From contig JBAQFO010000012.1 in the NCBI GenBank assembly GCA_049287305.1, positions 89,768 through 153,767 of the forward strand: 64,000 nucleotides of DNA, written 5' to 3'. Source of the stretch: Minisyncoccia bacterium. Lineage in GTDB: Bacteria > Patescibacteriota > Minisyncoccia > Phycocordibacterales > UBA9973. Below are positions 1 to 64,000 of this stretch, one piece after another. The notes beneath the pieces were generated by a model. It saw only the letters and a list, made by a program, of their open reading frames with translations, searched no databases and was not told the DNA's origin. Both the position numbers and the translations under genes were made by a program. Positions within the stretch are counted from its first letter, which is position 1; each line of letters begins with the position of its first letter.

Positions 1-42
1 TATCCTCTTATTCTTAAAATTGAAAAAATTCAAAAAGGGATT

Positions 43-390
43 TTGCCTAATATCTTAGAGGATATAAAAACAAATTTCGGTTTGGATTATTTTGAAGGCT
101 CCAAGGAAGAGTATATAAGTCAAATCAAACGCAGACTGGAAATTATAAAAGAAGCTCGTTCACTAAAGCAGGTAACTGCACATGATTTAGAGTACCGAAT
201 CAACAACACCTTAAGAATTTTGGACAAAAAAAGTTTAGGCAAAATTAATGATCCTCTTGCTCATTACCTAAAAGACGACAGGGCTAGGTCATATGTTTAT
301 CAGTTGTTTACAAAGATACAGTTGTTAAAACCTTTCAAAATAGACCCTTATCTCGTGTATGATGCAGGTCATAGAAGTAAAGTGAGGTAG
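43..390 (+). CDS. hypothetical protein; frame is open upstream to nt 1, so this may be the 3' part of a longer gene
   Basis: ORF track 43..390 with a TTG start. The same frame has no stop back to the window edge. Codon usage is AT-rich like the rest of the window, and I see no recognisable motif. Confidence 0.3.
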   Translation: MPNILEDIKTNFGLDYFEGSKEEYISQIKRRLEIIKEARSLKQVTAHDLEYRINNTLRILDKKSLGKINDPLAHYLKDDRARSYVYQLFTKIQLLKPFKIDPYLVYDAGHRSKVR

Positions 391-652
391 ACCTAGGCGG
401 GTTAGGGTCTGAGACTAGAATTTTGGTATAATTCGGAGTATGAAAACTAAGATTCGGGGGGTGATGCAATTACAAGCTTTGATGGTAAAGATTTAACTTG
501 GTTTTTTGCTGGGTTATGTTCTCTTGTTTCAATTGGATATTTTATTTTTCAATATATTAAGAACAAAAACAATCCACTTTAGTTAAGTAAAGTGGAGAAG
601 TCGGGGGTGGTGGTTAGAGGTTGCAGGGGGAAGAGAAAACAAGCAAAACAGG

Positions 653-682
653 TACGTAATGTATTACGTAATACATTACGTA
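653..682. repeat. perfect 30-bp palindrome TACGTAATGTATTAC|GTAATACATTACGTA
   Basis: Read directly from the sequence: the second 15-mer is the exact reverse complement of the first. It is followed by an A-run and then AAGTTATGCAC. Confidence 0.85.
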
Positions 683-969
683 AACAAAAAAGTTATGCAC
701 CTTGGGCATGGCGCTTCGGACGTTTAAGCGTATAGTGGTGTTGAATAGGGGGGAAGCGTGGACATTACCTGTGACAACTGCACGAATAGCAAAATCGGCG
801 ACTTGCTGGTTTGGATCAACAATCTGTGGGGATTCTCTTGCTCTCTTTGTGTGGCAAGATACGAGGAGCAGGAGCGGGAGAAGGAAATCTACCGCAGAAA
901 GTTCGAGGTAAGAGTGAGATAACACCCCGACCAGTTCAGAGAAGGAGGAAGATGAATAGTGAACCCCGT

Positions 970-1011
970 GCGGGCGCGCTCGAAGTTGAGTGCGCCCGCT
1001 TTTCTATTTTT
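970..1011 (+). terminator. intrinsic terminator: GCGGGCGCGC stem, 12-nt loop, GCGCCCGC, then a TTTTCTATTTTT tract
   Basis: A perfect 8-bp GC stem (970-979 pairing 992-999) is followed by a T-rich tract. Only the + strand has the U-run. Confidence 0.7.
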
Positions 1012-1099
1012 AAGTTATGCACTTTTAGAAAGGGCGTGGGGAATTTTTGAGCGTATACTATTGGAGAAACACAGTTCTCTTCGGGAAGGAGGAAGACAA

Positions 1100-1342
1100 G
1101 TGTTAGAGTCTGTTATTGAAGTTTCCGGCTCTTCTTGCTCCTCCTGTCATAGGAGCTTGGAGATTGGAAAGATGGAATGGATTCCCAACGTGGGAGTCAT
1201 GTGTGATGGGTGTGTGAAGCATTACTGGGAGTGGCACAAGGAGTGGGCAGAAGTTCAACGACAGAGGATGATGGAAGATGAAGAATGGTCAGCAGAAGAA
1301 GTTGAAGTTGCTTCGCTTGAAGAGATGGCACTCGTCTCTTGA
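1100..1342 (+). CDS. small GC-rich protein with CSSC...CDGC (CxxC-x22-CxxC), putative zinc ribbon; hypothetical
   Basis: GTG at 1100 is in frame with ORF 959..1342 and is preceded by the SD GGAAGGAGG 8 nt upstream. GC content and GC3 are far above the window background. There is no homology call. Confidence 0.3.
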   Translation: MLESVIEVSGSSCSSCHRSLEIGKMEWIPNVGVMCDGCVKHYWEWHKEWAEVQRQRMMEDEEWSAEEVEVASLEEMALVS

Positions 1343-1699
1343 ACCGAAGGTCAGCCTCTCCATCCACGGCAGTCATGTGTCCATGCGGCAGGAGGCCGCT
1401 CTTTACTTGAGGCCGAGTTGGTAGTCACCCTGTGTTCGCCGAAAGCAGTTCTGCGCGGCGCCCTGGCTGACACGGGGAGAATGTGCGGGGGGATAGAAGA
1501 ATGAGATTACGGTTCGACATTTATTACCATTGTAGCCTCGGCAAGCCGTTGGCGACCATGGAGAAGATACGTCGATACTGTTCCGTCATTGAATGCCCGA
1601 ACCTCGGGCAACGCAAACGAAAGAAGGTGAAGGAAAACCATCGCAGTCTCGCCCGAGAGTAAAGTCTCGCGCCCCGCGAAGCGTGTCAAGCGTGTCCGC

Positions 1700-1728
1700 C
1701 TTTATTTCTGATTGGCATGTGGTATACT
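1700..1728 (+). promoter_or_regulatory. extended -10 promoter TGgTATACT for the ileS leader
   Basis: TGGTATACT at 1720-1728; the -35 is weak. Confidence 0.35.
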
Positions 1729-1734
1729 ACTTTT

Positions 1735-1954
1735 ACAGGCGTTCGAGGGGAGATCACCCCTTCGCCCCGCGAAGCGGGGCAGGCTTCGGGAAGAATTAAG
1801 TAGAACCCGACGGGCAAGCCCGTTATAGCCGTAATGAGAAACCCCGCTCGAAGCGGGTAAAAACAAAGGTGGTACCACGAGCAAAGAAACTCGTCCTTGT
1901 TCAGCAATTCAGTCAGTCTTTTGAATTGTTGTCCGAGGACGAGTTTTTTATTTT
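1735..1954 (+). promoter_or_regulatory. T-box riboswitch-like leader with intrinsic terminator, upstream of ileS
   Basis: AAAGGTGGTACCACGAG at 1865-1881 matches the T-box consensus AGGGTGGNACCGCG at 12 of 14 positions, including the UGGU bulge that pairs with tRNA ACCA. A terminator immediately downstream has arms AAACTCGTCC (1887-1896) and GGACGAGTTT (1937-1946), an inner helix CAATTC/GAATTG and a TTTTTTATTTT tract. GATCA in an upstream hairpin would give an AUC specifier followed by A. Confidence 0.5.
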
Positions 1955-2035
1955 GACAAGAGAGGAGCATATATAAAGTTATTTATATAATATCCGAACG
2001 GTGTCAAAATATTATACCCAGTTATATTTACGAAA

Positions 2036-2296
2036 ATGGACAAAAAAGAAAAAACCATAAAGTTTCTTGGAACGCTTGGCACAACCATAGCTATACTTAT
2101 GTTCGTTTCGCTTCTTGAAATCGCCCGAGCAAACATAAGAGGCGAGAGTCATATATTCATACAGCCGATTATGGTTACAATAAATTGTTTTACTTGGTCA
2201 TTGTATGCTTATCTTAAAAAAGAAAAGTTCGTATTTTGGGCAAATTTCCCAGGAGTCCTACTTGGAATTATTACAATAATAACAGCTTTTATATAA
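2036..2296 (+). CDS. small three-helix membrane protein with SemiSWEET-like topology
   Basis: 86 aa with three hydrophobic segments and Trp and Asn at SemiSWEET-like positions (FTWSLYAY, FWANFPG), but no PQ motif. The stop lies 2 nt before the ileS ATG. Confidence 0.35.
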   Translation: MDKKEKTIKFLGTLGTTIAILMFVSLLEIARANIRGESHIFIQPIMVTINCFTWSLYAYLKKEKFVFWANFPGVLLGIITIITAFI

Positions 2297-2298
2297 AT

Positions 2299-5200
2299 AT
2301 GAGTGAAGAAACAAAAAAAATCATAGAAAAATCTGACGCAGCCTTCCGCGAAGAGAAGGTTTTGGAATTTTGGAAAGATAATAAAATTTTCAACAAGACG
2401 CTGGAAGCAAGTGCCGGCAAGAAAGAATTTATTTTTTACGACGGTCCGCCTACTGCTAACGGCATGCCGGGGATTCACCACCTGATTCCGCAATCTTTTA
2501 AGGATGCTATTCCGCGATATAAAACAATGCGCGAGTTCCATGTCCGCAGAAAGGGGGGCTGGGATACTCACGGCCTTCCCGTTGAACTCTTGGTGGAAAA
2601 AGAACTGGGATTGAAATCAAAAAAAGAAATTGAGAGTTACGGTATTGCCGCCTTCAACCAAAAATGCAAAGAAAGTGTCTGGAAGCACGTGGATGTCTGG
2701 TATAAATACCGCGACCGAGTCGGATACTGGGTGGACAAGGATAATCCATACGTTACTTACCACAACGAATTCATTGAGTCGCTGTGGAGTGTGGTGAAAA
2801 AAATAAACGAACGCGGACTACTTTATAAAGATTATAAAGTAGTGCCATGGTGTCCGAGGTGCGGGACGGCGCTGTCTTCACATGAGCTTGCCCAAGGATA
2901 TGAGGACGTAAAAGATTTATCGGTGACGGCAAAATTCAAAGTTGTCGGACAAAACAATACTTATATCCTGGCATGGACGACGACTCCATGGACGCTTCCA
3001 GGGAATGTGGCACTCGCTGTTGGAGAAAATATTGATTATGTAAAGGTGAAAGTAGGAGCCGAGCTTTATATTTTAGCCAAAGCCCGACTTTCTATAATAA
3101 CCGAATCTTACGAGATAGTGGAAGAGATAAAAGGCGGAGGGCTGATTGGCTTGGAATATGAACCGCTGTTCCCATATTTCAAAAATACGATTTCCGAAAA
3201 TGAAAAACCAAAACTGGAAAAAGCCTTCCGGGTGCATAAAGCAAACTTTGTAACCACGGAAGACGGCACGGGGGTAGTGCATACCGCCGTAATGTATGGA
3301 CAGGACGACTTTGTGCTCGGGAACGAAGTCGGCTTGCCGAAACATCATATGGTAGGGCTGGATGGAAAATTCCTTCCCGGGACTGGCATATTTGAAAGGC
3401 GCTTTGTAAAAGACGAGGAAGTTGCCGTAGATATAATCAAAGATTTGGCTGGACGAGGGCTTCTTTTTAAAAAAGAAAAATACGAACACTCGTATCCGCA
3501 TTGCTGGCGATGCAAAACTCCGCTCATATACTACGCGAGAGATTCTTGGTATATCAAAATGTCTGACCCGAAAATAAAAGCCGAACTCATCAGCCAAAAC
3601 AAAGAAATAAATTGGGAGCCGGCGCATACCCGCGACGGACGTTTCGGCGAATGGCTTCGGGAGATAAAAGATTGGGCAATATCACGTGAGCGATATTGGG
3701 GAACACCGCTTCCGGTGTGGTCTTGCGAAACTTGCAAGAAAACCGAAGTGCTCGGGAGCATAGAAGATATAAAATCTAAAGCAAAAAAATCCGGAAATAA
3801 ATATTTGGTAATGCGGCACGGCGGAACTAATGCCAACAAGAAAGGACTTGTAAGCTATAAAAATGAGGCAAGCGACCACCTGACGGAAGAAGGGAAAAGG
3901 CAAGTCACGGCAAGCGCGGAGAAACTAAGTAGCCAAAAAATAGATTTAATTGTGGCGTCTCCCTTTGTTCGCACTAAAGAAACAGCATTAATAGTTAAAG
4001 ACAAATTTGGCCTCGGCGAAGACCAGGTTGTTTTTGACTCGCGCTTGGCGGAATTTGACCCTGGGGATTTTGACGGCAAAGAATGGAAAGATTATCACAG
4101 ATATATTGCTAGCTCAGGGTCTGGATGGTTCAATCAAACAATCCCGGGCGGAGAATCCCTCAAGGATGTGGGGGAGAGGACGGCGTCCCTCTTATATGAG
4201 ATTGAAAATAAGTTCAGTGGAAAAAATATTCTCATTGTTACCCATGGCGGACCGGCATGGCTTTTGTTCGTTAATTCTGGGTTGTTTATACCAGGAGGCG
4301 AGGCTTATAGGATTCCAAACGGAGAATCTTTCGTAAAAGAATTTCAACAGCTAAGGAATGCCGAGGTTAGAGAGTTACCGTTCGCGCCGTTGCCCCATAA
4401 TGAAAAATACGAATTGGATTTGCACAAACCTTATATTGATGAAGTAAAAATGGTTTGTTCCTGCGGAGGAGAACTTATCCGCACCAAAGAAGTCATGGAC
4501 GTGTGGTTTGACTCTGGTGCAATGCCTTTTGCTCAGGACCACTATCCGTTTGAAAATAAAAAATGGGTGGAAGGGCCCGGGTTCCCTGCGGATTTTATCG
4601 CGGAGGCCATAGACCAGACGCGCGGATGGTTCTATACGCTACATGCCGTCGGAATTTTGATGGGGCGAGGCAAGGCATATAAAAACGTGATTTGCTTAGG
4701 TCATTTACTAGACGCCAAAGGAAAGAAAATGTCCAAGTCTCTCGGCAACGTAGTGAATCCGTGGGAAGTAATGGATAAATATGGAGTGGACACATTACGC
4801 CTGTGGATGTATTCCATAAACCAGCCAGGGGAGTCAAAGAATTTTGACGAGAAAACGGTGGCGCTTCTCTCTCAGCAAGTTTTCGGACTGCTTTACAATG
4901 TGCTGGCCTTTTACGAACTTTACCGAGACAAAAGCTACGAAGATAACTCCAGACCAAGCTCTAAAAATATTTTGGACAAATGGATTCTCACCCGTCTTTT
5001 TGAATTAAGGAATGATGTAACAGCCAACATGGATAGTTATAAATTGTTGGAACCTGTGCGAGGAATGAGAGATTTCATCGGAGACCTTTCTACTTGGTAT
5101 TTAAGGCGGTCCCGAGAAAGAATAAAGGAAGGCGACTCGGAAGCGAAGGCCACTTTATATTTTGTGTTGAAGAGTCTAGCCAAGCTGATGGCTCCGTTCG

Positions 5201-5808
5201 CCCCTTTCGCTGCGGAAGACATCTGGTTAAAACTTAGAACAGACAAAGATAAAGAAAGTGTGCATTTGGAAAATTGGCCGACCGAATCCAATATTTTAGG
5301 CATTCTAATGCGACTACCCGGACAAATGCGCACCCTGGTCTACATGGATGAAGTAAGGAAAATAGTAACCCTGGGACTTGAGGCTAGGCAGAAAACCGGG
5401 ATAAAAGTCCGCCAGCCACTTGCCTCCATCAAGGTAAAGTTCGGGAAGCTTGGAGCGGAATACTTGGAATTAATAAAAGAAGAACTGAACGTGAAAGAAA
5501 TAATCTTTGATGATTCAATTTCAGAGGAAGTATTGCTGGATATAAGAATAGACGAAGAACTGAAAGCGGAAGGAAGCTATCGCGAACTTGTGCGGGCTCT
5601 TCAGGATATGAGGAAAAAATCAGGACTTACGCCGAGCGATGTCATAGCGCTTACCATTGCAACAAACGAAGACGGGAAAGCGTTGATTGAGAAATTCCAG
5701 GCGGACATGAAGAAAACAGTTCTTGTCTCAAATATAGAATTTGCTGAAAATGACGGGGAGAAAATAGTAGTTGATGAGTTGGTTTTCAGGGTTAAGATTG
5801 AGAAATAA
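2299..5808 (+). CDS. ileS: isoleucyl-tRNA synthetase (type-2, Thermus/eukaryote-like) carrying an inserted histidine-phosphatase domain
   Basis: The HIGH-class motif PTANGMPGIHH and the KMSKS motif are both present. The CP1 editing region (TTTPWTLPGN), WGTPLP and DVWFDSG are also there. The start is ATG 2299 (MSEETKK); the track ORF from 2236 is an upstream extension. Confidence 0.93.
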   Translation: MSEETKKIIEKSDAAFREEKVLEFWKDNKIFNKTLEASAGKKEFIFYDGPPTANGMPGIHHLIPQSFKDAIPRYKTMREFHVRRKGGWDTHGLPVELLVEKELGLKSKKEIESYGIAAFNQKCKESVWKHVDVWYKYRDRVGYWVDKDNPYVTYHNEFIESLWSVVKKINERGLLYKDYKVVPWCPRCGTALSSHELAQGYEDVKDLSVTAKFKVVGQNNTYILAWTTTPWTLPGNVALAVGENIDYVKVKVGAELYILAKARLSIITESYEIVEEIKGGGLIGLEYEPLFPYFKNTISENEKPKLEKAFRVHKANFVTTEDGTGVVHTAVMYGQDDFVLGNEVGLPKHHMVGLDGKFLPGTGIFERRFVKDEEVAVDIIKDLAGRGLLFKKEKYEHSYPHCWRCKTPLIYYARDSWYIKMSDPKIKAELISQNKEINWEPAHTRDGRFGEWLREIKDWAISRERYWGTPLPVWSCETCKKTEVLGSIEDIKSKAKKSGNKYLVMRHGGTNANKKGLVSYKNEASDHLTEEGKRQVTASAEKLSSQKIDLIVASPFVRTKETALIVKDKFGLGEDQVVFDSRLAEFDPGDFDGKEWKDYHRYIASSGSGWFNQTIPGGESLKDVGERTASLLYEIENKFSGKNILIVTHGGPAWLLFVNSGLFIPGGEAYRIPNGESFVKEFQQLRNAEVRELPFAPLPHNEKYELDLHKPYIDEVKMVCSCGGELIRTKEVMDVWFDSGAMPFAQDHYPFENKKWVEGPGFPADFIAEAIDQTRGWFYTLHAVGILMGRGKAYKNVICLGHLLDAKGKKMSKSLGNVVNPWEVMDKYGVDTLRLWMYSINQPGESKNFDEKTVALLSQQVFGLLYNVLAFYELYRDKSYEDNSRPSSKNILDKWILTRLFELRNDVTANMDSYKLLEPVRGMRDFIGDLSTWYLRRSRERIKEGDSEAKATLYFVLKSLAKLMAPFAPFAAEDIWLKLRTDKDKESVHLENWPTESNILGILMRLPGQMRTLVYMDEVRKIVTLGLEARQKTGIKVRQPLASIKVKFGKLGAEYLELIKEELNVKEIIFDDSISEEVLLDIRIDEELKAEGSYRELVRALQDMRKKSGLTPSDVIALTIATNEDGKALIEKFQADMKKTVLVSNIEFAENDGEKIVVDELVFRVKIEK
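3796..4410 (+). other. in-frame histidine phosphatase (PGAM/SixA-like) domain inserted in IleRS between the WGTPLPVW...KAKKSG and LDLHKPYIDEV segments
   Basis: The catalytic RHG is at 3814-3822 (LVMRHGGTNAN). Further PGAM-type segments are LTEEGKRQ, IVASPFVRTKETA, RLAEFDPGDFDG, PGGESLKDVGER and a second His motif ILIVTHGG (His near 4243). A Thermus-type IleRS has only about 40 aa between these flanking motifs. Confidence 0.7.
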
Positions 5809-5838
5809 AATTCTCGTTCTTGTCTTTAAAAAGAATAG

Positions 5839-5847
5839 TGGTATAAC
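5839..5847 (+). promoter_or_regulatory. extended -10 TGgTATAAC for the small GC-rich gene
   Basis: Read from the sequence. It is followed by GGAGG at 5854-5858 and ATG at 5866. Confidence 0.4.
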
Positions 5848-5865
5848 AAGACTGGAGGCCTAAGC

Positions 5866-6063
5866 ATGGTCAATTGCGAGAGCTGTCAGATGCGGTCGCT
5901 CAAGGAATGTGAACGGTGTGCAACCAATTTCCTCATGGAAAACAAGTGCACACCGGAAGGGGCTCCTGTTCAGGTGGAGCCCTTCGACGCACGCAACCGC
6001 CTTCGGTTCGACCCGAACATGTTCGTGTCGAACCGGAAGCGTCGCCAGCTCAATCCGTCCTAA
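5866..6063 (+). CDS. small GC-rich Cys-motif protein (CESC-x9-CERC), hypothetical
   Basis: The SD GGAGG sits 7 nt before the ATG and a terminator lies downstream. Codons are strongly GC-rich compared with ileS. The region also holds a 12-bp inverted repeat, CTTCGGTTCGAC...GTCGAACCGGAAG. Confidence 0.35.
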   Translation: MVNCESCQMRSLKECERCATNFLMENKCTPEGAPVQVEPFDARNRLRFDPNMFVSNRKRRQLNPS

Positions 6064-6086
6064 GTCCAGCATCCTCTGCTGGCAGA

Positions 6087-6132
6087 ATCCGTCGGGAGCG
6101 CACCTTCGTTGCGCCCGACGGATTTTAATTTT
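6087..6132 (+). terminator. intrinsic terminator: ATCCGTCGGG ... CCCGACGGAT with inner GCGCA/TGCGC, then TTTAATTTT
   Basis: A perfect 10-bp outer stem plus a 5-bp inner stem, followed by a T tract. Confidence 0.7.
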
Positions 6133-6148
6133 ATGGTAAAATATAGTT

Positions 6149-6790
6149 ATGAAGATCAAGAAACTTGGACACTCCTGCCTAGTAATTAATATTAACGGGG
6201 CTAAGATAATGTTGGACCCCGGCAAGTATTCTCTGTCTCAGGTTGAAGAAAGGGATATTGACATAATTCTAATCACGCACGAGCATAGTGATCATTGCCA
6301 CTTAGAATCTATTAAAAAGATATTGGAGAATAACCCACAAGCAGAAATAATTACCAACTTTTCGGTAGGGAAAATTCTGGAGAAAGAAAGTATTAACTAT
6401 GCAATGATTGAAGATGGGCAGAAGGTTGTAAGTCATGGTGTTACTATTATTGGTGTGGGGAAATTACACATAGAAGCACATCGTAGAATTCCTGTGGTTC
6501 CAAATACTGGTTTTATAATAAATGACAAGTTTTTTTACCCCGGGGATGCGTTGCACATACCAAAACATAAGGTAGAAGTTGTTGCCTTTCCTGTTGGCGG
6601 AGGATTTCTTAAAATCAGCGAAGTTGTTGAGTGGCTCGAAACACTTAAACCCAAAGTGGCTATTCCTGTGCATGATGGCCTACTAAACGAAGACGGTAAA
6701 AAAACTTTCTATAAAAATTACCAAAATATCCTTACAGGCACCGGAATTGAATTTAAGGCATTAGAAGTAAATAAAGAAGAAGAATTTTGA
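6149..6790 (+). CDS. MBL-fold metallo-hydrolase
   Basis: ITHEHSDH (the HxHxDH motif) and further His and Asp ligands downstream. Confidence 0.8.
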   Translation: MKIKKLGHSCLVININGAKIMLDPGKYSLSQVEERDIDIILITHEHSDHCHLESIKKILENNPQAEIITNFSVGKILEKESINYAMIEDGQKVVSHGVTIIGVGKLHIEAHRRIPVVPNTGFIINDKFFYPGDALHIPKHKVEVVAFPVGGGFLKISEVVEWLETLKPKVAIPVHDGLLNEDGKKTFYKNYQNILTGTGIEFKALEVNKEEEF

Positions 6791-6791
6791 T

Positions 6792-7238
6792 ATGCCCAAG
6801 GAAGTGATTAATTTTATTAATAGCCAATTTCTATCAGTCCTTTCCGTGGAGATGATGGATGGCTCTCCGCATGCGGCAACGGTGCACTTCGCGCTGTCGG
6901 AAGAGCCATTCATGTTTTTGTTTGAGACATATCGCCCATACAGGAAATGCGAGGCGCTTTTCGGACGCGAAATATCGCGGGCTTCGGTTGTCATAGGGTT
7001 TGACGAAAGCAACAGGAAAACTTTGCAAATGGACGGGGAAGTTAAGCTTTTAACCACGGACACGGAGATGATGCTTTTTAATAAAGTATATTTTAAAAAA
7101 TTCCCAAATAAAAAGGAAAAATCCAAGGACCCGAAATTTGTTTTCTTTGCGTTTGTTCCGAAATGGTGGCGGTATACCGACTGGGACCATTCGTCCGGGA
7201 AAATAATTCTTAGTTCTGAAGACGGACAGAAACAATAA
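6792..7238 (+). CDS. pyridoxamine 5'-phosphate oxidase-like FMN-binding split-barrel protein
   Basis: Size and residue pattern fit small PNPOx-like family proteins. The similarity is weak. Confidence 0.4.
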   Translation: MPKEVINFINSQFLSVLSVEMMDGSPHAATVHFALSEEPFMFLFETYRPYRKCEALFGREISRASVVIGFDESNRKTLQMDGEVKLLTTDTEMMLFNKVYFKKFPNKKEKSKDPKFVFFAFVPKWWRYTDWDHSSGKIILSSEDGQKQ

Positions 7239-7239
7239 A

Positions 7240-7821
7240 ATGCATCACATTTACCACACCGAGGGAATAATACTGGGAAGCAGGGCTCACGGAGAATCCG
7301 GGAAGTATTATTATATTTTCACCCGAGACTTGGGAATGGTATACGCTTCGGCGCAAGGAGTCCGCAAGATTTCTTCCAGACTTCGGTTTATTCTCCAGGA
7401 TTTTGCTTATTTAAAAATTGACCTGGTGCAAGGCAAGGATTTGTGGCGATTAACAAGTGCCCAGAAGACAAACATGCTGGAAAAAGTATCCAAAAACCCC
7501 GAAACATTCAGAGTATTTTTTAACATAGCTCGTCTTTTGAAAAGACTGCTGGCCGGAGTGGAGCCCAATATTCCTTTATTTTCAGACCTAATAAGCGGGC
7601 TTTCGGTTTTGGAAAAAACTACCAAACTCGAAGATTTACGGAATATTGAAGCTGTCATAGTTTTACGGGTGCTTCACAACTTAGGCTACATCGGGGACGA
7701 TAAATTACTGGGGAATCTCGTGCAGTCTCCGTTTGAGGAAGAATTAATTTATAAAGTTTCAAAAAACAGGCCCGAAGTGCTGGAACAGATAAATAAAGCG
7801 CTAAAAGAAACTCATCTGTAA
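7240..7821 (+). CDS. recO: DNA repair protein RecO (short form)
   Basis: The N-terminal OB-fold pattern EGIILGSRAHGESGKYYYIFTRDLGMVYASAQGVRK matches RecO. Confidence 0.65.
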   Translation: MHHIYHTEGIILGSRAHGESGKYYYIFTRDLGMVYASAQGVRKISSRLRFILQDFAYLKIDLVQGKDLWRLTSAQKTNMLEKVSKNPETFRVFFNIARLLKRLLAGVEPNIPLFSDLISGLSVLEKTTKLEDLRNIEAVIVLRVLHNLGYIGDDKLLGNLVQSPFEEELIYKVSKNRPEVLEQINKALKETHL

Positions 7822-7848
7822 AGCGTAAAGTATGGTATAATTCCCTTT

Positions 7849-9780
7849 ATGCCGCTAGATGACAAAAATAAGCTAAATAGGATTGAAGAATTAAAAGGTA
7901 AGCTCTTCCGAAAAAATTATCACACGAAATTGGAACACAGAGATGGTTTCACCGCCCAAGGGAGTCGTGGAGTCGTGGATTCTTGGAACACTAAAGAGAA
8001 AACCGCATCGGACTTTAAGAAAGAGTTTTTCATGAAAACATCAATGTTTAAAAAACTTTTTATTTTTTCTGTCGCGTTTTTTGCTTTAACCCTCCTGTAC
8101 GCGGGATATGTTTTTTTTGCCGGGAGCAACACTGTTTCCAGCGACAACATTGAAATATCGGTTTTAGGCAACAATTTTACCGCCGGGGGAGAGGAGCTGG
8201 ATTTGATAGTGGGAATTACGAACAGAAATAGCGCATCTCTTGATTTGGTGGACTTGGTTGTGGAATATCCGAAGGGCGGAGCGGTGGATTTATCCACTGA
8301 TACCGACCGCATGCGTGTGTCACTTGGGTCTATTCCAGCCGGAGCGGTGCGGAATGAAACTTTGAAGCTTGTGCTGTATGGACAGCAGGGCAGTGTTCGC
8401 CCCATAAGAATTACGCTGGAATACAGAGTAGTTGGCTCAAACTCCATATTCGTTAAAGAAAAACTTTTTGAAGTAAATATTAACTCAACGCCTATTAATC
8501 TTTCCGTGGAAGCGCCGTCGTCCGTAAGCCCGAATCAAAACATTAATTTAGTAGTCAAAACATCATTAAACGCCACCAAGCCGGCTGAAAAAATGCTTAT
8601 AAAACTTGATTACCCCTTGGGGTTTCAGTTTATAAGCGCAACCCCGGCGCCATCCTTTAGTAATAATATTTGGGACCTGGGAGACCTAGCTCCCGGAGCG
8701 GAGCATAGTATTTCCATATCTGGGAAAATGGTGGATGTATTTGACGGCGAAGAAAAAACTTTCAATATTTCCAGTGGTTCGCAGTCGTCATCAAGCAAAT
8801 CCGTAATCGGAGTTGTTTTTAATTCCATCAGGCACACGGTGATGGTAAGCAGGCCTTTTATTGAAGCCAACCTGTTCGTGAACGGTGTCTCCGAGAAAGA
8901 ATACGCGGTAGACGCCCGGACAGCTCTTAACGTGGAAGTGCGTTACGTTAACCACCTGGACACAAGGGTTGATAATTTGAAAATAAACGCGAAAATTTCG
9001 GGGAATGCTTATAACCGCACTACGGTAAGGCCCCAGCTCGGATTTTATAATTCTTCCACCAACACGATAACGTGGGACAGAAATTCTAACAACAAGCTTC
9101 GGGAAGTGGACCCGGGGGAATCCGATTCGGTGGTGTTTTCTGTTTCTCCACTGCCACTTTTTTCAGCAGAAGGGGGAGTTCTTACCGACCCAGTTATAAA
9201 TATTGAAGTCAGCGTAGAGGGACAGCAAGCCATAGAGGGATTTGAAAATAAGGAATTACAAAATTCTTCTTCCGCGCTGGTGAGAATAATTTCCGACGTT
9301 GGGTTTACGCCGAAGGCCTACTACTACTCCGGACCGATTAAAAATTCGGGACCAATCCCTCCTAAGGCCGAACAAGTAACCACCTACACTATTTTATGGA
9401 CACTGACCAATACATCCAACAGCATCTCGGGCGCGCAGGTAAACGCCACTCTTCCTCCATGGATGAATTTTGAAGGCTCAATTTCACCTGCCGGACAAGA
9501 CGTGACATATGATGCCGCCGCTCGGGCAATAAAATGGAATGCGGGCAGAATTCCTAAAGGCGCCGGAATTTCAGCCGCTTCTCCGACTGTTGCATTTAAG
9601 GTTTCTTTCAAGCCTTCGGTTTCGCAAGTCGGTTCTACTCCGAACATTATAAATTCCTCTATTTTGACTGGGCGTGACGATTTTGCTAAGGTGGACGTGA
9701 GGGTAAACAAGGGGCCACTCACCACGAAAATGGAAGGCGACGCGGCGTTCCCCCAAAATGGAGGCATCGTAGCTCCGTAA
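7849..9780 (+). CDS. membrane-anchored hypothetical protein with a large beta-rich ectodomain
   Basis: A single TM helix (LFIFSVAFFALTLLYAGYVFF) follows a roughly 60-aa cytoplasmic N-terminus. I see no catalytic motifs. Confidence 0.5.
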   Translation: MPLDDKNKLNRIEELKGKLFRKNYHTKLEHRDGFTAQGSRGVVDSWNTKEKTASDFKKEFFMKTSMFKKLFIFSVAFFALTLLYAGYVFFAGSNTVSSDNIEISVLGNNFTAGGEELDLIVGITNRNSASLDLVDLVVEYPKGGAVDLSTDTDRMRVSLGSIPAGAVRNETLKLVLYGQQGSVRPIRITLEYRVVGSNSIFVKEKLFEVNINSTPINLSVEAPSSVSPNQNINLVVKTSLNATKPAEKMLIKLDYPLGFQFISATPAPSFSNNIWDLGDLAPGAEHSISISGKMVDVFDGEEKTFNISSGSQSSSSKSVIGVVFNSIRHTVMVSRPFIEANLFVNGVSEKEYAVDARTALNVEVRYVNHLDTRVDNLKINAKISGNAYNRTTVRPQLGFYNSSTNTITWDRNSNNKLREVDPGESDSVVFSVSPLPLFSAEGGVLTDPVINIEVSVEGQQAIEGFENKELQNSSSALVRIISDVGFTPKAYYYSGPIKNSGPIPPKAEQVTTYTILWTLTNTSNSISGAQVNATLPPWMNFEGSISPAGQDVTYDAAARAIKWNAGRIPKGAGISAASPTVAFKVSFKPSVSQVGSTPNIINSSILTGRDDFAKVDVRVNKGPLTTKMEGDAAFPQNGGIVAP

Positions 9781-9786
9781 CACACA

Positions 9787-11187
9787 ATGAAAAACCAAGA
9801 AAAAAATGAAAATGATTTAATGGAAAAAATAGTTTCACTCTGCAAAAGACGCGGATTTATTTTTCAAGGTTCGGAAATATACGGCGGGATGGCTGGAATG
9901 TATGATTTTGGTCCTTATGGTGTTGAGCTTTTAAATAATATTAAATCAGCTTGGTGGAAAGAACATGTCCAGAAACGAGACAATTATTTTGGTCTTGATT
10001 CAGCTATGTTTAAAGATCCGCGAGTTTGGGATGCGTCAGGGCATACCAGCGGTTTTTCGGATCCGTTAGCAGAATGTAAAAAATGTAATACTCGTATCCG
10101 AGTCGATAAAGAATTGGAGAAAGTTGGAGTCACTGCAGATGAAAAAATGTCTGAAATTGAACTCAATACTTTATTTACTGAACACAAAACAAAAATTAAA
10201 TGTCCTAAGTGTGGGGCAAGCGATTTTACGCCAGTGCGCGCGTTTAATTTATTAGTCAAGACCAATATGGGTGATTTTACGGGCAAGAATGAAACCCCAG
10301 TATATTTACCAGGGGAAGCATGTCAGGGGATATATCTCAATTTTAAAAATGTAGTTGATACCACTCGCGCCAAAATACCTTTTGGTATTGCTCAGATAGG
10401 TAAGGCATTTCGTAACGAAATATCTCCACGTAATTTTCTTTTCCGAACTCGTGAACTCGAACAGGCTGATACTCAATATTTTGTGCGTCCACATGAAAAC
10501 AAAGAAGCATACGAAAAAATAAAACAAGATCGTTTCAGTTGGTATATAAAAATGGGAATAAAACCAGAAAATCTTCGTTTCAAACAGCACGAGAATCTAG
10601 TATTTTATGCTGCGGATGCGTGGGACATTGAATACAATTTTCCAGCAAATGGTTTTGATGAGCTTGAAGGTATCCACGACAGAACAGATTACGATCTGAC
10701 TCAGCATATGAAATTTTCTGGGACAGATTTGAATTATACTGATCCGAATACTAACGAAAAATATATTCCTTGGATTTTAGAAACTTCCGTAGGTCTTGGT
10801 CGCATGTTTCTGGCTTTTATTTCTGAAGCTTATACTGAAGAAGATTTTGATGGTGAGCTTCGCACTGTTCTTAAGCTTGCATACCGACTTGCTCCAATCA
10901 AAGCTGCTGTTTTTCCATTGTTAAAAAACAAACCTGAACTTGTGGCAAAGGCGCGTGAAGTCTATGAAATGCTCCGAGAAGATGTGCGGACTGAATGGGA
11001 TGACAATGGCAACGTCGGCAAGCGATATCGTCGTCAGGATGAAATTGGAACGCCATTTTGTATAACTATAGATTTCGAAACGATTGAACAGGATGTGGGA
11101 GTGACTGTGCGAGATCGTGATACAGGGAAACAAGAGAGAGTAAGAATTGAGGACTTGAAAGATTATATAAAAGAAAGAATAAGCTAA
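9787..11187 (+). CDS. glyQS: glycyl-tRNA synthetase (alpha2 type)
   Basis: GSEIYGGMAGMYDFGPYG plus class II motifs. Confidence 0.9.
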   Translation: MKNQEKNENDLMEKIVSLCKRRGFIFQGSEIYGGMAGMYDFGPYGVELLNNIKSAWWKEHVQKRDNYFGLDSAMFKDPRVWDASGHTSGFSDPLAECKKCNTRIRVDKELEKVGVTADEKMSEIELNTLFTEHKTKIKCPKCGASDFTPVRAFNLLVKTNMGDFTGKNETPVYLPGEACQGIYLNFKNVVDTTRAKIPFGIAQIGKAFRNEISPRNFLFRTRELEQADTQYFVRPHENKEAYEKIKQDRFSWYIKMGIKPENLRFKQHENLVFYAADAWDIEYNFPANGFDELEGIHDRTDYDLTQHMKFSGTDLNYTDPNTNEKYIPWILETSVGLGRMFLAFISEAYTEEDFDGELRTVLKLAYRLAPIKAAVFPLLKNKPELVAKAREVYEMLREDVRTEWDDNGNVGKRYRRQDEIGTPFCITIDFETIEQDVGVTVRDRDTGKQERVRIEDLKDYIKERIS

Positions 11188-12455
11188 TGAAATTTTCAAA
11201 GAAAACACTTAAAAACGGATTAAGGGTTATTACTGTCCCGATGAAAGACAATCCTACGGCAACAGTGCTCGTGCTTGTGGAAGCAGGCTCAAAATATGAA
11301 GATAAAAAAGTGAACGGGATATCTCATTTTTTGGAGCATATGTGCTTCAAGGGAACGGAGAAAAGACCGAAAGGCATAGATATCTCCAAGGAGTTGGACG
11401 CGCTCGGAAGCCAATACAACGCTTTTACCGGGCAGGAATACACGGGATATTATGCCAAATCCGACGCCCGACACTTCGGTAAAATTTTTGATATTGTGTC
11501 CGATATTTACCTGAACTCCACTTTCCCCGAAGCGGAAATGCAGAAAGAAAAAGGGGTGATAATAGAAGAAATAAATATGTATGAAGACATGCCGAACAAG
11601 CATGTGCAGGATTTGATGATGAAGCTGCTCTACGGGGATACTCCCGCGGGCTGGAACATAGCGGGGGAGAAAAGCAACATTCTTTCCATGAAACGGGACG
11701 ATTTTGTTAAATACAAAAAGGCGCAATATCTGCCCGAGGCGACTGTCCTTATTGTGGCGGGCCGTGTGACCGAAAAAGAAGTAATGAAGGAAGCCAATAG
11801 GATTTTCGGCGCGATTCCGCGGGGAAATAAAAAAGGAAAAATAAAAGTCAGAGAAAAACAGTCTAAACCCGAAGTTTTGGTGAAGTTTAAAAAAACAGAT
11901 CAGACCCATTTCGTGTTGGGTGTGCGAACCTTCGACTTGTTCAACAAAAAAAATACAGTGCTTTCTGTCTTAAGCGGAGTTTTGGGCGGGGGTATGAGCT
12001 CCCGACTTTTCCAAAAGCTTCGCGAAGAGATGGGGGTGGGGTATTATGTCCGAGCTTACAACGATGTCTATACCGACCACGGATTTTTTCAAATTTCAGC
12101 GGGCGTGGATAATAAAAGAATCCATGAAGTCATAGAGGCTGTTTTGGAAGAATGCCGAAAGCTCAAAAAAGAAAAAGTAATCCCGGAAGAGCTCAACAAA
12201 GTGAAGGAATGCCTGATAGGCAACATGAAACTTTCTCTGGAATCCAGCGACGACATCGCGAATTTTTATGGTTCGCAAGAACTTTTAAAACGGGAAATAA
12301 AAAATGCGGAAGATAAGACTAAGGAGGTAAGGAAGGTTACGGCGGAGCAAATACAAGAAATGGCGAATAAGATTTTCAAGGATAATTCTCTCAATTTGGC
12401 GTTAATCGGTCCGTTTAAAGAGAAGGCTCCTTTTTCCAAAAACCTCAAATTCTAA
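11187..12455 (+). CDS. M16 family zinc peptidase
   Basis: HFLEHMCFKGT, the inverted zincin HxxEH motif. Confidence 0.85.
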   Translation: MKFSKKTLKNGLRVITVPMKDNPTATVLVLVEAGSKYEDKKVNGISHFLEHMCFKGTEKRPKGIDISKELDALGSQYNAFTGQEYTGYYAKSDARHFGKIFDIVSDIYLNSTFPEAEMQKEKGVIIEEINMYEDMPNKHVQDLMMKLLYGDTPAGWNIAGEKSNILSMKRDDFVKYKKAQYLPEATVLIVAGRVTEKEVMKEANRIFGAIPRGNKKGKIKVREKQSKPEVLVKFKKTDQTHFVLGVRTFDLFNKKNTVLSVLSGVLGGGMSSRLFQKLREEMGVGYYVRAYNDVYTDHGFFQISAGVDNKRIHEVIEAVLEECRKLKKEKVIPEELNKVKECLIGNMKLSLESSDDIANFYGSQELLKREIKNAEDKTKEVRKVTAEQIQEMANKIFKDNSLNLALIGPFKEKAPFSKNLKF

Positions 12456-12492
12456 CTTTTTTATTTGCAGTTTTCTGTGCTATCATATTTCT

Positions 12493-13566
12493 ATGACTTC
12501 TCCTGAGCAACCCACAACCTTCGCTATTAATACCGGCACAATGATTCGGGCGGTTATGGTGGGGCTCGCGGTATTCTTGATTTGGTTTTTGCGGGATTTA
12601 GTGCTAGTCGTCCTTACATCCATTGTTATTGCTTCTTTTATAGAATCGGCTATTCCGCACTTTAGGAAAATAGGAATTAACCGAATCTTGGCTATCGTGG
12701 CGATGTATGCGATATCACTACTTACCCTCGCAGGACTCTTTTACTTGTTTGCTCCGCTTCTTATTACGGAAATTTACAATCTTTCAAGTTTCTTCTCTTC
12801 TTTTATCCCGGGAGTTTATTGGCTGGACTTTTTCCAAAGTGAAGCTTTTTCCGGCGCCAAAGACATAGTTGGGTCTTTGTCGGGAGATTTCTCCGTGGGT
12901 GGGTTGTTGTCTATATCCAGAGCGTTTATCTTAAATCTCTCCGGAGGTTTCTTTACTACTATCTCCGTAGCCTTCGACGGTATTTTCAACTTCGTGCTGA
13001 TTATAGTTATTTCTTTTTATCTTTCAATTCAAGAGAAAGGAATAGAAAATTTCCTTAGAGTTGTGGTGCCTATCAAGTACGAGAATTACGCCGTAGACCT
13101 CTGGAGCCGTTCCAGCCGCAAAATTGCGCTTTGGATGAAAGGTCAGGTAGTGCTGGCTGTTGTGATAGCGGTGCTTATTTACTTGGTTCTGTCGCTTCTC
13201 GGTATTGAATATGCTCTGCTTCTGGCTATTATTGCGGGAGTTATGGAACTCGTGCCGTATGGCATGATAGTTGCCTTGATTCCTGCTTTCTCTTTTTCTT
13301 ATATTTCCGGTGGCTGGTCTAGCGCATTCATGGTGCTGGGAGCGTATCTTATCATCCACCAATTTGAGGTCTTCCTTTTTGCTCCGCTAATTATAGAAAA
13401 AGTAGTAGGGCTTTCTCCTGTAGTAATAATTTTATCGGCATTGATAGGGTTTGAACTCGGAGGTGTATGGGGCATATTGCTTGCTATCCCGGTGGCTGTG
13501 GTTGTGATGGAATTCATGAACGACGTTGAAAAGGATAAAATTTTAGCCCGAAGCAGCAATAAATAA
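12493..13566 (+). CDS. AI-2E family transporter / PerM-like permease
   Basis: Multi-TM protein whose C-terminal pattern GFELGGVWGILLAIPVAVVV is typical of AI-2E (UPF0118). Confidence 0.65.
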   Translation: MTSPEQPTTFAINTGTMIRAVMVGLAVFLIWFLRDLVLVVLTSIVIASFIESAIPHFRKIGINRILAIVAMYAISLLTLAGLFYLFAPLLITEIYNLSSFFSSFIPGVYWLDFFQSEAFSGAKDIVGSLSGDFSVGGLLSISRAFILNLSGGFFTTISVAFDGIFNFVLIIVISFYLSIQEKGIENFLRVVVPIKYENYAVDLWSRSSRKIALWMKGQVVLAVVIAVLIYLVLSLLGIEYALLLAIIAGVMELVPYGMIVALIPAFSFSYISGGWSSAFMVLGAYLIIHQFEVFLFAPLIIEKVVGLSPVVIILSALIGFELGGVWGILLAIPVAVVVMEFMNDVEKDKILARSSNK

Positions 13567-13567
13567 T

Positions 13568-15016
13568 ATGAGCGGTAAAAAAAGTTTCTATATAACTACA
13601 ACCCTCCCGTATGTGAATGCCGACCTTCATATGGGGCATGCGCTTGAGTTCGTGCGGGCGGACATTATTGCCCGGGCCAAGAAGCTCCAGGGCTTTGATG
13701 TGTTCTTTAATACGGGCACCGACGAGCATGGAATGAAGATATACGAGAAAGCCGACTCTCTAGGGAAAGCTCCGCAAGAATTTGTAGATGAAAGCTTTTT
13801 GCGATTCAAGGATTCGGTAAAAATTTTCGGAATGGACGAAGAAATTCTTCATTTCGTTCGCACGACCGACCAGCATCACGTGGAGGCAGCCCAGGAATTT
13901 TGGAAAAGAGTAAGTGATAATGGGTATATCTATAAGAAATTTTATGAAGCGAAATATTGCGTGGGCTGTGAAGAAAATAAAAGCGATTCCGAGCTTGTAA
14001 ATGGCGAGTGCCCAATTCATCCCGGGAAAAAGGTAGAAACTATTCAGGAAGAAAATTACTTTTTCAAATACAGTGCATTCGGAGACAAGCTTTCAAAATT
14101 TTACGAAGAAAATCTAAACTTTGTTATTCCCGATTTTCGCTTCAACGAAATAAAAGCTTTTGTGGGGCGCGGGTTGCAGGACTTTTCAATTTCCCGTCTA
14201 AAAAGCAAAATGCCATGGGGGATTCCTGTGCCGAGGGATGATGACCACGTGATGTATGTGTGGTTTGACGCCCTGACGAACTATATTTCTACCTTGGGCT
14301 GGCCCGACCAGACAGAAAACTTTGAAAAATATTGGGTAAATGGAAATCCTACCCAGTATTGCGGGAAGGACAATACTCGTTTTCAGTCTGCTGTGTGGCA
14401 GGCGATGCTTATGGCAGCGGGGGTGAAAAATTCTCATCAGATAGTGGTGGACGGGTTCATAACTGCCGACCAAGGTTTGAAAATGTCTAAAACTCTCGGC
14501 AATGTAGTAAATCCGAAAGATGTCGTCGCAGAATTCGGCACGGACGCCCTCCGATTTTTCTTAGCGAAAGAAATTTCAAACTTTGAGGATAGTCCTTTCA
14601 CCATAGAAAGATTCAAGGAGGCCTACAATTCCGGGCTGGCAAACGGCTTGGGGAACTTATCTTCTCGCATACTCACTCTCTCGGAAAAATATTTGGAAAA
14701 GTGTCCAGAAATCCCGGAAGAATCAATCCCAAAAGAATTTTTTGAAATTCTTGGAACATTTGATATCAAAAAAGCTGCTGATTCCGTTTGGGATAGAATT
14801 CAAGCGTTAGATAAAAAAATTCAAAACACAGAGCCTTTCAAAGTTGTAAAAATTGATGAAACAAAAGGAAAAGAATTAATTACCGAAATGGTTTTAGAGC
14901 TTTATGCCATAGCCAGAATGTTAAATCCGTTACTTCCCGCAACCAACGAAAAATTAAAAAAATTAATTAGAGAAAATAAAAAGCCTGAACAGCCTTTATT
15001 CCCCCGTAAAGATTGA
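13568..15016 (+). CDS. metG: methionyl-tRNA synthetase
   Basis: TTTLPYVNADLHMGHA (HMGH) and KMSKTLGN motifs. Confidence 0.92.
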   Translation: MSGKKSFYITTTLPYVNADLHMGHALEFVRADIIARAKKLQGFDVFFNTGTDEHGMKIYEKADSLGKAPQEFVDESFLRFKDSVKIFGMDEEILHFVRTTDQHHVEAAQEFWKRVSDNGYIYKKFYEAKYCVGCEENKSDSELVNGECPIHPGKKVETIQEENYFFKYSAFGDKLSKFYEENLNFVIPDFRFNEIKAFVGRGLQDFSISRLKSKMPWGIPVPRDDDHVMYVWFDALTNYISTLGWPDQTENFEKYWVNGNPTQYCGKDNTRFQSAVWQAMLMAAGVKNSHQIVVDGFITADQGLKMSKTLGNVVNPKDVVAEFGTDALRFFLAKEISNFEDSPFTIERFKEAYNSGLANGLGNLSSRILTLSEKYLEKCPEIPEESIPKEFFEILGTFDIKKAADSVWDRIQALDKKIQNTEPFKVVKIDETKGKELITEMVLELYAIARMLNPLLPATNEKLKKLIRENKKPEQPLFPRKD

Positions 15017-15441
15017 TTATGAAACTAAAAGACCCATTTTCAATTTATTCCCACATTTTTTTCCTTATCCCTTTGTATTTTGCCATTATTGTCGGAGCAA
15101 AAATTCACGCAATCATTATCACCGCCCTTTTCCTTGTTTCAATTTTATTCCACGGCTCAAAACCTAAAGGCCCGGTATGGTGGCATAAAACCGGAGAATT
15201 AAATATTTACCAAAAAGTTTTTCTCTGGACAGACACTTTCGTCGGCATGTCTTTAATAGTGCTAAACCTCTTTGTGTTTTGGCAAAAAGGTTTTCCGGAT
15301 GCATTTTGGTGGGCGATGATATTTGCTGTTATTGCGCTTTTTATCCTGTTTTTTAAAACCAAAGAACAAGAATATGATTTTTATCACGGCACCTGGCATA
15401 TTCTAGCAAGTCTTATAACATTACTTGCGGTAGTATCCTGA
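15013..15441 (+). CDS. hypothetical membrane protein
   Basis: Four predicted TM helices; overlaps the metG stop by 4 nt. Confidence 0.4.
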   Translation: MIMKLKDPFSIYSHIFFLIPLYFAIIVGAKIHAIIITALFLVSILFHGSKPKGPVWWHKTGELNIYQKVFLWTDTFVGMSLIVLNLFVFWQKGFPDAFWWAMIFAVIALFILFFKTKEQEYDFYHGTWHILASLITLLAVVS

Positions 15442-15527
15442 TATACAAGTGCTATAATAATCTTTCAGAAAGAAAAACCTTATTTGATTATAAATAAATT
15501 GCCCAGCCTAACCTTATGTTGAATTAA

Positions 15528-16367
15528 ATGACTCCGAAATACATAGATATACATAGTCATGTGAATTTTTCCGCCTTTGATGCCGACAGGGACGAGGTGA
15601 TGAAACGTGCTTTGGAGAATGACACCTTGGTAATAAATGTGGGAACCCAGATAGATACTTCACGCAAAGCAGTAGATATGGCTCATCAATACGAAGGCGC
15701 ATTCGCTATTATTGGGCTTCATCCCATCCACACTGGTGCGTCCTATCACGACGTGAAGGAATTGGGGGAGGGTGGAAAAGAATTTACTTCGCGAGGGGAA
15801 ACAATAAACAAAGACGCTTACAGAGAACTTTTGAAAGATTCGAAGGTCCTGGGAATTGGGGAATGCGGGCTGGATTATTATAGGTGCGATGAAGACTCTG
15901 TAGCAAAACAAAAAGAGGCGTTTATAGCGCAGATAGAACTTGCGAACGAAGTTAACAAGCCGCTCATGCTCCACATTCGCAACAATCCGGAAGACAAAAC
16001 TAGAAATGCTTATTTTGATTCTCTGGTTCTCCTTAAAGAACACGCCAAGGTAAGGGGGGATGTCCACTTTTTCGCGGGGAACTGGGAGGAAGCGAAGGCG
16101 TTTTTAGATTTCGGCTTTACGCTTTCTTTCACGGGAGTTGTTACTTTCACCCATGATTATGATGATGTTATAAAAAACACTCCAATGGACATGATAATGA
16201 CGGAAACAGATTCTCCCTACGTGACGCCGGCGCCTCACAGGGGCAAGCGGAACGAGCCTTCTTATGTGAGAGAAGTGGTAAAAAAAATCGCTGAAATCAA
16301 AAATTTGTCAGAAGAAGAAACAGCGGAAGCAATTATCGCTAACGCCAAGCGAGTTTTCGGCATATAA
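15528..16367 (+). CDS. tatD: TatD family metal-dependent hydrolase
   Basis: IDIHSHVNF at the N-terminus and conserved TatD His and Asp positions. Confidence 0.8.
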   Translation: MTPKYIDIHSHVNFSAFDADRDEVMKRALENDTLVINVGTQIDTSRKAVDMAHQYEGAFAIIGLHPIHTGASYHDVKELGEGGKEFTSRGETINKDAYRELLKDSKVLGIGECGLDYYRCDEDSVAKQKEAFIAQIELANEVNKPLMLHIRNNPEDKTRNAYFDSLVLLKEHAKVRGDVHFFAGNWEEAKAFLDFGFTLSFTGVVTFTHDYDDVIKNTPMDMIMTETDSPYVTPAPHRGKRNEPSYVREVVKKIAEIKNLSEEETAEAIIANAKRVFGI

Positions 16368-16416
16368 AATATAATAAAATCGGGAGGGGTTTACTTTTTC
16401 AGGGCTTTTTGCTAGT

Positions 16417-16941
16417 ATGAACTTCATGCAAGATAGCGATACAAACGTGGAAATGAATGATAAAAACGAGGCGGAAGGAAGCGCAACCGAGCGAGTATAC
16501 GAACTCGGCTATTTGTTGGTTCCTACTCTTTCTGAAGAAGAAGTGCCAGGAGCATACGGAAACTTGAAAGACCTTATCTCCACATTGGGCGGAGCACATG
16601 TTGCCGACGAAATGCCAAAGATGATACCCCTTGCTTACCAAATGGTTAAAGTAATTTCAAACATTCGGAACAAGTTTAATACCGGGTATTTCGGATGGAT
16701 TAAATTCACCATGGAGGCGGACAAGGTTTTGGAATTGAAGAAGAAGCTTGACCTTGATACCACTATAATCAGATTTTTGATACTAAAAACAGTTAAAGAA
16801 AACACTATCGCCGCCAAGAGGTTCGTGCGAAGCGATATGCACAGGAAGCCAAAGACCACTAAAGCAGAAGGGGATGCCGAAGCTGCTCCTATCAATAAAG
16901 AAGAAATAGATAAAGAAATAGACGCCATGGTTGCGGTGTAG
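16417..16941 (+). CDS. rpsF: 30S ribosomal protein S6 with N- and C-terminal extensions
   Basis: YELGYLLVPTLSEEEV...LAYQM pattern; gene order rpsF-ssb-rpsR. Confidence 0.8.
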   Translation: MNFMQDSDTNVEMNDKNEAEGSATERVYELGYLLVPTLSEEEVPGAYGNLKDLISTLGGAHVADEMPKMIPLAYQMVKVISNIRNKFNTGYFGWIKFTMEADKVLELKKKLDLDTTIIRFLILKTVKENTIAAKRFVRSDMHRKPKTTKAEGDAEAAPINKEEIDKEIDAMVAV

Positions 16942-16964
16942 ATTATTCATAAAATTGTAAAATC

Positions 16965-17414
16965 ATGTATTTAAACAAAGCAATTGTGATAGGAAATCTT
17001 ACACGCGACCCAGAACTGCGTTCTTTGCCTTCAGGCATAAAGGTCTGCACGTTCTCATTGGCCACCAACAGAGTATGGAAGGACAAGAATGGCGCTAGAC
17101 AGGAATCAACCGACTATCACAATGTTGTGGTCTTCGGAAGACAAGCTGAAACAGTAGCTCAATACATGAAGAAAGGAAGTTCAATATTAGTAGAAGGCAG
17201 GATGCAGACCAGGAGTTGGGACGACAAGAATAGCGGGGAAAAGAAATACCGCACCGAAATCGTCGCCGACCGCACTCAGTTTGGTCCGAAGGGGGCGGGA
17301 AGTAGCAGTGAGGGAACAACCAGCGCAGGCTCCAAAGCTCCAGCTGCCGAAGGAGAAGTTGACGCTATAGAATATCCCGAAGAAGATATTAACCCAGAAG
17401 ACATCCCATTTTAA
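16965..17414 (+). CDS. ssb: single-stranded DNA-binding protein
   Basis: OB fold with a C-terminal acidic tail ending in DIPF. Confidence 0.93.
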   Translation: MYLNKAIVIGNLTRDPELRSLPSGIKVCTFSLATNRVWKDKNGARQESTDYHNVVVFGRQAETVAQYMKKGSSILVEGRMQTRSWDDKNSGEKKYRTEIVADRTQFGPKGAGSSSEGTTSAGSKAPAAEGEVDAIEYPEEDINPEDIPF

Positions 17415-17433
17415 TTAAAAAATAAGCAACATT

Positions 17434-17634
17434 ATGAAACAAGATTACTTTTCAGCAAACAATATAAAATTCATAGATTACAAGGATATAGAAATCCTCA
17501 AGAAATTTTTGAATCCTAACGGAAAGATAGTTAGTCACAAGAGAACAGGGGTAACTTCCAAGAATCAGCGGGCGTTGGCTATGGCCGTGAAGCACGCTAG
17601 ATTTATGGGACTCCTTCCATTCGTAGTTAAATAA
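17434..17634 (+). CDS. rpsR: 30S ribosomal protein S18
   Basis: Matches the S18 family and sits third in the rpsF-ssb-rpsR operon. Confidence 0.9.
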   Translation: MKQDYFSANNIKFIDYKDIEILKKFLNPNGKIVSHKRTGVTSKNQRALAMAVKHARFMGLLPFVVK

Positions 17635-17644
17635 AAACCTAAAC

Positions 17645-17674
17645 AAAAATCCCCCATATGGGGGATTTTTGTTT
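17645..17674 (+). terminator. intrinsic terminator: AAAAATCCCCC ATAT GGGGGATTTTT
   Basis: Perfect hairpin followed by a T-run after rpsR. Confidence 0.85.
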
Positions 17675-17814
17675 ATAGGTAAGGAATTTTTTTCTAAACT
17701 CTTTCTAGGCATACTTTTTATAATGCAATCTGTCTGGCGGTGCTCCGCCAGCGAACTGCTCGGCGCGACCGCCTGCGCAAGGCATTCTAAAAAGTAAGCC
17801 TACGACGAGTTTCG

Positions 17815-18393
17815 CTATACTCTTTCTACGTATTCTCCGGTTTCGGTATTTACGTTTACTCGATCGCCCTCCTTGATGAACATGGGGGCGTTTAGAGTTG
17901 CGCCGTTCTCAAGGGTGATGATTTTGTTTCCTCCTTTGGAGGTATCGCCTCGGACAGCGGGAGGGGCTTCTTTTACCAGGAATTCCATCTTGATAGGCAA
18001 GGTAACTTTTATTATTTTTTCTTCATCATCGTCATCCCAGACGAGGGCGACGGCATTTCCGTTCTGCTTCAAAAATTTTGAAGTATCTCCGATAAGCGCT
18101 CCGTCGAGCTTGAACCTCTTGCTCTTGTCTTCAGGGTCGCAAAACCAGAACTCTCCTTTGCTTTCGTATAAAAAAGTAATGTCCTTCTTGTTGATGTCTG
18201 CCTCATGAGCTGATTCAGAAACGTGGAAAGTGGCAGGGAAGACCTTGCCCGATATCAAGCTTTTGAGTTTGACTTGGTTCTGAGGTTTCCTTTGCTGGGT
18301 GCGGGCTACGTGGCTCTCTACGACTTCACAAGGCTCGTCGTTGTGGATAATTATTTTCTTTTCGCGAATTTCGCTGTAATCTAATTGTGACAT
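17815..18393 (-). CDS. efp: elongation factor P
   Basis: The C-terminus reads NTETGEYVERV and the KOW-like N-terminus matches EF-P. I place the start at MSQLDY, because the track ORF extends further upstream. Confidence 0.85.
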   Translation of the reverse strand: MSQLDYSEIREKKIIIHNDEPCEVVESHVARTQQRKPQNQVKLKSLISGKVFPATFHVSESAHEADINKKDITFLYESKGEFWFCDPEDKSKRFKLDGALIGDTSKFLKQNGNAVALVWDDDDEEKIIKVTLPIKMEFLVKEAPPAVRGDTSKGGNKIITLENGATLNAPMFIKEGDRVNVNTETGEYVERV

Positions 18394-18440
18394 AGGCATT
18401 ATACTATCAGAATAAACTGCATTCCGCAATAAACACCTTT

Positions 18441-18469
18441 TTGACAATTAGCACTTTTTCGTGTTAAAT
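18441..18469 (+). promoter_or_regulatory. sigma70-type promoter TTGACA-17-TTAAAT
   Basis: Read from the sequence. GAAGGAGG follows at 18477-18484 and ATG at 18490. Confidence 0.55.
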
Positions 18470-18489
18470 GCTTTTTGAAGGAGGTAGGT

Positions 18490-18777
18490 ATGACATACCT
18501 ACGGGGCGTTGAGACCTACGGGGTCGAGGATGGGAAGTACTTCAGACAGTGGAGTTTCCTCGACAAGGAGGAGAGGACGCAAGTCTTCCTCCTCGCCGCT
18601 GAGATGGAGGACGTCCACAAGCGTCAGGACGTCGTCGAGATGAACCTGCGAGAAGTCTCGGAGGTCGTTTCCGAGGGGACCCTCCAGGGGATGGTCGACG
18701 GTCTGTTCGAGAGGATGGAGCCCATTCTCAAGGCCACAGACGTCGTGCGCATCGCTGTCGGAGAAGGTCTGAAGTAG
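18490..18777 (+). CDS. small acidic protein with compositionally foreign (high GC3) coding sequence; hypothetical
   Basis: Canonical promoter, SD and ATG. Codons are almost all G/C-ending (gag, gac, gtc, ctc), unlike neighbouring efp and recA. A mirror ORF on the antisense strand is typical of GC-rich coding DNA. Confidence 0.45.
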   Translation: MTYLRGVETYGVEDGKYFRQWSFLDKEERTQVFLLAAEMEDVHKRQDVVEMNLREVSEVVSEGTLQGMVDGLFERMEPILKATDVVRIAVGEGLK

Positions 18778-18858
18778 GGGAGAAGTCACAATCGGTTGAG
18801 CTGGTGTGGACAGGGAGCTGTCGCACTAGCTCTTTGTTCTTTTACTCCAATTTTTATT

Positions 18859-19899
18859 TTAAGCTTCCTCTGCAAACTTTTTCTTTATAACTTTCATTAT
18901 TTCTCCTGAGATTTTTTTATCTCCTTTTAGAAATGTGCGGGTAGCGTCATATCCGACTCCGAGCTTTACCTTTTCACTACCTTCGGGTGCGTAGAAATAC
19001 GAGTTTCCGCTTTTTTCTATAATTTTAAATTTTTCTCCGAGCGCCATGATTTCTCCCTCTCTGGAAATACCTTCGTTGTAGATGATATCAAATTCCGTCT
19101 GCTTGAACGGAGCGGCGACTTTATTCTTCACTATTTTCACGCGGGTGCGGGAACCGACGACATCTTCCCCTTTTTTGATTTGAGCGATTTTTCGGATATC
19201 AAGCCGGACAGAAGTATAGAATTTCAGAGCTTTTCCTCCCGGGGTTGTTTCCGGGTTGCCGAACATTACTCCTATCTGCATTCTGATTTGGTTTATGAAA
19301 ATAACCGATGTTTTAGAGCGGGCGACAATAGCAGTCAGCTTCCTTAACGCTTGAGACATAAGGCGAGCCTGCTTGCCGACGTGGTATGCTCCCATGTCTC
19401 CTTCAATTTCATCCTTCGGCGTGAGGGCGGCAACAGAGTCAATGACGATAACATCAATTTTCCCGGTTCGCACCAAAGACTCCACGATTTCAAGTGCCTG
19501 TTCTCCGTTGTCGGGCTGAGAGATAAGAAGGTCGTTTATATTTACTCCGAGTTTCTTGGTGTAGTCGGGGTCCATGGCGTGTTCGGCGTCTATGTATGCG
19601 CATATACCGCCCAATTTTTGAGCTTCAGCCACAATGTGAAGCGAGAGAGTGGTTTTCCCCGAAGATTCAGGTCCGAATATTTCAATAATTCTTCCGCGGG
19701 GGATTCCGCCTACTCCGAGAGCCATATCAAGTCCGATGGAGCCCGTGGGGATGACGTTTATATCCACCTTTGGCGAATCTCCGAATTTCATTATGGAACC
19801 TTCTCCGAATTTGGTTTGGATGGCTTTCAGCGTGTCATTTAGAACTTCGCTTCCGCCTCCTATAGTCTTATCTTCCCTTTTTTCTTTTTTCTTTGCCAT
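18859..19899 (-). CDS. recA: recombinase RecA
   Basis: Walker [11 protein letters not shown] and RecA loop motifs. Confidence 0.95.
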
Positions 19900-19929
19900 A
19901 TCTATTTTAAATTCAAATAAAAGAAATAT

Positions 19930-20283
19930 TTACTGAATTTTGTAAGTTAATTTATAATTTTCTTCATCCACATAGCCGAACTTATCTTCTGCGCGGATGC
20001 TCACTATATTATACCCCGAAAGGAGAGCGATAGTTTCTTCAAAGTCTCCCGCCTGGTTTATTGATATTTCACGTCCGTTTAGCGTCAGGTGAATGGCGTT
20101 TCGGGCGTTTCCCGTTATTTTTTGGACATTCTCCGTGTAGGTTACGCCGTCCTCCAGACTGATACCTTTTATTTTTACCCCAAAGAGCAAGTCTTTAGAC
20201 ACAAAAACAGCGTAACCTACCATCAAGATGAAAAAAATAAACACCCCTCCCATTTTCGCTATTTTTTTTACATCTCTGGTCAT
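19930..20283 (-). CDS. hypothetical N-terminally anchored small protein
   Basis: A single N-terminal TM segment and no recognisable motifs. Confidence 0.4.
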   Translation of the reverse strand: MTRDVKKIAKMGGVFIFFILMVGYAVFVSKDLLFGVKIKGISLEDGVTYTENVQKITGNARNAIHLTLNGREISINQAGDFEETIALLSGYNIVSIRAEDKFGYVDEENYKLTYKIQ

Positions 20284-20298
20284 TTTTTATTTTTCTAA

Positions 20299-20366
20299 GC
20301 AGGGAGTTACTTTTACGAATGGTCTCTAGATTTGTTCCGAGGACCTGAGTAAAAGAAACTCCCTGC
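20299..20366. repeat. long inverted repeat with 18-bp arms and one mismatch (GCAGGGAGTTACTTTTAC ... GTAAAAGAAACTCCCTGC)
   Basis: Read from the sequence; it lies between the ftsK stop and the next gene's start, with no U-run on either strand. Confidence 0.6.
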
Positions 20367-20374
20367 GGCAGATT

Positions 20375-22591
20375 TTAAATTACGGTGTCTCCTTCGTCTG
20401 TTCGCTCTATTTTCTCAAGCACCTCTCTCGGCTTGGCGCCGTCGCCCGGTCCTATGACTCCTCGTTCTTCCAGCTTATCCATTAGTCGGGCAGCGCGAGC
20501 GTAACCAAGTTTCAATTTTCTTTGCAGGTAGGAGGTGGAAGCTTTTCCCGCTTCCATGACGCATGCCCTGGCTTCTTCATACATTTCGTCATCATCTTCC
20601 ATGCCGTCTTCTTCCAGGGAGGCTTCAAATATACTCTTATCAGCCGATATGGACCCTACCGATAGAGAAATTTCTTCGGAGATTTCGTCTTTATAAGCGT
20701 CGGCAAGATATTTTACAACTTTCTTTACTTCCGCTTCGGAGATGAAGGCGCTCTGCAGTCTTTCGGGCTGAGCTTCCCCAGAAGAGTAAAGCATGTCTCC
20801 CGCTCCGAGGAGCTTCTCGGCTCCGCCCGCATCCAGGATTGTTCGGGAATCTATTTGGGAAGAAACTTTAAGCGCTACACGAGCAGGAATGTTTGCCTTG
20901 ATAAGACCTGTAATAACGTTGACTTCGGGTCTCTGGGTAGAAAGTATTAAATGTATTCCCACTGCGCGGGACATTTGAGCTAAGCGAACAATTGCTGATT
21001 CTAATTCTCGGGGGTAAGTGCTCATTATGTCGGCGAGCTCGTCTATTATAATGACTATGTAAGGCATTCGGTCAGCGTTTATTTCCTCTTCCACTCCTTC
21101 GCTGTTGGTCTTCAGCTTCTTCGGCGACTTATTGAAGACGTTGTTGTGGTAAGACTCAATGTCCCGCACGGATTCCGCTTCCAATATGTCATATCGACGG
21201 TCCATTTCTTTTGCCGCCCATTTGAGGGCAAGGATTGTTTTCTTCGCTTCGGTAATAACAGGGGTGAGAAGGTGGGGGATGTTGTTATATAGAGTAAGCT
21301 CCACCCGTTTTGGGTCTATGAGGATAAGCTTGAGGTCATCGGGGCCGTTCCTATATAGAAGGGAAGTAATCATGGAATGGATAGTCACGGATTTCCCGGA
21401 GCCTGTTGTTCCTGCCACCAAGGCATGAGGCATTTTTGCCAAGTTCCCAAATACTGCCTTGCCGGAAATAGCGCGTCCCAGAGCCGTCGTCAGAGGCTTT
21501 GAAGAATTTACGAATTTATCGTCGGCTAGGAGAGTCGCAAGCCCGACGATGGACTTGGACTTGTTCGGAATTTCAATACCCACGAGAGATTTCCCCGGAA
21601 TAGGTGCTTCTATTCTAATAGGATGCGCTGCTAGAGAAAGGGCGAGGTCATTCTGAAGTCCCACGATGCGTGAGAGTTTCACTCCTTCGGCAGGCTTGAG
21701 GGCGTATCTGGTTACGGTAGGTCCGACGGTGATTTCATCCATTTCTACTTCAATGCCGAAGTTTGCGAGAGTGCGTTTTATTATATTCGCGTTTGCCTTG
21801 ATGTCTCCCGTGTTTGGTTTGCCCTTATCTTCTTCCAAGAGCGACAGTGGGGGAGGGATGTAGGTAGACACGAGTCCGCTTCTCATCTTCCTGATTGGCA
21901 TTTCTTCTTCTTCCGGCTTTTCTTCTTTCTTCTTGCCTACCCCGAGAGCGCTTTTGATTTTCGCTCCGGCGCTTTCTTTCGGTTCTTCATCTTCTTCCAC
22001 CGGTATAGCTTTCAGAACTTCTTTTGCTTCGTCTTCGTTAAGAGACACTTCCTCCAACTTTTCTTTTTTAGAGAACAACGCCATAATTTTGCGACCGATA
22101 GGGGCGAGGCTGAACTTGGCATCAAACATTATTGAAATTGAGATTATCAGAATAGCGAAAAGGAACACCAGGCTGGCGTATTTTTCAAAAAGCGCCAAGA
22201 ACGGCTTTGCCAATATTTCTCCGAAAAATCCTCCAGCGTGAGTGGCGGATGTTATGTCTATGATGCCCAAGCCTGAGAGCAGAAACATTGTTCCGCTTAC
22301 CATACGAGTCCAGCCGATATCAGGAGCTTCGGACTTCATAAAAGAGCTTGCGAGCAAGAAAAAAAGTATCGGCACCAAATAGTAACCGATGCCGAGAAGG
22401 TAGAAGAGTTTTTCATATACGAATGCTCCCGCCACTCCCGCCGCGCCGAACGCTGACATTAAAAAGAAGAAGGCGAAGACAAGGCATATCACCGCGATGA
22501 TTCCATGTTTGGTCTGAGTTTTTAATCCGTTTCCCGACTTGCTCTCATTCTTGTTATTTTTCCTATCAGTCCTTTTTTTATTTTGTTTCAT
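20375..22591 (-). CDS. ftsK: DNA translocase FtsK/SpoIIIE
   Basis: N-terminal TM region, Walker A GTTGSGKSV and a C-terminal winged-helix gamma domain. Confidence 0.9.
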   Translation of the reverse strand: MKQNKKRTDRKNNKNESKSGNGLKTQTKHGIIAVICLVFAFFFLMSAFGAAGVAGAFVYEKLFYLLGIGYYLVPILFFLLASSFMKSEAPDIGWTRMVSGTMFLLSGLGIIDITSATHAGGFFGEILAKPFLALFEKYASLVFLFAILIISISIMFDAKFSLAPIGRKIMALFSKKEKLEEVSLNEDEAKEVLKAIPVEEDEEPKESAGAKIKSALGVGKKKEEKPEEEEMPIRKMRSGLVSTYIPPPLSLLEEDKGKPNTGDIKANANIIKRTLANFGIEVEMDEITVGPTVTRYALKPAEGVKLSRIVGLQNDLALSLAAHPIRIEAPIPGKSLVGIEIPNKSKSIVGLATLLADDKFVNSSKPLTTALGRAISGKAVFGNLAKMPHALVAGTTGSGKSVTIHSMITSLLYRNGPDDLKLILIDPKRVELTLYNNIPHLLTPVITEAKKTILALKWAAKEMDRRYDILEAESVRDIESYHNNVFNKSPKKLKTNSEGVEEEINADRMPYIVIIIDELADIMSTYPRELESAIVRLAQMSRAVGIHLILSTQRPEVNVITGLIKANIPARVALKVSSQIDSRTILDAGGAEKLLGAGDMLYSSGEAQPERLQSAFISEAEVKKVVKYLADAYKDEISEEISLSVGSISADKSIFEASLEEDGMEDDDEMYEEARACVMEAGKASTSYLQRKLKLGYARAARLMDKLEERGVIGPGDGAKPREVLEKIERTDEGDTVI

Positions 22592-22605
22592 AATTTTTCA
22601 TTTTT

Positions 22606-22637
22606 CCCGCCCGTACCGAACGGTACGTTCGGGCGGG
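22606..22637. repeat. GC-rich hairpin CCCGCCCGTACCG AA CGGTACG(TT)CGGGCGGG just upstream of ftsK
   Basis: Read from the sequence. No T-tract follows on the ftsK strand, so it is not a terminator. Confidence 0.5.
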
Positions 22638-22747
22638 TGCCATATGGGTGTATTTTATCACATTTTATTTTTTCCCGCAGACCACTCAAAACACAGAATT
22701 GGTGCAAAACTTGGCTGAATATTTTTCTTGAAGTAAAGTTTTTCATT

Positions 22748-22850
22748 GGCGGGGTTGGTGTTAAATATAGTCCGAATATTTTTCTGCTAAAAAATTTCTC
22801 AAGACTCGCGCCGCCGCGCTCCGTAGCCTATATTTAACACCAACCCCGCC
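22748..22850 (+). repeat. hairpin element copy A: 23-bp perfect inverted arms GGCGGGGTTGGTGTTAAATATAG flanking a conserved loop (..TGCTAAAAAATTTCTCAAGACTCGCGCCGCCGCGCTCCGTAGC)
   Basis: Left arm 22748-22770, right arm 22828-22850. The loop is homologous to copies C and B. Confidence 0.6.
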
Positions 22851-22858
22851 ACCTCTTA

Positions 22859-22963
22859 AAAACAAGATATAGTTTTAAAATGACTACGGAGGCCGACGGG
22901 CCGAGTCCTGAGCAAAAATTCAGAAGAATTTTATGCGTGCATTTTAAAACTATATCTTGTTTT
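22859..22963 (-). repeat. hairpin element copy C: 24-bp perfect inverted arms AAAACAAGATATAGTTTTAAAATG with the conserved loop in opposite orientation
   Basis: Arms 22859-22882 and 22940-22963. The reverse complement of the loop (..TGCTCAGGACTCGGCCCGTCGGCCTCCGTAGT) aligns with the loop of copy A. Confidence 0.6.
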
Positions 22964-23007
22964 CTCTCCCTTAAAGGACTTGCAATCAAGGCGGAGGAGT
23001 ATATAAT

Positions 23008-23869
23008 GGACAGCATGTTTAGAGACAAGAAAGACATTCAGGAAAATCTCAAAGACTCCTCCGGGGACATGGGTCTCGCCATAAAGGACAGCCCAAATTC
23101 TATTTCATACACAAAGACCGATAAGCTAGTAACTGCTTTGTATATGGTCACGGACATCATAGACAAAGACGAACCTCTAAGGAACAAATTAAGGACATTG
23201 GGCACAAACATAATATCGGACATAAACGACGTTCCCGCGGGAGCTTGCGCCAGGATATCCGAAGTCATGTCCTTTTTAGACATCGCATTTGCCATGAATA
23301 TCATCTCTCAGATGAACTGCAATATTTTAAGAAAAGAATTCTCGGAACTTGACCAAGCTATCAGGGAGTCCGGAGACAATGGGGCAATACTGGCAAGGGG
23401 AGAAAGAAAGATAAACCTTTCAGAATTTTTCACGGAAGACGAATCGGAAGATTCCCACCCTTCTCTCCTGAAAGAAAATTTTTCTTCGCATCATGGACGC
23501 GCCCCCCGCAGCCTCGGAGTTCAAAAAGGAGGAACCCTCCTCAAGGCCTTGAAGGGGATAGAAGGAGGTGTCCATGTGTCCGATAAAACTTCACATATGT
23601 CCGATAGAGTTCACGAACATCACACTGCCGAGCACTTTGATGTCCTAAAGAAACAACGCCGTGAAGATATATTAAATGTAATAAAGATTATGGGTGGAAG
23701 CGCTACCATAACGGACATAAAGGACAAGGCCAAGACCTTGCCAGCCGGAATAGGTTCGCTATCCTCTTGCGGAGAAAAAACGCTCCAGAGAGAGCTTCTG
23801 TCTATGCTCAAAGACGGTGTCCTTAAGAAAACCGGAGAAAAAAGATGGAGCCGATATTTCGTGAAATAA
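23008..23869 (+). CDS. hypothetical protein with a C-terminal winged-helix-like segment
   Basis: The SD GGAGGAG precedes ATG 23008 (MDSMFRD). The track start at 22880 lies inside hairpin element C. The C-terminus has the pattern ILNVIKIMGG..TITDI...LQRELLSMLKDGVLKKTGEKRWSRY. Confidence 0.45.
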
Positions 23870-24338
23870 CTCTACACGCTTAAGTGTTGCATTTGATAAA
23901 AAAGTATGATAATATAAGGCTGAGATGACTTGTCTTTGCGACAGGTTATCCACATAATATATTGCCTTATTTTTTGGCTATATATTATAATGTAATTGTA
24001 TTCGCATGTTGCACGTCATGTGTAATGTGCGGACGCAAATTGTATTTATTTTCCCCTAACCATCTCTTTGGATTTCGTCGAAAAAATCCAAAAAAAGATG
24101 AAGAGGAAAGTAAGGAAAGGTCATTGAAAATTAAATACTCACCCGAGTGCCGAATTAAAACTTTGGCAGGAGGGGGAAGATTTGTTTTCAGTGTGTTAGT
24201 TCGTCTTTATTCGTTGTTTCGTATCCGCTGCATTATTAAAATTTATAAATTATAAGCGGAGAGGGGATGACGATAAGAAAAAAATACGCTTTTAGTTTTG
24301 TCGAAACTTATTAATGGCGTAGAAAATTAGAAAATTAT

Positions 24339-26321
24339 ATGAGTAAATTATTTAAATCAAAATTCCTTCTTGGAGTTATGGTTGTAGCCGTATTGGTTGT
24401 AGGCGGAGTTGCATTTGGTGCAAGCGACGCTTCAGCTGATTGTACAATCGTGAATACCTTGAGGGTTGGTTCTGTAGGCGATGAAGTAAAGTGTTTACAG
24501 GGCAAAGTTGGAGCAACCGCTGACGGCAAGTTCGGTCCTATGACTGCAACTTCTGTTAAGGCTTTCCAAGCTTCCAAAGGATTGTCCCCTGACGGTGTCG
24601 TAGGTCCTATGACCCGCGCAGCTTTGATGGGAGCTCCTACAGGAAACTTCCCAGCAGGTTGTACTTCAGCTTCTGGATTTAGTTCTACAACTGGTCTTCC
24701 ATGTAACAGTGGTCCATCAGCAGGACTTCCAGCAGGTTGTTCTTCAACTGCAGGGTTCTCTCCTCTAACTGGCACAAAGTGTGATAGTTCAGCAGCCCCA
24801 ACACCTGATGGTGATCTAGCAGGAACAGCAGGAACTGTTACATATACCCAGTTGTCACAATACACTAATGAAAAGGTGGGAGCTGGCGTAACTGATACAA
24901 AAATTGCTGGATTTGAACTTGAGGCATCAGACGGAGATGTATCACTTAGGTCATTCAAACTAACCTTTAGTTCCACTGGAAATGCAGCAGCAGATTCAGA
25001 TCGTCTTATTGATTACCTTGATTCAGTATCAATCTGGCAAGGTGAAGAAGAAATCGGTTCTGCTGACACAGTAGACTTCACGAGAGACAGCGCTGGTGTT
25101 TATTCAAAGGTTGTGACTGTTTCTGACGCTATCGTTAGAGATGGTGATACGGAGAAATTCTACATCGCCGTTAACGCAGCAAACAACATAGACTCAGCAG
25201 ATATTGACTCAGATTCTTGGGGTGTTGATCCTATTAACGTAAGATATGAGGATGGAGGTGGTGTAGTGTCAACAGATACTATCACACAGGCTGAAATCCC
25301 ACTTAACTTCGTTACTTCCGCATCAGCAACTGATACTGAACTTAAGCTAACAGTTGATTCAACATTGAAGGCTGGTGTTCAGACTGCGAATGTAACTTCT
25401 GACACAAATGATGTTCTTATCTTAAAGGGTACTTTGGAAATAGAAGGTTCATCTGATGTTTGGTTGGATGAAGTTCCATTCTTGTTTACTACAAACGCTA
25501 CAAACGCGGATGCTGTATCAAACACTGTATACTTTACTATTGACGGAACAGAATTCTCAGAATCTATGGGTTCTGCAGTAGGAACTACAGAAGTTATTAC
25601 CTTTAACGAGCTTGATAAGACTCTTGCTCCTGGTAAATACACATTTACTGTTACAGCAGATGTGAATGATATTGAGGACAGCACATTTGACGAAGGAGAC
25701 TACTTGTTAGCAGAATTGGATGCTACTCGTCGTGCTTCTATCGTTGCTCTTAACACAGAGGGTGGCGATCAGTTGACTGACGCTACAGAAATGACTGGTG
25801 TTGCCGCAGGTACCATCCAGTACTTCTATTCAAAGTCACCAACGGTTACAGTAGAATCAAAGTCTATCGTAGCTAACGATAACGGTTCAAGCGCTCCATC
25901 TTCTGCAACTGCTAAGATGAGACTAAAGATTGTAGCTAACGGCGGAACCATCTACCTTAACGGTGATGATGAAACCACACAAGCTGAAGAGTTCTTTGGT
26001 ATAGCTGTTGATGGAGGGGATGCAAGTTCTTCAATCAGCGCTACGGGATATACATTTACACCATCAGGCACTTATACTGTTACAAACAGTGGTGCTGATA
26101 ATGAATACTTCACTATGAATGAAGGTGACATAATGTATATTGACATTGAAGCTACAGTCGTAGAAGCTACCGGTTCAGCTGCTATACTAGTAGGTATGAA
26201 GGGAGACGAAATTTCCTTCGGTACTGATAGTACATCTGGAGCTACTCGTTCAGCTAACGACTTGAGCTTCACAGCGTTAACTGATCTCTTGAAGACAGGA
26301 AAGGTAACATTGGATAGCTAA
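24339..26321 (+). CDS. secreted or cell-wall-associated protein with a PG_binding_1-like domain, two Cys-bracketed repeats and a large beta-rich region
   Basis: N-terminal signal or anchor. CLQGKVGATADGKFGPMTATSVKAFQ resembles a peptidoglycan-binding domain. The repeats are GCTSASGFSSTTGLPC and GCSSTAGFSPLTGTKC. Confidence 0.6.
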   Translation: MSKLFKSKFLLGVMVVAVLVVGGVAFGASDASADCTIVNTLRVGSVGDEVKCLQGKVGATADGKFGPMTATSVKAFQASKGLSPDGVVGPMTRAALMGAPTGNFPAGCTSASGFSSTTGLPCNSGPSAGLPAGCSSTAGFSPLTGTKCDSSAAPTPDGDLAGTAGTVTYTQLSQYTNEKVGAGVTDTKIAGFELEASDGDVSLRSFKLTFSSTGNAAADSDRLIDYLDSVSIWQGEEEIGSADTVDFTRDSAGVYSKVVTVSDAIVRDGDTEKFYIAVNAANNIDSADIDSDSWGVDPINVRYEDGGGVVSTDTITQAEIPLNFVTSASATDTELKLTVDSTLKAGVQTANVTSDTNDVLILKGTLEIEGSSDVWLDEVPFLFTTNATNADAVSNTVYFTIDGTEFSESMGSAVGTTEVITFNELDKTLAPGKYTFTVTADVNDIEDSTFDEGDYLLAELDATRRASIVALNTEGGDQLTDATEMTGVAAGTIQYFYSKSPTVTVESKSIVANDNGSSAPSSATAKMRLKIVANGGTIYLNGDDETTQAEEFFGIAVDGGDASSSISATGYTFTPSGTYTVTNSGADNEYFTMNEGDIMYIDIEATVVEATGSAAILVGMKGDEISFGTDSTSGATRSANDLSFTALTDLLKTGKVTLDS

Positions 26322-26380
26322 TCCGATTAACCTGACTTCTTTAAACTCTGGTTAATACGCCTTAAAAAGTATTACAAAAC

Positions 26381-26420
26381 AACCCCCGCCTCTTACGAGA
26401 GGCCGGGGTTTTTTGTTGTT
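26381..26420 (+). terminator. intrinsic terminator: CCCCCGCCTCT TACG AGAGGCCGGGG then TTTTTTGTTGTT
   Basis: Near-perfect hairpin followed by a T tract. Confidence 0.7.
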
Positions 26421-26609
26421 CTTTTTTGTTGTATAATTAGACTATATGAATCCCGTTAGAAGCCCCCGCCCGCTTTCGCCAGAGCAAAGCGATGGCGGGT
26501 GGGGCGATCGCAATGTAAAAACAAATAAAAATATGAAGTTAAATATTGTAAGAATTAATAACTTAACATATCAGATACGCGAGATGATCGCGATCTGCTT
26601 CTAAACGGG

Positions 26610-28544
26610 ATGAATTCAATCATCAGAAAAATAATCTTGGTTTTCATTTTTATATTGCCTTTTATAATTTTCCCATATACACCATATTCAATGGTGTTTT
26701 CAAAATCTCTTTTTTTAGAGGGTGTTACTCTCGTTATTGGTGTTCTTTGGATAATGGGCAAATTATTTAAAACAGAAACAGAAACAGAAAAAATTTCTAG
26801 AAATATCACCCTCTTTGTATTTGGAGTTTATGTTTTTTCTCTTTTAATTTCTGCTCTTAGTAGTTTTGTTCCCGGACTTTCATTTTGGGGAACCTTGGAC
26901 CATGGGACCGGAGCTGTTTTTATGCTGTGTTTATTCCTTTTTTCTGTCATTACCAGTTCGGTGTTTAAAAAGATAGAAGATTGGTACACACTTTTTACAA
27001 CTTTTGTGATTTCAGGAATTATTTTCACCTCGGGAACTTTTTTATCAGAAATGGGGATGAATTTTTTTCCCACTATAACGATCAATGCTTCAGGAGGTTT
27101 TCTTGTTGGCAACTCATCTTGGGCGGGAATTTATCTTGCTTTTGTTTTTTTTATAAGCCTAGGACTTACATTTTCACCACAAAACAAAAGTCATAGAGTT
27201 ATTGGTTTTTTGGGTTTAATCTTTACATTTTTTAACCCAATTATTACTGGCTTTATAATTCCGGCCCCTGATCAGTCTTTTCGGCTCATTGGTTTAGCTC
27301 GAGCATCATTATACTCTATTTTTGCTGGTACTAGTTTTTTTGTTCTTTATTTGTTTTTTAGAAAAATAACATCTATAAAGTGGAGAAAGATATGTATAGG
27401 AAGTTTTATTACGATTTTGGTTGCAGTATCTTTGTTTGTAGTAATCAGCCCAGGTGTGTTTCGTCAGGGCATATCTGAAACAGCCGGTCCAAATAGATTG
27501 ATCTTTTGGGATATTGCAGTTTCTAGTTTCAAAGAACATCCAGTTCTGGGGTGGGGTGGTGATACTTATCAGTTTGCATATGCGAAATATTTTAACCCAA
27601 TTATTACTTCTCCAGGTTATTCTCCAGAATATTGGGCAGATCGTGCACATAGTATATATTTTGACGAACTTCACGCTGGAGGTTTTATTGGTTTTATTTT
27701 ACTTATGTTTTTGTATGGAATAATTTTATTTGGTCTTTTACGTAATGGAATAAAACAAAATGATGAAAATAATATTTTGTTTATGGCTTTGGCGGCTGGG
27801 TTAATCTCTTTTTTGATACAAGGGCTGTTGTTGTTTCAGACTATTGTTGGTTGGGTGGTTGTGTCTATAGTTATTGCTTTTGTTGCTAATTTTTGTTTTA
27901 TGGATAGAAATGTAATTGATACTAAGATTGAGAAGAATAAAAAAAGAAATAAAGACAGTGATAATACTTTTCGTAATTTGTTTTCAGTAGTTGTTATAGT
28001 GATTTTTGGATTTTTATTTTACTATGTAATAATTGTGCCTTATCGTGTTGCTAATATGTTGGCTAGATTTCCGACTGAGTCTTATAGTAAAAGGTTAGAG
28101 CTTTATAAAGAAATAGATAATGCTTATATAGGAAATACCACAGATTTAGGAAATATTTTTTTACCATATCATATTAGACTTAGGCAAATATTGAAAAAAG
28201 GACTCAAGGATGAAGAAAAAAAATTAATGATAAACGAAGCCAAAGAAATTATTAGAATTTTGGATAATGGTTTAAAAAAGCAAGATTACAAAGAGCTGAA
28301 AATTTTGATGGGACAAGCAGGATTTTACTCAGTAGTTATAGCGTTAACTGACGGACAGGAAAGACAAGCTTATTATGATCAAAGTCTGTTTTATGTGGAA
28401 AAAATGAAGCTAGCTTCTCCTCAAAGCCCGACACCAGAAATAGCCAAAGCCCTGCTAGACATTTCCCTCAAATATGGCGAAGAAGGTCTGGATCTTTTAA
28501 ATTTGGATAAAGAAAAAGCTATAAAAGAAAGTAATAATAATTAA
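26610..28544 (+). CDS. O-antigen ligase/polymerase family (Wzy_C-like) membrane protein with a soluble C-terminal extension
   Basis: More than ten TM helices and a central periplasmic loop pattern (WGGDTYQF...YWADRAHSIYFDELHAGGFIG). Confidence 0.5.
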   Translation: MNSIIRKIILVFIFILPFIIFPYTPYSMVFSKSLFLEGVTLVIGVLWIMGKLFKTETETEKISRNITLFVFGVYVFSLLISALSSFVPGLSFWGTLDHGTGAVFMLCLFLFSVITSSVFKKIEDWYTLFTTFVISGIIFTSGTFLSEMGMNFFPTITINASGGFLVGNSSWAGIYLAFVFFISLGLTFSPQNKSHRVIGFLGLIFTFFNPIITGFIIPAPDQSFRLIGLARASLYSIFAGTSFFVLYLFFRKITSIKWRKICIGSFITILVAVSLFVVISPGVFRQGISETAGPNRLIFWDIAVSSFKEHPVLGWGGDTYQFAYAKYFNPIITSPGYSPEYWADRAHSIYFDELHAGGFIGFILLMFLYGIILFGLLRNGIKQNDENNILFMALAAGLISFLIQGLLLFQTIVGWVVVSIVIAFVANFCFMDRNVIDTKIEKNKKRNKDSDNTFRNLFSVVVIVIFGFLFYYVIIVPYRVANMLARFPTESYSKRLELYKEIDNAYIGNTTDLGNIFLPYHIRLRQILKKGLKDEEKKLMINEAKEIIRILDNGLKKQDYKELKILMGQAGFYSVVIALTDGQERQAYYDQSLFYVEKMKLASPQSPTPEIAKALLDISLKYGEEGLDLLNLDKEKAIKESNNN

Positions 28545-28547
28545 TTT

Positions 28548-29450
28548 ATGGAAAAAATAATTGTAACAGGTGGAGCGGGGTTTATAGGTTCACATATTGT
28601 AGATGCTCTTATTGAGGAAGGATACGAAGTGCATGTCGTAGACAATATGTCAGCTGGGAGAAAAGAAAATATAAACCCAAAAGCAGTTTTACATATAGTA
28701 GATATAAGAGAAAAAGAAAAGCTGATCCCGATATTTACAAATGCAAAATATGTATTTCATGAAGCAGCATTTCCGCAAGTTCAGTATTCCATAGAGAATC
28801 CCGTTGAAACTAACGCGATTAACGTAGAAGGTACTTTAAATATTTTAGAGGTTTCTAGGATAAATAAGGTTAAGAGGGTAATTTTTGCTTCTTCTTCTGC
28901 TGTATATGGTGACCAAGATATATTACCCATAACCGAAAGCATGGAAGCGAGTCCACTTTCTCCATATGGCGCACAGAAATACATAGGTGAAGTTTATATG
29001 AAACTTTATGCGCAGATTTATGGAGTAGAGACTATCTCTCTTCGGTATTTTAATGTGTATGGACCTAGGCAGAGCGCAAGTGGTGCCTACGCGTCGGCGA
29101 TTCCTAAATTTATAGAATTTCGGCAGAAGAACGAACCACTTTCTATCACCGGAGACGGCGAACAGACTAGAGATTTTGTAAATGTTAAAGATATAGTTTC
29201 TGCCAACATTTTGGCCATGAAAGGGGATAAGGTAGGAAAAGGGGAAGTGTTAAATATCGGAGGAAATAATCAATACTCTATCAATTACATTGCAAAACTG
29301 GTGGGAGGAGAAGTTTCTTATATTCCTCCTCGAATAGAACCTAGAAATACCCAAGCAGGAATATCAAAGGCTAAGGAGTTCTTAAATTGGGAACCACGTG
29401 TTGTCCTGGAGGAAGGCATAGAAGAATTAAAGAAGTATAACAATATTTAA
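28548..29450 (+). CDS. NAD-dependent sugar epimerase/dehydratase (UDP-hexose 4-epimerase-like)
   Basis: VTGGAGFIGSH Rossmann motif and extended SDR features. Confidence 0.8.
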   Translation: MEKIIVTGGAGFIGSHIVDALIEEGYEVHVVDNMSAGRKENINPKAVLHIVDIREKEKLIPIFTNAKYVFHEAAFPQVQYSIENPVETNAINVEGTLNILEVSRINKVKRVIFASSSAVYGDQDILPITESMEASPLSPYGAQKYIGEVYMKLYAQIYGVETISLRYFNVYGPRQSASGAYASAIPKFIEFRQKNEPLSITGDGEQTRDFVNVKDIVSANILAMKGDKVGKGEVLNIGGNNQYSINYIAKLVGGEVSYIPPRIEPRNTQAGISKAKEFLNWEPRVVLEEGIEELKKYNNI

Positions 29451-29456
29451 CATGTC

Positions 29457-29734
29457 TCCCGTTAGAGATCACTTATGTTTTATTACACATATACTTTAAA
29501 AAGTAAGAAAGATGGCAAAATTTATACAGGATATACGCAAGACCTACGGAAGCGCCCGAGTGAGCATAATAAAGGTTTATCTACATATACTAAAGGACGA
29601 GGCCCATTTATTTTGATATACTACGAAGGGTGCTTATTAAAAGATAAAGCTAGGTCGAGAGAATTATATTTAAAATCAGGAATGGGCAAGCGTTATCTAA
29701 AAAATAGATTAGGCGCTTCCTACCTCTAACGGGA
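29457..29734. repeat. perfect 11-bp inverted repeats TCCCGTTAGAG (29457-29467) and CTCTAACGGGA (29724-29734) bracketing GIY-YIG copy 1
   Basis: Read from the sequence. The right repeat overlaps the GIY-YIG stop and the gmd ATG. Confidence 0.7.
29475..29729 (+). CDS. small stand-alone GIY-YIG nuclease-superfamily protein (YhbQ/UPF0213-like), copy 1
   Basis: [28 protein letters not shown]...ELYLK, with GIY-YIG-like YTGYT and a conserved Arg and Glu. About 85 aa. Paralogous to copies 2 and 3. Confidence 0.75.
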
Positions 29735-30795
29735 TGAAAGATAAAAAAAGGGCTTTAATTATAGGTATTACAGGGCAGGATGGGTCATATTTGGCTGAAT
29801 TTTTGCTAGAAAAAGGCTACGAGGTTCATGGAATGATAAGGCGTTCTTCCAGCTTCAACACCGAAAGATTGGACAAAATATATGAAGATCCGCACGTGGA
29901 CAATCGTCATCTAGTTCTTCATTATGGAGATCTGTCTGATTCCAACAGTATAAATAATATGGTTAATAAAAGTAAACCGGACGAGATTTATAACTTGGGT
30001 GCGCAGAGTCACGTAAGAGTAAGTTTTGATATTCCCGAATATACTGCTGACATAGATGCGCTTGGAACATTACGATTGCTAGATGTTATAAAGGAACAAA
30101 GTTATCCAATAAAATTTTATCAAGCGGGGTCAAGTGAAATGTTTGGGAAAGTTTTAGAGACTCCGCAAAAAGAAACAACGCCATTCAACCCCCAGAGTCC
30201 CTATGGTTGTGCCAAAGTATTTTCGCATATGATTTGCGTGAATTATCGCGAGGCTTATAATATGTTTATTTGCAATGGTATACTTTTTAACCATGAATCT
30301 CCGAGGAGGGGGCGGACTTTTGTTACTAAAAAGGTGGTGGAAGGTCTCGCAGATATAAAACTAGGGAAAAAAGAAAAAATATTTTTGGGAAACCTAGATG
30401 CCAAACGGGATTGGGGTTATGCCAAGGACTATGTGCGGGCTATGTGGCTGATGCTCCAGCAAGATACTCCTGATGATTACGTGATAGCAACAGGAGAGAC
30501 ACATTCCGTCCGTGAGTTCGTGGAATATGCGGCATCTTTGGTTGGTTATAAAATTGTTTGGCAAGGGTCAGGATTGGAAGAAGTTGGTATAGATGAAAAA
30601 TCAGGAAAAGTCCTCATCAGTATAGATGAAAATTATTACAGGCCGTCGGAAGTAGATGTATTGTTGGGAGACAATACAAAAGCAAAAGAGAAATTAAACT
30701 GGGATACCAATGTAAAATTTAAAGACCTTATAGATTTAATGGTAAAAGAAGAATTTGAAGAGCGGGGACTTCCCAGTAAAGATTATATAAAATAA
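29734..30795 (+). CDS. gmd: GDP-mannose 4,6-dehydratase
   Basis: [27 protein letters not shown] and Gmd-specific motifs. Confidence 0.92.
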
Positions 30796-30797
30796 TT

Positions 30798-31730
30798 ATG
30801 AACAAAGATGCAAAAATATATATTGCGGGGCATAATGGGCTAGTTGGTTCTGCTATTGTGCGGGAATTGCAAAAGAACGGCTACTCAAATCTTTTAACAA
30901 GAACTCGCGTGGAACTGGACCTGACTAGGCAAGATCTAGTAGAAGGGTTTTTTAACAAAGAGAAACCGGATTATGTTTTTCTGGCTGCGGCAAAAGTCGG
31001 GGGAATCCTAGCCAACGATACACATCCAGCAGATTTTATCAGAGATAACTTGATGATAGAAACGAATATTATAGACTCTGCTTATAAAAACAAAGTTAAG
31101 AAACTTTTATTTCTGGGGAGTTCTTGTATATATCCTAGAAATGCTCCTCAGCCGATGAAAGAAGAATACCTACTAACAGGCGAGCTTGAACCTACCAACA
31201 AGGCTTATGCTACAGGGAAAATAGCTGGTATAGTCATGTGTCAGGCTTACAACAAGCAGTATGGGGCAAATTTTATAAGTGTAATGCCGACCAATCTGTA
31301 TGGCGAGGGTGACAATTTTGACTTGGATAATTCGCATGTACTTCCGGCAATGATAAGAAAGTTCAATGATGCTAAGAAAAATAATGCACCGGAAGTAACT
31401 TTATGGGGGAGTGGTAGCCCGAAAAGAGAATTTCTATATGTAGATGATTTAGCCAATGCTTGCGTATATCTCATGAATAATTATAATAATTCTGAAATAT
31501 TAAACATCGGCACCGGAGAAGATTTATCCATTCTAGAATTAGCTAATTTAGTAAAAGAAGTTGTAGGATATGAAGGGAGTATTGTGTGGGATTCATCAAA
31601 GCCGGACGGCACCCCTCGCAAGTTGCTTGATGTGTCTAAAATACGCTCTTTAGGCTGGAAACACAGCACTAGCCTGAAAGAGGGTATAAAACACACTTAC
31701 GAGTGGTATAAAGCTAACCAAAGCCTATAA
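30798..31730 (+). CDS. fcl: GDP-L-fucose synthase (GDP-4-keto-6-deoxymannose 3,5-epimerase/4-reductase)
   Basis: [14 protein letters not shown] pattern; adjacent to gmd. Confidence 0.9.
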
Positions 31731-31731
31731 A

Positions 31732-32577
31732 ATGATAACTGTAAGATTAAAAGGGGGTTTGGGTAATCAGATGTTTCAATATGCCTTAGGGCGTGCTTTG
31801 TCTATTAAAAATAACACAACTCTCGGACTAGATATCGGTTTTTATGATATGAATCTAAACCCTAAGAGGCAATACGACCTGGAGGTGTTTAATATTGCCG
31901 GAAAAGTTCTGGAGCAGAAAGAAATTCCTTTTTTATACAGATTTTGTCATAAAAGCAAAATTTTGGATAAAATTACAAGATATGGATTTAAAGAAAAATC
32001 TTTTGATTTTGATCCGCAGATTTTTTGTCGTGGATCAAGCTTATACATAGATGGATACTGGCAAAGTCCGAAATACTTTGAAGATTTTGAGGATGAAATT
32101 AGAAAAGATTTTACTTTAAAAAACCCACCAGTTCAAAACATAGAAGACCTTGCGAAAGAAATAGAGCATATAAATTCGGTGTGCGTTCATGTGCGCAGAG
32201 GGGATTATGTAGGAAATAAAAATCATGAAATTGTAGATAATGAATATTATATAAAAGGCATTGAGTATATAAAAAATCATGCGTCAGTAGATAAAATATA
32301 TGTTTTTTCTGATGACATAGAATGGTGTAAAAATAGTTTAAAATTTGAATTTTCTACGGTATTTGTGGATAGCGTATACGCAGGAGAAAAAGGAGAAGGG
32401 CATATGTTTTTAATGAGTAAGTGTAAAAATTTTATAATTGCGAACAGCTCCTTTTCTTGGTGGGCTGCTTGGCTTTCTAACAATAAAGAGAAAATTGTAA
32501 TTTGTCCCAAACAATGGTTTCCTGATAAATCTATATACACAAACGATTTAATACCAAAAGAGTGGGTAAGAATATGA
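31732..32577 (+). CDS. alpha-1,2-fucosyltransferase (GT11 family)
   Basis: GT11 motifs GGLGNQMFQYA, HVRRGDY and ANSSFSWWAAW. Confidence 0.8.
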   Translation: MITVRLKGGLGNQMFQYALGRALSIKNNTTLGLDIGFYDMNLNPKRQYDLEVFNIAGKVLEQKEIPFLYRFCHKSKILDKITRYGFKEKSFDFDPQIFCRGSSLYIDGYWQSPKYFEDFEDEIRKDFTLKNPPVQNIEDLAKEIEHINSVCVHVRRGDYVGNKNHEIVDNEYYIKGIEYIKNHASVDKIYVFSDDIEWCKNSLKFEFSTVFVDSVYAGEKGEGHMFLMSKCKNFIIANSSFSWWAAWLSNNKEKIVICPKQWFPDKSIYTNDLIPKEWVRI

Positions 32578-32604
32578 ATCCCGTAGTAGATTTTTAATTA
32601 GATT

Positions 32605-32877
32605 ATGTTCTACACATATATATTACAAAGTCAGAAAAATAAAGAACTATATATTGGTTATACTTCAGATTTAAAAAGAAGAGTCGAAGAACATAATCAA
32701 GGGTTAAATTTTTCTACAAAAAGATATATTCCATGGAATATCATATACTACGAAGCGTGTATAGAAGAAAGTGATGCTAAGCGCAGAGAGAAATATCTGA
32801 AAACAACACAAGGGAATAGATTAATAAAGAGAAGGATAAAAGATTATATTTATAAGTTGAAAAATTTAACAAATTAA
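32605..32877 (+). CDS. small stand-alone GIY-YIG nuclease-superfamily protein, copy 2
   Basis: MFYTYILQSQKNKELYIGYTSDLKRRVEEHN. It is bracketed by the imperfect inverted repeat TCCCGTAGTAG (32579-32589) and CACTACAGG (32883-32891). Confidence 0.75.
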   Translation: MFYTYILQSQKNKELYIGYTSDLKRRVEEHNQGLNFSTKRYIPWNIIYYEACIEESDAKRREKYLKTTQGNRLIKRRIKDYIYKLKNLTN

Positions 32878-32891
32878 AAATTCACTACAGG

Positions 32892-34232
32892 ATGATAAAT
32901 ATAATCAATAAAATTAAAAGTTTAACACTCGAGCAGATAAACAAAAACCTAGTTTTTTTGGCTATTATCGCCTTAATTTACCGAAAAGGTAATTTTTACA
33001 ATACTTTTGTTCCAAAGCCATTTGAAATAATTCTCGTACTGATTATCATTCTTACATTTGTGCATTTACTAATCAATAAGAAATTTAAAGCTTTTTTCTC
33101 TTCAATTGATAAAAAAATTTGGATAGCATTGTCGTGCCTCCTGGTATCTGTTTTTGTGGGCTGGGCTGTAGCTGTATTTTTTAAGAATGTGCCGATAAAT
33201 TTCAATGTTATTTTAGAGTTTGGGAATTTTGTAATTTCTTTGGTGATATTTGTATTGGTTTTATTTTACACAAAAAATGATAAAATATTTGCCCAAAAAT
33301 ATTTATACGCATTACTTTTGCCGGCTGTATATACGATTTTTGTGTTATTCACCGAAGGGGCTAATTACTTTAACTTGGAAAACAACGGCACATTTCTTGG
33401 GCTTACAATCAATCCGAATATAATTTCTAAAATATTGCTTATTCCTGCGTTATTCTTTATAACGCATTCTTTGTTTAAACTTCAAAACAGGTGGCTGAGA
33501 ATTGGATATATTGCTATTTCTTGCGCTATGGTTGCTTTATTGTTTTGGGTTGCATCCAGGGGAGGATTGGTTTCTTTGGCGATTTCAATGATGTTCGTGT
33601 GGCTTGTTTTTTCTTTACATCATTTTAATTGGAAAAAACTATTTTATAGTGGTGGACTTCTCTTCATTATATTTTTAATTGGATTTCTTATAACTCCGCA
33701 AACTGGGAAGCAGAGGGTTATCCTTCGAGCTTTATACCCAAGTGGATCTGATTATTCTAGTTATGTCGAAGTTATAAATAAACCGGTTGACGATATTGTA
33801 TCTAAATTTATTACTGATAAGTCAGATAAGCATGTTTTTATTTATGCTAATGGAGAAAATCGTTTTAAAATTTGGCCATTTTATTTAAAGTACATATTGA
33901 TGAACCCACTTGGTATAGGGCCAAATACTCACTTGAGCTTTAGCTTAAAGGATAATGTTGGAGAATATATAAATTCAGGTCCACATAATACTTTCCTACA
34001 AATTTGGCTATGGGGAGGACTGCTAGGGATACTGAGTTTCTTATATATCTTTATCAATGCATTTAAAAACCTAAGATTACAATTAAAATCAGAATTTAAT
34101 CCTACTGCCTTGGCATTGCTTGGAGTTCTATTTGCTGTTAGTATTTCTGTCATGTTTGATGACAGCTTATCATTTTTTTGGTTTTTTATAATTTTAGCTT
34201 TGACATTGAGATATGAAAATACCAGTAGTTAG
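32892..34232 (+). CDS. O-antigen polymerase/ligase-like (Wzy family) membrane protein
   Basis: About 11 TM helices; the WVASRGGLVSLAISMMF pattern is typical of the Wzy_C region. Confidence 0.45.
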   Translation: MINIINKIKSLTLEQINKNLVFLAIIALIYRKGNFYNTFVPKPFEIILVLIIILTFVHLLINKKFKAFFSSIDKKIWIALSCLLVSVFVGWAVAVFFKNVPINFNVILEFGNFVISLVIFVLVLFYTKNDKIFAQKYLYALLLPAVYTIFVLFTEGANYFNLENNGTFLGLTINPNIISKILLIPALFFITHSLFKLQNRWLRIGYIAISCAMVALLFWVASRGGLVSLAISMMFVWLVFSLHHFNWKKLFYSGGLLFIIFLIGFLITPQTGKQRVILRALYPSGSDYSSYVEVINKPVDDIVSKFITDKSDKHVFIYANGENRFKIWPFYLKYILMNPLGIGPNTHLSFSLKDNVGEYINSGPHNTFLQIWLWGGLLGILSFLYIFINAFKNLRLQLKSEFNPTALALLGVLFAVSISVMFDDSLSFFWFFIILALTLRYENTSS

Positions 34233-35046
34233 CATAATTTTGCCTGTTTATAATGGTGCAGATCGCCTGAAAGAGACTGTAGCTAGTGTTATAAGCCAAT
34301 CTTACGCAGGCTGGGAGATGCTTGTCATAGATGACGGCTCTGCTGACAATACAAATGAGGCTGTTGGCGATTTTGTAAAAAAAGATTCCAGAGTAAAGTA
34401 CATAAGAAATGAAGTAAATTTGGGTATACAAAAAACCTTGAATAAAGGATTAAGAGAAGCAAAAGGTGAATATATTGCGCGCATAGACGATGACGATATC
34501 TGGATAGATAAAGATAAATTGAAAAGACAAGTAGAGTTTTTGGAAGATAACAAAGACTATGTTTTGTTGGGTACGGGTGCGGTAATTTTAGATGAAGAGG
34601 GGAAAGAGCTGACAAGATTTTTAATGCCCAAGAAGGATAGTGAAATAAGAAGTAAAATTTTGGGGCAAAATTGTTTTTTGCATTCTAGCGTAATGTTTAG
34701 AAAAAGTTTTGCCTTTAGGGTCGGAGGATATAATGAAACTGTTAATACGCTCCACATAGAAGATTATGATTTATGGCTGAAATTGGGGACAGTGGGTCAA
34801 TTTGCTAATCTTGATATTTATTCAGTCTCTTTAGCTCAGCGGAGAAGTACGATTTCGAATCGCCATAGAATAGCCCAAGCACGAAAATCTATTTTTGAAG
34901 TTTTAAGATTTAAAAACAAATACCCTAATTTTTTTAGGGGTTTTCTTGTAAGTATAATCAGGGGGTGCTTTTTCGTGGTTCAAAAAATCATTTCGCTAGA
35001 CGGAGTATTTGTATATAAAATTAAAAGAATATATAAAAATTTTTAG
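34213..35046 (+). CDS. family 2 glycosyltransferase
   Basis: VSIILPVYNGADRL...LVIDDGSADNT and a DDD motif. Confidence 0.88.
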   Translation: MKIPVVSIILPVYNGADRLKETVASVISQSYAGWEMLVIDDGSADNTNEAVGDFVKKDSRVKYIRNEVNLGIQKTLNKGLREAKGEYIARIDDDDIWIDKDKLKRQVEFLEDNKDYVLLGTGAVILDEEGKELTRFLMPKKDSEIRSKILGQNCFLHSSVMFRKSFAFRVGGYNETVNTLHIEDYDLWLKLGTVGQFANLDIYSVSLAQRRSTISNRHRIAQARKSIFEVLRFKNKYPNFFRGFLVSIIRGCFFVVQKIISLDGVFVYKIKRIYKNF

Positions 35047-35056
35047 ATAATCTTAT

Positions 35057-35878
35057 CTATTTACCTTCCAAGATTGATTTTTCTTCTTGGGAAAGTGGTT
35101 GATCATATAGAGATTTTTCTTGATGTGAAACCTGGATACTGTTCAATAATTTTCGTGGCCAATAAAATAATCGTGTTTGTTCATACCACCCGAAGTAAGG
35201 TCCGACGGATCCACCAAAATATACAGTAAACGTATTGATGCATACATCAGAAGGCATAAGGTTGTTGTAGCGTTTTTTTATACTAGAAGAAAATTGCTTA
35301 AGTGGTTCCTCAATATTATTAAAATGTTCTAAGATAAATTTTTTTCTCATAATAAAACCATCACCAAACGCGCGCATGTCATCGTATTTTGAATATACAA
35401 TTTTATTTTTTCTAAAAAAGTTTTTCAACCTTCGCTTGAGTCGTCCTCTCCAGTATCCTTCACCACCATTTAAATCGTATTTAAGATTTGTGATTGGTTT
35501 AAATACATGCACGTCATCCGCCAAGAGGATAATATAATCTTCTTTTATTTTTTGCGCAGCCTCATATATTCTTTTGACATATAGCTTTACTCCTGCTTCG
35601 TCAGAAAAATACACGCTGTGATTACTATTTGATTGAAAGCTGTGAGTGTAATTGCAATTAAAAAATCGGGCTACGTTCTCCATATTATCTCCATTATTAG
35701 AAACCAGCACCACTGTACTATTCGGGTATATTTTACGAAAATGTTGCAAAGCGTGAATAAGAGCCTTCGGTTGTTTGTAGCACTGATAAAAAGCACCAAT
35801 TGTAGGATTTTCTTTCTTTCTGATGGTTAGCATGTTCTGAATAAAATTCATTTTATTTGATTTTATCACACCTTGCAT
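35057..35878 (-). CDS. hypothetical protein (possible glycan-modifying enzyme); divergently oriented paralog of 35932..36801
   Basis: Shares AFYQC(Y/F)xQPK..., FNC(N/K)Y, (V/L)YFGG(S/T)(V/I)GPY and a C-terminal LSxEExxI(L/F)(E/L)GK with the neighbouring gene. Confidence 0.45.
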   Translation of the reverse strand: MQGVIKSNKMNFIQNMLTIRKKENPTIGAFYQCYKQPKALIHALQHFRKIYPNSTVVLVSNNGDNMENVARFFNCNYTHSFQSNSNHSVYFSDEAGVKLYVKRIYEAAQKIKEDYIILLADDVHVFKPITNLKYDLNGGEGYWRGRLKRRLKNFFRKNKIVYSKYDDMRAFGDGFIMRKKFILEHFNNIEEPLKQFSSSIKKRYNNLMPSDVCINTFTVYFGGSVGPYFGWYEQTRLFYWPRKLLNSIQVSHQEKSLYDQPLSQEEKSILEGK

Positions 35879-35931
35879 GGTATTGTAAATGTATGATTTT
35901 CTTAAGAAGAGCCTTTGGTAGGTTAAAGTTC

Positions 35932-36801
35932 ATGGGCAGATGTTATTTTTTAAGTTTTTTTGCTATTGTGGATTATTTTAAATCAAATCGGGTTTATAAC
36001 GAACCTTCTGTCTGCGCTTTCTATCAATGCTTTAATCAGCCCAAATGTGTTATTGCTACCATTAAATCATTTCGAGAATTTTATCCCAATAGTTCAGTTT
36101 ATTTGTTTAGCAACAAGGGACTTGATATGAGTCATATCGCCTCTCATTTCAATTGTAAGTATGAATATCTTTATAGTGGCAATGATTCCGGTTTCTGGTT
36201 CTTATCTAAAGAAGAAGTATTATCGTGGGTGAAAAGATTGTTGTTTGTCGCACAGAACTCCACAGAGGATTTCGTGATGATATTAGAAGACGACGCTAGG
36301 ATGTATGGAAAAATTAAAAAATTAAAATTTGATTTTAATGGTATCAAACCATGCGAACAACTCAGAGAAAAAATCACCGCCTTCTTAAAGCTTCAGAATA
36401 AATCTATTCCAAATTATATCAATAATATATATTATGGTGGTTGTGGAGGGACTCTAATTAATCGCAATTTTATAGTTAACAATTTTTCAAATCAAGAAAA
36501 ATTAAGCTCGGCTTTAGACGCAGTTCTTCCGTATGCACAAGAACATTTCGGAACACTACCGGCTGATGCCTTGATAACTATGCTTGTTCTGTATTTTGGC
36601 GGTACTATTGGGCCATATGCAGGTTTTGCAGAAGTTGGCAGTTCTGGTTTTATGGGCTTTATTGATAATTTCGTTGAAATGTCACATTGGAAGTACTACT
36701 TTAGTCCCTTTTTAGGTAGAATTGAGGTTGTTCATAACGACAAAAGTTTCTACAATGTTCTGTTATCCGAGGAAGAGAATAAAATATTTTTGGGAAAATA
36801 A
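35932..36801 (+). CDS. hypothetical protein; paralog of 35057..35878 (start placed at MGRCYFL to avoid head-to-head overlap)
   Basis: Same conserved blocks as its divergent neighbour. The track ORF from 35857 would overlap the divergent gene start. Confidence 0.45.
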   Translation: MGRCYFLSFFAIVDYFKSNRVYNEPSVCAFYQCFNQPKCVIATIKSFREFYPNSSVYLFSNKGLDMSHIASHFNCKYEYLYSGNDSGFWFLSKEEVLSWVKRLLFVAQNSTEDFVMILEDDARMYGKIKKLKFDFNGIKPCEQLREKITAFLKLQNKSIPNYINNIYYGGCGGTLINRNFIVNNFSNQEKLSSALDAVLPYAQEHFGTLPADALITMLVLYFGGTIGPYAGFAEVGSSGFMGFIDNFVEMSHWKYYFSPFLGRIEVVHNDKSFYNVLLSEEENKIFLGK

Positions 36802-36805
36802 AGTT

Positions 36806-37861
36806 TTATTGCATAAACAATGTGCTATATTTTTCTCTGTTGTCTAGAATATATTTCGGTAGTTCTGATTCATCTTTCCAAAATTTAATATGTCTTCCGC
36901 GAATATCCTTATTTCCCAAGATTGTTGCTTCTATTTTTAGTTTTATGTCTTTGGTATTAATTTCTTGATGACTGTATGATTCAAGTTTTTGTTTAACCAT
37001 ATTAGATCCACCCTGAAATGAAAAATGCCATCCACCATCTCTAAGCATCGTGAATCTGTTTTTATTTGGAGTTCTGATGTGATTGATTGAATTATTTTTA
37101 ATATTTTTATATTTTGTAGCTATGGTCCCCACCCATCCTCTCCAATTTTCATTTGAGCGATTATTGAGATGATATATGTATGCAGTTTGTTTTAATTTAA
37201 AAATATCATTTCTGGAATAATCTATTGTTATCTCTGGATTCCAGATTTCATCCAAATCTGATATAAAACAAATATCATCATCTTTTAATCCTGTCAGCAC
37301 TCTTTGCATAGTTTCTTTTTGATAAAACTCCCTTAACCACTGTAATTGTTTTTTGTCCGGGACATTATCGGTCGATAAAGTAAAGTTTAGTATTTCTTTA
37401 TCTGTAGTGCTTAAATTTTTATTTAAAAGTCGATTTCGGATATCGGCCTCATTTTTAGGTGTATCCCTTACTGCATAGTGAATTATTTTATGTTCCCATT
37501 TTTTAAAAAGGTGCTTGTTTTCTTCAAAATATAATTGTTTAGGTAAGCCAGTAAATGTTTCTGTGGCTTCAACAATCACAAAATAATCTACGTATTGATC
37601 TAGAATATTCAATCGTATTTCTAAAAGCTCCAATTCGTTAAAAAAAAGAAAAACATCATAAATTTTTATATTTTTTCTATAAATCTTTATATCTTCTTTG
37701 GATAACCACAGTTTCTCTCTTCTAGACTCTTCTAGAATAAGGAATGGCTCTTTTAGATAATCAATAAAATTTCTTAGATCATTGAGAAAAAATTTGGCTA
37801 TATTTTTTAGTGATAAGGGAATACGTTTTTTTATTTTTGTTACAATTCTTTCAAAAATCAT
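36806..37861 (-). CDS. putative glycosyltransferase (GT17-like, MGAT3-type fold); low confidence
   Basis: DVFLFFNELELLEIRLNILDQYVDYFVIVEATETFTG resembles the N-terminal signature of the Glyco_transf_17 family. Confidence 0.4.
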   Translation of the reverse strand: MIFERIVTKIKKRIPLSLKNIAKFFLNDLRNFIDYLKEPFLILEESRREKLWLSKEDIKIYRKNIKIYDVFLFFNELELLEIRLNILDQYVDYFVIVEATETFTGLPKQLYFEENKHLFKKWEHKIIHYAVRDTPKNEADIRNRLLNKNLSTTDKEILNFTLSTDNVPDKKQLQWLREFYQKETMQRVLTGLKDDDICFISDLDEIWNPEITIDYSRNDIFKLKQTAYIYHLNNRSNENWRGWVGTIATKYKNIKNNSINHIRTPNKNRFTMLRDGGWHFSFQGGSNMVKQKLESYSHQEINTKDIKLKIEATILGNKDIRGRHIKFWKDESELPKYILDNREKYSTLFMQ

Positions 37862-37864
37862 AAG

Positions 37865-38890
37865 CTAGTTTTGAGACAAAAAATTTTTAATTCTATTGGG
37901 TATCAGTCTAGATATTTTTTTATATAGCAATCTCGGAATATTTCTGTTAGTTTTGTATGATTTCAATAAATATATATTTTCCTTATCATGGGAAGATAAA
38001 AAATAATTTTTATGACTTGTCTTGTATTCATTAAATTCTTTTAGGCACATTGGATAATCACTTAGTTTTCCATTTCTATCCTGATACATCCAATTCGCTG
38101 TGATATTGTATCCACAGCTCCAATAACCATCTGATACATTGTGACGAGCCCAGTATTTCGGGGCTATGCAGTATTTAAGGTTTTCTGAAAGCCAAGCCGG
38201 GAACCAGGCGAAACTAGAGTTAGATAGAATTAAATAATGTGCATTTTTTATAACCACGTAGTCCTTAGCAATACTAAAATGAAAAACGTCATAATTGGGG
38301 AAGAATTTCTTTGCTTCAAACGTGTCGTCAGTAATAACGACAAATTTAAAGTTTTGGTTTACTTGGAGCATATTGTTCACAGCATCTTCCCAGTATTTCT
38401 TGCTTAAGTATATATCTTTATGTCGTGCATATTCTCCACCCCTAAAATTAATGACACAAGTATTATCATTAGCATAATCATTACATTCATATTCTGTTTT
38501 AACCTTTAGCCATTCTTTTATTTCGTTTTTCCTATGTTCAAAATATTTTTCATCCTGCATCATACCGTCAATCTTGGTGTTCGGATAAACACTTACTAGA
38601 TCTTTATCATAAAGTCTTATATCGGAACCATTAACCGGGTGATTAATTTCTTTTTCTTGATAGTAGTATTCAATACCCTCTGGTAATTTTGTAGGAGGGC
38701 CACCTTCAGGACCAGAGCCACCTATAACCCTTTTTCCATAATCTAAATTTAAAAAATCAGCACCCTTAAATTTTTCTGGATGCATTATTCCAAAATCATA
38801 TCCTAAGTCTTTCGCTATGACCCTAGTGGCGACATAGCAGGCGAGTTGATTGCCCAATCCCTGTCCTTTATAAAATTCTGTTATAATCAT
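37865..38890 (-). CDS. second GT11-type fucosyltransferase
   Basis: GQGLGNQLACY, FRGGEYARH and ILSNSSFAWFPAW parallel the three GT11 motifs of 31732..32577. Confidence 0.65.
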   Translation of the reverse strand: MIITEFYKGQGLGNQLACYVATRVIAKDLGYDFGIMHPEKFKGADFLNLDYGKRVIGGSGPEGGPPTKLPEGIEYYYQEKEINHPVNGSDIRLYDKDLVSVYPNTKIDGMMQDEKYFEHRKNEIKEWLKVKTEYECNDYANDNTCVINFRGGEYARHKDIYLSKKYWEDAVNNMLQVNQNFKFVVITDDTFEAKKFFPNYDVFHFSIAKDYVVIKNAHYLILSNSSFAWFPAWLSENLKYCIAPKYWARHNVSDGYWSCGYNITANWMYQDRNGKLSDYPMCLKEFNEYKTSHKNYFLSSHDKENIYLLKSYKTNRNIPRLLYKKISRLIPNRIKNFLSQN

Positions 38891-38899
38891 ATTTTCTTT

Positions 38900-39652
38900 T
38901 TACCACCATTTAAATAGTTTCGATATAATATTTTTGTGGTCCTGATTTGTTGCGTATTTATTTTTAACGTATTTATATTCTGTTCTTTTAATGAAGCGAT
39001 TTAAATGATTGGTTGTTTGGTATTTTCCTATACCTATGACAACATTTATTTTGTTTAAAATTGTTGGTTCACCATATTTTTCATAAAGTCTTCTATAATA
39101 GTCGCAATCTAGTAACCAAGTAAGATTTTCATCAAAGAAGATAAGGTCTTCGTTTTTAATTGTAAGTACTGACGGTGATCCTATTGTATTTTTACCCATA
39201 TAGATTTTATCATTATAAGTAGGGAAATGGAGGTTTATTATCTTTCCGTCACCCTCATCATGCCCGCACCCAGTAACCAGCCAGTTCCCTTTGAAGTTGT
39301 CTACGATATCCTGCAGAGAGTTTTCACTAGCTAAATAATCATCCAAGTATAATATCTTTATTAATTCACCACTTGCTTTCTTGACGGCCTCGTTTGTATT
39401 TTGCGATATTCCCTTTTTTACGGTTTTGTTGTTCTTGGTATATTTAATATCCAAAGATCTATATTTTTCATTTTCACAAATATTTTTTATTACATCATCC
39501 TCGGAATTATCCGTTATGACAACTTCAAAGTCTTTAAATGTTTGTCCAAGAAGTACATTGAGATTATTGGGTAGAAAACTACTAGCCATACCATGCATTT
39601 CGTAGGTGGGGATACAGATACTAACTTTTTTTGTTTTATTGTTTGTATTCAC
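38900..39652 (-). CDS. family 2 glycosyltransferase
   Basis: VSICIPTYEM...VVITDNSED and a DD motif. Confidence 0.8.
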   Translation of the reverse strand: MNTNNKTKKVSICIPTYEMHGMASSFLPNNLNVLLGQTFKDFEVVITDNSEDDVIKNICENEKYRSLDIKYTKNNKTVKKGISQNTNEAVKKASGELIKILYLDDYLASENSLQDIVDNFKGNWLVTGCGHDEGDGKIINLHFPTYNDKIYMGKNTIGSPSVLTIKNEDLIFFDENLTWLLDCDYYRRLYEKYGEPTILNKINVVIGIGKYQTTNHLNRFIKRTEYKYVKNKYATNQDHKNIISKLFKWW

Positions 39653-39653
39653 G

Positions 39654-40538
39654 CTACTTATAGGTTTTTTTAATTCCTTCTTCTAAAGTAATACTTGGTT
39701 TCCATCCTGGGATTACCTTTCCATTGTTCCAAGGATTCATGTTTTCACGTTCTCTGTATGTTTTTTTGCCCCAGCGGATGTTTAATGTTCTACCTGTTAT
39801 TTTTTCAAAAAGGTGAGCAAGCTTTTTTAACGACATTCTTTTGGGTGATTTTACAACATAAGATTTTCCCGAAAACTTTCTTTGCTTATCTGTTGATAAC
39901 AACATAATCATTTGTAAAAAAGCGCTAACCACGTTTTCTACATGAGTTATATCAAGGATCTGTTTACCAGGAGACATGTCCAGGACTTCACCAGATCTAC
40001 TTATTTTATCCCAAACATTCAAGAGCTTTGGTCTTGAATCGTTTGGGCCAAAAGTATCATTCAATTTTATGGTTACAAAATTTATATTTGAACTTTCTGC
40101 GTAATATTTTGCTATATCTTCAAAGGCTTGTTTGGTGGCACTATATAGGTTGATCGGGGAGTAATCTTTGCCTCGGTAATGTTGCCAGAAAGTACCAGTA
40201 TTTATGAACCATTTTACGTTACCTCTGACCGAAGCTTCTAAGACCAAAGAACCAAGATAGACGTTTGAGTCAATTAAATTTTTTACGTCTTCTGGGTTGT
40301 GTTGTGTCAAAAACAAAGAAGCCAAATGGATAACCCCATCGATTTTTTCGTTTTGCATAAACGAAATAAAATTTTCAATATTTTTGTCTAAAACGTGATA
40401 TTTTATATTTTCCTTGATTAAAAAGTCTTTGTTGGTAGATGGTCTTACTAAGGCGTATAAAATATAACCTCTTTTTTTAGCTTTCTTGATCAAATTTTTT
40501 CCTACAAATCCTGTTGCTCCTGTTATGAGTATTTTCAT
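39654..40538 (-). CDS. NAD(P)-dependent sugar-nucleotide reductase/epimerase (RfbJ/RmlD-like 4-reductase)
   Basis: MKILITGATGFVGKNL. About 290 aa, adjacent to the CDP-sugar genes. Confidence 0.6.
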   Translation of the reverse strand: MKILITGATGFVGKNLIKKAKKRGYILYALVRPSTNKDFLIKENIKYHVLDKNIENFISFMQNEKIDGVIHLASLFLTQHNPEDVKNLIDSNVYLGSLVLEASVRGNVKWFINTGTFWQHYRGKDYSPINLYSATKQAFEDIAKYYAESSNINFVTIKLNDTFGPNDSRPKLLNVWDKISRSGEVLDMSPGKQILDITHVENVVSAFLQMIMLLSTDKQRKFSGKSYVVKSPKRMSLKKLAHLFEKITGRTLNIRWGKKTYRERENMNPWNNGKVIPGWKPSITLEEGIKKTYK

Positions 40539-40544
40539 AGTATA

Positions 40545-41111
40545 TTATTTACTTTCATTAAGCATAAAAGGGGAGTCAAACTCACTTAAATTTTGTAGCT
40601 CTTGATCTCGTTTTGAAACTATTGGATTTGCAACTCGCCAGTCCATACCGAAAGAATTAAAGTGGATGCCGTCTTCATTTTTTTCTGATCTTGCTTTTTC
40701 TTGTAGATATATGACACAAGAATTGTCTTCTAGGGACAGAAATCCATGCGCGCACCCCTTGGGCATGTAAATTATTTTGTGATTTTTTTTGGACAATTCT
40801 AAGGAAGAACATTGACCATATGTCGGAGAATTTTTTCGCAGATCTATTACTACGTCTAAGATAGATCCATGAGTGACATATACAAGCTTGGCATGATCTG
40901 ATTCATTTTTCTGGAAGTGCATGCCCCTAATTACGTTCTTGTTTGATATAGAATAATAATTCTCTTCAAAGCTTGAAATCAGTCCATTTTTTATAAAAAA
41001 ATCTTTATTGAAAGATTTTACAAGAGAACCTCGATCATCTTCAAAGGTGTCGGGTTCTATGATATATACTCCGGATAATTTTGTGTCTACGATTTTCATA
41101 TTTTTGTCCAA
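40545..41111 (-). CDS. NDP-4-keto-6-deoxyhexose 3,5-epimerase (RmlC-like cupin)
   Basis: RmlC fold motifs (IIEPDTFEDDRGSLVKSF, HGFL). Confidence 0.75.
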   Translation of the reverse strand: MDKNMKIVDTKLSGVYIIEPDTFEDDRGSLVKSFNKDFFIKNGLISSFEENYYSISNKNVIRGMHFQKNESDHAKLVYVTHGSILDVVIDLRKNSPTYGQCSSLELSKKNHKIIYMPKGCAHGFLSLEDNSCVIYLQEKARSEKNEDGIHFNSFGMDWRVANPIVSKRDQELQNLSEFDSPFMLNESK

Positions 41112-42196
41112 TCAATATTTAACCTCTTTGCATTTTCTATGTAATCTTTCAAATCTTTTTCGCTTAAAACAATATTATTTTCATAATAACTTTTATACCA
41201 ATTAATTGTTTTTGATATTGTGTCTTCGTATTCCCATACACTCTGCCATTTTAATAACGAACGTGCTTTTGAGGAATCTAATTTTAAAATATTTGCTTCA
41301 TGTAAATTATCAGCATTTGTTTTTAAATCAATTTTTATTGCACCCCAGTATTTTTGAGCATGTTCAATGATTTTTTTTACTGATAGTATAGATTCTTCCT
41401 TGGGTCCAAAGTTCCAATTGTCAGCATATTCTTTTTCCCCATTCAATAGTTTTGCTCCGAGAGATAAATACCCACTAATCGGTTCTAGAACGTGTTGCCA
41501 TGGGCGTACTGAGTCAGGATTTCGAATCACGGACCCATTACCTGCTACTGTTGATTTTATTATATCTGGGATGAGTCTATCTTGCGCCCAGTCTCCGCCA
41601 CCTATAACATTACCTGCTCGCACATTAGCTAGAAGGGTAGTGTGAGTCTTGCCATATTCGTCTAGAGAAAAGAATGATTTTCTGTATGAATTTGAAACTA
41701 TTTCAGCTGCACCCTTGGAAGCACTATAAGGATCATTTCCCCCCATCGGGTCGCCTTCAGTGTATGGCTTCCCGTCTTCTTTATTCTCATAACACTTATC
41801 GCTAGTAATATTTACTATAACTTTTACAGTTTTTAATTTCCTACAACTTTCTAAGATATTTATCGTTCCAAGTATGTTTGTCTCAAATGTTTCTGCAGGA
41901 ATGGTATAAGATCTTCTGACTAGTGCTTGAGCGGCCATATGAAAAATTATTTCGGGATTGTGCTCTTTGATTATTTCAAAAAGTTTATTTTTGTCTAATA
42001 CATCCCCTTTTACGGAAGTCATTTTCAAGTTTAATAATTCAAAATGATTAGGCTCTGAGGGGATATCTATCGAATAACCTATAACCTCTGCTCCAAGCTT
42101 AGTAAGCCAGAGAGCGAGCCAAGAACCTTTAAACCCAGTATGCCCGGTTATTAAAACTTTCTTTCCTTTGTAAATATTATTAAAGAGATTATCCAT
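41096..42196 (-). CDS. rfbG: CDP-glucose 4,6-dehydratase
   Basis: KKVLITGHTGFKGSWLALWL and YSASK active-site residues. Confidence 0.85.
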   Translation of the reverse strand: MDNLFNNIYKGKKVLITGHTGFKGSWLALWLTKLGAEVIGYSIDIPSEPNHFELLNLKMTSVKGDVLDKNKLFEIIKEHNPEIIFHMAAQALVRRSYTIPAETFETNILGTINILESCRKLKTVKVIVNITSDKCYENKEDGKPYTEGDPMGGNDPYSASKGAAEIVSNSYRKSFFSLDEYGKTHTTLLANVRAGNVIGGGDWAQDRLIPDIIKSTVAGNGSVIRNPDSVRPWQHVLEPISGYLSLGAKLLNGEKEYADNWNFGPKEESILSVKKIIEHAQKYWGAIKIDLKTNADNLHEANILKLDSSKARSLLKWQSVWEYEDTISKTINWYKSYYENNIVLSEKDLKDYIENAKRLNIDWTKI

Positions 42197-42914
42197 TTTT
42201 TTTATCCCCCAAATTTTTCCAGAAAGCCTTACCTTCTGCCCATATTTTATTTAAATGTTTTAGATCTCTTTCTGTGTCCACACATTCCCAATCACCTAAA
42301 TGTTTGTAAACCATAATTTGTCCTTGTTCCGCCAATTTATCAAAAGCCCCGTACTCTAAATCGCAATTTTCGTCTTCCGTTAGGTGTTCTAACAGTTTCT
42401 TATTAAATACAATAAAACCTCCCGAGATAAGTCCGGAAGAAGCTTGTGGTTTTTCTTTAAATGAAAGCAGTTTACCATCTTTTTCAATTAATTCTCCAAA
42501 TCGAGATGGTGGGCGAACTCCAGTTATTGTTAACATATTTCCGTGAGCTTTATGGAATTTCACAAGTTCATGTATGTTAATATTCGCTACTCCGTCTCCG
42601 TAGGTCAACATGTGAGTATCATCATCCTGCAAATATTTTTCTAGTCTTTTTAATCTACCCCCCTTTAGGGTGTTTAGCCCTGTATCAACTAAGGTAACAT
42701 TCCAGCCATGACTAGTATCTTTGAAATGTTCTTCAATGACCCCTTTTTTATATCCAAGTGCTAGGATAAAATCTTTGTATCCATGATCTGCATATATTTT
42801 CATGATATGTTTTATGATTGGTTCATCGCCAATACGTACCATGGGTTTTGGCATATCACTAGTAATACTTCCCAAACGCGTACCATATCCTCCAGCTAAA
42901 ATAATGACTTTCAT
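42189..42914 (-). CDS. rfbF: glucose-1-phosphate cytidylyltransferase
   Basis: MKVIILAGGYGTRLGSITSDMPKPMV. Confidence 0.85.
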   Translation of the reverse strand: MKVIILAGGYGTRLGSITSDMPKPMVRIGDEPIIKHIMKIYADHGYKDFILALGYKKGVIEEHFKDTSHGWNVTLVDTGLNTLKGGRLKRLEKYLQDDDTHMLTYGDGVANINIHELVKFHKAHGNMLTITGVRPPSRFGELIEKDGKLLSFKEKPQASSGLISGGFIVFNKKLLEHLTEDENCDLEYGAFDKLAEQGQIMVYKHLGDWECVDTERDLKHLNKIWAEGKAFWKNLGDKKNG

Positions 42915-42924
42915 GCGAATATAT

Positions 42925-44142
42925 TTATTTATATTTTGATAAAAATTCTACAAATTTTTCTTTTAAGTATTTTAACTGTTCTTTTTTTAGGCCATGATGT
43001 GAGGCAACCACGAAAGCATTTGCCATTATATTTTCTGTATTTGGATATGTTTTTTGAGCTAAACGGTGTGGGATTTTTTCATATCCTGGTTGTTTTAAAA
43101 TATTGCCAGTGAATACTGGACGAGTTTGTATGTTGTTGTTTTCTAGAAAAGTTATTAATTCTAGGCGAGTAAATGGTGCATCTTTATTGATTATGAAAGG
43201 GAAGGCCAGCCAGATGGTTTCTGTATTTGGAGTTTGATTAGATAGAGTGAAATATTTGGTGTGTTGGCTGAAAAATTTATATAAATCAGCGAAATTTTCT
43301 TTGCGAGCCTTGGCAAATTTTGGAAGTTTTTTTAGTTGCTCTAAAGCGAAAGCAGAGGAGAGCTCGAGTGGCAAGAAATTGTATCCAATTTCACTAAATA
43401 TAAATTTGTTATCATAAGGTATTCCGGAAAGTTTACTTTTAAATCTATTTGTTAAAAGTTCTGAATTTGCTTTTTCTCCAAATAGAGATGACTGTCTTCC
43501 CCAGCCACGCAAAACTACTAATTGATCAACCCATTTTTTGTCATTTACACAGACCATTCCGCCACCTCCGGCGCCATTGATAATATGCGAGCCGTAAAAG
43601 CTGGTAGTGGTGATGTGGGAATATTTTCCTGTTGGATTGTTTTTATATTTACCTCCAAGAGTATCACAAGAATCTTCGATGAAATATAAATTATGTTTCT
43701 TGGCAATTTTGGCTAATCTTTCTAGGTCTGGAATATTGCCCATCAGTGAGGGAATCATCAAGGCTTTTGTTTTCTTTGTTATTGATTTTTCTAATTGATA
43801 AATATTAATCAAAAATGTGTTTGGATCTACATCTATAAAAACAGGAACTAAACCTTTTTGAACTATTGGAGCTACTGTCGTTGCAAATGTAAGTATCGGG
43901 GTGATGACCTCGCTCCCTTTGGGTAAATTTAAAATTTCAAAAGCAAGGAGATTTGCAGAAGATCCAGAATTTACCATAACTCCATATTTTTTACCAAAAA
44001 GTTTTGCTATTTTTGATTCGAATTCCTTTGTTTTATCACCTAAGGCGGTGTTACCCTCTAGAATTTTTACAACCGCATTGATCTCTTCTTTTCCATGAAC
44101 AGAAAATCCATAGGGAACTCGGATATTATTTTTTTTCATCAA
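42925..44142 (-). CDS. rfbH: DegT/DnrJ/EryC1-family enzyme, CDP-4-keto-6-deoxyglucose 3-dehydrase (E1)-like
   Basis: The SFYGSHII segment has His where aminotransferases carry the PLP-binding Lys, as in E1 dehydrases. Confidence 0.65.
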   Translation of the reverse strand: MMKKNNIRVPYGFSVHGKEEINAVVKILEGNTALGDKTKEFESKIAKLFGKKYGVMVNSGSSANLLAFEILNLPKGSEVITPILTFATTVAPIVQKGLVPVFIDVDPNTFLINIYQLEKSITKKTKALMIPSLMGNIPDLERLAKIAKKHNLYFIEDSCDTLGGKYKNNPTGKYSHITTTSFYGSHIINGAGGGGMVCVNDKKWVDQLVVLRGWGRQSSLFGEKANSELLTNRFKSKLSGIPYDNKFIFSEIGYNFLPLELSSAFALEQLKKLPKFAKARKENFADLYKFFSQHTKYFTLSNQTPNTETIWLAFPFIINKDAPFTRLELITFLENNNIQTRPVFTGNILKQPGYEKIPHRLAQKTYPNTENIMANAFVVASHHGLKKEQLKYLKEKFVEFLSKYK

Positions 44143-44355
44143 AATTTATAGGCTTTAATATTATTAAAAAATTACTTTACTTGAGATAAATTTAACATAA
44201 ATTAAGTCAATAATCAATGACATAAAAAGTGTCTTATAAGTAAGTGTAAATGGACCGATCAGCTTAGAAGCTGGCTCGGTCCATTTTAGGCGTCCTCACT
44301 AGCGTAGTGGACATCACGGCTGGATTATCCTCTCGTCTTGATTTTCTAGCTAATG

Positions 44356-45360
44356 TTACTTTTCGTGTTTATTGCAATCTAAGTATTTTTTTGAAATGAT
44401 TTTCTGCCACCAAGGCTTGTTTTCTTCATACCATTTAATGGTCTTTTGTATTCCTTCTTCAAAAGATACAGAAGGGCTCCATCCTAATTCTCGGGTAATT
44501 TTTGAATGATCCATGGCATAACGCATATCGTGCCCCCTACGATCTTCTACGAAAGTTTGTAAACTTTTCGGTTTATTTAGCAGGTTCAATATGGTATCAG
44601 TAATTTCAAGTCCATTTTTCTCTGAATCTCCCCCGATGCAATACGTCTCTCCTATTTTGCCTTTGTGGATTATTAAATCAAGAGCTTCACAATGATCTAT
44701 GACATACAAATAGTCTCGCACAGCTTTACCTTTACCATAAACAGGCAAAGGTTTGTTTTCAAAAGCATTAGTTATAAAAAGTGGGATTATTTTTTCCGGA
44801 AACTGGAACGGGCCATAGTTATTTGTACAGTTTGAAATTGTGGCAGGGAAATTGTATGTTTCAATGAAAGCCCTGACTAGGTGATCTGAGCCAGCCTTTG
44901 ATGCGGAGTAAGGGGACCTAGGAGAATACGGAGTATTCTCCTTAAATTTTTCTCCCGGTTTGTCGAGCGACAAGGTGCCGAAAACTTCGTCGGTGGATAC
45001 GTGGTGAAATCTTTTTAAATTAAACTTTCTTGCAGTTTCTAACAACACCAGTGTGCCTTTGACATTGGTTTCGACAAAATCTTCTGGGTTCTCAATTGAC
45101 CTATCCACGTGGGACTCGGCGGCAAAATGAACCACCAAATCACATCCCGTCATTGCTTGCATAACTATTTTTCTATCGCAAATGTCGCCGTGAATAAATG
45201 TATAATTTGGGTTATTCTCTATGCTTTTTAAATTGTCTAAATTTCCAGCATAGGTTAGTTTGTCTAGGTTTACTACCTCGTAGGTAGGGTATTTATTCAT
45301 CATATAGATGATAAAGTTTGAACCTATGAATCCAGCTCCACCCGTGACTAGAATTTTCAT
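44356..45360 (-). CDS. rfbB: dTDP-glucose 4,6-dehydratase
   Basis: MKILVTGGAGFIGSNF and YSASK. The start ATG at 45358-45360 overlaps the stop of GIY-YIG copy 3. The longer track ORF to 45465 is that upstream gene read in another frame. Confidence 0.9.
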   Translation of the reverse strand: MKILVTGGAGFIGSNFIIYMMNKYPTYEVVNLDKLTYAGNLDNLKSIENNPNYTFIHGDICDRKIVMQAMTGCDLVVHFAAESHVDRSIENPEDFVETNVKGTLVLLETARKFNLKRFHHVSTDEVFGTLSLDKPGEKFKENTPYSPRSPYSASKAGSDHLVRAFIETYNFPATISNCTNNYGPFQFPEKIIPLFITNAFENKPLPVYGKGKAVRDYLYVIDHCEALDLIIHKGKIGETYCIGGDSEKNGLEITDTILNLLNKPKSLQTFVEDRRGHDMRYAMDHSKITRELGWSPSVSFEEGIQKTIKWYEENKPWWQKIISKKYLDCNKHEK

Positions 45361-45629
45361 CACGTATGAAATAGGAATCGTTTTAAACGAGAATTTAAAT
45401 ATCTTCTCCCCATTCCTGTTTTTAAATATAATTCTCTCGACCGAGCATCGTCTGCGTTTAGACATGCCTCATAGTACATAATCTTATATGGTCCACGTCC
45501 TTTTGTATATGTTGACTTACCTTCATTGTGCTGTTTAAAACGCTTCCGTAATTCACTCGTATATCCAATATACCACTTATTATTCTTTTGACTTTGTAAA
45601 ACGTAAGTATAGAACATATTAGATTTCAT
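45360..45629 (-). CDS. small stand-alone GIY-YIG nuclease-superfamily protein, copy 3 (probable start at MFYTY, 45617)
   Basis: MFYTYVLQSQKNNKWYIGYTSELRKRFKQHN; STYTKGRGP and ARSRELYLK are shared with copy 1. The direct repeat CGTGACTA occurs at 45343-45350 and 45631-45638. Confidence 0.75.
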   Translation of the reverse strand: MKSNMFYTYVLQSQKNNKWYIGYTSELRKRFKQHNEGKSTYTKGRGPYKIMYYEACLNADDARSRELYLKTGMGRRYLNSRLKRFLFHT

Positions 45630-45635
45630 ACGTGA

Positions 45636-46181
45636 CTAAAAGTTAATATCGCAATCTTTTAGAAAGGGAGCGTCTTTGTCTCTATCTATTAATAGGGGAT
45701 TCATGTCTCCCCAATCTATGCCAATATCTGGATCGTCAAAACGGATACTTCTTTCGGATTGCTTATCGTAATCATTGTCAACCTTGTATATGAATTCGGT
45801 ATTGTCTACCAAAGTTAAAAAACCATGAGCAAAACCACGAGGTATATAAAGCTGTTTTTTATTTTCTTCGGTTAATTCTATAGAATACCACTCTTTATAT
45901 GTGGGGGAATTTTTTCTTAAATCCACGGCTACATCTAGGACGGCTCCTCGCGTACAGCTGACTAGTTTGGCTTGAGAGAAAGGAGCATTCTGTAAATGAA
46001 GCCCCCTGAGGGTTCCCTTCATTTTACTAAAAGAACGATTGTCTTGGATAAAGGCAGAACTTATTCCAGCTTCCGCTAGCCTCTTCTGATTGTAAGATTC
46101 AAAAAACCACCCACGGGTGTCTTCAAATATATCCGGTTCAATCACTAAAACATCTTTTATTTTTGTTGGAGCAATTTTCAT
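45636..46181 (-). CDS. rfbC: dTDP-4-dehydrorhamnose 3,5-epimerase
   Basis: RmlC motifs (VLVIEPDIFEDTRGWFFE, HGFL). Confidence 0.9.
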   Translation of the reverse strand: MKIAPTKIKDVLVIEPDIFEDTRGWFFESYNQKRLAEAGISSAFIQDNRSFSKMKGTLRGLHLQNAPFSQAKLVSCTRGAVLDVAVDLRKNSPTYKEWYSIELTEENKKQLYIPRGFAHGFLTLVDNTEFIYKVDNDYDKQSERSIRFDDPDIGIDWGDMNPLLIDRDKDAPFLKDCDINF

Positions 46182-46191
46182 GAAATTTAAT

Positions 46192-47091
46192 TTAAAATAT
46201 CTTTTTAGGATTATTTTCTTGAGCTACTCTCATAAGGTGTTGTCCGTATTGTGATTTTTTATATTGCTTGGCTACTTTAAGTAAATCATTTCTGGTAATC
46301 CAACCGTTTCTGAAAGCTATTTCTTCTAGGGCAGCGATTTTAGTATTTTGCCTTTCCTCTATTATTTTGACAAAATCATTGGCATCCATCAGGGAACTAA
46401 TCGTGCCAGTATCCAGCCAAGCAAATCCACGACCCAGCAATTCAACATCTAAATCTCCAGCATTTAAGTATAGCTGGTTAATATCTGTTATCTCCAATTC
46501 TCCGCGGCCGCTTGGTTTGATTTTTTTAGCAAAATTTATAACTCTATTATCATAAAAATAAAGCCCAGTCACGGCGTAGTTGGACTTGGGATTTTTCGGC
46601 TTCTCTTCTATGGAAGAAACTTTACCATTTTTATCAAATCCGACGACACCGAATCTCTCTGGATCATTTACATAATATCCGAAAACAGTTGCTCGATTTT
46701 TATTCTCTACGGCTTCTTTTAAGGTTTTCACTAAGCCATTTCCATAAAAAATATTATCACCTAGTATCATGGCGACGTTACTCTTGCCAATAAATTTTTC
46801 TCCGATGATAAAGGCTTGCGCTAGGCCGTCGGGGGAAGGCTGTTCGGCGTAGGATAGTTTTAATCCAAAACTTTCACCGGTGCCTAGAAGTTTCTTGAAA
46901 TTTGGCAAGTCGCTCGGAGTTGAAATAATTAAAATTTCTCTAATACCAGCGAGCATCAGAATAGAAAGTGGGTAGAAAATCATCGGCTTATCGTATACAG
47001 GCAAAAGCTGTTTACTCATGGCTATCGTCAATGGATATAGCCTGGCGCCACTCCCGCCTGCTAATATTATGCCTTTTGTGTTGTTTTTCAT
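46192..47091 (-). CDS. rfbA: glucose-1-phosphate thymidylyltransferase
   Basis: [17 protein letters not shown]. Confidence 0.9.
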
Positions 47092-47150
47092 TGAGATATA
47101 TACTTTAATTTTCCTATTATAATACAGATTTATAAAAATTTCTACTCATA

Positions 47151-48602
47151 TTAACTCTTGACCATTTCTCTTAAATCTTTAAAAATTGACTCTTTCAGTA
47201 ATAAAAGAGTAGCGAAATATATTACTGCTGATACTAAAATATTGAACATAACACCAACTTCCAAATACTTAAGAATAAAAATAAAACATACCATAACCAA
47301 AGTTGCCAAAATGGATTTTTTCAAATTTCGTAGGACCGTAAAGTCGTTTATTTTCTTTAATTTTACCCAAATAAAAATAGTAATGGTTCCAGTGGAGACG
47401 AGGGTGGCTACGGCGGAGCCGACCGCTCCAAATTTTGGGATGAGGAGTAGGTTGAACAAAGCATTCGCCAGGATTCCGAGCGTGTATGCTGGAGCAAGAT
47501 TGCGCTGTTTGTTGTGAGCAAAAATTGCATTAGATAATAGCACGAGAGGGAAAGAGATTAATAACATCAACATAAGTACACGGAATATCGGTATGGCGCC
47601 TACATAACCCTGACCAAAAACTTTTAAAATTATCTGGTCGGCGAGAAATATTCCACCGAGGGCTATAGGAATTCCTATTAGGAAAATCATAGAAAGGGTT
47701 TTTTCTAAAAGTACTCTAAATTGTTGTTTGTCTACATTCACTAAGCGGGACATCAAAGGGAATACGGCAACGGCAATAGTGGAAGGTATAATTATAATAA
47801 ATTGTTGAATTCTCTGGACCGAAGCGTAGAGACCGATTTCTTCTGCATTTTTCCAAATACCAAGCATATATATGTCTATGTTTCCCATTATTACTCCTAT
47901 CAAAGTAATGAATACAAATGGCCAAGTCGTTTTTATGATTACTTTAAATATTCTTAAGTCTACTTTTGCAAGTAAAACCTTGAGTTCTTTTCTGATAAGG
48001 ATTGCTATAGCAATGAACCCAATGGCGCTTCCGATAGCGTAAGCTAAAGCGATTGATTCTGGAGCCAATTTTATTTTTAACAACATTACACCTAAGAAAA
48101 AAATGGCAGCATTGGTAGTTACTTTTACCACCATATCTCGTTCCATTTTTTCTGAAGCTCTGTTTATAGAAAGGCCGAGCTCTCGCATGGAGTCAAAGAA
48201 TAAAATAAGTGCTACTAAGAAGAAAAGAGAATTTGCTTGTGGAATATGCGATATAAACGGACTTGCGAAAATTACTAAAAAAGTACTGATCACGAGGACT
48301 ATTATCTTCAGCAATAATGCCGTGGAGATGAAAGTCTGATGTCCTTCTTTTTTTTGCGTTATTTCTCTAATCATAAGCTCACTTATTCCTATGTCTCCAA
48401 ACATAGTTAACAAAGAAGCTACAGATATAGCATAAGAGAACAGACCCCAGCCGCTCGCGCCCAAGACTCTAGCGGCGTAGACTATCAATCCCATTTTTAA
48501 TAAACGGCCGGAGGTTTCACTCAAAAAAAGCCAAAAAGTATTTTTTACTATAGTTTGCTTAGTGTTTGTATTTTGAAAGAAGAAAGCTTTTAACTTTTCC
48601 AT
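47151..48602 (-). CDS. wzx: polysaccharide flippase (Wzx/PST family)
   Basis: About 14 TM helices and PST-family architecture. Confidence 0.7.
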   Translation of the reverse strand: MEKLKAFFFQNTNTKQTIVKNTFWLFLSETSGRLLKMGLIVYAARVLGASGWGLFSYAISVASLLTMFGDIGISELMIREITQKKEGHQTFISTALLLKIIVLVISTFLVIFASPFISHIPQANSLFFLVALILFFDSMRELGLSINRASEKMERDMVVKVTTNAAIFFLGVMLLKIKLAPESIALAYAIGSAIGFIAIAILIRKELKVLLAKVDLRIFKVIIKTTWPFVFITLIGVIMGNIDIYMLGIWKNAEEIGLYASVQRIQQFIIIIPSTIAVAVFPLMSRLVNVDKQQFRVLLEKTLSMIFLIGIPIALGGIFLADQIILKVFGQGYVGAIPIFRVLMLMLLISFPLVLLSNAIFAHNKQRNLAPAYTLGILANALFNLLLIPKFGAVGSAVATLVSTGTITIFIWVKLKKINDFTVLRNLKKSILATLVMVCFIFILKYLEVGVMFNILVSAVIYFATLLLLKESIFKDLREMVKS

Positions 48603-48604
48603 AT

Positions 48605-49909
48605 TTAATAGGTGAACACCTTCGCAATTGTTTTAAGAACAATCAAGATATCAAAAAAGATGGTTCTGTTTTTTATATAATAAAAATCATATCTTAATTT
48701 TTCCCTAGCATCTTCTACGGAAGACCCGTATTTGTAATTTACCTGAGCCCAGCCCGTCAATCCTGCTTTCACGGAATGTCTTAAATCATAATATAAGATA
48801 TCTTTTTTTAATACATTTATAAATTCTGGTCTTTCGGGACGAGGGCCAACAAAAGAAATATCACCCCTTAGAATATTTACTAATTGCGGAATTTCATCTA
48901 TGTGTGTTTCTCTCATAAATCGTCCAATCGGTGTTATCCTAGGATCCCTTCTGTTGTTTTCTGTCCAAACAGCGCCATTCTTTTCTGCATCAACATACAT
49001 AGATCTAAATTTATAAATAGTAAACTCTGTGTCATTCAGACTAATTCTCTTGTGTTTAAATAATACTGGCCCCCTTGATGTTATTTTAATTAGAATAGGA
49101 ATAATTATAAAAAGAGGTAAGAAAACAATCATTAATACGAAAGATAGACTCGCATCCAAAGCTCTTTTTGTAAAGTTGAAAATAGCTCTATTTTTGCTTA
49201 AATAATCCACAATTTCTTCCTTTTCTATTTTTTCAGTTGGAACTTTTTGAAATATTTCTGCATAAAAATTATTTATTGTGTATGCGAAAATTCCTCTCTT
49301 GATAAGAGTATAAATCTTATCAAATTCTTTTTCTGAAATTGAATTTATGACGACTAGGTCTGGATTTAGATTTATTATTTCATTTAAATCAAAATTGTTT
49401 GTTTCTTTTATAATTTCATAACCAATATTTTGATTTTGTTTTAACTCTGAGACCAAACTATTTTCTCCCTCGCTTATAATAATTATTTTCCTGTTAACCC
49501 CTTTTTTTACGAAATATCTCTTAATCAGGATTCTTAAATAAAAATCACTGATTCCAAAGATTGCTGTGAATAAAACCAAATTTGTTTTCGGAGTTAATTT
49601 AAAAAAATCTCCAAACATATAAAAGATCAAAGCAGAGAGAGCGAATGACACAGCCAAGCTTTTTATAAAAGAGTTGGTGAATTCAGCTGTGTTTTTGTTA
49701 AATCTAAAAGAGTATAAATTGAATATATAAAAAATAAGTAAAAACAAAAGGATGATAATAGAAAAGGGAAGAGCGTGGGCAGTTATTTGAGAATAAAGAT
49801 CACTCCCTCCATACCTTATAAAAAGCATCAAAAAAAGAGCACCAAAAGCGACAATTAAATCAACAATAAAAATAAGAAACATCTTAAATTGTATAAGTAA
49901 ACCCTTCAT
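48605..49909 (-). CDS. undecaprenyl-phosphate sugar phosphotransferase (WbaP/bacterial sugar transferase family)
   Basis: N-terminal TM helices and the conserved C-terminal sugar transferase domain (PRPERPEF-like region, ending DILIVLKTI). Confidence 0.8.
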   Translation of the reverse strand: MKGLLIQFKMFLIFIVDLIVAFGALFLMLFIRYGGSDLYSQITAHALPFSIIILLFLLIFYIFNLYSFRFNKNTAEFTNSFIKSLAVSFALSALIFYMFGDFFKLTPKTNLVLFTAIFGISDFYLRILIKRYFVKKGVNRKIIIISEGENSLVSELKQNQNIGYEIIKETNNFDLNEIINLNPDLVVINSISEKEFDKIYTLIKRGIFAYTINNFYAEIFQKVPTEKIEKEEIVDYLSKNRAIFNFTKRALDASLSFVLMIVFLPLFIIIPILIKITSRGPVLFKHKRISLNDTEFTIYKFRSMYVDAEKNGAVWTENNRRDPRITPIGRFMRETHIDEIPQLVNILRGDISFVGPRPERPEFINVLKKDILYYDLRHSVKAGLTGWAQVNYKYGSSVEDAREKLRYDFYYIKNRTIFFDILIVLKTIAKVFTY

Positions 49910-50021
49910 TTTTTTATTGCCTCAAAAGCATGCCCTGTTGATATATACTATATCAGGTAATGTAGCATAAAAGTGGATTTTTTACAGCTTTATTGTGGAA
50001 TTTAATAGATTGCTAAGTAAT

Positions 50022-50049
50022 TTGTGTTCTTGAAAGAAAGAGGTATAAT
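50022..50049 (+). promoter_or_regulatory. promoter TTGTGT-16-TATAAT placed 6 nt before ATG (leaderless-type)
   Basis: TATAAT at 50044-50049 and ATG at 50056. Confidence 0.4.
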
Positions 50050-50055
50050 TTTCTC

Positions 50056-50475
50056 ATGATAAGAGGATTTACTTGTGGAGCTATGGACTTGTTGCATGCG
50101 GGACATATTTTGATGTTAAAAGAATGTAAAACTCAATGTGATTTTCTTGTAGTGGGGCTACAAACTGATCCAACCATAGATAGACCAGAAAAAAATAAAC
50201 CCATAGAAACGTTAGAGGAGAGATTGATACGTCTAGAAGGATGTAAATACGTGGATGGGGTGGTAACGTATGACACAGAAGAAGATCTTTATCAGCTTCT
50301 TCTAAAACTAAAACCCGACCTTCGTTTTATGGGAGCGGACTGGAAGAGTAAGAAGAATTATTCCAGAGACAAACTTCCTTCTATGCAAGTTATTTACAAC
50401 AGTCGAGACCATGGATACTCTAGTAGTGACTTAAGGAAAAGGATTATGAACAGCCAGAAACCCCACGGGATTTAA
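50056..50475 (+). CDS. cytidylyltransferase-like nucleotidyltransferase (TagD/RfaE-II type)
   Basis: CGAMDLLHAGH (HxGH motif), 139 aa. Confidence 0.75.
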   Translation: MIRGFTCGAMDLLHAGHILMLKECKTQCDFLVVGLQTDPTIDRPEKNKPIETLEERLIRLEGCKYVDGVVTYDTEEDLYQLLLKLKPDLRFMGADWKSKKNYSRDKLPSMQVIYNSRDHGYSSSDLRKRIMNSQKPHGI

Positions 50476-50573
50476 ATCAAAAAGTCTTTTTTGCTCATTA
50501 TAGTTTTTATAAGTGTTTTAGCTAAGTGGTAGTTTGGTTTGCCTAAAATAGTAATTTTCTATACAATAAGAAG

Positions 50574-50882
50574 ATGGAAAATGATTCAATCAACGAAAAT
50601 ATCCCTGAAGAAGACAAAGCTCCGACTCGACTTGAGATAATTCAAAGCAAAAAGAATCTAATAATGCTGATAGTTGGAGTCTTGGTTTTGGCGACCTTGG
50701 CTATTTTCGGAGCTTCAAAATATTTGAAACCCGTGAGACTTGAAACCATAGAAGATGGTTGCCGTTCGGGCGACAGATTTAGTCAGACGACAGGCAAGCC
50801 GTGTCAGGGAGGAGAATTGCCTCCGACTTGCCTAGAAGGAGACCTCTTCAATCATGAAACGGGTGAACCGTGTCTGGAATAA
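50574..50882 (+). CDS. small membrane-anchored protein with two Cys-bracketed repeats
   Basis: A TM helix followed by CRSGDRFSQTTGKPC and CLEGDLFNHETGEPC. Confidence 0.5.
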   Translation: MENDSINENIPEEDKAPTRLEIIQSKKNLIMLIVGVLVLATLAIFGASKYLKPVRLETIEDGCRSGDRFSQTTGKPCQGGELPPTCLEGDLFNHETGEPCLE

Positions 50883-50903
50883 AACATTTTTAATTTTGGA
50901 GCA

Positions 50904-50932
50904 AGCCGCCCGAAGGGCGGCTTTGTGTTTTT
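50904..50932 (+). terminator. intrinsic terminator: AGCCGCCC GAA GGGCGGCT then TTGTGTTTTT
   Basis: Perfect 8-bp stem followed by a T tract. Confidence 0.8.
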
Positions 50933-50958
50933 CCTCAATATTGATACAATTGGCGCAT

Positions 50959-51153
50959 ATGATGGATATTGTTTTAAAACTTCTCTTCTTCCTGTTCATC
51001 CTTCCTTATTTGATAATTGAGGAGGGGATTGAAATGCTAAATGGCTACAGGGTAAAGCACGGCAAGCCAAAAATAAAAATGGACTGGATGACCTTCACTC
51101 TTGTCGCTCTCGTAATTGTTGTCATAATTTTATGGCTCAATGGTTTCCGTTAA
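50959..51153 (+). CDS. small two-helix membrane protein, hypothetical
   Basis: The start is placed at MMDIVLK, after the terminator hairpin that the track ORF would otherwise include. Confidence 0.3.
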   Translation: MMDIVLKLLFFLFILPYLIIEEGIEMLNGYRVKHGKPKIKMDWMTFTLVALVIVVIILWLNGFR

Positions 51154-51217
51154 TCCTAGAACTATAAGCTGTGGGTGCAATTTGCTTCCTTTGTTTTAGT
51201 TGATATAATCAGCTCAT

Positions 51218-51376
51218 ATGATTACGAAACACTTTTTCAAACGCTTGGCTGTATTTTTATTCATGATAGCCCTCGGAATGGCGGGTGTTCTTCTCCTTGG
51301 CAACATAAAATTTAACGATAAAGAAGCCGAAACAGTCCAAACTGCATCCGAGCCTTGCGTTGGCGACGAGTGCTAG
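51218..51376 (+). CDS. 52-aa signal-anchored peptide ending CVGDEC, hypothetical
   Basis: TTGATA/TATAAT lies 8 nt before the ATG. It is not in the ORF track because it is under 60 aa. A hydrophobic core follows a basic N-terminus. Confidence 0.25.
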   Translation: MITKHFFKRLAVFLFMIALGMAGVLLLGNIKFNDKEAETVQTASEPCVGDEC

Positions 51377-51471
51377 CCGAGTAACTTTTGCCCCGATGCC
51401 CCACAGGCCAAAGTCACGCGGGGTTTTTATTTTGACTAATATATGTATACTTAAGGCGAAAGGAGACGCCC

Positions 51472-51714
51472 ATGCTCTTGTGTGAACTTATCGTTCGGTG
51501 TGAGAAGTGCCCTCGCGGTGAAGATGGGGATCTTCAAATATGCCACCTTATACAGGTGTGGACGGGCGGCGTTGGTGTGTCCGTGGCAATCGCAACCTGT
51601 GAAAGGTGTGGCTACCAAGAGGAGTGTGATATCTCCTATCCCGCACTCGTCGCAGAGCACGAGGAACGAAGCAGTCGGGTTGTCCCGAATCCCGAATCTT
51701 CGTTCGTCATGTAG
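51472..51714 (+). CDS. small GC-rich Cys-rich protein (CEKC...C..CERCGYQEEC), hypothetical
   Basis: AGGAG 6 nt before the ATG; a downstream hairpin AGGGGC...GCCCCT is followed by a T tract. GC content is well above the window background. Confidence 0.4.
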   Translation: MLLCELIVRCEKCPRGEDGDLQICHLIQVWTGGVGVSVAIATCERCGYQEECDISYPALVAEHEERSSRVVPNPESSFVM

Positions 51715-51926
51715 TGAGGGGACAATGAAGAATCATCAGAGCCTGAGTTGTTCAGGAAAGGGGCAAAACGCAAGTTAGCCCCTTTATCATTTCCAGGCTT
51801 GCGGTTTGGACGAATTGTGATATATTACATATACCGCAGAGAAAGTAGGCACAGATAGTTTATCTGGTTAAGTCCTATTTAGTGGGTCGATATTCCTTTT
51901 GCCTATATGGTGGAATGGAAGAAAAA

Positions 51927-51950
51927 CTTGCGGCGGAAGCCGTTTTTTTG
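51927..51950 (+). promoter_or_regulatory. attenuator-like hairpin (CGGC GGAA GCCG then TTTTTTT) in the rplJ leader
   Basis: A GNRA-capped stem plus a U-run about 30 nt upstream of the rplJ ATG. Many bacteria have a regulated rplJ leader. Confidence 0.45.
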
Positions 51951-51975
51951 TTGAAAAAAATTAAATCAAAAAATT

Positions 51976-52455
51976 ATGTTACAAAAATCAAAAAAGGAGG
52001 AAATGATAAAAGACCTGGAAGGAGCCATTAAAGGTTCCGAATCTTTGGTTTTTGTTAATTTCCATGGCTTGAAAGTAGCCGACGAAACCAAGTTAAGGAG
52101 AGCTTTGCGAGACAACGGAGTAAACTACAAAGTGTCTCGAAAGACTCTTTTGAAACGCGCTCTTGAAGGCAAGGCGGAAGGAGAATTGCCTGAACTTGCC
52201 GGAGAAGTAGCGATAGCGTATTCCAAGGACGGCACCGCGTCTCCTCGCGAAGTTTACAACTTCCAGAAAGCGAATAAAGGTCTTCTAAACATTATCGGAG
52301 GCATATTCAATGGAAAATTTGTGGATGGAGCATATATGATGGAGATTGCGACAATCCCTTCCAAGGAAGTTTTGCTTTCAAAGTTCGCATTCTTGCTGAA
52401 GAGCCCAATGCAGAGATTTGCCTTGGCCTTGAGCGAAGTGTCAAAGAAAAAATAA
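51976..52455 (+). CDS. rplJ: 50S ribosomal protein L10
   Basis: Matches the L10 family; followed by rplL. Confidence 0.9.
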   Translation: MLQKSKKEEMIKDLEGAIKGSESLVFVNFHGLKVADETKLRRALRDNGVNYKVSRKTLLKRALEGKAEGELPELAGEVAIAYSKDGTASPREVYNFQKANKGLLNIIGGIFNGKFVDGAYMMEIATIPSKEVLLSKFAFLLKSPMQRFALALSEVSKKK

Positions 52456-52480
52456 ATTTATTATTTAATTATTAAAAAAT

Positions 52481-52852
52481 ATGAACAAAGATACATTATT
52501 GGAATGGTTAGACAAAGCAACAACCCTTGAACTAAATGAAGTTGTGAAAGCTATTGAAGAAAAATTCGGAGTATCCGCTCAAGCTGTCGCTGTAGCAGGA
52601 GGCGGAGGAGCCGCAGCCGGCGCCGAAGCAGCCGAAGAGAAAGACGCCTTTACTGTTGTTCTAGCATCAGCCGGAGAACAGAAAATCGCCGTGATGAAAG
52701 TTGTGAAAGAAGCTCTAGGACTAGGACTTAAAGACGCAAAGGATTTGGTTGACGCCGCTCCTTCTACCTTGAAAGAAGGAATGAAGAAAGCCGAAGCTGA
52801 AGACTTGAAGAAGAAAGTTGAGGAAGCTGGAGGAAAGGTTGAACTTAAATAG
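52481..52852 (+). CDS. rplL: 50S ribosomal protein L7/L12
   Basis: Ala/Gly-rich hinge and the conserved C-terminal domain [16 protein letters not shown]...[12 protein letters not shown]. Confidence 0.95.
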
Positions 52853-52874
52853 TTCAACCTTCGGCAACTTATTA

Positions 52875-52950
52875 TTTTAGACTGCACGGATATTTTTTTG
52901 CTAAAAAATTCCTCGTGCTCGAGCCGTCGCTCTCGCAAGTCAGCCTAAAA
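52875..52950 (+). repeat. hairpin element copy B (imperfect arms TTTTAGACTGCAC / GTCAGCCTAAAA; conserved loop ..TGCTAAAAAATTCCTCGTGCTCGAGCCGTCGCTCTCGCAAG)
   Basis: The loop aligns with copies A and C. It sits in the rplL 3' region upstream of the purH terminator. Confidence 0.5.
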
Positions 52951-53021
52951 CAACAAGTTACCTCCGTTGTAGCCCTTACAAAATACAAATTGCTTTCCTT
53001 GCCTAGAAATACTAAAATTAA

Positions 53022-53049
53022 AACACCCGTAAAGGGTGTTTTAATTTTT
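53022..53049 (+). terminator. intrinsic terminator: CACCC GTAAA GGGTG then TTTTAATTTTT
   Basis: Perfect 5-bp stem and T tract immediately before the purH ATG. Confidence 0.7.
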
Positions 53050-54657
53050 ATGAAACAAAAAACTGCCCTAATATCTGTATATAACAAAGAAGGCATAGTG
53101 GAATTTGCCAAAGAACTCGTAAACCTAGACTGGAAGATAGTTTCTTCGGGAGGCACAGCCAAGCACTTGGTGGAAGCTGGGGTGGCTGTCACGGACGTAG
53201 AAGAGATAACGGGCATGCCCGCTATTTTATCCCACAGAGTAGTGACACTTCATCCGAAAATCCACGGAGGGCTTCTAGCTCTGAATACTCCTGAACATTT
53301 AGCAGAATTGGAAAAATATGGAATTCCTTGGATAGATATGGTCTGCGTGGACCTTTATCCGTTGGAAGAAGAAACCAAAAGTCCAAACGCAACCCTAGAG
53401 TCGGTCATAGAAAAAACAGATATAGGCGGACCCACAATGATTCGCTCGGGAGCGAAAGGTGGACGTATCGTTGTTTGTGACCCCGCCGACCGGGCAAAAG
53501 TAATTGATTGGCTAAAAAACGGCGAAGCGGAGAGAGAAGAATTTTTAAATAATTTGTCCGCAAAAGCGGAAGCGGTAATAGCCAGGTATTGTTCTATGTC
53601 CGGAGAATATAGAAGTGGGGGAGAGTCAAAAGGAATCTTCGGAAACAAACAATTGGAATGCGCTTATGGTGAAAACGCCTACCAAAAACCCGCCAGCCTG
53701 TATGGAAATTTAAATACAAAAGAAGACGCGCTTGCGATTCATAATTGGCAGCTTGTGGCGGGTAGCCCCTTGAGCTACAACAATATTTGCGACTTGGATA
53801 GAATGATGCAAACGATGACCCACATCGGTGCGGGATTTGAGAAAAATTTTGCAAAAGAAAATAAAGGAGTTCCATTCGTGGCTATCGGAGCCAAGCACGG
53901 CAATGCCTGCGGAGCGGGTATCGGTGAAAATGAAATTGAGGCAATCGGGAAGATGCTTCAGGGGGATTTGCGCGCTATTTTCGGCGGTTCGGTTATGCTT
54001 AATTTCCCGGTGGATGAAAATATTGCGGAAGAACTTATTCACAAATACGCGGGAGAAGGAAGACGGCTTTTGGATATCGTCGCTGCTCCATCTTTCAGCC
54101 TCGAAGCGGTAGAAATTCTTTCCCGCAAAAAGGGAAAATGCAGACTGCTTGCCAACCTCGCTATTTCCAAGGCGGGACTTGCGACGCTTGATGTTGCAAT
54201 GAGGTTTCGCTATGTTCGGGGAGGTTTTATGGAACAGCCCAATTATACTTTTGTGCCCGATATAAATAACAAAGATATTATCCTGGCATGGGCAGTGGGA
54301 AGCACTTCTAATAGTAACACCATAACCCTAGTTAAAGACGGAAGGCTTTACGGGAACGGCGTGGGTCAGCAAGACCGGGTAGGGGCGGCCAAGCTTGCGA
54401 TTTTCCGAGCGGATGACGCGGCCAAATTTTCTGATGCTACGCTGGAGATGGCGGACCTGGAGAACGCGACAGCTTACAGCGACAGCTTCTTTCCTTTTCC
54501 TGATGCTCCGGAAACCCTAATAAATCGGGGGATCAAAACTATTTTCTCAACAAGCGGTTCGGTCAATGACGAGAAAATAATAGAGTTGTGTAAGGCTAAA
54601 AATGTAAATCTTGTATTAATTCCCGACACGGAAGCAAGGGGATTTTATCAACACTAG
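53050..54657 (+). CDS. purH: bifunctional AICAR transformylase / IMP cyclohydrolase
   Basis: MKQKTALISVYNKEGIVEFAKEL...TGGTAKHL. The true start is ATG 53050; the track ORF from 52915 is an upstream extension. Confidence 0.85.
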   Translation: MKQKTALISVYNKEGIVEFAKELVNLDWKIVSSGGTAKHLVEAGVAVTDVEEITGMPAILSHRVVTLHPKIHGGLLALNTPEHLAELEKYGIPWIDMVCVDLYPLEEETKSPNATLESVIEKTDIGGPTMIRSGAKGGRIVVCDPADRAKVIDWLKNGEAEREEFLNNLSAKAEAVIARYCSMSGEYRSGGESKGIFGNKQLECAYGENAYQKPASLYGNLNTKEDALAIHNWQLVAGSPLSYNNICDLDRMMQTMTHIGAGFEKNFAKENKGVPFVAIGAKHGNACGAGIGENEIEAIGKMLQGDLRAIFGGSVMLNFPVDENIAEELIHKYAGEGRRLLDIVAAPSFSLEAVEILSRKKGKCRLLANLAISKAGLATLDVAMRFRYVRGGFMEQPNYTFVPDINNKDIILAWAVGSTSNSNTITLVKDGRLYGNGVGQQDRVGAAKLAIFRADDAAKFSDATLEMADLENATAYSDSFFPFPDAPETLINRGIKTIFSTSGSVNDEKIIELCKAKNVNLVLIPDTEARGFYQH

Positions 54658-54664
54658 CACTGTG

Positions 54665-54693
54665 TTGGTTTAAATTTAAGGTAAGTGTATAAT
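54665..54693 (+). promoter_or_regulatory. promoter TTGGTT-17-TATAAT placed 6 nt before ATG 54700 (leaderless-type)
   Basis: Read from the sequence. Confidence 0.45.
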
Positions 54694-54699
54694 TAACGT

Positions 54700-57048
54700 A
54701 TGAAAAAATACATCTCAGCATTTTTTATAGTTGCTATTGTTTTTGGTCTTTTTAGTTTTAATATTAAACCAACTCTTGCTAAAACAAGAAGCGTTTCTTC
54801 GGGTGCTGAGTGTCCTAGTGTACTGGATGATTTTTCCGACAACGCTCCGCCGAGGCTTGCTTATGTGAACAAACATGCTTTGAATTTATATGTTGGAGAA
54901 GACTATAGTAATCACGGCGGTAGAGACTATGGAGCTATTGGAACAAGAATGACGAATTTGTTGTCAGGCAATTTAAAGCCTATAGTGGTAACAGCGCTTG
55001 ATCCTCTTCCATCCGGATTGACCAGCATAAAACAAGACGAGATAACTTACGGGAGAGAAATCACGACCTATGTAAATGGTGTTCTTGTGTCCAGCAAGGG
55101 CCCTTGGCTCAGACTTTTTATTCCAGGTAGTCCGAAACAAGTCGGAGATACTTTAGTAAGGATTAAAGCCGAATTTATGTCCGAAGGAGTTCCTTGTGTT
55201 GAAACAGGTTTTATTAATTTTCACATTACAAAGAAAAAAGACAAATCTACTCCTCCGCCTCCGCCGCCCATAGATACAACTCCAAGCGCTGGAGGTAAAA
55301 TAAGGTTTATTAAAGAAGCCGTAAAACCTATTCAAAGAGATCCCAACGGGAGCGTAACCCTTGAAGAAATACTAGCAATAAAGGACAAGTTTGTGATTTC
55401 CGGCGAATGTGGCAGCAGGTTCACCAATCTATGGGTAATTAAAGAAGACGGCTCTGTCGTTTCAGAAAGAAATGCCTGCGTGGATGCGATGCACGGCACC
55501 GGTTGGGCCGATTTATACGGACATGGGCATATTTCTTCGCAGTTATTATTAAATTGGGGCAACGACGAGGGTGCTTTTGTGCACGGGATAGTAGCTACCG
55601 GCAATATGTGGATATGTTTACTCCGAGGTCCGAGCGGTGAGCCGGGAGATTGTGAACCGGAAAATGTTTATCCCGGCGGATTCAATCGCGCCGTTTATTA
55701 TGGGATGGATGAAACAGGCAGGATAGAACCAGTTTCCGTTTCTCCGGACCCAGGCGGACCAATAACATACAACTATGGTTTGACTGTATTAAAGGATCGG
55801 CTTCTTACAAGAGAGGGAAAATTACTTGGCCTGCCAGACTGGAACAGTCAGGGGGCTAGTGGTGCTATAGATGAAAACAGCAGTATCGGATTTGGCGATT
55901 TCCTTATCCAGCGGTATGGCAATAACAGCAATGGAGGCTGGAAAGTATATAAAGTTTCCGCAAATGGCGCAAAAACATACCTAGAGACCTTGCCCGTAAA
56001 ATACAATGCCTTATATAATTTTGATAACTCTACCTGGCCGCCCAAACTGACATTTTTGGAGTATGTTAATGGCTCGGGATACCCTACACCAAGTCCAGTA
56101 AGAATTTATGCTTATAAAGCTACAGCCAGTGGCATTACATTAGATAAAACGATTAATTTGCCTGCAACCTTTTCTCATTTGCCGGTGGCTGCTTATGGAA
56201 CAAAGTTTGCAGTATGGGGGGACTACGTGGCTGTTATCTCCAGCGGTAAAACTGGTGCTCAATACAAAAGTGCGGGGGGAGCTATGGTAGATCTTTATAA
56301 CACCAGAATAGAACTCTGGAAAAATGGCACCAAAATAGACGAGTTGGTAGCGATTCCCGATCCATATGGCGGGAGTCTAAGCATGGCTACGATTTCCAAA
56401 AATGGATATTTAGCAGTAAGGGAAAGTAAAAACAACGCGATTCGTATTTATAAACTTGAGATGGGTCCGTCTACGGACCTTCCCATTACCCCCATAGCTA
56501 CCGGCTGCGCCTCTGGCGAAAAATTTAGCAGCAGCACCGGTGTTCCTTGCACCTGCGTTCTTAATCCGCCATTCCCACTTGGGACAAGAGGAGAGGCCGT
56601 CAGAGTGTTACAGCAAAAACTAAAAGACGCTGGATTCTTTGGTAGTAATAAAGTTGACGGAGTATACGGACCCGCGACTGCGGCAGCTGCCATGGCTCAC
56701 TGTGCGAGCGTAGAGAATCCTAGATACAAAGTAACTCCACCAACCTCTTCTACCGCTCCTGTAATAAAAGCAATAAGCGGACCGACGTCCCTAAAAGTAA
56801 ATGAACAAGGAACCTGGACAGCCACAGCCACTGATGCCAATAATGATGACCTCTCTTGGAGTGTAAACTGGGGAGAAGGAAAGTCCACCGAAACATGTAA
56901 AGTAAATCCACCAGTGGGAACTTCTCAAAACTGGAGCTATACCGTTTCAAACGGCTGGACAAAGGCCGGAAGCTACACGGTTAAAATCTACGTAAACGAT
57001 TGCAAAGGAGGAACAACAAGCAAGTCTTTCACTGTGAAAGTAAACTAA
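54700..57048 (+). CDS. secreted surface protein: signal peptide, large beta-rich region, Cys-bracketed repeat, PG_binding_1-like domain and a C-terminal PKD-like domain
   Basis: MKKYISAFFIVAIVFGLF signal peptide, CASGEKFSSSTGVPC, RGEAVRVLQQKLKDAGFFGSNKVDGVYGPATAAAAM, and WSVNWGEG...GSYTVKIYVND (PKD-like). Confidence 0.65.
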   Translation: MKKYISAFFIVAIVFGLFSFNIKPTLAKTRSVSSGAECPSVLDDFSDNAPPRLAYVNKHALNLYVGEDYSNHGGRDYGAIGTRMTNLLSGNLKPIVVTALDPLPSGLTSIKQDEITYGREITTYVNGVLVSSKGPWLRLFIPGSPKQVGDTLVRIKAEFMSEGVPCVETGFINFHITKKKDKSTPPPPPPIDTTPSAGGKIRFIKEAVKPIQRDPNGSVTLEEILAIKDKFVISGECGSRFTNLWVIKEDGSVVSERNACVDAMHGTGWADLYGHGHISSQLLLNWGNDEGAFVHGIVATGNMWICLLRGPSGEPGDCEPENVYPGGFNRAVYYGMDETGRIEPVSVSPDPGGPITYNYGLTVLKDRLLTREGKLLGLPDWNSQGASGAIDENSSIGFGDFLIQRYGNNSNGGWKVYKVSANGAKTYLETLPVKYNALYNFDNSTWPPKLTFLEYVNGSGYPTPSPVRIYAYKATASGITLDKTINLPATFSHLPVAAYGTKFAVWGDYVAVISSGKTGAQYKSAGGAMVDLYNTRIELWKNGTKIDELVAIPDPYGGSLSMATISKNGYLAVRESKNNAIRIYKLEMGPSTDLPITPIATGCASGEKFSSSTGVPCTCVLNPPFPLGTRGEAVRVLQQKLKDAGFFGSNKVDGVYGPATAAAAMAHCASVENPRYKVTPPTSSTAPVIKAISGPTSLKVNEQGTWTATATDANNDDLSWSVNWGEGKSTETCKVNPPVGTSQNWSYTVSNGWTKAGSYTVKIYVNDCKGGTTSKSFTVKVN

Positions 57049-57095
57049 CTCTGTTCGCAAATTGCGAAACATACAAGGGGGTGTATAATTGGGGT

Positions 57096-59729
57096 ATGAA
57101 AAAACTTTTCTTGAGCGTTTCATTTTTAGCATTAGCTTTTTACTTTACTAGCGGTATTGAAGTTTCCGCTCAAGTTGCTCCCCAAGCTTATCCCTTCGGC
57201 AAGACAGTACAGGGCAATCTACGTGTTAATAATCCTATAACCGTAGCTGACGGAGAGGATTACTGGTTTCAGATCACCAATGCTCCTTTGAATGCTCAAG
57301 TAAAGCTCTGGGTGGACAATGGTGACAGTAAGGGCTTCCAAGATTTTGGGGTTATAGGAAAAACTGCGCAAAGCAATACCGCGTATGTACAAGTGGGAGA
57401 TTTTAATTTGCAGAAGGTTTTGGATTGTTCTAAATACGAATATTTAGAGCCTGGCAAGAGTTTGTCAGTGGGCAACCGGGACTTGTTTCAGAGATTCTAT
57501 GTGGAATTTGTAGGTTTAAATAAAGTCTCTAATATTGACTCGGCCGTGCGGGACTGTTCTCAGACAGGAGACCCGGTATCTACCGGCAATATAATTTTCC
57601 CTTATACATTAGAAAGTATTTACGGCAGAAATAATATCGTCAAGCCTTTTCCCGACAGCTACCCCTCCGGAATACCTGCGTCGCTGAAATTTGCCGGAAG
57701 ATACTTTGACGGACGCGACAGAGGCGGCACAAACACAGGCCTAGGCTTTGAATGGTATGAACCGTATGGAGTTTCAACTAATGTTGAGGGGGGCAATAAT
57801 CCGAGAATTGTGGGAAACAAGATTTATCTTGCTATCGGAGGCACCATAGCTACATATAACAAAGATACATTTCTCAGTCGAATTGCCAATAAAGCAAATG
57901 ATTCCCTAGCTGTTTTCGCTGGAACTCAGGAACATAATACCCATGATTTAAAATTTCAATATGATCACTCTGCTGTGCCCTGGGATGCCTACATATATCC
58001 AGAACATCCAGACAACGCATGGATGCGTGAATTTTGTGACTGCCATACGGGTGTCACGTGGTTCGAAGCAGATGACCGCGGATATGTGTATTTCAGTGAT
58101 TCCTTCGGTTTCGGTATTGCCCGAGATAGTGGTTCGAGTTTACGGATAATTACACAAGTACGAGACACAGAAAGTATATATAATACAGACGGGTCAATAC
58201 ATGCTTCGCCCTGGCTTCGAACCGGTAAAAACGGGACAGTGAGGTTAACCGATATGGATGGCTATGGAAAGCCAAATGGAGACAGTAGTCATATAACGGT
58301 AGTCAAAACCGGAGGTAAATATTATGCAGTATTTACCGGACTATCTGCAAGTGGGGCAGGAGGCACGAAAATAATAGATGTTACTGATCCAAACAATCCT
58401 GCCTATGTGCGATCTGATCCAAAAGAGGCTATCCGCAAATTAGTTCAGGCCGGTGAAACTGTCGCAGTAACTACCGGAATTTCTCATGGCGGATTTGCGC
58501 AAACAAATTCTGAGATTAAGATTTACAATGCAGCAGATTTTATCAACGGTGGTGCACCGCTGAAAACTTTTGTTGCCGGACCTGTAATGCAGGATAAACA
58601 TGCAACAGCAGCTTATACTGGCTTAGCAATAGATAAAGTTAGTAAGAAAATTTACTCCGTGGTGTACTCTTCCAATCCAAGGCCAAAGTCCAGCATACCG
58701 GCATACATATTGCCGACTGCCTCTGTCGCTGTATTTACTCCGAGCGGGAGTATTTATACCGAACAAAGATATGTAATCAGTCCGGAAACAATGGGAGGAA
58801 GGGCTGGAAATCCTGGTTGGAACGGGTATCAGTATATTTACACAATAAAAGATCTGGATTATCAAAGTGGTTACCTGGTTGCAAGAGGTCAAGCTCCGGA
58901 TTTATACAGCGACGTTAAGATATGGAAACTTGCGACTGGCGCACCACAAGAACTAGATACCAAAGATTTTTTGCACGAATATTATAAAGGGTTAGGTGAA
59001 ATATATCAGGTGAGCGTCCAGGTAATAGGAGAAAAAGCTTTTCTATTTGTCGGCACTTTTTATACAGCCGATGTCTATGAACTTACAGGTGCAGTTTCAG
59101 TTACTCCCACGGACCCAGTTGTGGATAACGGCTGTGCTGCAGGAAATGTTTACAGCACGACCACTGGCAACCCCTGCGTCTGCGTCCTTAATCCACCGTT
59201 TCCGCTCGGAACAAGAGGAGAAGAAGTCAAAGTGCTTCAACGAAAACTGAAAGCTGCGGGGTTCTTTGGTAGCAATAAAATAGATGGAATTTTCGGACCA
59301 ATGACAGCAGCAGCCGCCTTGGCTTATTGTTCCAGCGTGGAGCATCCGAGATATACTCCAACCCCTACACCAACGTCAACAGCGCCAACAATAAACACGA
59401 TAGATGGTCCTACCTCCATAAGTGTAAATACGCTAGGGACTTGGACCGCCAGAGCGACAGATGCGAACGGCGACGACCTTACTTGGTCAGTAAACTGGGG
59501 AGGAGGACGCTCAACACATACTTGCCCTATAAATGCACCAAAAGGAACTTCGCAAGGCTGGAATTACACAACATCTAACTCATGGTCCCAGACGGGGACA
59601 TACACGGTTACAATGTATGCTTCAGATTGCAGGGGGGGCACGGTCAGTAAAACAACTTCAGTTACCGTAACGGGCGGCGGAGGGGGAGGGGGCGGACAGC
59701 CAATAGACCCGGCTCAGAACGTATTTTAG
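57096..59729 (+). CDS. secreted surface protein paralog with the same C-terminal module (Cys repeat, PG_binding_1-like, PKD-like) plus a poly-Gly tail
   Basis: Start at ATG 57096 (MKKLFLSVSFLALAFYF), preceded by TATAAT 6 nt upstream. The C-terminal roughly 180 aa align closely with the previous gene. Confidence 0.65.
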   Translation: MKKLFLSVSFLALAFYFTSGIEVSAQVAPQAYPFGKTVQGNLRVNNPITVADGEDYWFQITNAPLNAQVKLWVDNGDSKGFQDFGVIGKTAQSNTAYVQVGDFNLQKVLDCSKYEYLEPGKSLSVGNRDLFQRFYVEFVGLNKVSNIDSAVRDCSQTGDPVSTGNIIFPYTLESIYGRNNIVKPFPDSYPSGIPASLKFAGRYFDGRDRGGTNTGLGFEWYEPYGVSTNVEGGNNPRIVGNKIYLAIGGTIATYNKDTFLSRIANKANDSLAVFAGTQEHNTHDLKFQYDHSAVPWDAYIYPEHPDNAWMREFCDCHTGVTWFEADDRGYVYFSDSFGFGIARDSGSSLRIITQVRDTESIYNTDGSIHASPWLRTGKNGTVRLTDMDGYGKPNGDSSHITVVKTGGKYYAVFTGLSASGAGGTKIIDVTDPNNPAYVRSDPKEAIRKLVQAGETVAVTTGISHGGFAQTNSEIKIYNAADFINGGAPLKTFVAGPVMQDKHATAAYTGLAIDKVSKKIYSVVYSSNPRPKSSIPAYILPTASVAVFTPSGSIYTEQRYVISPETMGGRAGNPGWNGYQYIYTIKDLDYQSGYLVARGQAPDLYSDVKIWKLATGAPQELDTKDFLHEYYKGLGEIYQVSVQVIGEKAFLFVGTFYTADVYELTGAVSVTPTDPVVDNGCAAGNVYSTTTGNPCVCVLNPPFPLGTRGEEVKVLQRKLKAAGFFGSNKIDGIFGPMTAAAALAYCSSVEHPRYTPTPTPTSTAPTINTIDGPTSISVNTLGTWTARATDANGDDLTWSVNWGGGRSTHTCPINAPKGTSQGWNYTTSNSWSQTGTYTVTMYASDCRGGTVSKTTSVTVTGGGGGGGGQPIDPAQNVF

Positions 59730-59757
59730 TTGATAAATTATCTATTGGTAGTATACT
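59730..59757 (+). promoter_or_regulatory. promoter TTGATA-16-TATACT placed 6 nt before ATG 59764 (leaderless-type)
   Basis: Read from the sequence. Confidence 0.45.
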
Positions 59758-59763
59758 TTGGGT

Positions 59764-62358
59764 ATGAAAAAATACATGCGAGTGTTTCTCGTTCTAGTCT
59801 TTGTTTTCAGCCTATTTAGCATTAATGTCTACAACGCAAGCGCAACTACCCCTGCTTCCGAGGAGGGGTGTAGTGGAGGCGCGATATATAATTATTTAAC
59901 CGGGGAAAGATGTGTGGCTTCCCACCCCCAGGATGGATGCCAGCCCGGATTTAAATACAGCCCTCTTACCGGAGCCAGGTGTTCCGATGATGAAGATGAA
60001 GTTCCTATTTTTCCTCCGGGGTGCACTAGTAGTGCAGGGTATAGCTACTTAACAGGACAGCGCTGCTTCCCATACCCTGTCCCTGTTCCATTTCCTACAC
60101 CTCCTTCTGCGGTAAATTTCTCATATCTTCAAATCTCCGGAGTCCCATCCAAATATCAATTTTCCGTCAGCTCTCCAAAACTTTTTGATAAAGTAGTCAT
60201 AACTCCGGATTGCAGTGAAAGCGGAAAAATAGAAATAGTTGGACCTGTTGGTAAAGAAAGATGCAGAGCCTTCAGTGCGTCTCTCCGTCCGACAAACGGC
60301 ATTTCATATTCTGTTTACCTTACTTCAAAAGATGCGAATGTTCACTACGCAGATGTTCGTGCGGATATTTATTACAAAGGTTCTTTCGTGGGAACCAATA
60401 CGATTGAAGTCGCGGTTTATCCTTCCGTCAGCAATTCAGGTGGTCCTGTTATCAACGGAGTAAGCGGACCACAGACTTTAAATGTGAACCAACTAGGAAC
60501 TTGGAAAGTTTCAGCTTATAACAAAAATGGCGGGAATCTTTCTTATTCCGTTGTTTGGGGAGATGAGTATTCATACGGATACGGCGCAAATTCAAATGCA
60601 GTTAAAGCGGCGAATATTTCTCAACAGTCCGCAACCTTTACTCATATTTATTCTCAAGCGGGGACATATTCACCCACTTTCACGGTTACAAGTCCAAATA
60701 CAATCAGATGTGTTCAAGCTCCATGCCCTTCGAACGGAGGGAGTGCGCAAACTAGTTTGAGTGTAAACGTAGGGAATTCAAAAAACTCAGGATATTTATA
60801 TATTTCCCCTTCAAGTATTTCACTTGGCGTCGGTGAAAATAAAAGCGTAAAAGCATACTATCAGCCACCTATGCCCCCATGTCCTACTCTCACAGTGTGC
60901 GCGCAAGTAATGCCTGCGCCTAGTGATGTTACTGCTTATACAGATTGGTCATCAAGCAACTCCAATGTAGCCAAAGTGGAATACATAGCTCCTACTTGTA
61001 TAGGCTGCAAGTCTTATCCAATGGTGCGAGGAGTGTCTCCAGGAACTGCTAAAATTACTGCAATCTATGGTGAAGTTGTTGCAACAAATGTTGTATTTGT
61101 GGTGGGAAAAGAGGTATCTTCTATTACAGTTCTTTCTCCGAATGGCGGAGAAACATTTATACAAGGTCAGGAAAATAAAATTTCTTGGTCAGGCGGAAAT
61201 AATAGCGTAGATCTCGGGCTAGTTCTTGAGGGCGCCACTCAGAACACAAACATCGCTGGAAATCCTTATCAGATAGTGGGATGGATAAGAACTAATCTAA
61301 AGGCAAATTCTCCGGGGTATATTATGTGGGATGCCAAAAAAGTATGCGGGGGCGGAAATGTTTGTTGGAATGTGTCACCTGGCAGCTATAAAATAATAGC
61401 CATCACTGAAGATAAAGTTGGTAATAAACTCATATGGGATTCTATCGCTAATAAGCAAGGAGCGTGGGATTTAAGTGATAGTTATTTCAAAATTACAAGC
61501 GATACCCCAACTTCAACTAACTTAATAAAAATTCGTCCAGCAAATAAGCAAAAAAACTATGAACCGGGACAGATAGATGTCACCCTCGCTGAGTTCAATT
61601 TTACAGCGCTTGATTCTGGCACGAAGGCAACGTTTAGCGACCTTGGTTTTTGGGGGTTTATGGCTGATTCTCAAGGAAATTACTATACATCCAGTCCTAC
61701 ATACCCAACACATTTTAAAAATTTCACATTGTGGGTAAATGGAATAAAACACTCTTACGCTGAAGCATCTAGTATGGGCGATATAAGTTTTTCTGGAAAA
61801 AGTGAATTCTTGGTTTCTTACGGATCTCCTGTAAAAGTGTCGCTGAAAGCCAATGTAGCTGCTGGGATGTCTGCGGCGACCTACAGATTTGCTTTAACTG
61901 GCTATGGCACTGACGGCATTTACGATATTGATTATCTTGATTCTTCAGGTATGGTTTTTACGGGTGCGGATTCTGAGATTAAAATAAAGGGATCTACTTC
62001 CAATTGTTCGTCTTCAGGATATGATACTCAAACTGGCTTTCGTTGTGGGTGCACCTCAACTTCAGGATATAGCGCCACAAATGGCATGTCTTGCAAAATC
62101 AGCGACGATGGGAACGGGCGAAATCAGGTTTTTGGAGCCGAAACCTTTGCTTTCACGGAACGATTACAGCGAGGCTCGGAAGGAAATGAAGTTATAGAAT
62201 TGCAAAAATTTCTTGTTGAGGCGGGATATGACGTGGGTAGTGTTGACGGAAAATTTGGACTAAAAACACAAGCCGCTGTTTCTCAATTGCAGACAAAAAA
62301 TAATTTAAAAGTTGACGGAATTGTAGGAACCGAAGTCAGATTATTGCTTAATAGATAA
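59764..62358 (+). CDS. secreted surface protein with five Cys-bracketed repeats, a Big_2-like Ig domain and a C-terminal PG_binding_1-like domain
   Basis: Signal peptide MKKYMRVFLVLVFVFSLF. Repeats GCSGGAIYNYLTGERC, GCQPGFKYSPLTGARC, GCTSSAGYSYLTGQRC, CSSSGYDTQTGFRC and CTSTSGYSATNGMSC. Big_2-like segment (VSPGTAKITAIYGEVVATNV). C-terminal RGSEGNEVIELQKFLVEAGYDVGSVDGKFGLKTQAAVSQLQ. Confidence 0.65.
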   Translation: MKKYMRVFLVLVFVFSLFSINVYNASATTPASEEGCSGGAIYNYLTGERCVASHPQDGCQPGFKYSPLTGARCSDDEDEVPIFPPGCTSSAGYSYLTGQRCFPYPVPVPFPTPPSAVNFSYLQISGVPSKYQFSVSSPKLFDKVVITPDCSESGKIEIVGPVGKERCRAFSASLRPTNGISYSVYLTSKDANVHYADVRADIYYKGSFVGTNTIEVAVYPSVSNSGGPVINGVSGPQTLNVNQLGTWKVSAYNKNGGNLSYSVVWGDEYSYGYGANSNAVKAANISQQSATFTHIYSQAGTYSPTFTVTSPNTIRCVQAPCPSNGGSAQTSLSVNVGNSKNSGYLYISPSSISLGVGENKSVKAYYQPPMPPCPTLTVCAQVMPAPSDVTAYTDWSSSNSNVAKVEYIAPTCIGCKSYPMVRGVSPGTAKITAIYGEVVATNVVFVVGKEVSSITVLSPNGGETFIQGQENKISWSGGNNSVDLGLVLEGATQNTNIAGNPYQIVGWIRTNLKANSPGYIMWDAKKVCGGGNVCWNVSPGSYKIIAITEDKVGNKLIWDSIANKQGAWDLSDSYFKITSDTPTSTNLIKIRPANKQKNYEPGQIDVTLAEFNFTALDSGTKATFSDLGFWGFMADSQGNYYTSSPTYPTHFKNFTLWVNGIKHSYAEASSMGDISFSGKSEFLVSYGSPVKVSLKANVAAGMSAATYRFALTGYGTDGIYDIDYLDSSGMVFTGADSEIKIKGSTSNCSSSGYDTQTGFRCGCTSTSGYSATNGMSCKISDDGNGRNQVFGAETFAFTERLQRGSEGNEVIELQKFLVEAGYDVGSVDGKFGLKTQAAVSQLQTKNNLKVDGIVGTEVRLLLNR

Positions 62359-62452
62359 GCCTTTGGCGCAAATTGTTTCTTGCGGGGAAAGTCGTATACC
62401 CGGTAGTGAGTTTTGGTAAAGCACAAAGTGCGCTCCGACCTTGTTCGGAGCA

Positions 62453-62480
62453 TTGCCAAAATCTACTAACCGGGTATAAT
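62453..62480 (+). promoter_or_regulatory. promoter TTGCCA-16-TATAAT placed 6 nt before ATG 62487 (leaderless-type)
   Basis: Read from the sequence. Confidence 0.45.
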
Positions 62481-62486
62481 ACACAA

Positions 62487-63068
62487 ATGGAAATTCTAGG
62501 TAAAATATTGGGCAACTCTGCGCGGGTAAAAATAATGCGCCTCTTCCTCATTAATAGAGGTAAAACTTTTGCGGCCAAAGACGTGGCGAAAAGAAGCAGA
62601 GTAGCAGCTCCCATGGTGCGTCGGGAACTTCGCCTTTTGGCATCAGTTGGATTCATAAAGAAACGAGGGGCGAATTGGTCTTTTGATGCTCAGTTCCAAT
62701 ACGGTTCGGAGTTTGAAGACCTCCTTTTAGGAGGAGACACTTTAAGCAAAGAATCAATCCTGGGGAACTTCAAGAAAGTCGGACGCATTAAGCTGTTTGT
62801 CGTTTCCGGCATTTTCATTAAAAGCCACGAAAGCAGAGTGGACTTGCTTATTGTTGGAGACAAAATGAAACGGGGGAGGATAGAGGAAGGGGTAAAAAAA
62901 ATGGAAGCCGAAATGGGCGGAGAATTGTCCTACGCCGTCTTTGAAACTAAAGAATTCCTTTACAGACTAAATATGTATGACAAGCTGGTTCGGGACATCT
63001 TAGACTATCCTCACGAGGTAATTCTTCAGGCGAAGGAGTTATCCACACAAACCCTTAAAAAGGCTTAA
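62487..63068 (+). CDS. putative transcriptional regulator: N-terminal winged-helix (ArsR/MarR-like) plus an uncharacterised C-terminal domain
   Basis: The start is placed at MEILGK. The wHTH pattern is ARVKIMRLFLINRGKTFAAKDVAKRSRVAAPMVRRELRLLASVGFI. Confidence 0.4.
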   Translation: MEILGKILGNSARVKIMRLFLINRGKTFAAKDVAKRSRVAAPMVRRELRLLASVGFIKKRGANWSFDAQFQYGSEFEDLLLGGDTLSKESILGNFKKVGRIKLFVVSGIFIKSHESRVDLLIVGDKMKRGRIEEGVKKMEAEMGGELSYAVFETKEFLYRLNMYDKLVRDILDYPHEVILQAKELSTQTLKKA

Positions 63069-63146
63069 AATTTGGTATAATAATTCTAGAACTTTAATAA
63101 GGTCGAAACTTAAAAAAGTGCTTTTATTATTAATTAATTATTTATT

Positions 63147-63839
63147 ATGGATAATAATCTTTGGCTTGCGTGGAGCGACGTGTTTACTCAGTCGCTTCAA
63201 ACTCTTTGGTGGAATTTCGTTCAATTTACACCGAGATTGGTTATAGCTATCGTTTTCTTTGTTGTGGGTTGGTTGCTGGGTTCCCTTATTGCGCGAGCAA
63301 TAGAGCAAGTATTTAACAGCTTGAAAATAGATGGGCTGTTTTCATCTATTGGTGCTGATAATTTCTTGAGAAAGGCCGGAATGAATCTCAATACGGGATA
63401 TTTTGTCGGACAAGTTGTTCGATGGTTTATCATAATCGTATTCCTTCTTCCTTCTCTTAATATCGTAGGGCTTTACGATGTCGCCTCTTTCTTGAAAGAC
63501 GATGTGCTTGGATATTTGCCGCAAGTTATCATCGCCGCGTTTGTGCTTATCATCGCCGCGCTTGTTTCTGAAGCTCTGTCCAAGACAGTCTTGGCTACCA
63601 GCAAAGCTATGAACCTACGAGCAGCTAACATGCTTGCGACAGTAGCTAAATACGCTGTCTGGGTGTTTGCTTTCATAATCGCTCTGGGCAAACTCGGACT
63701 TAACGACTACATGAGCATTCTATTCTCAGGAATCATCGCCATGCTTGCCCTCGGAGGCGCTCTCGCTTTCGGCTTGGGTGGCAAGGAGCACGCTTCTCGC
63801 CTCATTTCCCGTCTCGGGGAAGAGGTTTCCGAAAGATAA
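63147..63839 (+). CDS. conserved membrane protein with duplicated TM-helix repeat (MscS-N-terminal/PF05552-like), hypothetical
   Basis: Two similar halves, each a TM helix followed by a short amphipathic segment. Confidence 0.4.
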   Translation: MDNNLWLAWSDVFTQSLQTLWWNFVQFTPRLVIAIVFFVVGWLLGSLIARAIEQVFNSLKIDGLFSSIGADNFLRKAGMNLNTGYFVGQVVRWFIIIVFLLPSLNIVGLYDVASFLKDDVLGYLPQVIIAAFVLIIAALVSEALSKTVLATSKAMNLRAANMLATVAKYAVWVFAFIIALGKLGLNDYMSILFSGIIAMLALGGALAFGLGGKEHASRLISRLGEEVSER

Positions 63840-63871
63840 AAAACCGAAGTAAAAACACGACTTTAACCCAA

Positions 63872-63910
63872 AAAAGATGTCCCCAGTTTCTACTGGTTGA
63901 CATCTTTTTT
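63872..63910 (+). terminator. intrinsic terminator: AAGATGTC ... GACATCTT then TTTT
   Basis: Perfect 8-bp outer stem with an inner CCAG/CTGG pair, followed by a T-run. Confidence 0.7.
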
Positions 63911-64000
63911 GATTCTAATACAATAAGTAGTATAGATATGAAAGTAAAATATAGTAAATCTTTTATAACAACAACTTCATCTACCAGCCTTCCCCATAGA

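Follow-up and report, generated by a model that had tools for sequence, protein, structure and literature searches.

Positions 600-1345 of the window, as we call the whole 64-kb stretch of DNA analysed, lie in the interval between argS and the T-box-controlled ileS gene of a Minisyncoccia MAG (Parcubacteria, CPR) and are composed of two tandem paralogous mini-gene cassettes, neither riboswitch nor small RNA. In each cassette the same order is found: an upstream box (AAGTTATGCAC), 30 or 31 nt, a TATAGT or TATACT hexamer, a Shine-Dalgarno sequence and an ORF for a predicted C4 zinc-ribbon protein; a strong terminator closes cassette 1. The reading we favour, with a probability of roughly three in four, is that of a lineage-specific mini-gene array between argS and T-box-ileS, of which this segment is the first two-thirds, with two monocistronic cassettes. 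In the NCBI record used for the gene order (GCA_049303715.1, contig JBAQNI010000003.1), which is equal to the window, the genes are NUDIX, thymidylate kinase, dUTPase, ArgRS and, further on, ORF-B, SemiSWEET and IleRS. The upstream edge of the variable region is marked by a conserved palindromic hairpin, whose core ACTTTAGTTAAGTAAAGT is also found in the sister strain L083, in the L004 lineage and in L034, L036 and L024. The features are listed in the table.

Features of the argS-ileS interval around the two cassettes (positions in the window).
Feature	Position	Strand	Remarks
Conserved palindromic hairpin, TCCACTTTAGTTAAGTAAAGTGGA	573-596	.	Inverted repeat; no T-run after it
Perfect 30-bp palindrome, TACGTAATGTATTAC / GTAATACATTACGTA	653-682	.	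Three TACGTA cores 12 bp apart; about -90 to -61, directly 5' of promoter 1
Upstream box 1, AAAAAGTTATGCACC	686-701	+	About -57 to -42; core TTATGCACC equals the DnaA box TTATNCACA at 8/9 positions
AGCGTATAGT with -10 hexamer TATAGT (731-736), promoter 1	727-736	+	No -35, no TGn; predicted start about 743
SD-like GGGGGGAAG for ORF-A	748-756	+	Sequence; kept in L083
ORF-A, predicted 54-aa C4 zinc-ribbon protein (CDNC...CSLC)	758-922	+	GTG start; ORF list, ORF-B paralogy, L083 ortholog P0002; absent from NCBI annotation
SD-like TTCAGAGAAGGAGGAAG, copy of the ORF-B leader	935-951	+	Repeat family; similar AGGAGGAGA precedes the same terminator in L084
Intrinsic terminator of cassette 1, GCGGGCGCGCTC-GAAGTT-GAGTGCGCCCGC then TTTTCTATTTTT	970-1011	+	Repeat and terminator scans, relatives
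Upstream box 2, TTTAAGTTATGCACT	1009-1023	+	Sequence, relatives
AGCGTATACT with -10 hexamer TATACT (1054-1059), promoter 2	1050-1059	+	Predicted start about 1066
Shine-Dalgarno GGGAAGGAGGAAG for ORF-B	1083-1095	+	Sequence; kept in L083
ORF-B, predicted 80-aa C4 zinc-ribbon protein (CSSC...CDGC), long acidic C-terminal helix	1100-1342	+	GTG start; GGAGG 7 nt upstream

The individual elements named in the original prediction are all present where it placed them: the perfect palindrome, the GC-rich hairpin at 970-999 (12-13 pairs) with its TTTTCTATTTTT, both boxes, and the GTG ORF with Shine-Dalgarno sequence and CSSC...CDGC cysteines. ORF-A was missed there, and its 54 codons with the CxxC...CxxC pattern fill the transcript that had been proposed as non-coding. 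Between ORF-A and its L083 ortholog there are six synonymous third-position and two non-synonymous changes (S=31.7 and N=127.3 sites), which gives a dN/dS of about 0.08 for ORF-A only, ORF-B being without a full-length ortholog; start and stop codons are kept, as GTG changes to ATG and TAA to TAG. Such substitutions are typical of a coding frame, and the proposed 270-nt transcript is read here as the mRNA of ORF-A, not as an sRNA. For ORF-B, L083 carries an ATG at exactly the position of the GTG at 1100, which supports the earlier claim of a translated GTG ORF at this point. The annotated ORF-B of 93 aa, starting from the TTG at 1062, is probably too long.

Judged from their sequences, ORF-A and ORF-B are protein-level paralogues. 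In the global alignment (36% identity) all four cysteines are in register, C13/C16 and C35/C38 of ORF-B being aligned with C5/C8 and C28/C31 of ORF-A, and the Smith-Waterman score of 57 was reached by none of 2000 shuffles (24.5+-4.8). BLASTP of ORF-A versus ORF-B missed this relationship; the global alignment and the shuffle test were needed to see it. Local alignment of the two halves gave no DNA similarity of the cassettes outside the promoter. The duplicated module that had been proposed is borne out by the fixed spacing of its two boxes and, above all, by the relatives, but not by DNA alignment, the best local score being 26 compared to 19.5+-2.3 (maximum 29) in shuffles. The downstream ORF-C was also considered as a third paralogue and rejected, its alignment scores being at shuffle level.

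Searched exhaustively with a profile, 1.84 billion proteins gave P0001-P0004 only, and a profile search of 5.8 billion proteins matched six proteins. The genes of all zinc-ribbon proteins from both searches are located in the argS-ileS interval and follow the same promoter module, and an additional unannotated member was found in L099 (E=4e-5). About 7-10 members of the family are known, all from a single locus in a few candidate-phyla-radiation bacteria; family and promoter module were seen only at the argS-ileS position, in lineages with 47-68% IleRS identity. GC3 is raised in every member (0.49-0.75 versus 0.30-0.50 in host genes), which is compatible with exchange between lineages.

In the AlphaFold2 model of ORF-B (mean pLDDT 75, block means of 83-93 over residues 11-60) the cysteine pairs are located on two beta-hairpins, strands being predicted at residues 25-28 and 32-35 and a helix at 36-79. 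The pair of CxxC knuckles carried by beta-hairpins, as in C4 zinc ribbons, is thus present in the model, and the ORF-A and ORF-B proteins would be expected to bind zinc. Like the stand-alone C4 zinc-ribbon or treble-clef microproteins (Pfam Zn_ribbon, the DksA/TraR C4 finger PF01258, the ClpX zinc-binding domain), the two ORFs have two CxxC pairs 18-19 residues apart, are small (54-80 aa) and, in the model, carry these pairs on two beta-hairpins with a helix behind them; in distinction to these, they have no significant Pfam, PDB-sequence or fold match. Pfam assigned no family to ORF-A, ORF-B, ORF-C or any of the six family members, the best scores, each in one member and none significant, being zf-dskA_traR (E=0.86) and Prok-RING_1 (E=0.12). 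The PDB sequence profile search gave nothing below E=0.14 (best the UvrA zinc finger) and Foldseek against PDB nothing below E=0.37. In view of these negative results, the proteins cannot be given a function by homology. Two candidate relationships were rejected: a detached IleRS C-terminal zinc finger (PF06827) gave no profile match at E<=10, and a DksA/TraR-like factor (PF01258) reached only the above E=0.86, in one of the six members.

The two exact copies of AAGTTATGCAC, at 690-700 and 1012-1022, are the only ones in 64 kb, and AGCGTATAGT and AGCGTATACT, which follow them after 26 and 27 nt, are the only exact AGCGTATAST matches. The stretch from box 1 to the -10 is the same in L083 but for one base. 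The layout of box, spacer and -10 is found upstream of ileS in L002 (twice), L006, L016 and L024, also in L082, L083 (three times) and L084 (twice), and in the metagenome scan in L096, L099 and L106. At least 13 related modules have TATAAT, TATACT or TATAGT in the corresponding position, which supports the earlier assignment of TATAGT and TATACT as sigma-70-type -10 elements. The sigma-70 scan called no -35/-10 pair at either module, and the -10 is preceded by GCG, not TGn. In 1.15 Mb of related DNA GTTATNCAC has 29 sites, ten of them with a -10 match 29-32 nt downstream, and other spacings are not enriched. A hairpin of the type GCACC...GGTGC with a T-run was considered as the defining feature of the spacer and discarded, being present in only 6-7 of 16 modules and convincing in neither of the two in the window.

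The box resembles a DnaA box. DnaA-regulated promoters are known from dnaA and nrdAB of E. coli and sda of B. subtilis. The cassette core TTATGCAC(C/T) matches TTATNCACA at 8/9 positions in both window boxes, at 9/9 in L002 and L016, which have the perfect TTATACACA, and at 7/9 in L083-2 and L084-1; perfect TTATCCACA boxes are also found at the same distance of 29-32 nt from a -10 in front of two unrelated genes of the window (23945 and 63038). In distinction to the DnaA-regulated promoters, the cassettes have one box, fixed near -50, with an invariant AAAG as 5' flank, and some modules carry TTATACCCC. The deviation from the consensus is at position 9 and, in the relatives with TTATACCCC, at position 7, and the invariant AAG 5' of the box is outside the canonical DnaA box; for these reasons DnaA is no more than a candidate for the binding factor. 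In the window no dnaA or oriC context was found, the 446-aa ORF at 32892 encoding a Wzy_C protein and not DnaA. A literature search on CPR promoter motifs returned nothing relevant.

Cassette 1 ends with a stem at 970-999 of 13 pairs (10 of them G-C) followed by TTTTCTATTT, as expected of a rho-independent terminator, 48 nt past the stop codon of ORF-A. The stem-loop is the same in L083 and identical at 29/30 positions in the L084 lineage (IleRS identity 66%). These data favour the short transcription unit from about 743 to about 1011 that had been suggested, with predicted ends. The SD-like copy at 935-951, between ORF-A and this terminator, is possibly the relic of a lost cassette.

The two hairpins had been read as equivalent parts of one layout, and this does not hold. 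The palindrome at 653-682 is AT-rich, absent from the sister strain L083, and 100% identical to L004 1030-1059, where it is placed between TGGTAGAAT (-10 side) and the ATG of a gene for a 58-aa PF04014 protein (34.2 bits, cutoff 24.7). Related palindromes precede PF04014 homologues in L061 and L074, so that in three lineages a palindrome is found at a PF04014 promoter, as is expected of AbrB/MazE/SpoVT operators. PF04014 is widespread in CPR (214 clusters). On this base-for-base likeness to the L004 element of an autoregulated AbrB/MazE/SpoVT gene, the window palindrome is probably an AbrB/MazE-type operator; it differs in having no PF04014 gene behind it or in the 64 kb and in being located 5' and not 3' of the promoter. 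As tblastn found no AbrB/MazE gene in the 64-kb window, the palindrome could also be an inert recombination scar. No toxin partner was found in any of the loci seen: positions 1-4000 of the window contain no MazEF-type toxin-antitoxin pair, and the PF04014 gene of L004 has no toxin neighbour. TACGTA repeats are also located just past argS, with no adjoining regulator gene, in L008 and L061.

From these elements a mechanism may be proposed. Transcription would start downstream of RGCGTATAMT, which follows the DnaA-box-like upstream box AAAAGTTATRCMC (about -55 to -43) after 30-31 nt without -35 or extended -10. Since both -35 and TGn are missing, we infer that the box recruits RNA polymerase through a bound factor, for which DnaA would be the best guess. 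From a strong Shine-Dalgarno sequence in the short leader, a small C4 zinc-ribbon protein would then be translated, of 54 aa from ORF-A and of 80 aa, with a long acidic C-terminal helix, from ORF-B. The terminator at 970-1011 would end cassette 1 and also insulate promoter 2, and transcription of cassette 2 probably continues into ORF-C (1501-1662), which is small and conserved. The palindrome may act as operator, at which an AbrB/MazE-family protein from elsewhere in the genome would repress or modulate cassette 1. Recombination at the repeated boundaries, box and terminator, would add or remove cassettes.

The last point is in line with the variation amongst strains. In L083 one more zinc-ribbon cassette is present, placed precisely between terminator 1 and box 2, and both cassette number and palindrome differ between close strains. 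As in integron-type cassette arrays, there are tandem small genes with conserved boundaries and variable ORFs, in copy numbers differing by strain. In distinction to integrons, however, each cassette has its own promoter and terminator, the boundaries are formed by these and not by attC-like imperfect palindromes, and neither attC-like sites nor an integrase are found among the flanking genes; homologous recombination between the repeated boundaries may explain the variation. A wider proposal, which we put forward tentatively and with odds of well under one half, is that the AAAGTTATRCMC box defines a distinct class of Parcubacteria promoters, factor-dependent and without -35 (DnaA maybe serving as a general transcription factor in genomes poor in regulators), which, framed with the conserved terminator, would form a recombining, integrase-free cassette system that diversifies zinc-ribbon microproteins under AbrB-type control. 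It would accommodate the two unrelated genes preceded by the same element, and cassette boundaries which are nearly identical across lineages with 66% IleRS identity around ORFs of 20-40% identity.

The original prediction had considered a novel sRNA or a riboswitch-like leader, and it is very improbable that a structured non-coding RNA runs from about 745 to 1011 with only fortuitous small ORFs in it. The stretch 743-1011 does fold better than shuffles (z=-3.6), its GC is above the genome background, and the equivalent units of L002 hold only Arg-rich ORFs of 21-34 aa, so that non-coding units may exist within this promoter class; the folding is mostly terminator signal, as z falls to -2.2 without it and is about -0.5 for the second unit (1066-1420) and for 1343-1730. 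The description "highly structured" therefore fits the first unit and not the second, and "GC-rich" is correct relative to the window (39.8%) and ileS (44.2%), though segment 600-1345 has only 47.7%. At gathering score nothing in the whole window matched Rfam 15, the search on both strands of 600-1345, as had been proposed, assigned no known family even at E<=10, with a chance-level 17-bit match on the minus strand as the only entry, and ARAGORN found no tRNA or tmRNA. Against a non-coding RNA stand as well the substitutions of ORF-A, a paralogy at protein level without DNA similarity, and syntenic homologues which keep the cysteine ligands; and as the terminator follows ORF-A, a leader would have no gene directly downstream to control. 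The true riboswitch of the argS-ileS locus is the Ile T-box (RF00230) at 1733-1956, outside the segment; Rfam in E-value mode over 350-2100 matched it at 1733-1901. It is the kind of element that the original prediction suspected, a GC-rich structured leader, here 5' of an aminoacyl-tRNA synthetase gene, and nothing in 600-1345 looks like it. Equally hard to sustain is the idea of the small ORFs as upstream ORFs or leader peptides that act in cis, through their translation, on expression of the T-box-ileS operon; in its favour, the cassettes are always located just 5' of ileS and share its strand. A terminator of its own is present in each cassette, and the T-box has a complete terminator/antiterminator and its own extended -10 promoter, TGGTATACT at 1718-1726 (T-box promoters of the clade carry TGnTATAnT, unlike the cassette promoters with GCG before the -10); furthermore, L082 has a cassette without T-box, many relatives have a T-box without cassettes, and the ORFs are not enriched in Ile codons.

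Somewhat less remote, but still unlikely, is a foreign origin of the segment, which would then be what is left, beside ileS, of a phage, a plasmid or a mobile islet of toxin-antitoxin type. Variability argues for the horizontal acquisition considered in the original prediction, as palindrome and cassette number differ between near-identical strains, GC and GC3 are above those of the neighbouring genes, the palindrome has its counterpart in front of a MazE/AbrB-type (antitoxin-like) gene in another genome, and the cargo of the argS-ileS interval varies amongst lineages, L006 for example having an HNH-like ORF there, L099 and L061 hydrolases and deaminases. Palindrome and module are nevertheless absent from 2.9 million viral contigs, blastn of 600-1345 against 50,697 phage records and 72,556 plasmids gave no hit, and the locus is free of integrase, transposase and toxin genes and of direct repeats at its flanks. 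The restriction of family and module to this one chromosomal position, including lineages with about 66% IleRS identity, points to a resident, fast-evolving locus.

For the biology of these bacteria, a 1.6-kb "empty" GC-rich gap of a CPR genome is resolved into its parts: two microprotein genes, unannotated or mis-started, their promoters, a terminator, a probable AbrB-type operator and the adjoining Ile T-box. A tiny zinc-ribbon protein family is exposed, of a type of gene that gene callers mostly miss, together with a conserved promoter motif, the upstream element of which is DnaA-box-like, for a phylum with almost no known transcription signals. If the box is no site for DnaA or another factor, what remains is ordinary small-gene biology and a correction of the annotation; if it is such a site, it would offer a handle on regulation in organisms not yet cultured.

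The segment at 600-1345, which the original prediction described as GC-rich, highly structured and non-host-like, is part of a nearly unannotated 1.65-kb gap upstream of ileS, since the only gene annotated between 390 and 2036 encodes a 93-aa hypothetical protein (record GCA_049303715.1, contig JBAQNI010000003.1, a MAG of the Minisyncoccia within the Parcubacteria, candidate phyla radiation or CPR). The gene order is NUDIX, thymidylate kinase, dUTPase, ArgRS, two hypothetical proteins, SemiSWEET and IleRS. The landmarks of the segment, listed below, are all in place; the box AAGTTATGCAC has no further exact copy in the 64 kb and the two -10 elements are the sole exact AGCGTATAST matches. The GC content is raised, but less than stated (47.7% against 39.8% for the window), and excess folding is found in 743-1011 (z=-3.6, or -2.2 without the terminator) but not in later stretches (z about -0.5). 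From the window alone the duplication of the module is marginal (local alignment score 26 against 19.5±2.3 for shuffles), but its promoter architecture is conserved in relatives.

Features at and around the argS-ileS gap (window positions)
Feature	Position	Remarks
Extended -10 promoter and possible gene remnant	424-582	TGGTATAAT; ATG at 440, then a run of seven G
Palindromic hairpin	573-596	TCCACTTTAGTTAAGTAAAGTGGA; without T-run after it
30-bp perfect palindrome	653-682	
Box 1	690-700	AAGTTATGCAC
-10 element 1	727-736	AGCGTATAGT; 26 nt past box
ORF-A	758-922	54 codons; two CxxC pairs
SD-like element	935-951	GAAGGAGGAAG; between ORF-A stop and terminator
Terminator 1	970-1011	GC hairpin 970-999, T-run next
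Box 2	1012-1022	AAGTTATGCAC
-10 element 2	1050-1059	AGCGTATACT; 27 nt past box
Annotated hypothetical protein	1061-1342	93 aa; TTG start
ORF-B	1100-1342	80 aa; GTG start, GGAGG 7 nt upstream
Spacer	1343-1500	61% GC
ORF-C	1501-1662	53-aa Cys-rich basic protein, YYHC...C-x4-C; unannotated in record
Ile T-box leader with promoter	1718-1956	own extended -10 (TGGTATACT); leader 1733-1956
T-box sequence	1868	GGUGGUACCACG
T-box terminator	1884-1949	then U-run
SemiSWEET gene	2036-2296	
IleRS	2299-5808	
GC-rich mini-unit	5840-6130	TGGTATAAC, GGAGG
65-aa ORF	5867-6064	CESC-x7-CERC
Terminator of 65-aa ORF	6088-6125	strong
DnaA-box promoter region	23945-24339	
Nuclease-like small ORF	32600-32880	
DnaA-box promoter region	63038-63147	

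The candidate sRNA or riboswitch-like leader gives way to predicted mRNAs of a rare zinc-ribbon family, as judged by paralogy, coding substitutions and protein homologues. The first cassette contains an ORF overlooked in the original prediction, ORF-A, which aligns with ORF-B of the second cassette with all four Cys in register and 36% identity (local score 57 against a mean of 24.5±4.8, reached in 0/2000 shuffles); no similarity of their DNA is detectable beyond the promoter. On an 893-bp groundwater contig of a sister strain (L083), 95% identical to cassette 1, the ORF-A ortholog shows six synonymous changes, all at third positions, and two non-synonymous ones (S=31.7, N=127.3, dN/dS about 0.08), its start changing from GTG to ATG and its stop from TAA to TAG. 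The 80-aa product of ORF-B is favoured over the annotated 93-aa one because its start codon is ATG in the sister strain; the TTG of the longer version lies between the -10 element and the predicted transcription start.

A profile of the two proteins found four proteins among 1.84 billion representatives: ORF-B, ORF-A as a two-residue variant (P0002), P0003 (71 aa) and P0004 (60 aa). A six-member profile run against 5.8 billion proteins added nothing besides P0005 and P0006, and at least one extra unannotated member is present in L099. Every family member lies between argS and ileS with the box and -10 module 5' and a terminator 3', and GC3 is raised in the family ORFs of every lineage. The family has no significant match in Pfam, PDB sequences or Foldseek, and profile searches of PDB sequences and Pfam gave no link to IleRS, DksA/TraR or another family. 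In the AlphaFold2 model of ORF-B (mean pLDDT 75) the Cys pairs sit on two short beta-hairpins followed by a long helix (36-79); zinc ribbon and acidic helix suggest a protein- or nucleic-acid-binding adaptor. Directly 3' of ileS, the GC-rich mini-unit carries another Cys-containing ORF, outside this family by profile search; the public record has only a 42-aa ORF there.

Comparison of 80 loci fetched around IleRS relatives of 59-69% identity showed that the box and -10 layout recurs upstream of ileS. AAGTTATRCAC stands some hundreds of bases 5' of ileS, in the orientation of that gene, in L002 (twice, at a distance of 333 bp), L006, L016 and L024, with a -10-like hexamer 30-32 nt past each (TATAAT, or CATACT in L016). 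Of the 29 GTTATNCAC sites in 1.15 Mb, ten are followed by a -10 match 29-32 nt further on, the only spacing to show enrichment. Further copies came through protein homologues (L082, three in L083, two in L084) and from a metagenome scan for AAGTTATRCMCYT-N24-27-GYGTATAVT (L096, L099 and L106, plus some chance matches). All of these promoters lack both a -35 hexamer and the TGn that T-box promoters of this clade typically carry, from which we infer that the role of the -35 is taken by the box (about -55 to -43), acting as a factor-binding or UP-like element. Its core, TTATGCACC or TTATGCACT (TTATACACA in L002 and L016), resembles a DnaA box, which makes DnaA a candidate for the binding factor. 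Perfect DnaA boxes (TTATCCACA, GTTATCCACA) stand 29-32 nt 5' of -10 elements in two other regions of the window, in the same architecture, ahead of a PG_binding_1 protein gene (leader about 350 nt) and a mechanosensitive-channel-like gene, both unrelated to the cassettes. In L046, CCCCTTRCATGTTATCCACAG, which contains a DnaA box, occurs in several copies and both orientations just 5' of ileS (about 5859-5915, also 690, 4358 and 14775); an oriC-like cluster and a small repeat family are both possible readings.

Of the proposed acquired islet, the variability remains. In the sister strain a third zinc-ribbon cassette sits precisely where terminator 1 and box 2 adjoin in the window; L084 has two cassettes and L082 one. 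Boundaries are conserved far above the ORFs: the L084 lineage (IleRS 66% identical) shares 29/30 positions of the window's terminator stem-loop. Other cargo behind the box includes an HNH-like 131-aa ORF (L006), the ORF-C family (L016, L024) and Arg- or Lys-rich peptides (L002, L105). Raised GC3 is compatible with exchange between lineages, but the palindrome and module are absent from viral contigs, 600-1345 has no match in phages or plasmids, and the genes near the cassettes include neither an integrase nor a transposase. The cassettes thus appear to be a resident variable locus with no recognisable mobile element. The SD-like element behind ORF-A duplicates the ORF-B leader and has a counterpart, AGGAGGAGA, ahead of this terminator in L084; it could be functional or left over from a lost cassette. 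ORF-C has no Pfam match; homologues directly adjoin the ileS T-box on its 5' side in L017 and, behind the box promoter, in L016 and L024.

The palindrome, previously taken for the hairpin of the first module, is a different kind of element. It matches base for base 1030-1059 of L004, where an extended -10 (TGGTAGAAT) precedes it and the ATG of a 58-aa protein follows. This protein scores 34.2 bits on PF04014 (MazE/AbrB/SpoVT), a family widespread in CPR, and its homologues in L061 and L074 are preceded by related three-core palindromes. The palindrome is absent from the sister strain, and the 64-kb window has no PF04014-type gene. Its perfect symmetry speaks for an operator still in use, on which a regulator from another part of the genome would act in trans, though it may also be a recent recombination scar. 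TACGTA or TACGTAAT-type repeat palindromes, with no regulator gene adjoining, are also seen at or right after the argS stop in L061 (1290-1325) and L008 (about 5765-5785), in L008 just 5' of the ileS T-box promoter; they suggest that the locus is under AbrB-type control in several lineages.

The actual riboswitch of the locus is predicted to be the Ile-specific T-box leader, separated from ileS by the SemiSWEET gene. Its Stem I, with an AUC specifier within GGGGAgAUCaCCCC, is very short, so that it scores 49 bits against an Rfam gathering score of 93 and is therefore missed by default. Among the fetched loci, 49 share the AUC specifier hairpin, the GGUGGUACCACG box and the terminator 5' of ileS.

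Other elements nearby were noted. In the stretch at 424-582, a frame without a start follows the G-run and encodes a C-terminal transmembrane segment resembling an L034 membrane protein of 137 aa; this may be what remains of a truncated or frameshifted gene, or the G-run may be a site of slippage. The core ACTTTAGTT..TAAAGT of the adjacent hairpin occurs near this locus in six lineages, as a perfect 18-bp palindrome in L036, which suggests a further site of protein binding or an RNA hairpin. The spacer behind ORF-B shows no ORF, Rfam match, excess folding (z about -0.5) or detectable conservation. IleRS, here and in relatives, has a His-phosphatase domain (PF00300, His_Phos_1) inserted mid-synthetase. 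A small ORF within the glycosyltransferase/O-antigen cluster is GIY-YIG-type nuclease-like (YIGYT..L..R..EH), judged by eye alone.

In the proposed mechanism two independent promoters, each helped by a box-bound factor, would start transcription at about 743 and about 1066, and strong Shine-Dalgarno sites would drive translation of ORF-A and ORF-B. Terminator 1 would close the first unit and insulate the second promoter, and this first unit would be modulated by an AbrB-type protein bound to the palindrome (-90 to -61). Unit 2 and ORF-C are probably co-transcribed, as no strong terminator precedes ORF-C. The kinds of part are all known: promoter, Shine-Dalgarno site, zinc-ribbon microprotein, intrinsic terminator and AbrB-type operator. 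New are a very rare, previously undescribed protein family, ORF-A as an unannotated gene, a probable start-codon correction for ORF-B, a recurrent promoter module with no -35 and a DnaA-box-like upstream element, and a cassette-like organisation with conserved boundaries.

Follow-up and report, generated by a model that had tools for sequence, protein, structure and literature searches.

The locus and its genes

The window analyzed here, that is, the whole stretch of 64,000 nucleotides, comes from a Patescibacteria (CPR) bacterium. On its forward strand, an extended -10 promoter element is followed by a leader that, judged from its sequence, is very probably a T-box, and then by two genes encoding a SemiSWEET protein and IleRS. 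The features to which we refer throughout are listed in order of position.

1720–1728, + strand: extended -10 promoter element TGgTATACT, read from the sequence
1734–1954, + strand: leader, very probably of the T-box type
1737–1740, + strand: 5' strand (AGGC) of P1, the helix at the base of Stem I, pairing with GCUU at 1783–1786
1744–1764, + strand: short Stem I hairpin CGAGGGG-AGAUCA-CCCCUUCG, from folds and covariation
1765–1780, + strand: extra junction hairpin CCCCGC-GAA-GCGGGG(C), predicted by folds
1783–1786, + strand: 3' strand of P1 (GCUU), from covariation with the 5' strand
1787–1809, + strand: Stem II, with CGGG/CCCG closing an S-turn-type motif, from covariation and the Rfam alignment
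1811–1825, + strand: Stem IIA hairpin CGGG-CAAG-CCCG with an F-box-like CCCGUUA, from the Rfam alignment
1843–1857, + strand: Stem III hairpin CCCGCU-CGA-AGCGGG, from folds and the Rfam alignment
1866–1898, + strand: antiterminator (discriminator), from the MFE fold without the terminator 3' arm and from covariation
1887–1954, + strand: intrinsic terminator, from fold energy and covariation
2036–2296, + strand: first gene under the predicted control of the leader, a SemiSWEET (MtN3_slv) membrane protein of 86 aa (Pfam PF03083, E 3.3e-10)
2299–5808, + strand: second such gene, ileS, encoding an IleRS of 1169 aa (Pfam)

An initial annotation of this DNA had described the leader as lying upstream of ileS. 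The gene is indeed found downstream, but in second place, the immediate next gene being the one for SemiSWEET. The IleRS is a type 2 enzyme: PDB 8c8w and 1ile match it with 770–788 bits, the type 1 enzyme 1ffy with 335 bits. A His_Phos_1 domain is inserted in it at aa 503–657 (Pfam). An identical IleRS is encoded on contig JBAQNI010000003.1 of GCA_049303715.1, a Minisyncoccia (Patescibacteria) MAG.

The order T-box, SemiSWEET, ileS is present in seven distinct genomes and is seen in L006/L088 (L088 is identical to L006), L081, L084, L085, L086, and L089. On L081, a groundwater contig, the T-box scores 146.5 bits, 11 nt separate its end from the SemiSWEET AUG, and ileS is the next gene. Five of six further homologues (L084, L085, L086, L088, and L089) have the order argS, T-box, SemiSWEET, ileS, and in L087 SemiSWEET is encoded elsewhere and there is no T-box. 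The SemiSWEET proteins of the seven distinct operons are 63–84% identical to that of the window, and all of the leaders have an AUC specifier. By the reasoning usually applied to T-box regulons (PMC2494555), a SemiSWEET gene under an isoleucine T-box would be predicted to have a role in isoleucine supply, and it is by this analogy only that we infer such a role.

The region upstream of the leader, at approximately 400–1735, is unusual in that it is GC-rich and unannotated. We considered it as a structured RNA or a phage remnant and rejected both, as it has no Rfam, Pfam, or PHROG match and is not conserved in relatives.

Elements of the leader and their conservation

Rfam family RF00230, searched in E-value mode, matches 1733–1901 (+) with 49.3 bits over full model positions 1–219. 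The E-value is 8.9e-8 for the 64-kb window, both strands, and all 4,227 families, and 8.4e-10 in a local search, and this is the sole Rfam match at E≤0.01 on the two strands of the window. The T-box match for which the initial annotation had proposed to look is therefore present, but it lies below the RF00230 gathering score of 93 bits. At gathering scores, Rfam gives no match in the 64-kb window, and RF00230 is given by 0 of 13 relatives tested. With a score of about half of the gathering score, the leader falls outside the family by Rfam's own criterion. The score is low because the 88-position interior of Stem I in the model is reduced to 37 nt, which in the Rfam alignment are mostly the junction hairpin. 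As the score is under the gathering threshold, standard Rfam annotation is silent on the leader. Folding of the full leader gives z = -6.5 relative to shuffles.

As relatives we took the 80 closest IleRS loci of a species-representative genome collection, whose IleRS are 58–69% identical to that of the window and which all (80/80) derive from Nomurabacteria, Paceibacterota, or Patescibacteria MAGs. In 41 of the 80 loci, the sequence upstream of ileS contains, on the strand of this gene, the motif GGTGGTACC[AG]CG. A covariance model, R1, was built from 29 aligned leaders (alignment A1) and run on the 80 loci and the window. It gives full-length matches of 84–186 bits in 40 loci, oriented towards ileS and 2–315 nt upstream of it, and in the window a single match of 138 bits at 1734–1949. 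The match in L058 ends at the contig end, L002 has an N run at the leader site, and R1 finds no leader in the other 38 of the 80 loci. In loci that have no T-box, ileS follows an argS-like gene and is preceded, at a distance of only approximately 10 nt, by the -10 element TGnTAAAAT. A scan for tRNA genes gave none in the window or in 60 of the 80 related loci.

Variable inserts confused the MAFFT and covariance-model alignments, and the inserts were therefore excised by hand and the leaders realigned, which gave the gapless alignment A4 of 39 core leaders and 130 columns, in which the irregular leaders L042 and L057 are not included. MAFFT and the covariance model had placed the 3' strand of P1 before the junction insert, a placement that we rejected given that the covarying pairs put this strand after the insert. 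In A4, which is hand-assembled from a model-fitted alignment and holds phylogenetically related sequences, the decoding helices together with the antiterminator have 96.8% of cells paired and double changes at 12 of 21 pairs (0/500 shuffles; slid controls, 33–57%), and together with the terminator 97.7% of cells paired and double changes at 19 of 28 pairs (0/500 shuffles; slid controls, 36–47%). In two cases the changes are three-way, with A79-U91-A120 becoming G-C-G in L029 and L066 and A82-U88-A123 becoming G-C-G in L016 and L050, and these changes tie the shared strand to the T-box strand on one side and to the terminator 3' arm on the other. The covariation in relatives for which the initial annotation had called is thus found for both of the alternative structures, and it supports every helix of the core leaders, including the mutually exclusive antiterminator and terminator.

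The extended -10 element had already been recognized in the initial annotation, and from its position the transcript probably starts at approximately 1735–1737. A TAnnnT hexamer ends 2–7 nt before the model start in 42/42 leaders (the window, 40 relatives, and the metagenome contig L081). The extended -10 does not appear in the list from a consensus promoter scan because it has no -35 element.

The basal helix P1 is 98% paired in the 39 leaders, with compensatory forms AAGC/GCUU, AUGC/GCAU, ACGC/GCGU, and AUAC/GUAU. Within the short Stem I hairpin, the core GGGG-AGAUCA-CCCC at 1747–1760 exposes AUC (1753–1755) and the purine A1756 inside a 6-nt apical loop, and these are the specifier and following base within the GATCA that the initial annotation had singled out. 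Stem I is 98.7% paired in the 39 core leaders and has double (compensatory) changes at 4/4 stem pairs. A20, T21, and C22, which form the AUC, are invariant in the same leaders and the next base is A or G; AUC followed by A or G is likewise present in 41/41 leaders aligned by the covariance model (the window included) and in five further SemiSWEET-linked leaders. This isoleucine specifier agrees with the identity of the regulated gene, ileS. A distal platform of Stem I is absent from the leader in the Rfam alignment and in the folds, where Stem I is a 4–7-bp hairpin with a 6-nt loop.

At the junction of Stem I and P1, most relatives have a K-turn-like pattern, P1-NNN-GA...GA-P1. The window instead has CGA...UUC, which is Watson-Crick paired, and the extra hairpin inserted at this junction, giving a three-way junction. 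The replacement of the 3' GA by UUC, together with a junction hairpin, is shared by the window, L063, L069, and L013, and 13 of 41 leaders have an insert of some kind where Stem I meets P1.

Stem II contains the purine string AAGAA (1791–1795) and AGUA (1799–1802), and Rfam aligns AAGUAG to the AGUA consensus of Stem II with high posterior probability. Double changes are found at three of its four base pairs in the 39 core leaders, and the GAA (G41, A42, A43) and UAGA (T49, A50, G51, A52) motifs are invariant in A4. In the Rfam alignment, Stem IIA falls on the IIA/F-box consensus cCGUUA, and the posterior probability is maximal. For the IIB pseudoknot pairing, no covariation is found between IIA loop and linker variants in the 15 leaders that have the element, as the candidate GC/GC partners never vary.

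The T-box sequence AAAGGTGGTACCACGAG lies at 1865–1881, where the initial annotation had placed it, and its segment AAGGUGGUACCACG (1866–1879) agrees with the published 14-mer AGGGUGGNACCGCG at 12 of 14 positions (PMC11297988). Two helices make up the antiterminator: A1 pairs AAGG (1866–1869) with CCUU (1895–1898) and is 100% paired in the 39 core leaders, and A2 pairs ACGAG (1877–1881) with CUCGU (1890–1894) and has double changes at three of five pairs. The 7-nt T-box bulge UGGUACC (1870–1876) is bulged in the fold, as the initial annotation had expected of its UGGU, a tetranucleotide that is invariant in the 39 leaders. An antiterminator competing with the terminator had also been postulated, and it is the MFE fold, in its classical form and with the 7-nt bulge, once the terminator 3' arm is left out (RNA cut at 1902); when this arm is included, the MFE fold holds a two-part terminator.

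This terminator is the two-helix structure with a T run that had been noted from the letters. In its hairpin (1887–1946), a 2x2 internal loop separates a lower stem of 13 bp from an upper stem of 11 bp, which is capped by a loop of 8 nt. The T run TTTTTTATTTT (1944–1954) begins within the 3' arm, where T 1944–1946 pair with AAA 1887–1889, and in the RNA form it reads UUUUUUAUUUU, with the first three U in the 3' arm. The strand CUCGUCCUU (1890–1898) is common to both structures, as the 3' strand of the antiterminator and in the 5' arm of the terminator. In the window the antiterminator has a folding energy of -5.9 kcal/mol and the terminator one of -33.8 kcal/mol, and the medians over 41 leaders are -6.0 and -27.1 kcal/mol, respectively. 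Since the terminator is far stronger than the antiterminator, the default state would be OFF, as in known T-boxes. In relatives, the terminator is 98.6% paired with double changes at 10 of 16 pairs, the U-tract positions T126–T129 are invariant in A4, and a GC-rich stem is followed directly by 5–8 U in 41/41 leaders.

The modules between Stem II and the T-box sequence vary among the 41 leaders (40 relatives and the window). Both IIA/B and Stem III are present in 10, the window included; IIA/B only in 5; Stem III only in 6; and neither in 19. In one further leader (L022) a plain hairpin replaces IIA/B. The Stem IIA element is present in 15/41 leaders and missing from 26/41, and Stem III is present in 16/41. 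An insert sits atop helix A2 in 10 of the 41, five have a distal, class IV-like hairpin in Stem I, and total leader length is 150–229 nt. Some relatives also have a conserved element of approximately 75 nt between the terminator and ileS, for which there is no Rfam match.

Proposed mechanism and alternative readings

Several lines of evidence, namely the motifs, the alternative helices with their covariation, the conserved specifier, and the genomic context, directly support a T-box at this locus. We propose, with a probability of roughly 85%, that 1734–1954 is a tRNA-Ile-responsive T-box riboswitch that controls read-through into the two-gene operon SemiSWEET-ileS. By analogy with the established T-box mechanism, the leader would bind tRNA, sense its charging state, and terminate transcription in the following manner. 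Transcription would start a few bases after the extended -10 at 1720–1728. The short Stem I would then present AUC-A in its six-base apical loop, flanked by the purine string of the Stem II S-turn and by Stem IIA/F-box, and this decoding module would bind the GAU anticodon of tRNA-Ile with no platform for the tRNA elbow. If the tRNA were uncharged, its 3' ACCA would pair with UGGU 1870–1873 and stabilize the weak antiterminator (approximately -6 kcal/mol), which would keep 1890–1898 from its far stronger partner GGACGAG (1937–1943) and allow the polymerase to read through. If the tRNA were charged or absent, the terminator of -34 kcal/mol ahead of the U-tract would form and transcription would stop.

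Such a co-transcriptional mechanism is not the default expectation, because class III T-boxes are mostly translational and transcriptional T-boxes generally need the elbow platform (PMC7583486, PMC10482949). The upper terminator hairpin, as conserved, has 10 bp and moves the terminator 3' arm approximately 30 nt further away from the T-box bulge; in the window, where the upper stem has 11 bp, the added distance is approximately 45 nt. This spacing may buy time for tRNA capture without elbow contact.

If the leader instead acted in the manner of the actinobacterial class III ileS leaders, its hairpin would mainly occlude the ribosome landing site and transcription would be unregulated. Its decoding module belongs to class III, for which regulation is described as "mostly" of translation initiation (PMC10482949), and 27 of 40 relatives have the ileS AUG 2–30 nt after the U-tract, which is near enough for the hairpin to interfere; furthermore, these genes have no Shine-Dalgarno in these genomes, in which unstructured AU-rich leaders may matter. 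However, the stem and U-tract common to all 41 leaders are the signature of an intrinsic terminator, and there is no Shine-Dalgarno/anti-Shine-Dalgarno pairing. Moreover, the first start codon of the window (2036) lies 82 nt past the U-tract and the gap is 90–315 nt in several relatives, so that the hairpin cannot mask initiation in the window and in those relatives. An added translational effect is possible in the tightly spaced relatives, whereas a purely translational mechanism is unlikely, and we favor transcriptional read-through as the mode of control.

We regard it as far less probable still that the leader is a decaying T-box relic without regulation and that SemiSWEET-ileS is expressed from a promoter-like site at 2001–2028, just before SemiSWEET, which could in principle drive the two genes independently of the T-box. 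This site has 9/12 consensus matches, the leader was lost or never present in about half of the related genomes, where a simple TGnTAAAAT promoter lies approximately 10 nt from the AUG, and the window lacks in its Stem I the K-turn GA motif kept by most relatives. Against this, promoter-like sites are about as numerous as chance predicts (2 found versus 1.7 expected), and the functional motifs are all intact in the window. The compensatory changes, which maintain the helices across 39 leaders whose IleRS are only 58–69% identical to that of the window, make a relic improbable, and since the terminator is strong, an unregulated relic would merely block the upstream promoter. Slightly less credence again is due to the reading that there is no T-box at all and that a factor-independent terminator of the upstream region resembles T-box motifs by chance. 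The Rfam score under the gathering threshold and the unusual, GC-rich, unannotated sequence upstream would suit such a reading, but they have to be set against the E-value over the whole window and all Rfam families, the conservation in relatives of the whole leader of 150–230 nt rather than of the terminator alone, its position immediately upstream of ileS or SemiSWEET-ileS, and the invariance of the codon-like AUC and of the UGGU bulge. Thus, a regulating tRNA-Ile T-box remains the reading that we prefer.

Significance and relation to known T-box classes

T-boxes before aminoacyl-tRNA synthetase genes are textbook knowledge, and class III ileS T-boxes are known. In the open-access literature searched, we found no paper on T-boxes in CPR, Patescibacteria, Parcubacteria, or Saccharibacteria, and none that places SemiSWEET together with a T-box. 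Three aspects appear to be new: the host phylum, the combination, throughout a lineage, of class III/IV decoding with a terminator, along with natural loss of the pseudoknot and Stem III in part of the leaders, and SemiSWEET as a member of a T-box regulon. The TBDB short-Stem-I model has been applied to actinobacterial reference genomes and to those RF00230 hits whose Stem I is truncated (PMC7778990), and the word "mostly" in the literature on class III translation may mean that transcriptional exceptions are already on record.

More tentatively, and at somewhat less than even odds, we suggest that the Nomurabacteria/Paceibacterota group of Patescibacteria harbors an unannotated lineage of minimized isoleucine T-boxes of 150–230 nt, without an elbow platform and in about half of cases without the IIA/B pseudoknot and Stem III, that act co-transcriptionally via an intrinsic terminator and that in the subclade of the window also govern SemiSWEET. 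If true, this lineage would run counter to two current views, one holding the elbow contact necessary to transcriptional T-boxes for fast tRNA capture and the other holding the pseudoknot necessary to class III decoding, and the SemiSWEET transporter would be predicted to supply isoleucine or a precursor rather than sugar. Removal of the pseudoknot from the Nocardia farcinica RNA reportedly lowers tRNA binding approximately 1200-fold, and transcriptional T-boxes generally need the elbow platform of a long Stem I, which permits fast tRNA capture (PMC7583486); members that lack pseudoknot and platform and yet bear a terminator should therefore interest specialists. The leaders form a natural deletion series, with and without the pseudoknot, Stem III, the distal Stem I helix, and the K-turn, around one conserved discriminator and terminator, and their pairing of class III decoding with a transcriptional read-out would test which contacts co-transcriptional tRNA sensing needs. 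It would also follow that CPR bacteria, with very small genomes and no evident isoleucine biosynthesis, still monitor tRNA-Ile charging. For SemiSWEET function, membership of an isoleucine regulon in seven distinct genomes offers a concrete, testable lead, and for annotation, a whole lineage of leaders is missed by the Rfam gathering score.

With regard to T-boxes in general, the leader has a 7-nt UGGN bulge, an antiterminator and a terminator that share a strand, and a specifier plus purine that match the gene. The IleRS of actinobacteria, like that of the window, is a type 2 enzyme, and it is the actinobacterial ileS leaders, exemplars of class III, to which the leader is most usefully compared. 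Class III T-boxes, which include those of the N. farcinica and Mycobacterium tuberculosis ileS genes (PDB 6UFM and 6UFG), have a Stem I that is short and lacks the double T-loop platform for binding of the tRNA elbow, require Stem II, and expose the specifier in an apical loop of five or six nucleotides (PMC10482949, PMC7583486). The decoding module of the window fits this class when measured against published descriptions rather than leader sequences: its Stem I is short and has no platform, and the specifier lies in the hexaloop AGAUCA. In common with the actinobacterial leaders, it is predicted to regulate ileS, has an AUC specifier in a hexanucleotide apical loop with a purine next, and combines an S-turn/purine-string Stem II, Stem IIA/F-box, Stem III, and a UGGN bulge; the insertions atop helix A2 in its relatives resemble those noted for translational T-boxes. 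It differs from them in its host, Patescibacteria (CPR) instead of Actinobacteria, and in its expression platform, where a strong intrinsic terminator and its U-tract stand in place of a Shine-Dalgarno sequestrator, a feature of most class III members that is not strictly defining. It differs also in the extra hairpin and three-way junction at the expected site of the K-turn, and 19 of the 41 leaders are without the IIA/B pseudoknot and Stem III that are reportedly important for tRNA binding in actinobacteria.

Class I leaders (Bacillus subtilis tyrS type, RF00230) share with the window the T-box 14-mer (12/14), the strand-sharing antiterminator and terminator, the AGUA/GAA motif of Stem II, the F-box, Stem III, an intrinsic terminator, and an aminoacyl-tRNA synthetase gene as target. 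Unlike these, the leader of the window has a Stem I that is approximately 50 nt shorter, without the AG bulge and distal loop platform of a long Stem I, and its specifier is in a terminal loop instead of an internal loop. Class IV ileS T-boxes, with an intermediate Stem I, such as that of Actinomyces odontolyticus (PMC10482949), are resembled by five of the relatives (L007, L020, L043, L047, and L048), which have an 18–22-nt hairpin 5' of the specifier and AUC in a side bulge between two helices. The window has the apical-loop form instead, and these five leaders end, as it does, in a terminator.

The SemiSWEET gene between the T-box and ileS

The gene arrangement suggests that the SemiSWEET protein is a transporter belonging to the isoleucine regulon. 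The order Ile T-box, SemiSWEET, ileS is found in seven distinct Patescibacteria genomes, with the SemiSWEET gene lying between the other two elements as follows (L-numbers denote related loci; L081 is a groundwater metagenome contig, and L088 is identical to L006).

Window 2036-2296: SemiSWEET gene
L006 2263-2514: SemiSWEET gene
L081 2190-2447: SemiSWEET gene
L084-L086, L088 and L089 2501-2761/2764: SemiSWEET gene

The SemiSWEET AUG is at most about 25 nt from the terminator U-tract in six of the seven genomes; that of the window lies 82 nt past it. The SemiSWEET homolog of L087, which is placed elsewhere in its genome, is without a T-box.

Leaders and flanking sequences

Window about 400-1735: 1.3 kb of GC-rich sequence separating the T-box from the upstream genes
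Window 5850-6150: short intergenic segment, GC-rich at 54%, separating ileS from a metallo-beta-lactamase-fold gene
L019 3885-3960, also L021, L022, L037, L042, L048, L057 and partly L017: conserved element of ~75 nt between the T-box terminator and ileS
L003, L004, L010, L027, L031, L032, L035, L041 and L060: the ~30 nt before ileS, with a TGnTAAAAT extended -10

At 47-55%, the GC content of the stretch upstream of the T-box exceeds that of nearby sequence (about 33-45%), and its G skew is strong. It contains no convincing open reading frame, has no match in Pfam, PHROG or Rfam, and was not found conserved in relatives. Given that argS adjoins ileS in relatives lacking the T-box, this stretch looks like an insertion. 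Downstream of ileS, the shorter stretch is likewise without an Rfam match; an inverted repeat lies within it (about 5998-6041).

The element of ~75 nt in relatives, which is not present in the window and has no Rfam match, follows the pattern CUUCRCAAAUUAUAUUCU-AAAAAAGUCCUCGG...(G/A-rich)...CCAGAC-AUUUUUU-AUAAAAUAAUUUG and can fold as a long imperfect hairpin. At the related locus L002, a run of N (about 3830-3925) falls exactly over the expected decoding and discriminator domains of the T-box, and the terminator half, alone readable, scores 40 bits against R1, our covariance model of the leader family.

In relatives without a T-box, the extended -10 precedes the ileS AUG by only ~10 nt and ileS has no Shine-Dalgarno sequence, which together imply that mRNAs are leaderless or near-leaderless in this lineage.

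A histidine-phosphatase domain within IleRS

Window 3805-4269 (IleRS residues 503-657): His_Phos_1 (PGAM-like) insert in the catalytic core of the type 2 IleRS

This insert is a complete domain in which neither the RHG motif nor the second catalytic histidine has been lost. Pfam assigns His_Phos_1 to the IleRS genes called at five of the SemiSWEET-linked loci. By tblastn, IleRS is of similar length in the window and in the relatives that the search found: in most of the 80 loci, alignments begin near the N terminus and extend to residue 1144-1169. We know of no aminoacyl-tRNA synthetase described with a comparable histidine-phosphatase insertion; the nearest solved structure to the insert is the phosphoserine phosphatase 4ij5 (E 4e-10).

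Follow-up and report, generated by a model that had tools for sequence, protein, structure and literature searches.

A predicted histidine phosphatase inserted in the catalytic core of a type-2 isoleucyl-tRNA synthetase from Patescibacteria

Few enzymes have been studied as intensively as the aminoacyl-tRNA synthetases (aaRS), whose extra domains have repeatedly revealed new biology, including editing, signaling and resistance. The gene for isoleucyl-tRNA synthetase (IleRS) in a 64,000-nucleotide stretch of DNA from a Minisyncoccia bacterium (hereinafter, the window) raises the question of why a second, apparently active enzyme would reside within the catalytic core of an essential synthetase, captured repeatedly, at varied sites and in varied copy numbers. 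Here we address the identity of both components, the distribution and origin of the fusion, and the functions that a phosphatase could perform at this location.

The host synthetase and its upstream region

The ileS gene of the window (2299..5808 including the stop codon, + strand) is one open reading frame (ORF) that runs from ATG 2299 to the stop at 5808 without a frameshift or internal stop and encodes a 1169-amino acid (aa) type-2 IleRS. The ORF list places the start of this gene at TTG 2236 rather than at ATG 2299. In the Pfam analysis of the protein, the tRNA-synt_1 domain is split around a His_Phos_1 domain and is followed by Anticodon_1 and DUF5915; in NCBIfam, the protein matches TIGR00392 (ileS) with 863 bits (cut-off 621.4) in two stretches that flank the insert. 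The class I signature (aa 58-61; 2470..2481, +) is the non-canonical G-I-H-H that replaces HxGH; a GXHH variant of the IleRS2 signature has been described and shown to be functional, according to PMC10485003. The KMSKS loop (aa 810-814; 4726..4740, +) is intact and nearly invariant in alignment A1, the CP1 motifs, including the editing motif TTTPWT at aa 227, are intact as well, and 4975..5805 (+) covers the anticodon-binding domain at aa 893-1041 together with DUF5915, the type-2 C-terminal domain, at aa 1078-1169.

The AF2 model of the protein has a pLDDT of 80.6, and the best Foldseek match of the whole protein is the IleRS2 of P. megaterium (8c8v; E=1.4e-76), with yeast IleRS (8wnd) also detected. 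The window's protein has in common with 8c8v the fold and the order of the Rossmann core, CP1 editing domain, KMSKS loop, helical anticodon-binding domain and type-2 C-terminal domain, and shares the GXHH signature with some IleRS2 in the same paper; in contrast to the IleRS2 that have been solved or described, among which we found none with a domain in the zinc-knuckle loop, it contains about 205 extra residues that would constitute a second enzyme. By score, motifs and predicted fold, this protein qualifies as a presumably working type-2 IleRS and a member of TIGR00392. Given that the ileS equivalog cut-off is passed, that KMSKS and CP1 are intact, and that a conserved isoleucine T-box is located upstream, the fused enzyme looks like the housekeeping IleRS; no second ileS was detected within the 64-kb window, the part of the genome in view.

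The T-box leader upstream of the operon (1733..1901, +) aligns with the canonical motif of Rfam RF00230 and scores 49.3 bits (E=1e-9), which is below the gathering score of 93. Its Stem I is short, the hairpin GGGG-AGAUCA-CCCC at 1747-1760 presents AUC (Ile), and the T-box motif at 1865-1881 reads AAAGGUGGUACCACGAG; with blastn, the leader segment is seen to be kept upstream of the fused ileS in at least 20 relatives. A terminator-like hairpin read from the sequence (1890..1954, +) pairs CTCGTCC (1890-1896) with GGACGAG (1937-1943), after which comes TTTTTTATTTT. The antiterminator side of the T-box shares sequence with the 5' arm of this hairpin, and the two elements may have a regulatory role. 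A further upstream GC-rich stretch (600-1700) showed no Rfam match, no Pfam match and no conservation, and the gene located between the T-box and ileS (2036..2296, +) encodes an 86-aa SemiSWEET/MtN3_slv membrane protein (PF03083, E=3.3e-10).

The inserted phosphatase domain

The initial annotation had proposed an in-frame insertion at 3796-4410 (aa 500-704) between two conserved IleRS blocks that are close together in insert-less enzymes, and had suggested Pfam and alignment checks, both of which bear it out. The alignment with 12 insert-less relatives, in which the homologous loop comprises only about 30 aa, places the histidine phosphatase (HP) domain with its linkers at aa ~497-704 (3787..4410, +), between the two halves of a zinc knuckle: C476-x-x-C479 (3724..3735, +), directly N-terminal of the insert, and C720-x-C722 (4456..4464, +), directly C-terminal of it. 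His_Phos_1 (PF00300) matches aa 503-657 (3805-4269, +) with 107.2 bits, against a gathering score of 21.7, and E=1.1e-30; the C-terminal linker and the last strand of the insert follow at aa 658-704 (+).

All the histidine phosphatase motifs quoted in the initial annotation are present. We counted residue conservation over 72 full-length fused sequences and, separately, over 34 free-standing relatives of the HP. In the RHG motif (3814..3822, +), R506 and the catalytic nucleophile H507 are conserved in 72 of the 72 fused sequences and G508 in 70, and the motif is invariant in the free-standing relatives; R558 (3970..3972, +), the phosphate-binding arginine of an S-P-x-x-R-T motif, is present in 72/72 and invariant in alignments A1, A3 and A4; and H649 (4243..4245, +), the second active-site histidine in an ILIVTHG motif, is retained in 72/72 fused and 34/34 free-standing sequences. 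E585 (4051..4053, +), which lies in the RL.E motif (RLAEFDPG) and probably donates the proton, is E in 71 and D in one of the 72, with D or E in this position in 34/34 free-standing relatives; by analogy with dPGM/PhoE, we take E585 to be the proton donor and the glutamate of GGES to belong to a conserved structural motif. N513 and E619 are found in 72/72 and 69/72 of the full-length fused sequences, respectively. The GC content of the insert (0.43-0.47) matches that of the remainder of ileS, and HP identity is 46% compared to 76-82% for the IleRS core. Because the catalytic residues stay unchanged amid such divergence elsewhere in the domain, the active site is apparently working and catalytically intact, as had been supposed, and a decayed or pseudo-domain was rejected.

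The insert is predicted with high confidence to adopt the alpha/beta phosphoglycerate mutase-like fold. The domain belongs to branch 1 of the histidine phosphatases, but the original label 'PGAM-like' should be replaced by PhoE/PspA/CobC-like because the NCBIfam scores for dPGM (dPGM_arch, 64 vs 225; PRK01295, 42 vs 316; pgm_1, 22 vs 81.7 bits) and for CobC (TIGR03162, 88 vs 162.9 bits) are far below the cut-offs. With scores below the curated NCBIfam cut-offs, the insert was rejected as a true phosphoglycerate mutase, CobC, PspA, SixA or GpmB. By sequence and fold, the closest characterized relatives are PspA, GpgP, PhoE, the riboflavin-pathway HFP and CobC, all of which are small-molecule phosphatases; the insert is just 23-26% identical to the PhoE/PspA/GpgP/CobC-type enzymes (PDB 1h2e, 4ij5, 6s2q, 6e4b). 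The sequence evidence thus identifies the insert as a complete branch 1 histidine phosphatase of the PhoE/PspA/CobC-like type with predicted phosphatase activity, and as part of a subfamily of its own, which encompasses 305 clusters at E<=1e-30 and is distinguished by an N-x-Y-F-x-x-R-H-G start and linkage to ileS. The second-best NCBIfam match of the insert is the bifunctional RNase H/acid phosphatase (PRK07238, Rv2228c type; 85 bits, far below the cut-off of 326), which likewise combines a CobC/PhoE-like phosphatase with a nucleic-acid enzyme; in that protein, however, the fusion with RNase H is end-to-end whereas the HP of the window is an internal insertion in an aaRS.

Several trivial explanations of this architecture were rejected. 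A frameshift or a separate gene does not agree with the single ORF or with the uninterrupted ORFs of at least 1000 aa in 71 relatives, and an assembly chimera or chance match is at odds with a 100% identical protein elsewhere and the same architecture in hundreds of independent assemblies. An intein, already dismissed in the initial annotation, would not fit either: Pfam detects no Hint/intein match, and the junctions (N-terminal, KKSG|NKYLV; C-terminal, NEKYEL|DLHKP) lack the Cys/Ser/Thr +1 and His-Asn splice residues.

The four cysteines that flank the insert are present together in 35 of the 72 fused sequences and are all missing in the other 37, whereas they are kept in 12/12 insert-less relatives; this joint loss suggests that the HP insert relaxes the need for zinc.

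Distribution and origin of the fusion

The fusion is far from unique to the window and occurs in hundreds of lineages and independent assemblies. The protein is 100% identical to the NCBI entry MFZ2150071.1, and the same protein is found on two contigs; a search for the same insertion in other IleRS, also proposed in the initial annotation, detected PF00300 in 120 of the 120 best database matches, and the fused architecture at 80 genome loci (80 species genomes). Other IleRS contain a tandem pair of HPs, two HPs placed apart from each other or a tandem array of four, and almost all of the HPs keep RHG/RHA. HPs are inserted at three sites, at about aa 497, about aa 750-762 and about aa 890, and multi-copy IleRS are also encoded in non-CPR-like genomes (loci L166 and L167), in the vicinity of genes for PurA, DAHP synthase, RelA/SpoT and SLH proteins. 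In four close relatives, IleRS carries an extra HD phosphohydrolase domain at its C-terminal end, which binds tRNA; NCBIfam and PDB sequence searches with the HD domain yielded nothing informative on its identity. Accretion of a small-molecule-modifying enzyme by IleRS is likewise represented by NF040702 (ileS_w_GNAT, isoleucine--tRNA ligase, N-acetyltransferase domain-containing), but the domain in this case is a GNAT, not a histidine phosphatase, and the window's protein, with 325 bits against a cut-off of 1999, is not a member. Of the short proteins on long contigs that combine PF00133 and PF00300 and might represent naturally split IleRS, two were examined and rejected: P0056 (locus L081) comes from a gene riddled with frameshifts, and P0027 starts within the phosphatase domain.

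The free-standing form of this HP subfamily is a protein of ~190 aa, the gene for which directly precedes ileS, in most cases as argS-HP-ileS. ileS follows the free HP gene in 30 of the 33 loci where this could be assessed, and in 25 of these 30 the HP stop is next to or overlaps the ileS start; argS is directly upstream of the HP in at least 18 loci; in three loci (L107, L112 and L119), the free HP is located away from ileS. The neighborhood of tmk, dut, argS, ileS, recO and glyS is broadly kept across 160 loci, and given that synteny is generally well preserved in these genomes, part of the HP-ileS adjacency could be inherited rather than selected.

A before/after pair is provided by L102, with a free HP, and L154, with an inserted one, which share 75% identity in ArgRS, 59-64% in IleRS and 59% in HP. 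The L154 HP clusters with the free HPs of L102 and L120 in 70 of 100 neighbor-joining bootstraps, whereas the HP of L154 or L093 is united with that of the window to the exclusion of the free forms in 0-1 of 100. A single origin of the fusion is not supported by these bootstraps. In these rough trees, the fused HPs do not appear to be monophyletic, and free and inserted forms seem to be interspersed; the number of independent insertions is uncertain because the neighbor-joining trees are built on saturated distances, with 70% support.

Potential functions of the tethered phosphatase

Because related bacteria encode the HP directly in front of ileS, the HP and IleRS appear to work together. The interpretation that we tentatively prefer, as plausible but somewhat short of probable, is that the fused protein is a bifunctional enzyme that joins IleRS2 with a PhoE/PspA-type histidine phosphatase, the predicted activity of which would locally hydrolyze a soluble phosphomonoester or terminal phosphate. 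The HP, apparently inserted at the tip of the surface zinc-knuckle loop of the IleRS catalytic core, would act via a phospho-His507 intermediate on such a compound produced or met at IleRS; candidate targets include a nucleotide-type compound, e.g. AMP, another by-product of the reaction or a phosphorylated inhibitor directed at IleRS, and the local removal of the phosphorylated compound would keep isoleucylation running. Nucleotides and tRNA 3'-phosphate ends had been named as speculative targets in the initial annotation, and both are still candidates. The presence of tandem or multi-copy HPs (2-4) at three different sites in IleRS implies geometry-insensitive accretion, and we infer that selection favors an HP physically beside IleRS, with the exact geometry being apparently immaterial.

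An unlikely alternative is tRNA end repair, whereby the tethered HP would clear the CCA end of a phosphate at the 3' or 2' position, or of what is left of a pyrophosphate or 2',3'-cyclic phosphate, restoring a chargeable end after nuclease damage or toxSAS pyrophosphorylation. Both synthetases associated with the HP, IleRS and the ArgRS of the operon, use the tRNA 3' end as a substrate, and the four relatives with an HD domain at the tRNA-binding end of IleRS would be compatible with such a role, as is the HD domain of the E. coli CCA-adding enzyme, which possesses phosphatase and 2',3'-cyclic phosphodiesterase activities. Furthermore, pyrophosphorylation of the tRNA CCA end blocks aminoacylation and is reversed by HD-type small alarmone hydrolases (10.1101/2021.04.30.441581). 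These HD phosphohydrolases, which restore the chargeable 3' end, are a functional analogy for end repair, but HD is a metal-dependent fold unrelated to HP, and a contact between HP and tRNA is only hypothetical. The nearest relatives of the HP are small-molecule enzymes, its surface evolves fast, the damage in question would hit all tRNAs rather than just tRNA-Ile, and three insertion sites with tandem arrays of up to four copies are difficult to reconcile with a precisely aimed active site. We know of no member of the histidine phosphatase superfamily that acts on RNA ends, and a literature search for such enzymes found none.

It is similarly improbable that there is no functional link at all, such that a housekeeping metabolic phosphatase, located upstream of ileS by chance in an ancestral gene block with strong synteny, was captured into permissive surface loops of IleRS via local rearrangements, and the fusion was kept merely as harmless or for guaranteed co-expression. 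The broad conservation of the neighborhood makes adjacency alone weak evidence of a link, the evolution of the HP resembles that of an independent enzyme under weak constraint, and some members of the family are encoded elsewhere; nevertheless, an internal in-frame insertion cannot come from simple stop-codon read-through, insertion apparently occurred repeatedly, at three sites, in multiple copies and also in non-CPR-like genomes, and the free HP and ileS are adjacent or overlapping in most of the loci. We consider it very unlikely that the HP is a protein phosphatase that dephosphorylates IleRS or a partner, for example, reversing the action of a HipA-like kinase toxin or a Ser/Thr kinase, and least credible that it is a module without catalytic activity, structural or tRNA-binding, that took over the stabilizing role of the zinc knuckle. 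A silent module would account for the joint loss of the cysteines in 37/72 fused enzymes, compared to none of the 12 insert-less ones, but not for the other half, in which the zinc site is retained, for catalytic residues that stay invariant in a domain diverging to 46% identity, or for the free-standing orthologs with the same catalytic residues.

The repeated capture of the domain, together with the separate-gene version tied to the ileS operon, strongly hints, at the genomic level, that HP and IleRS are functional partners, a link that is missing from current annotation. In the full-text literature that was accessible to the search, including two recent IleRS papers, we found no earlier description of an IleRS-HP fusion, and the initial annotation likewise knew of no described family of aaRS-PGAM fusions. 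More broadly, although this is doubtful, a large share of uncultured bacteria, from Patescibacteria and at least one other lineage, might rely on a phosphatase that serves IleRS as a dedicated partner in an unrecognized step of translation maintenance; such a partner may be either a separate co-translated protein or one to four built-in domains. If so, one possibility is that the removal of a phosphate or pyrophosphate block at the tRNA 3' end would provide the cell with an inbuilt antidote against nuclease damage or toxins of the toxSAS kind. Alternatively, a phosphorylated natural inhibitor would be destroyed at its target, making IleRS a 'self-defending' drug target, an idea that would be in keeping with both the GXHH motif of the hyper-resistance type and the IleRS variants that bear GNAT or HD domains. 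If the HP maintains tRNA ends or eliminates an inhibitor directed at IleRS, it would add a new maintenance or defense step to translation, and if it is merely a tethered metabolic enzyme, the fusion would be a clean natural case in which a single host protein has repeatedly received an inserted domain. The fused IleRS, with the flanking zinc site discarded in half of them, would also be a ready-made system for studying how insertions are tolerated. The fused proteins are currently annotated as 'class I tRNA ligase family protein', and the free HP as 'histidine phosphatase family protein' or 'PhoE'.

The phosphatase domain of the isoleucyl-tRNA synthetase

The ileS gene of the window is a single uninterrupted ORF on the forward strand (listed at 2236-5808, with a sensible start at the ATG at 2299, MSEETKK...) that encodes a protein of 1169 aa. 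In Pfam, the tRNA-synt_1 core of this protein is divided by a His_Phos_1 domain (aa 503-657; 107 bits, E=1.1e-30) and is followed by Anticodon_1 and by DUF5915, the C-terminal domain of type 2. The phosphatase, which has a significant match to His_Phos_1, is thus an in-frame module, as the initial annotation had proposed, and not a separate gene. The identity of the host enzyme is supported by the NCBIfam ileS equivalog model (863 bits vs the cut-off of 621), by the KMSKS (aa 810-814) and CP1 TTTPWT motifs, and by the best match of the whole structure model, the P. megaterium IleRS2 (8c8v, E=1.4e-76). The class I signature is GIHH (aa 58-61; 2470-2481, forward strand), a non-canonical GXHH instead of HxGH, which also occurs in the consensus from the alignment of fused relatives and in the L102/L154 pair of related loci. 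In IleRS2, GXHH is reported to be functional and to confer mupirocin hyper-resistance (PMC10485003).

The insertion had been placed at 3796-4410 (aa 500-704), between two conserved blocks that are normally close together. Alignment with 12 related insert-less IleRS confirmed this position and delimited the extra segment at approximately aa 497-704 (nt 3787-4410), in the loop between a CxxC motif (C476, C479; 3724-3735, forward strand) and a CxC motif (C720, C722; 4456-4464, forward strand). In the insert-less enzymes, the same loop consists of only about 30 residues (...W.CE.C....V.GS..EL......DLHRPYIDE..L.C.CG...). This loop probably corresponds to the second of the zinc sites in the structures of T. 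thermophilus IleRS and ValRS, within the connective peptide termed CP3. An intein can be dismissed, again in line with the initial annotation: the junctions (KKSG/NKYLV and KYEL/DLHKP) show none of the features of an intein, and Pfam gives no Hint match. In base composition, the insert is in keeping with the rest of the gene.

When searched alone against NCBIfam, the insert matches only generic phosphatase models, all under their cut-offs (CobC, 88/163; RNase H/acid phosphatase, 85/326; archaeal dPGM, 64/225). We examined its conservation in 72 full-length sequences, namely the window protein and those from 71 species-representative genomes that are 47-66% identical to it across the insert and flanks. 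The catalytic positions, previously described as intact, indeed are: R506, H507, R558 and H649 are invariant, as is N513, E585 is replaced once, by D (71 E + 1 D), and the GGES/R627 motif is almost invariant. Among 110 full-length database relatives, the mean identity to the window protein is only 46% in the phosphatase core vs 76-82% in the synthetase core. Such quick divergence around a frozen active site is the picture expected of a working enzyme domain. Judging by these patterns, the insert is a complete and apparently catalytically competent phosphatase domain within a complete IleRS.

The fused architecture is a trait found across the lineage and not an oddity of the window. A 100% identical NCBI protein is named 'class I tRNA ligase family protein [Minisyncoccia bacterium]', and PF00300 is present in all of the best 120 full-length database matches (64-75% identical, 1138-1355 aa). 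A scan of one genome per species yielded 388 related stretches, the best 80 of which all carry the insert, with 79 covering the full query. The record titles of these 80 name Paceibacteria, Paceibacterota, Nomurabacteria, Taylorbacteria, Parcubacteria and Minisyncoccia, and about one third belong to generic TPA assemblies with the title 'uncultured Candidatus Saccharibacteria'. At the metagenomic locus L081 (database protein P0056), an IleRS with the insert is broken into many short ORFs, which is probably due to an error in sequencing or assembly and not to a natural split of the gene.

Free-standing, inserted and multi-copy forms

Outside IleRS, the nearest proteins, about 190 aa long, are phosphatases 39-43% identical to the insert; they span it entirely, including both the N-x-Y-F-x-x-RHG motif at its start and the G-E-L-R-K-L strand at its end. 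In databases they bear no more specific name than 'histidine phosphatase family protein' or 'PhoE'. With a profile built from the free form, 2079 proteins were retrieved (E<=1e-10, 90%-clustered collection), and a related profile that includes the window insert retrieved 305 clusters (E<=1e-30, 50%-identity representatives). In the first four free-standing examples, the next gene 3' is ileS, except at locus L084, where it is a fragment of 58 aa, too little for identification, and argS is the upstream gene wherever visible. A metagenome scan seeded with the free-standing phosphatases gave 80 loci, 35 with a free-standing gene and 45 with the domain inside IleRS. The stand-alone orthologous gene is tightly linked to ileS, which lies downstream on the same strand at 30 of the 33 judgeable free-standing loci; in 25 of these 30, the stop of the phosphatase gene abuts or overlaps the start of ileS. 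The argS gene directly precedes the free-standing phosphatase at at least 18 loci, and at many fused loci argS likewise lies upstream and no phosphatase gene intervenes.

Loci L102 (argS-phosphatase-ileS) and L154 (argS-ileS with insert) are closely related, being 75% identical in ArgRS, 59-64% in IleRS and 59% in the phosphatase. The L154 domain is 59% identical to the free forms of L102 and L120 vs a median of 39% to other fused domains, and that of another fused locus, L093, is likewise nearest to free forms (about 60%). In neighbour-joining analysis, an exclusive group of L154, L102 and L120 was recovered in 70 of 100 bootstraps, and 99-100 of 100 replicates contained no split joining L154 or L093 to the window domain without free forms. 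Free and fused types are interspersed in the IleRS tree as well. Taken at face value, these rough trees point to two or more independent changes between the free state and the inserted one.

Accretion of the phosphatase on IleRS is, moreover, repeated and independent of geometry. Two tandem phosphatase domains are present in P0437, P0412, P0450, P0467 and P0487, two at separate places in P0413 and P0458, and four in tandem in P0365, with RHG or RHA retained in almost all copies. Mapped onto the window protein, the insertions in these multi-copy enzymes fall at three sites: the zinc-knuckle loop (near aa 497), the loop that follows the WFDSG motif (around aa 750-762; P0458 copy 1, P0412 copy 2) and the junction before the anticodon-binding domain (about aa 890; copy 2 of both P0413 and P0458). 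The P0458 type, which occurs on six contigs, the longest measuring 1.06 Mb, has an SLH protein, PurA, DAHP synthase and SufBD among its neighbours, and the P0505 type lies near a long RelA/SpoT. Such gene content would be atypical of Patescibacteria, and the IleRS-phosphatase association therefore appears to extend past this group. Overall, neighbours unlike those of Patescibacteria (PurA, DAHP synthase, RelA/SpoT, SLH proteins) characterise some of the genomes with multi-copy enzymes (loci L166-L169).

Possible roles of the phosphatase

From the intact domain in IleRS, the ileS-linked stand-alone gene and the repeated, geometry-independent accretion, we infer that selection favours keeping the phosphatase physically near IleRS. 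Given that precise placement seems unimportant, copies multiply, the surface evolves fast and the characterised relatives are all small-molecule enzymes, we tentatively favour a soluble substrate. This would be either a phosphomonoester or terminal phosphate of nucleotide type that arises or is encountered at IleRS, or an inhibitor that carries a phosphate. The main rival, in which phosphorylated 3' ends of tRNA would be repaired, draws on the documented CCA pyrophosphorylation by toxSAS and its reversal by HD hydrolases (10.1101/2021.04.30.441581). It also gains appeal from four relatives of the window IleRS (P0157, P0163, P0180, P0199; 1317-1355 aa) in which an HD phosphohydrolase domain (PF01966) takes the place of the end of DUF5915 at the C-terminus; NCBIfam and PDB searches gave no informative match for this domain. 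However, the existence of several insertion sites, along with the lack of a known RNA-end phosphatase of the histidine phosphatase superfamily in our literature search, weakens the case for such repair, which seems rather unlikely.

We consider a purely historical fusion of adjacent genes to be unlikely to a similar degree, and a protein-phosphatase role to be improbable. The idea of a silent structural module finds some support in the four flanking cysteines, which are kept in all 12 insert-less relatives and are all-or-none in the fused enzymes, being lost together in 37 of 72; nevertheless, all four are kept in the other 35, and this explanation seems the most improbable of all.

Accretion of domains on aminoacyl-tRNA synthetases is a known phenomenon, and the NCBI-curated 'IleRS with GNAT domain' model represents another IleRS with an accreted domain. 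The searchable portion of the literature, which includes recent in-depth work on the evolution and structure of IleRS, contains no mention of an internal histidine-phosphatase insertion in a synthetase or of an operonic IleRS-phosphatase partnership, in agreement with the earlier remark that a described family of aaRS-PGAM fusions is not known. The sequences are publicly available, with generic annotation only. Specialists would find it surprising that the core of IleRS has repeatedly taken in a second enzyme that is apparently active, and the question is directly testable.

Leader and gene neighborhood of ileS

Upstream of ileS, a T-box leader was detected at 1733-1901 on the forward strand (Rfam RF00230, 49 bits, E=1e-9, under the gathering score); with a terminator-like hairpin, the T-box-like region extends over 1733-1954. 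It carries the canonical T-box motif AAAGGUGGUACCACGAG, a very short Stem I and an AUC (Ile) codon exposed in a GGGG-AGAUCA-CCCC hairpin. The leader is kept 5' of fused ileS in at least 20 relatives (blastn), which fits a housekeeping gene regulated via uncharged tRNA-Ile. Between the leader and ileS, the window encodes an 86-aa SemiSWEET/MtN3_slv membrane protein (2036-2296, forward strand); its position under an apparent Ile T-box suggests that it might transport isoleucine or a related solute, not sugar. In relatives, the T-box directly precedes ileS, without this gene between.

Farther upstream, at 600-1700, lies a GC-rich stretch (GC 0.47-0.55 vs approximately 0.33-0.45 in the flanks) with a strong positive GC skew, in which we found no Pfam-supported ORF, no Rfam match and no conservation in relatives. 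In many relatives, argS fills the position 5' of ileS. The conserved block around ileS, compiled from the window (2299-11187) and loci L001-L165, has the order (tmk, dut)-argS-(phosphatase)-ileS-MBL-fold hydrolase-PNPOx-like protein-recO-DUF11 protein of about 640 aa-class II aaRS. The latter contains tRNA-synt_2b and HGTP_anticodon domains and is putatively glyS-like by its N-terminal motif; argS was found at 98 of 160 loci.

Follow-up and report, generated by a model that had tools for sequence, protein, structure and literature searches.

A GC-rich islet downstream of ileS in a Minisyncoccia bacterium is probably a strain-specific gene for an orphan 65-residue Cys-pair protein

A short GC-rich islet lies directly behind ileS in the DNA of an uncultured Minisyncoccia (Patescibacteria/CPR) bacterium, and it raises the question of whether such a block encodes a small protein, a structured RNA or both, or is a piece of inserted DNA that only resembles a gene. 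We studied the islet within a window of 64,000 nucleotides, by which we mean the whole stretch of DNA analysed; identical proteins are deposited at NCBI under locus tags WAV15_*. The islet sits between ileS (stop codon 5806-5808) and the gene for an MBL-fold hydrolase (ATG 6149, 213 aa). The first-pass annotation described it as an expression unit with a promoter, a Shine-Dalgarno (SD) sequence, a small ORF, internal inverted repeats and a terminator, and all of these parts were found in the sequence, with small corrections. It had also placed the GC content of the islet well above that of ileS, and this holds: from SD to terminator (5854-6126) the GC content is 0.579, as compared with 0.442 in ileS, 0.372 in the downstream gene and 0.398 in the 64-kb window. 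The promoter stretch at 5809-5853 is AT-rich (0.289), and the GC-rich body is thus flanked by an AT-rich promoter on one side and a T-tract on the other. The features of the locus are as follows.

5809..6133, + strand: whole insert of about 325-330 bp, present here and absent from the closest known strain (alignment with Hainich contig L082); bounded by the ileS stop at 5806-5808 and by TGGTAAAAT, the -10 element of the next gene, at 6134-6142
5820..5847, + strand: putative sigma-70-type promoter, with TTGTCT at 5820-5825, a 16-nt spacer and the extended -10 element TGGTATAAC at 5839-5847; read from the sequence, as is the next entry
5833-5839, + strand: overlapping alternative -10 element, GAATAGT
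5854..5858, + strand: Shine-Dalgarno sequence GGAGG, 7 nt before the ATG at 5866
5866..6063, + strand: ORF of 65 aa, MVNCESCQMRSLKECERCATNFLMENKCTPEGAPVQVEPFDARNRLRFDPNMFVSNRKRRQLNPS, ending in TAA at 6061-6063
5875..5919, + strand: putative four-Cys zinc knuckle formed by the CESC codons (5875-5886) and the CERC codons (5908-5919), as judged from the codons themselves
5914..5955, + strand: hairpin A, within the ORF, a perfect 9-bp stem (CGGUGUGCA / UGCACACCG) with an inner 5-bp stem
5956..5985, + strand: hairpin B, within the ORF, 3+7 bp (GGGCUCC / GGAGCCC) with a 9-nt loop
5998..6041, + strand: hairpin C, within the ORF, a 44-nt near-palindrome with a core of 11+4 bp at 6002-6037
6066..6082, + strand: hairpin D, 6 bp, 3 nt after the stop codon
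6084..6132, + strand: intrinsic terminator, a G+C-rich stem of 13+2 bp (6084-6126) running into TTTTAATTTT (6123-6132)
6134..6151, + strand: context outside the insert, the extended -10 element TGGTAAAAT of the MBL-fold gene, 6 nt before its ATG at 6149

The genes upstream have peculiarities of their own. Residues 503-657 of IleS (window 3805-4269) form an inserted histidine-phosphatase domain (His_Phos_1, E = 1e-30), and since the long IleS (about 1160 aa) can be aligned over its full length in all 80 related genomes, this insertion is clade-wide. Upstream of ileS and of a SemiSWEET-like gene (Pfam MtN3_slv, 2036-2296) is a T-box leader at 1733-1956, which contains a AAAGGUGGUACCACG box and a terminator hairpin with its T-run; the score of 49.3 bits (E = 1e-9) lies under the Rfam gathering score of 93, and the default scan missed the leader for that reason. 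The T-box leader explains the 3' portion of another GC-rich islet, the first of those that the first-pass annotation had singled out.

The start signals of the islet are those of a gene with its own transcription and translation, with some reservations. The extended -10 element proposed earlier is confirmed as TGGTATAAC, one base off the position then implied, and it resembles the TGGTATACT and TGGTATAAT elements elsewhere in the window. Its hexamer, TATAAC, has a C in place of the canonical final T, for which reason the islet promoter was not called by the consensus scan. A promoter motif shared with the small-gene cassette at 758, TTTAA-N4-ATAGTGGT, was considered and set aside as a weak link. 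The GGAGG does stand exactly 7 nt ahead of the ATG, as had been claimed, and among the 54 long ORFs of the window a 5-mer SD is found upstream of none and a 4-mer upstream of three. A -10-like hexamer ends 4-9 nt before the ATG in 12 of 46 genes, with a peak at 6 nt and against a background rate of 5.3%, an excess which suggests that leaderless starts are common; about a quarter of the genes in the window have a TATAAT-like hexamer ending some 6 nt before the ATG, and the MBL-fold gene, with its -10 element 6 nt before the start codon, has this leaderless-type arrangement typical of the host genome. These patterns imply that leaderless mRNAs are widespread in the host genome and that the GC-rich mini-genes are its SD-bearing exceptions. 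Two considerations on the same signals count against the coding reading, namely that the non-canonical TATAAC implies a transcription start at or inside the GGAGG, and that the GGAGG weighs less if an SD-poor lineage does not use anti-SD pairing.

The presence of an ORF is by itself weak evidence, since all three plus-strand frames and one minus-strand frame are open across the GC-rich islet. The other two plus-strand frames yield S/R/P/G-rich peptides of off-frame appearance that run through the terminator. The frame set by the SD has a codon-phase signal: its GC content at codon positions 1, 2 and 3 is 0.55, 0.42 and 0.71, and the gap between the third and second positions is significant relative to dinucleotide shuffles both with the frame fixed (p = 0.0005) and for the best of three frames (p = 0.0015), so that the islet is not non-coding in all frames. 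The ORF also fills the transcript, its stop codon being separated by 3 nt from hairpin D and by 21 nt from the terminator, and two independent callers have predicted a gene here, of 65 aa in the Logan assembly and of 42 aa (from M24) at NCBI. Taken together, the third-position periodicity in the SD frame, the GGAGG in an otherwise SD-free genome and the stop codon just before the 3' hairpins make the ORF look coding. The lack of any homologue, and hence of dN/dS or conservation support, counts against this reading.

The predicted protein has a mass of 7.6 kDa, a pI of 8.8 and a GRAVY of -0.85, with residues 31-65 reaching a pI of 11.3. Its Cys residues are arranged as CESC-x7-CERC (C4, C7, C15 and C18), a correction to the x9 spacing originally given, and a fifth Cys is residue 28. 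With 65 aa and two CxxC motifs (C4-x2-C7 and C15-x2-C18) it is of the size of zinc-finger micro-proteins, although not of the C(P)XCG form, and the 7 residues between the pairs are short for a classical zinc ribbon, which counts against the reading of the islet as a gene for such a protein. The single-sequence AlphaFold model is poor (pLDDT 55.6) and uninformative.

The second outstanding property of the islet is its folding. A 291-nt stretch folds at -124.6 kcal/mol, as compared with -94.8 +/- 4.9 for dinucleotide shuffles (z = -6.1 on the plus strand, where 0 of 200 shuffles fold as well; z = -5.5 on the minus strand), and it forms five hairpins, three within the ORF and two after it. The inverted repeat noted earlier inside the ORF, CTTCGGTTCGAC / GTCGAACCGGAAG, is present and extends to two 22-nt arms (5998-6019 and 6020-6041) that are 86% complementary and abut without a spacer. 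In the resulting hairpin C, GTTCG and CGAAC words alternate, four in all, and the centre, CGAACATGTTCG, forms a perfect palindrome of 12 bp; a reading of this centre as a LexA/Cheo-box was rejected because its spacing is N2 and not the N4 of such a box. The claim of an own terminator was likewise borne out, and the consensus scan found a terminator sub-stem with T-tail, while the minus strand of the islet has no T-run. CTTCGG, the UUCG tetraloop, was discarded as a mark of the islet given that it is enriched throughout the window (57 occurrences, 25 expected) and thus not specific.

The folding exceeds what the protein sequence requires. Against synonymous codon permutations the ORF has a z of -2.8, and against resampling by GC3 class a z of -3.75, whereas sixteen 198-nt segments of ordinary genes gave a mean z of -0.19 (SD 0.8, minimum -1.28). 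Structure beyond coding need is one feature of dual-function small RNAs, and excess folding is also what would be expected of a structured RNA gene, which counts against the coding reading. The Cys-pair codons lie in the unstructured 5' part, outside the strong hairpins, which cover codons 17-58.

Searches for relatives were uniformly negative. Rfam 15 gave no matches at gathering scores over the whole window and, at E <= 10 over 5700-6250, only chance-level matches with E >= 0.78, so that the islet corresponds to no known RNA family; ARAGORN found no tRNA or tmRNA. The first-pass annotation had named a lack of coding signal in every frame together with a known RNA family as the outcome that would refute its reading, and neither was observed. 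The 65-aa protein matched only itself among 5.8 billion clustered proteins and, with full HMMER, among 1.84 billion representatives. NCBIfam, PHROGs and PADLOC returned nothing for it, its best Pfam match was zf-C2H2_ZNF592 (8 bits, E = 3, not significant), and its sole match in the PDB was irrelevant (E = 1.6); the zinc-ribbon HMMs that had been proposed as a check do not match it. At the DNA level, nothing similar was detected by blastn and nhmmer in 80 related ileS loci, and the 64-kb window has no second copy. Viral and JGI metagenome contigs, searched by back-translated scans, and phage and plasmid records, queried by blastn, likewise contained no counterpart of the islet. A 376-aa protein from a marine catalogue (P0132), which shares a 90%-identity cluster with the 42-aa NCBI version of the ORF (P0002), was dismissed as a relative, having no similarity to the ORF; it looks like an S-adenosylhomocysteine hydrolase, and its cluster membership is a clustering artefact.

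The 80 related loci, from Nomurabacteria/Paceibacterota-type genomes with IleS 58-69% identical, place the islet in a variable site. The linkage of ileS to recO is retained in nearly all of them, and the gap between the two genes ranges from 0 to about 3 kb, occupied by Nudix-, HAD-, HD-domain-, PaaX- or alpha/beta-hydrolase-like genes, by a GC-richer reverse-strand gene, or by nothing. The closest known relative is a contig from the Hainich aquifer (L082), with an MBL protein 88% identical and 90% nucleotide identity over the MBL-PNPOx stretch. In this contig the MBL-fold ATG lies 5 nt after the ileS stop with no islet between. The two strains thus differ by the presence or absence of a block of about 330 bp, either inserted in the strain studied or deleted in that from Hainich. 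Logan contig L001, with 100% identity over 5207 nt, carries no information on strain variation. In a more distant Minisyncoccia MAG (L005), an unrelated GC-rich unit of 349 bp (7490-7835) sits in the ileS-recO gap with the same layout as the islet, comprising a TATAAT box, GGAGG, a 69-aa ORF and a terminator; this ORF (NCBI WA060_01595) has a GC3 of 0.81 (p < 0.0005) and is an orphan in a one-member cluster.

Two types of junction follow ileS, both widespread among the relatives. In many (L082 at 40-70, L002, L027, L071, L083 and others) the last ileS codons, ...ATT GAT AAA ATA TAG/TAA, double as an extended -10 element, TGATAAAAT, and the ATG of the next gene follows 2-7 nt after the ileS stop; in the second type (...ATTGAGAAATAA) there is a separate promoter. 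The ends of the islet form an 8-bp perfect inverted repeat, ATAAAATT (5805-5812) and AATTTTAT (6127-6134), and the heptamers that flank it, TGAGAAA and TGGTAAA, are alike. The right-hand repeat, TGnTAAAAT, is the extended -10 element of the downstream gene and recurs in many relatives, and both the end repeat and the flanking heptamers coincide in part with functional signals that are also found in relatives lacking the insert. A transposon-like insertion with terminal inverted repeats and a target-site duplication was considered, and was weakened by the fact that TGnTAAAAT is a conserved downstream promoter across relatives.

The islet is one of several GC-rich small genes in this DNA, and the window contains four others that stand alone.

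758-922: 54 aa
1100-1342: 80 aa
51472-51714: 80 aa
18490-18777: 95 aa

The genes at 758, 1100 and 51472 each encode two CxxC pairs and are mutually related (Smith-Waterman z = 6.2 and 4.3), and no member of this family was found outside the host lineage. The first-pass annotation had raised a distant homology of the islet ORF with the small proteins at 1100 and 51472, and this failed, as did homology with the protein at 758: Smith-Waterman z was 0.4-1.1, below the 6.2 and 4.3 of the family, and the family HMM (alignment A4) gave the islet ORF 0.4 bits, ranking it 117 of 500 among its own shuffles. What the islet shares with the 758/1100/51472 family is the cassette architecture of promoter, SD, GC-rich small ORF, terminator and excess mRNA folding. 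An SD (GGAGG or AAGGAG) precedes the mini-genes at 5866, 51472 and 1100 and the L005 ORF; GC3 is 0.57-0.80 in the mini-genes as compared with 0.34-0.47 in typical genes of the window; and all six GC-rich small ORFs (five in the window, one in L005) fold more stably than their synonymously permuted versions, with z from -1.7 to -2.95. The 758-922 gene differs from its counterpart in the Hainich strain by 6 synonymous and 2 amino-acid changes and by exchanged start (GTG/ATG) and stop (TAA/TAG) codons, with the frame kept, and judged from these strain changes the sister mini-genes are demonstrably coding.

Further observations concern these neighbours themselves. Window 690-1342 and L089 157-893 are a tandem array of small CxxC...CxxC gene cassettes, composed of a promoter word AAGTTATRCAC ... 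GTATAGT or GTATACT, an SD-like stretch, an ORF of 52-80 aa and a terminator; in the Hainich strain one more paralogous cassette (a 69-aa call, L089 510-719) stands between 758 and 1100, and the perfect 30-nt palindrome TACGTAATGTATTACGTAATACATTACGTA found just upstream of the 758 cassette at 653-682 is missing. The cassette at 51440-51790, upstream of rplJ, has a TATACT box, AAGGAG, an 80-aa ORF with CEKC...CERC (51472-51714) and a terminator, and its protein is weakly related to that of 758 (z = 4.3). The GC-rich orphan gene at 18475-18777 (95-100 aa, NCBI WAV15_02930) has extreme GC contents by codon position (0.66, 0.30 and 0.80), no Pfam match and excess mRNA folding (z = -2.7).

We conclude that the islet is probably a strain-specific accessory gene for an orphan 65-aa Cys-pair protein, with its own promoter and terminator and a message selected for strong structure. 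The coding signals, the presence or absence of the block, the analogous unit in L005 and the coding sister cassettes together favour this reading, in which the self-contained expression unit of the first-pass annotation stands as the best explanation and its suggested kinship with the 1100 and 51472 proteins does not. The most serious challenge comes from the possibility that the islet is a structured small-RNA gene of about 270 nt, with five hairpins between the same promoter and terminator and an incidental ORF. We consider this unlikely. The folding of the islet (z = -6.1) and the structure excess over synonymous recodings, which is outside the range of native genes, would fit an RNA gene, as would a GC-rich body set exactly between an AT-rich promoter and a T-tract, an arrangement typical of RNA genes in AT-rich genomes; moreover, with all frames open an ORF is expected by chance, and this one is a complete orphan. 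Against it, the RNA has no Rfam match and, with no homologue in the 80 related loci or in the phage, plasmid and metagenome collections, no covariation support. The third-position periodicity is specific to one frame (p = 0.0005), a GGAGG stands at ideal spacing in an SD-free genome, and the stems are perfect, without the bulges or internal loops of old functional RNAs.

A combination of the two is quite improbable in our judgement, namely a transcript which, like RNAIII, SR1 and SgrS, encodes a small protein and has in addition an RNA role of its own (protein-binding or regulatory), or whose DNA palindromes serve as operators or as sites of recombination. Coding signals and excess structure are both significant, this double signature recurs in five other GC-rich mini-genes (four in the window, one in L005), the Cys-pair codons lie outside the strong hairpins while codons 17-58, under the hairpins, specify what is probably a disordered tail, and the 44-nt palindrome with its four GTTCG/CGAAC words resembles an operator array. 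Nevertheless, no target, partner or conserved motif was identified, there is no comparative support, and structure that serves mRNA stability explains the same data more simply. Least of all do we favour a non-functional recent insertion, either MITE-like or a foreign GC-rich scrap joined by illegitimate recombination and carrying chance signals, which is very improbable. Its presence in one of two close strains, its orphan status, the 8-bp end repeat ATAAAATT / AATTTTAT and the similar flanking heptamers TGAGAAA / TGGTAAA would suit such an origin. Yet functional sequence accounts for the end repeats (the stop codon of ileS, the T-tract of the terminator and the TGnTAAAAT promoter that is conserved ahead of the downstream gene), and no second copy exists in the window, the 80 related loci or public collections. 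Foreign gene fragments would be expected to have relatives in a collection of 15 billion proteins, and they would not bring a host-like AT-rich promoter, SD, ATG, stop and terminator in the right order.

If the islet is an orphan accessory gene, it would be a cassette within the variable gap between ileS and recO, with transcription starting at an AT-rich promoter of its own and translation, from the GGAGG-led ATG, giving a hydrophilic protein of 65 residues and 7.6 kDa. The four N-terminal Cys (CxxC-x7-CxxC) would probably hold one zinc ion, and the basic C-terminal half (pI 11.3) would probably be disordered, a tail that suggests a small regulatory micro-protein binding nucleic acid or protein. 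The most economical guess at function would thus be a zinc-knuckle micro-protein with a nucleic-acid or protein ligand. Transcription would stop at the intrinsic terminator of the unit, and the message appears to have been selected for high structure, with hairpins that would most likely stabilise a very short mRNA.

CPR genomes are tiny, yet they retain many unannotated small genes, and a 7.6-kDa orphan that is cleanly present in one natural strain and absent from another offers a tractable case of very recent gene gain, possibly of gene birth. The mini-genes break two rules of their host genome, in being SD-led and in having high GC3, and if their excess structure is functional, the cassettes would be a model of how coding and RNA-structure constraints share one short sequence. 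The islet might further be an instance of an undescribed class of GC-rich, hyper-structured, SD-led mini-cassettes with their own promoter and terminator, which would be exchanged between strains as blocks in an otherwise SD-less genome and whose hairpins would be functional in their own right, as dual-function RNA or as a handle for cassette exchange; we regard this as rather unlikely. Taken alone, the islet is an ordinary orphan gene, a curiosity and not a new kind of system.

Dual-function small RNAs that encode small proteins include RNAIII/delta-haemolysin, SR1/SR1P and SgrS/SgrT. Like these, the islet would be a short RNA, rich in hairpins and putatively transcribed independently, that contains a small ORF and ends at a terminator of its own. 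In contrast to them, its ORF takes up most of the transcript and not a minor portion, conservation does not extend beyond one population, and no base-pairing target is known. MITEs and palindromic elements of the Rickettsia type can sit in coding sequence or create it, and what the islet has in common with them is its small size, its richness in palindromes, its short inverted termini and its occurrence in one strain but not in another. It differs in being single-copy, with no copy family in the 64-kb window, the 80 related loci or the viral, metagenome, phage and plasmid collections, and in that its terminal repeats are attributable to functional flanking signals.

Further parallels are found among small Cys-pair proteins. 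The CxxC family private to this lineage (758-922, 1100-1342, 51472-51714 and L089 510-719) resembles the islet in its AT-rich promoter, in a short leader whose SD is purine-rich, in a GC-rich ORF that encodes 52-80 aa and two CxxC pairs, in a terminator of its own, in excess mRNA folding, and in presence or absence between strains. The islet ORF has no detectable sequence relationship to it, however; its pairs are 7 residues apart rather than 17-31, and it lacks the W-I/T motif and the promoter word AAGTTATRCAC of the family. One-domain zinc-finger micro-proteins are represented by the C(P)XCG proteins of Haloferax volcanii (PMC6562870, PMC10716476, PMC11241148) and by Brz of Halobacterium salinarum (PMC2253796), and several predicted zinc-finger micro-proteins are reported to bind no zinc (PMC11241148). 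The islet ORF is akin to these in having fewer than 70 residues, two CxxC motifs as its only recognisable feature and a stand-alone gene, such genes being often lineage-restricted and of proposed regulatory or binding role; it is unlike them in its CESC/CERC motifs, which are not C(P)XCG and are only 7 residues apart, in having no sequence or HMM similarity to them, and in its host, a CPR bacterium and not an archaeon. Small zinc-finger-like micro-proteins and orphan accessory genes are known kinds, of which the islet ORF is a new and unrelated member, and what is mildly unusual is the class behaviour it displays, GC-rich, hyper-structured, SD-led and strain-exchangeable, in a leaderless, SD-poor CPR genome.
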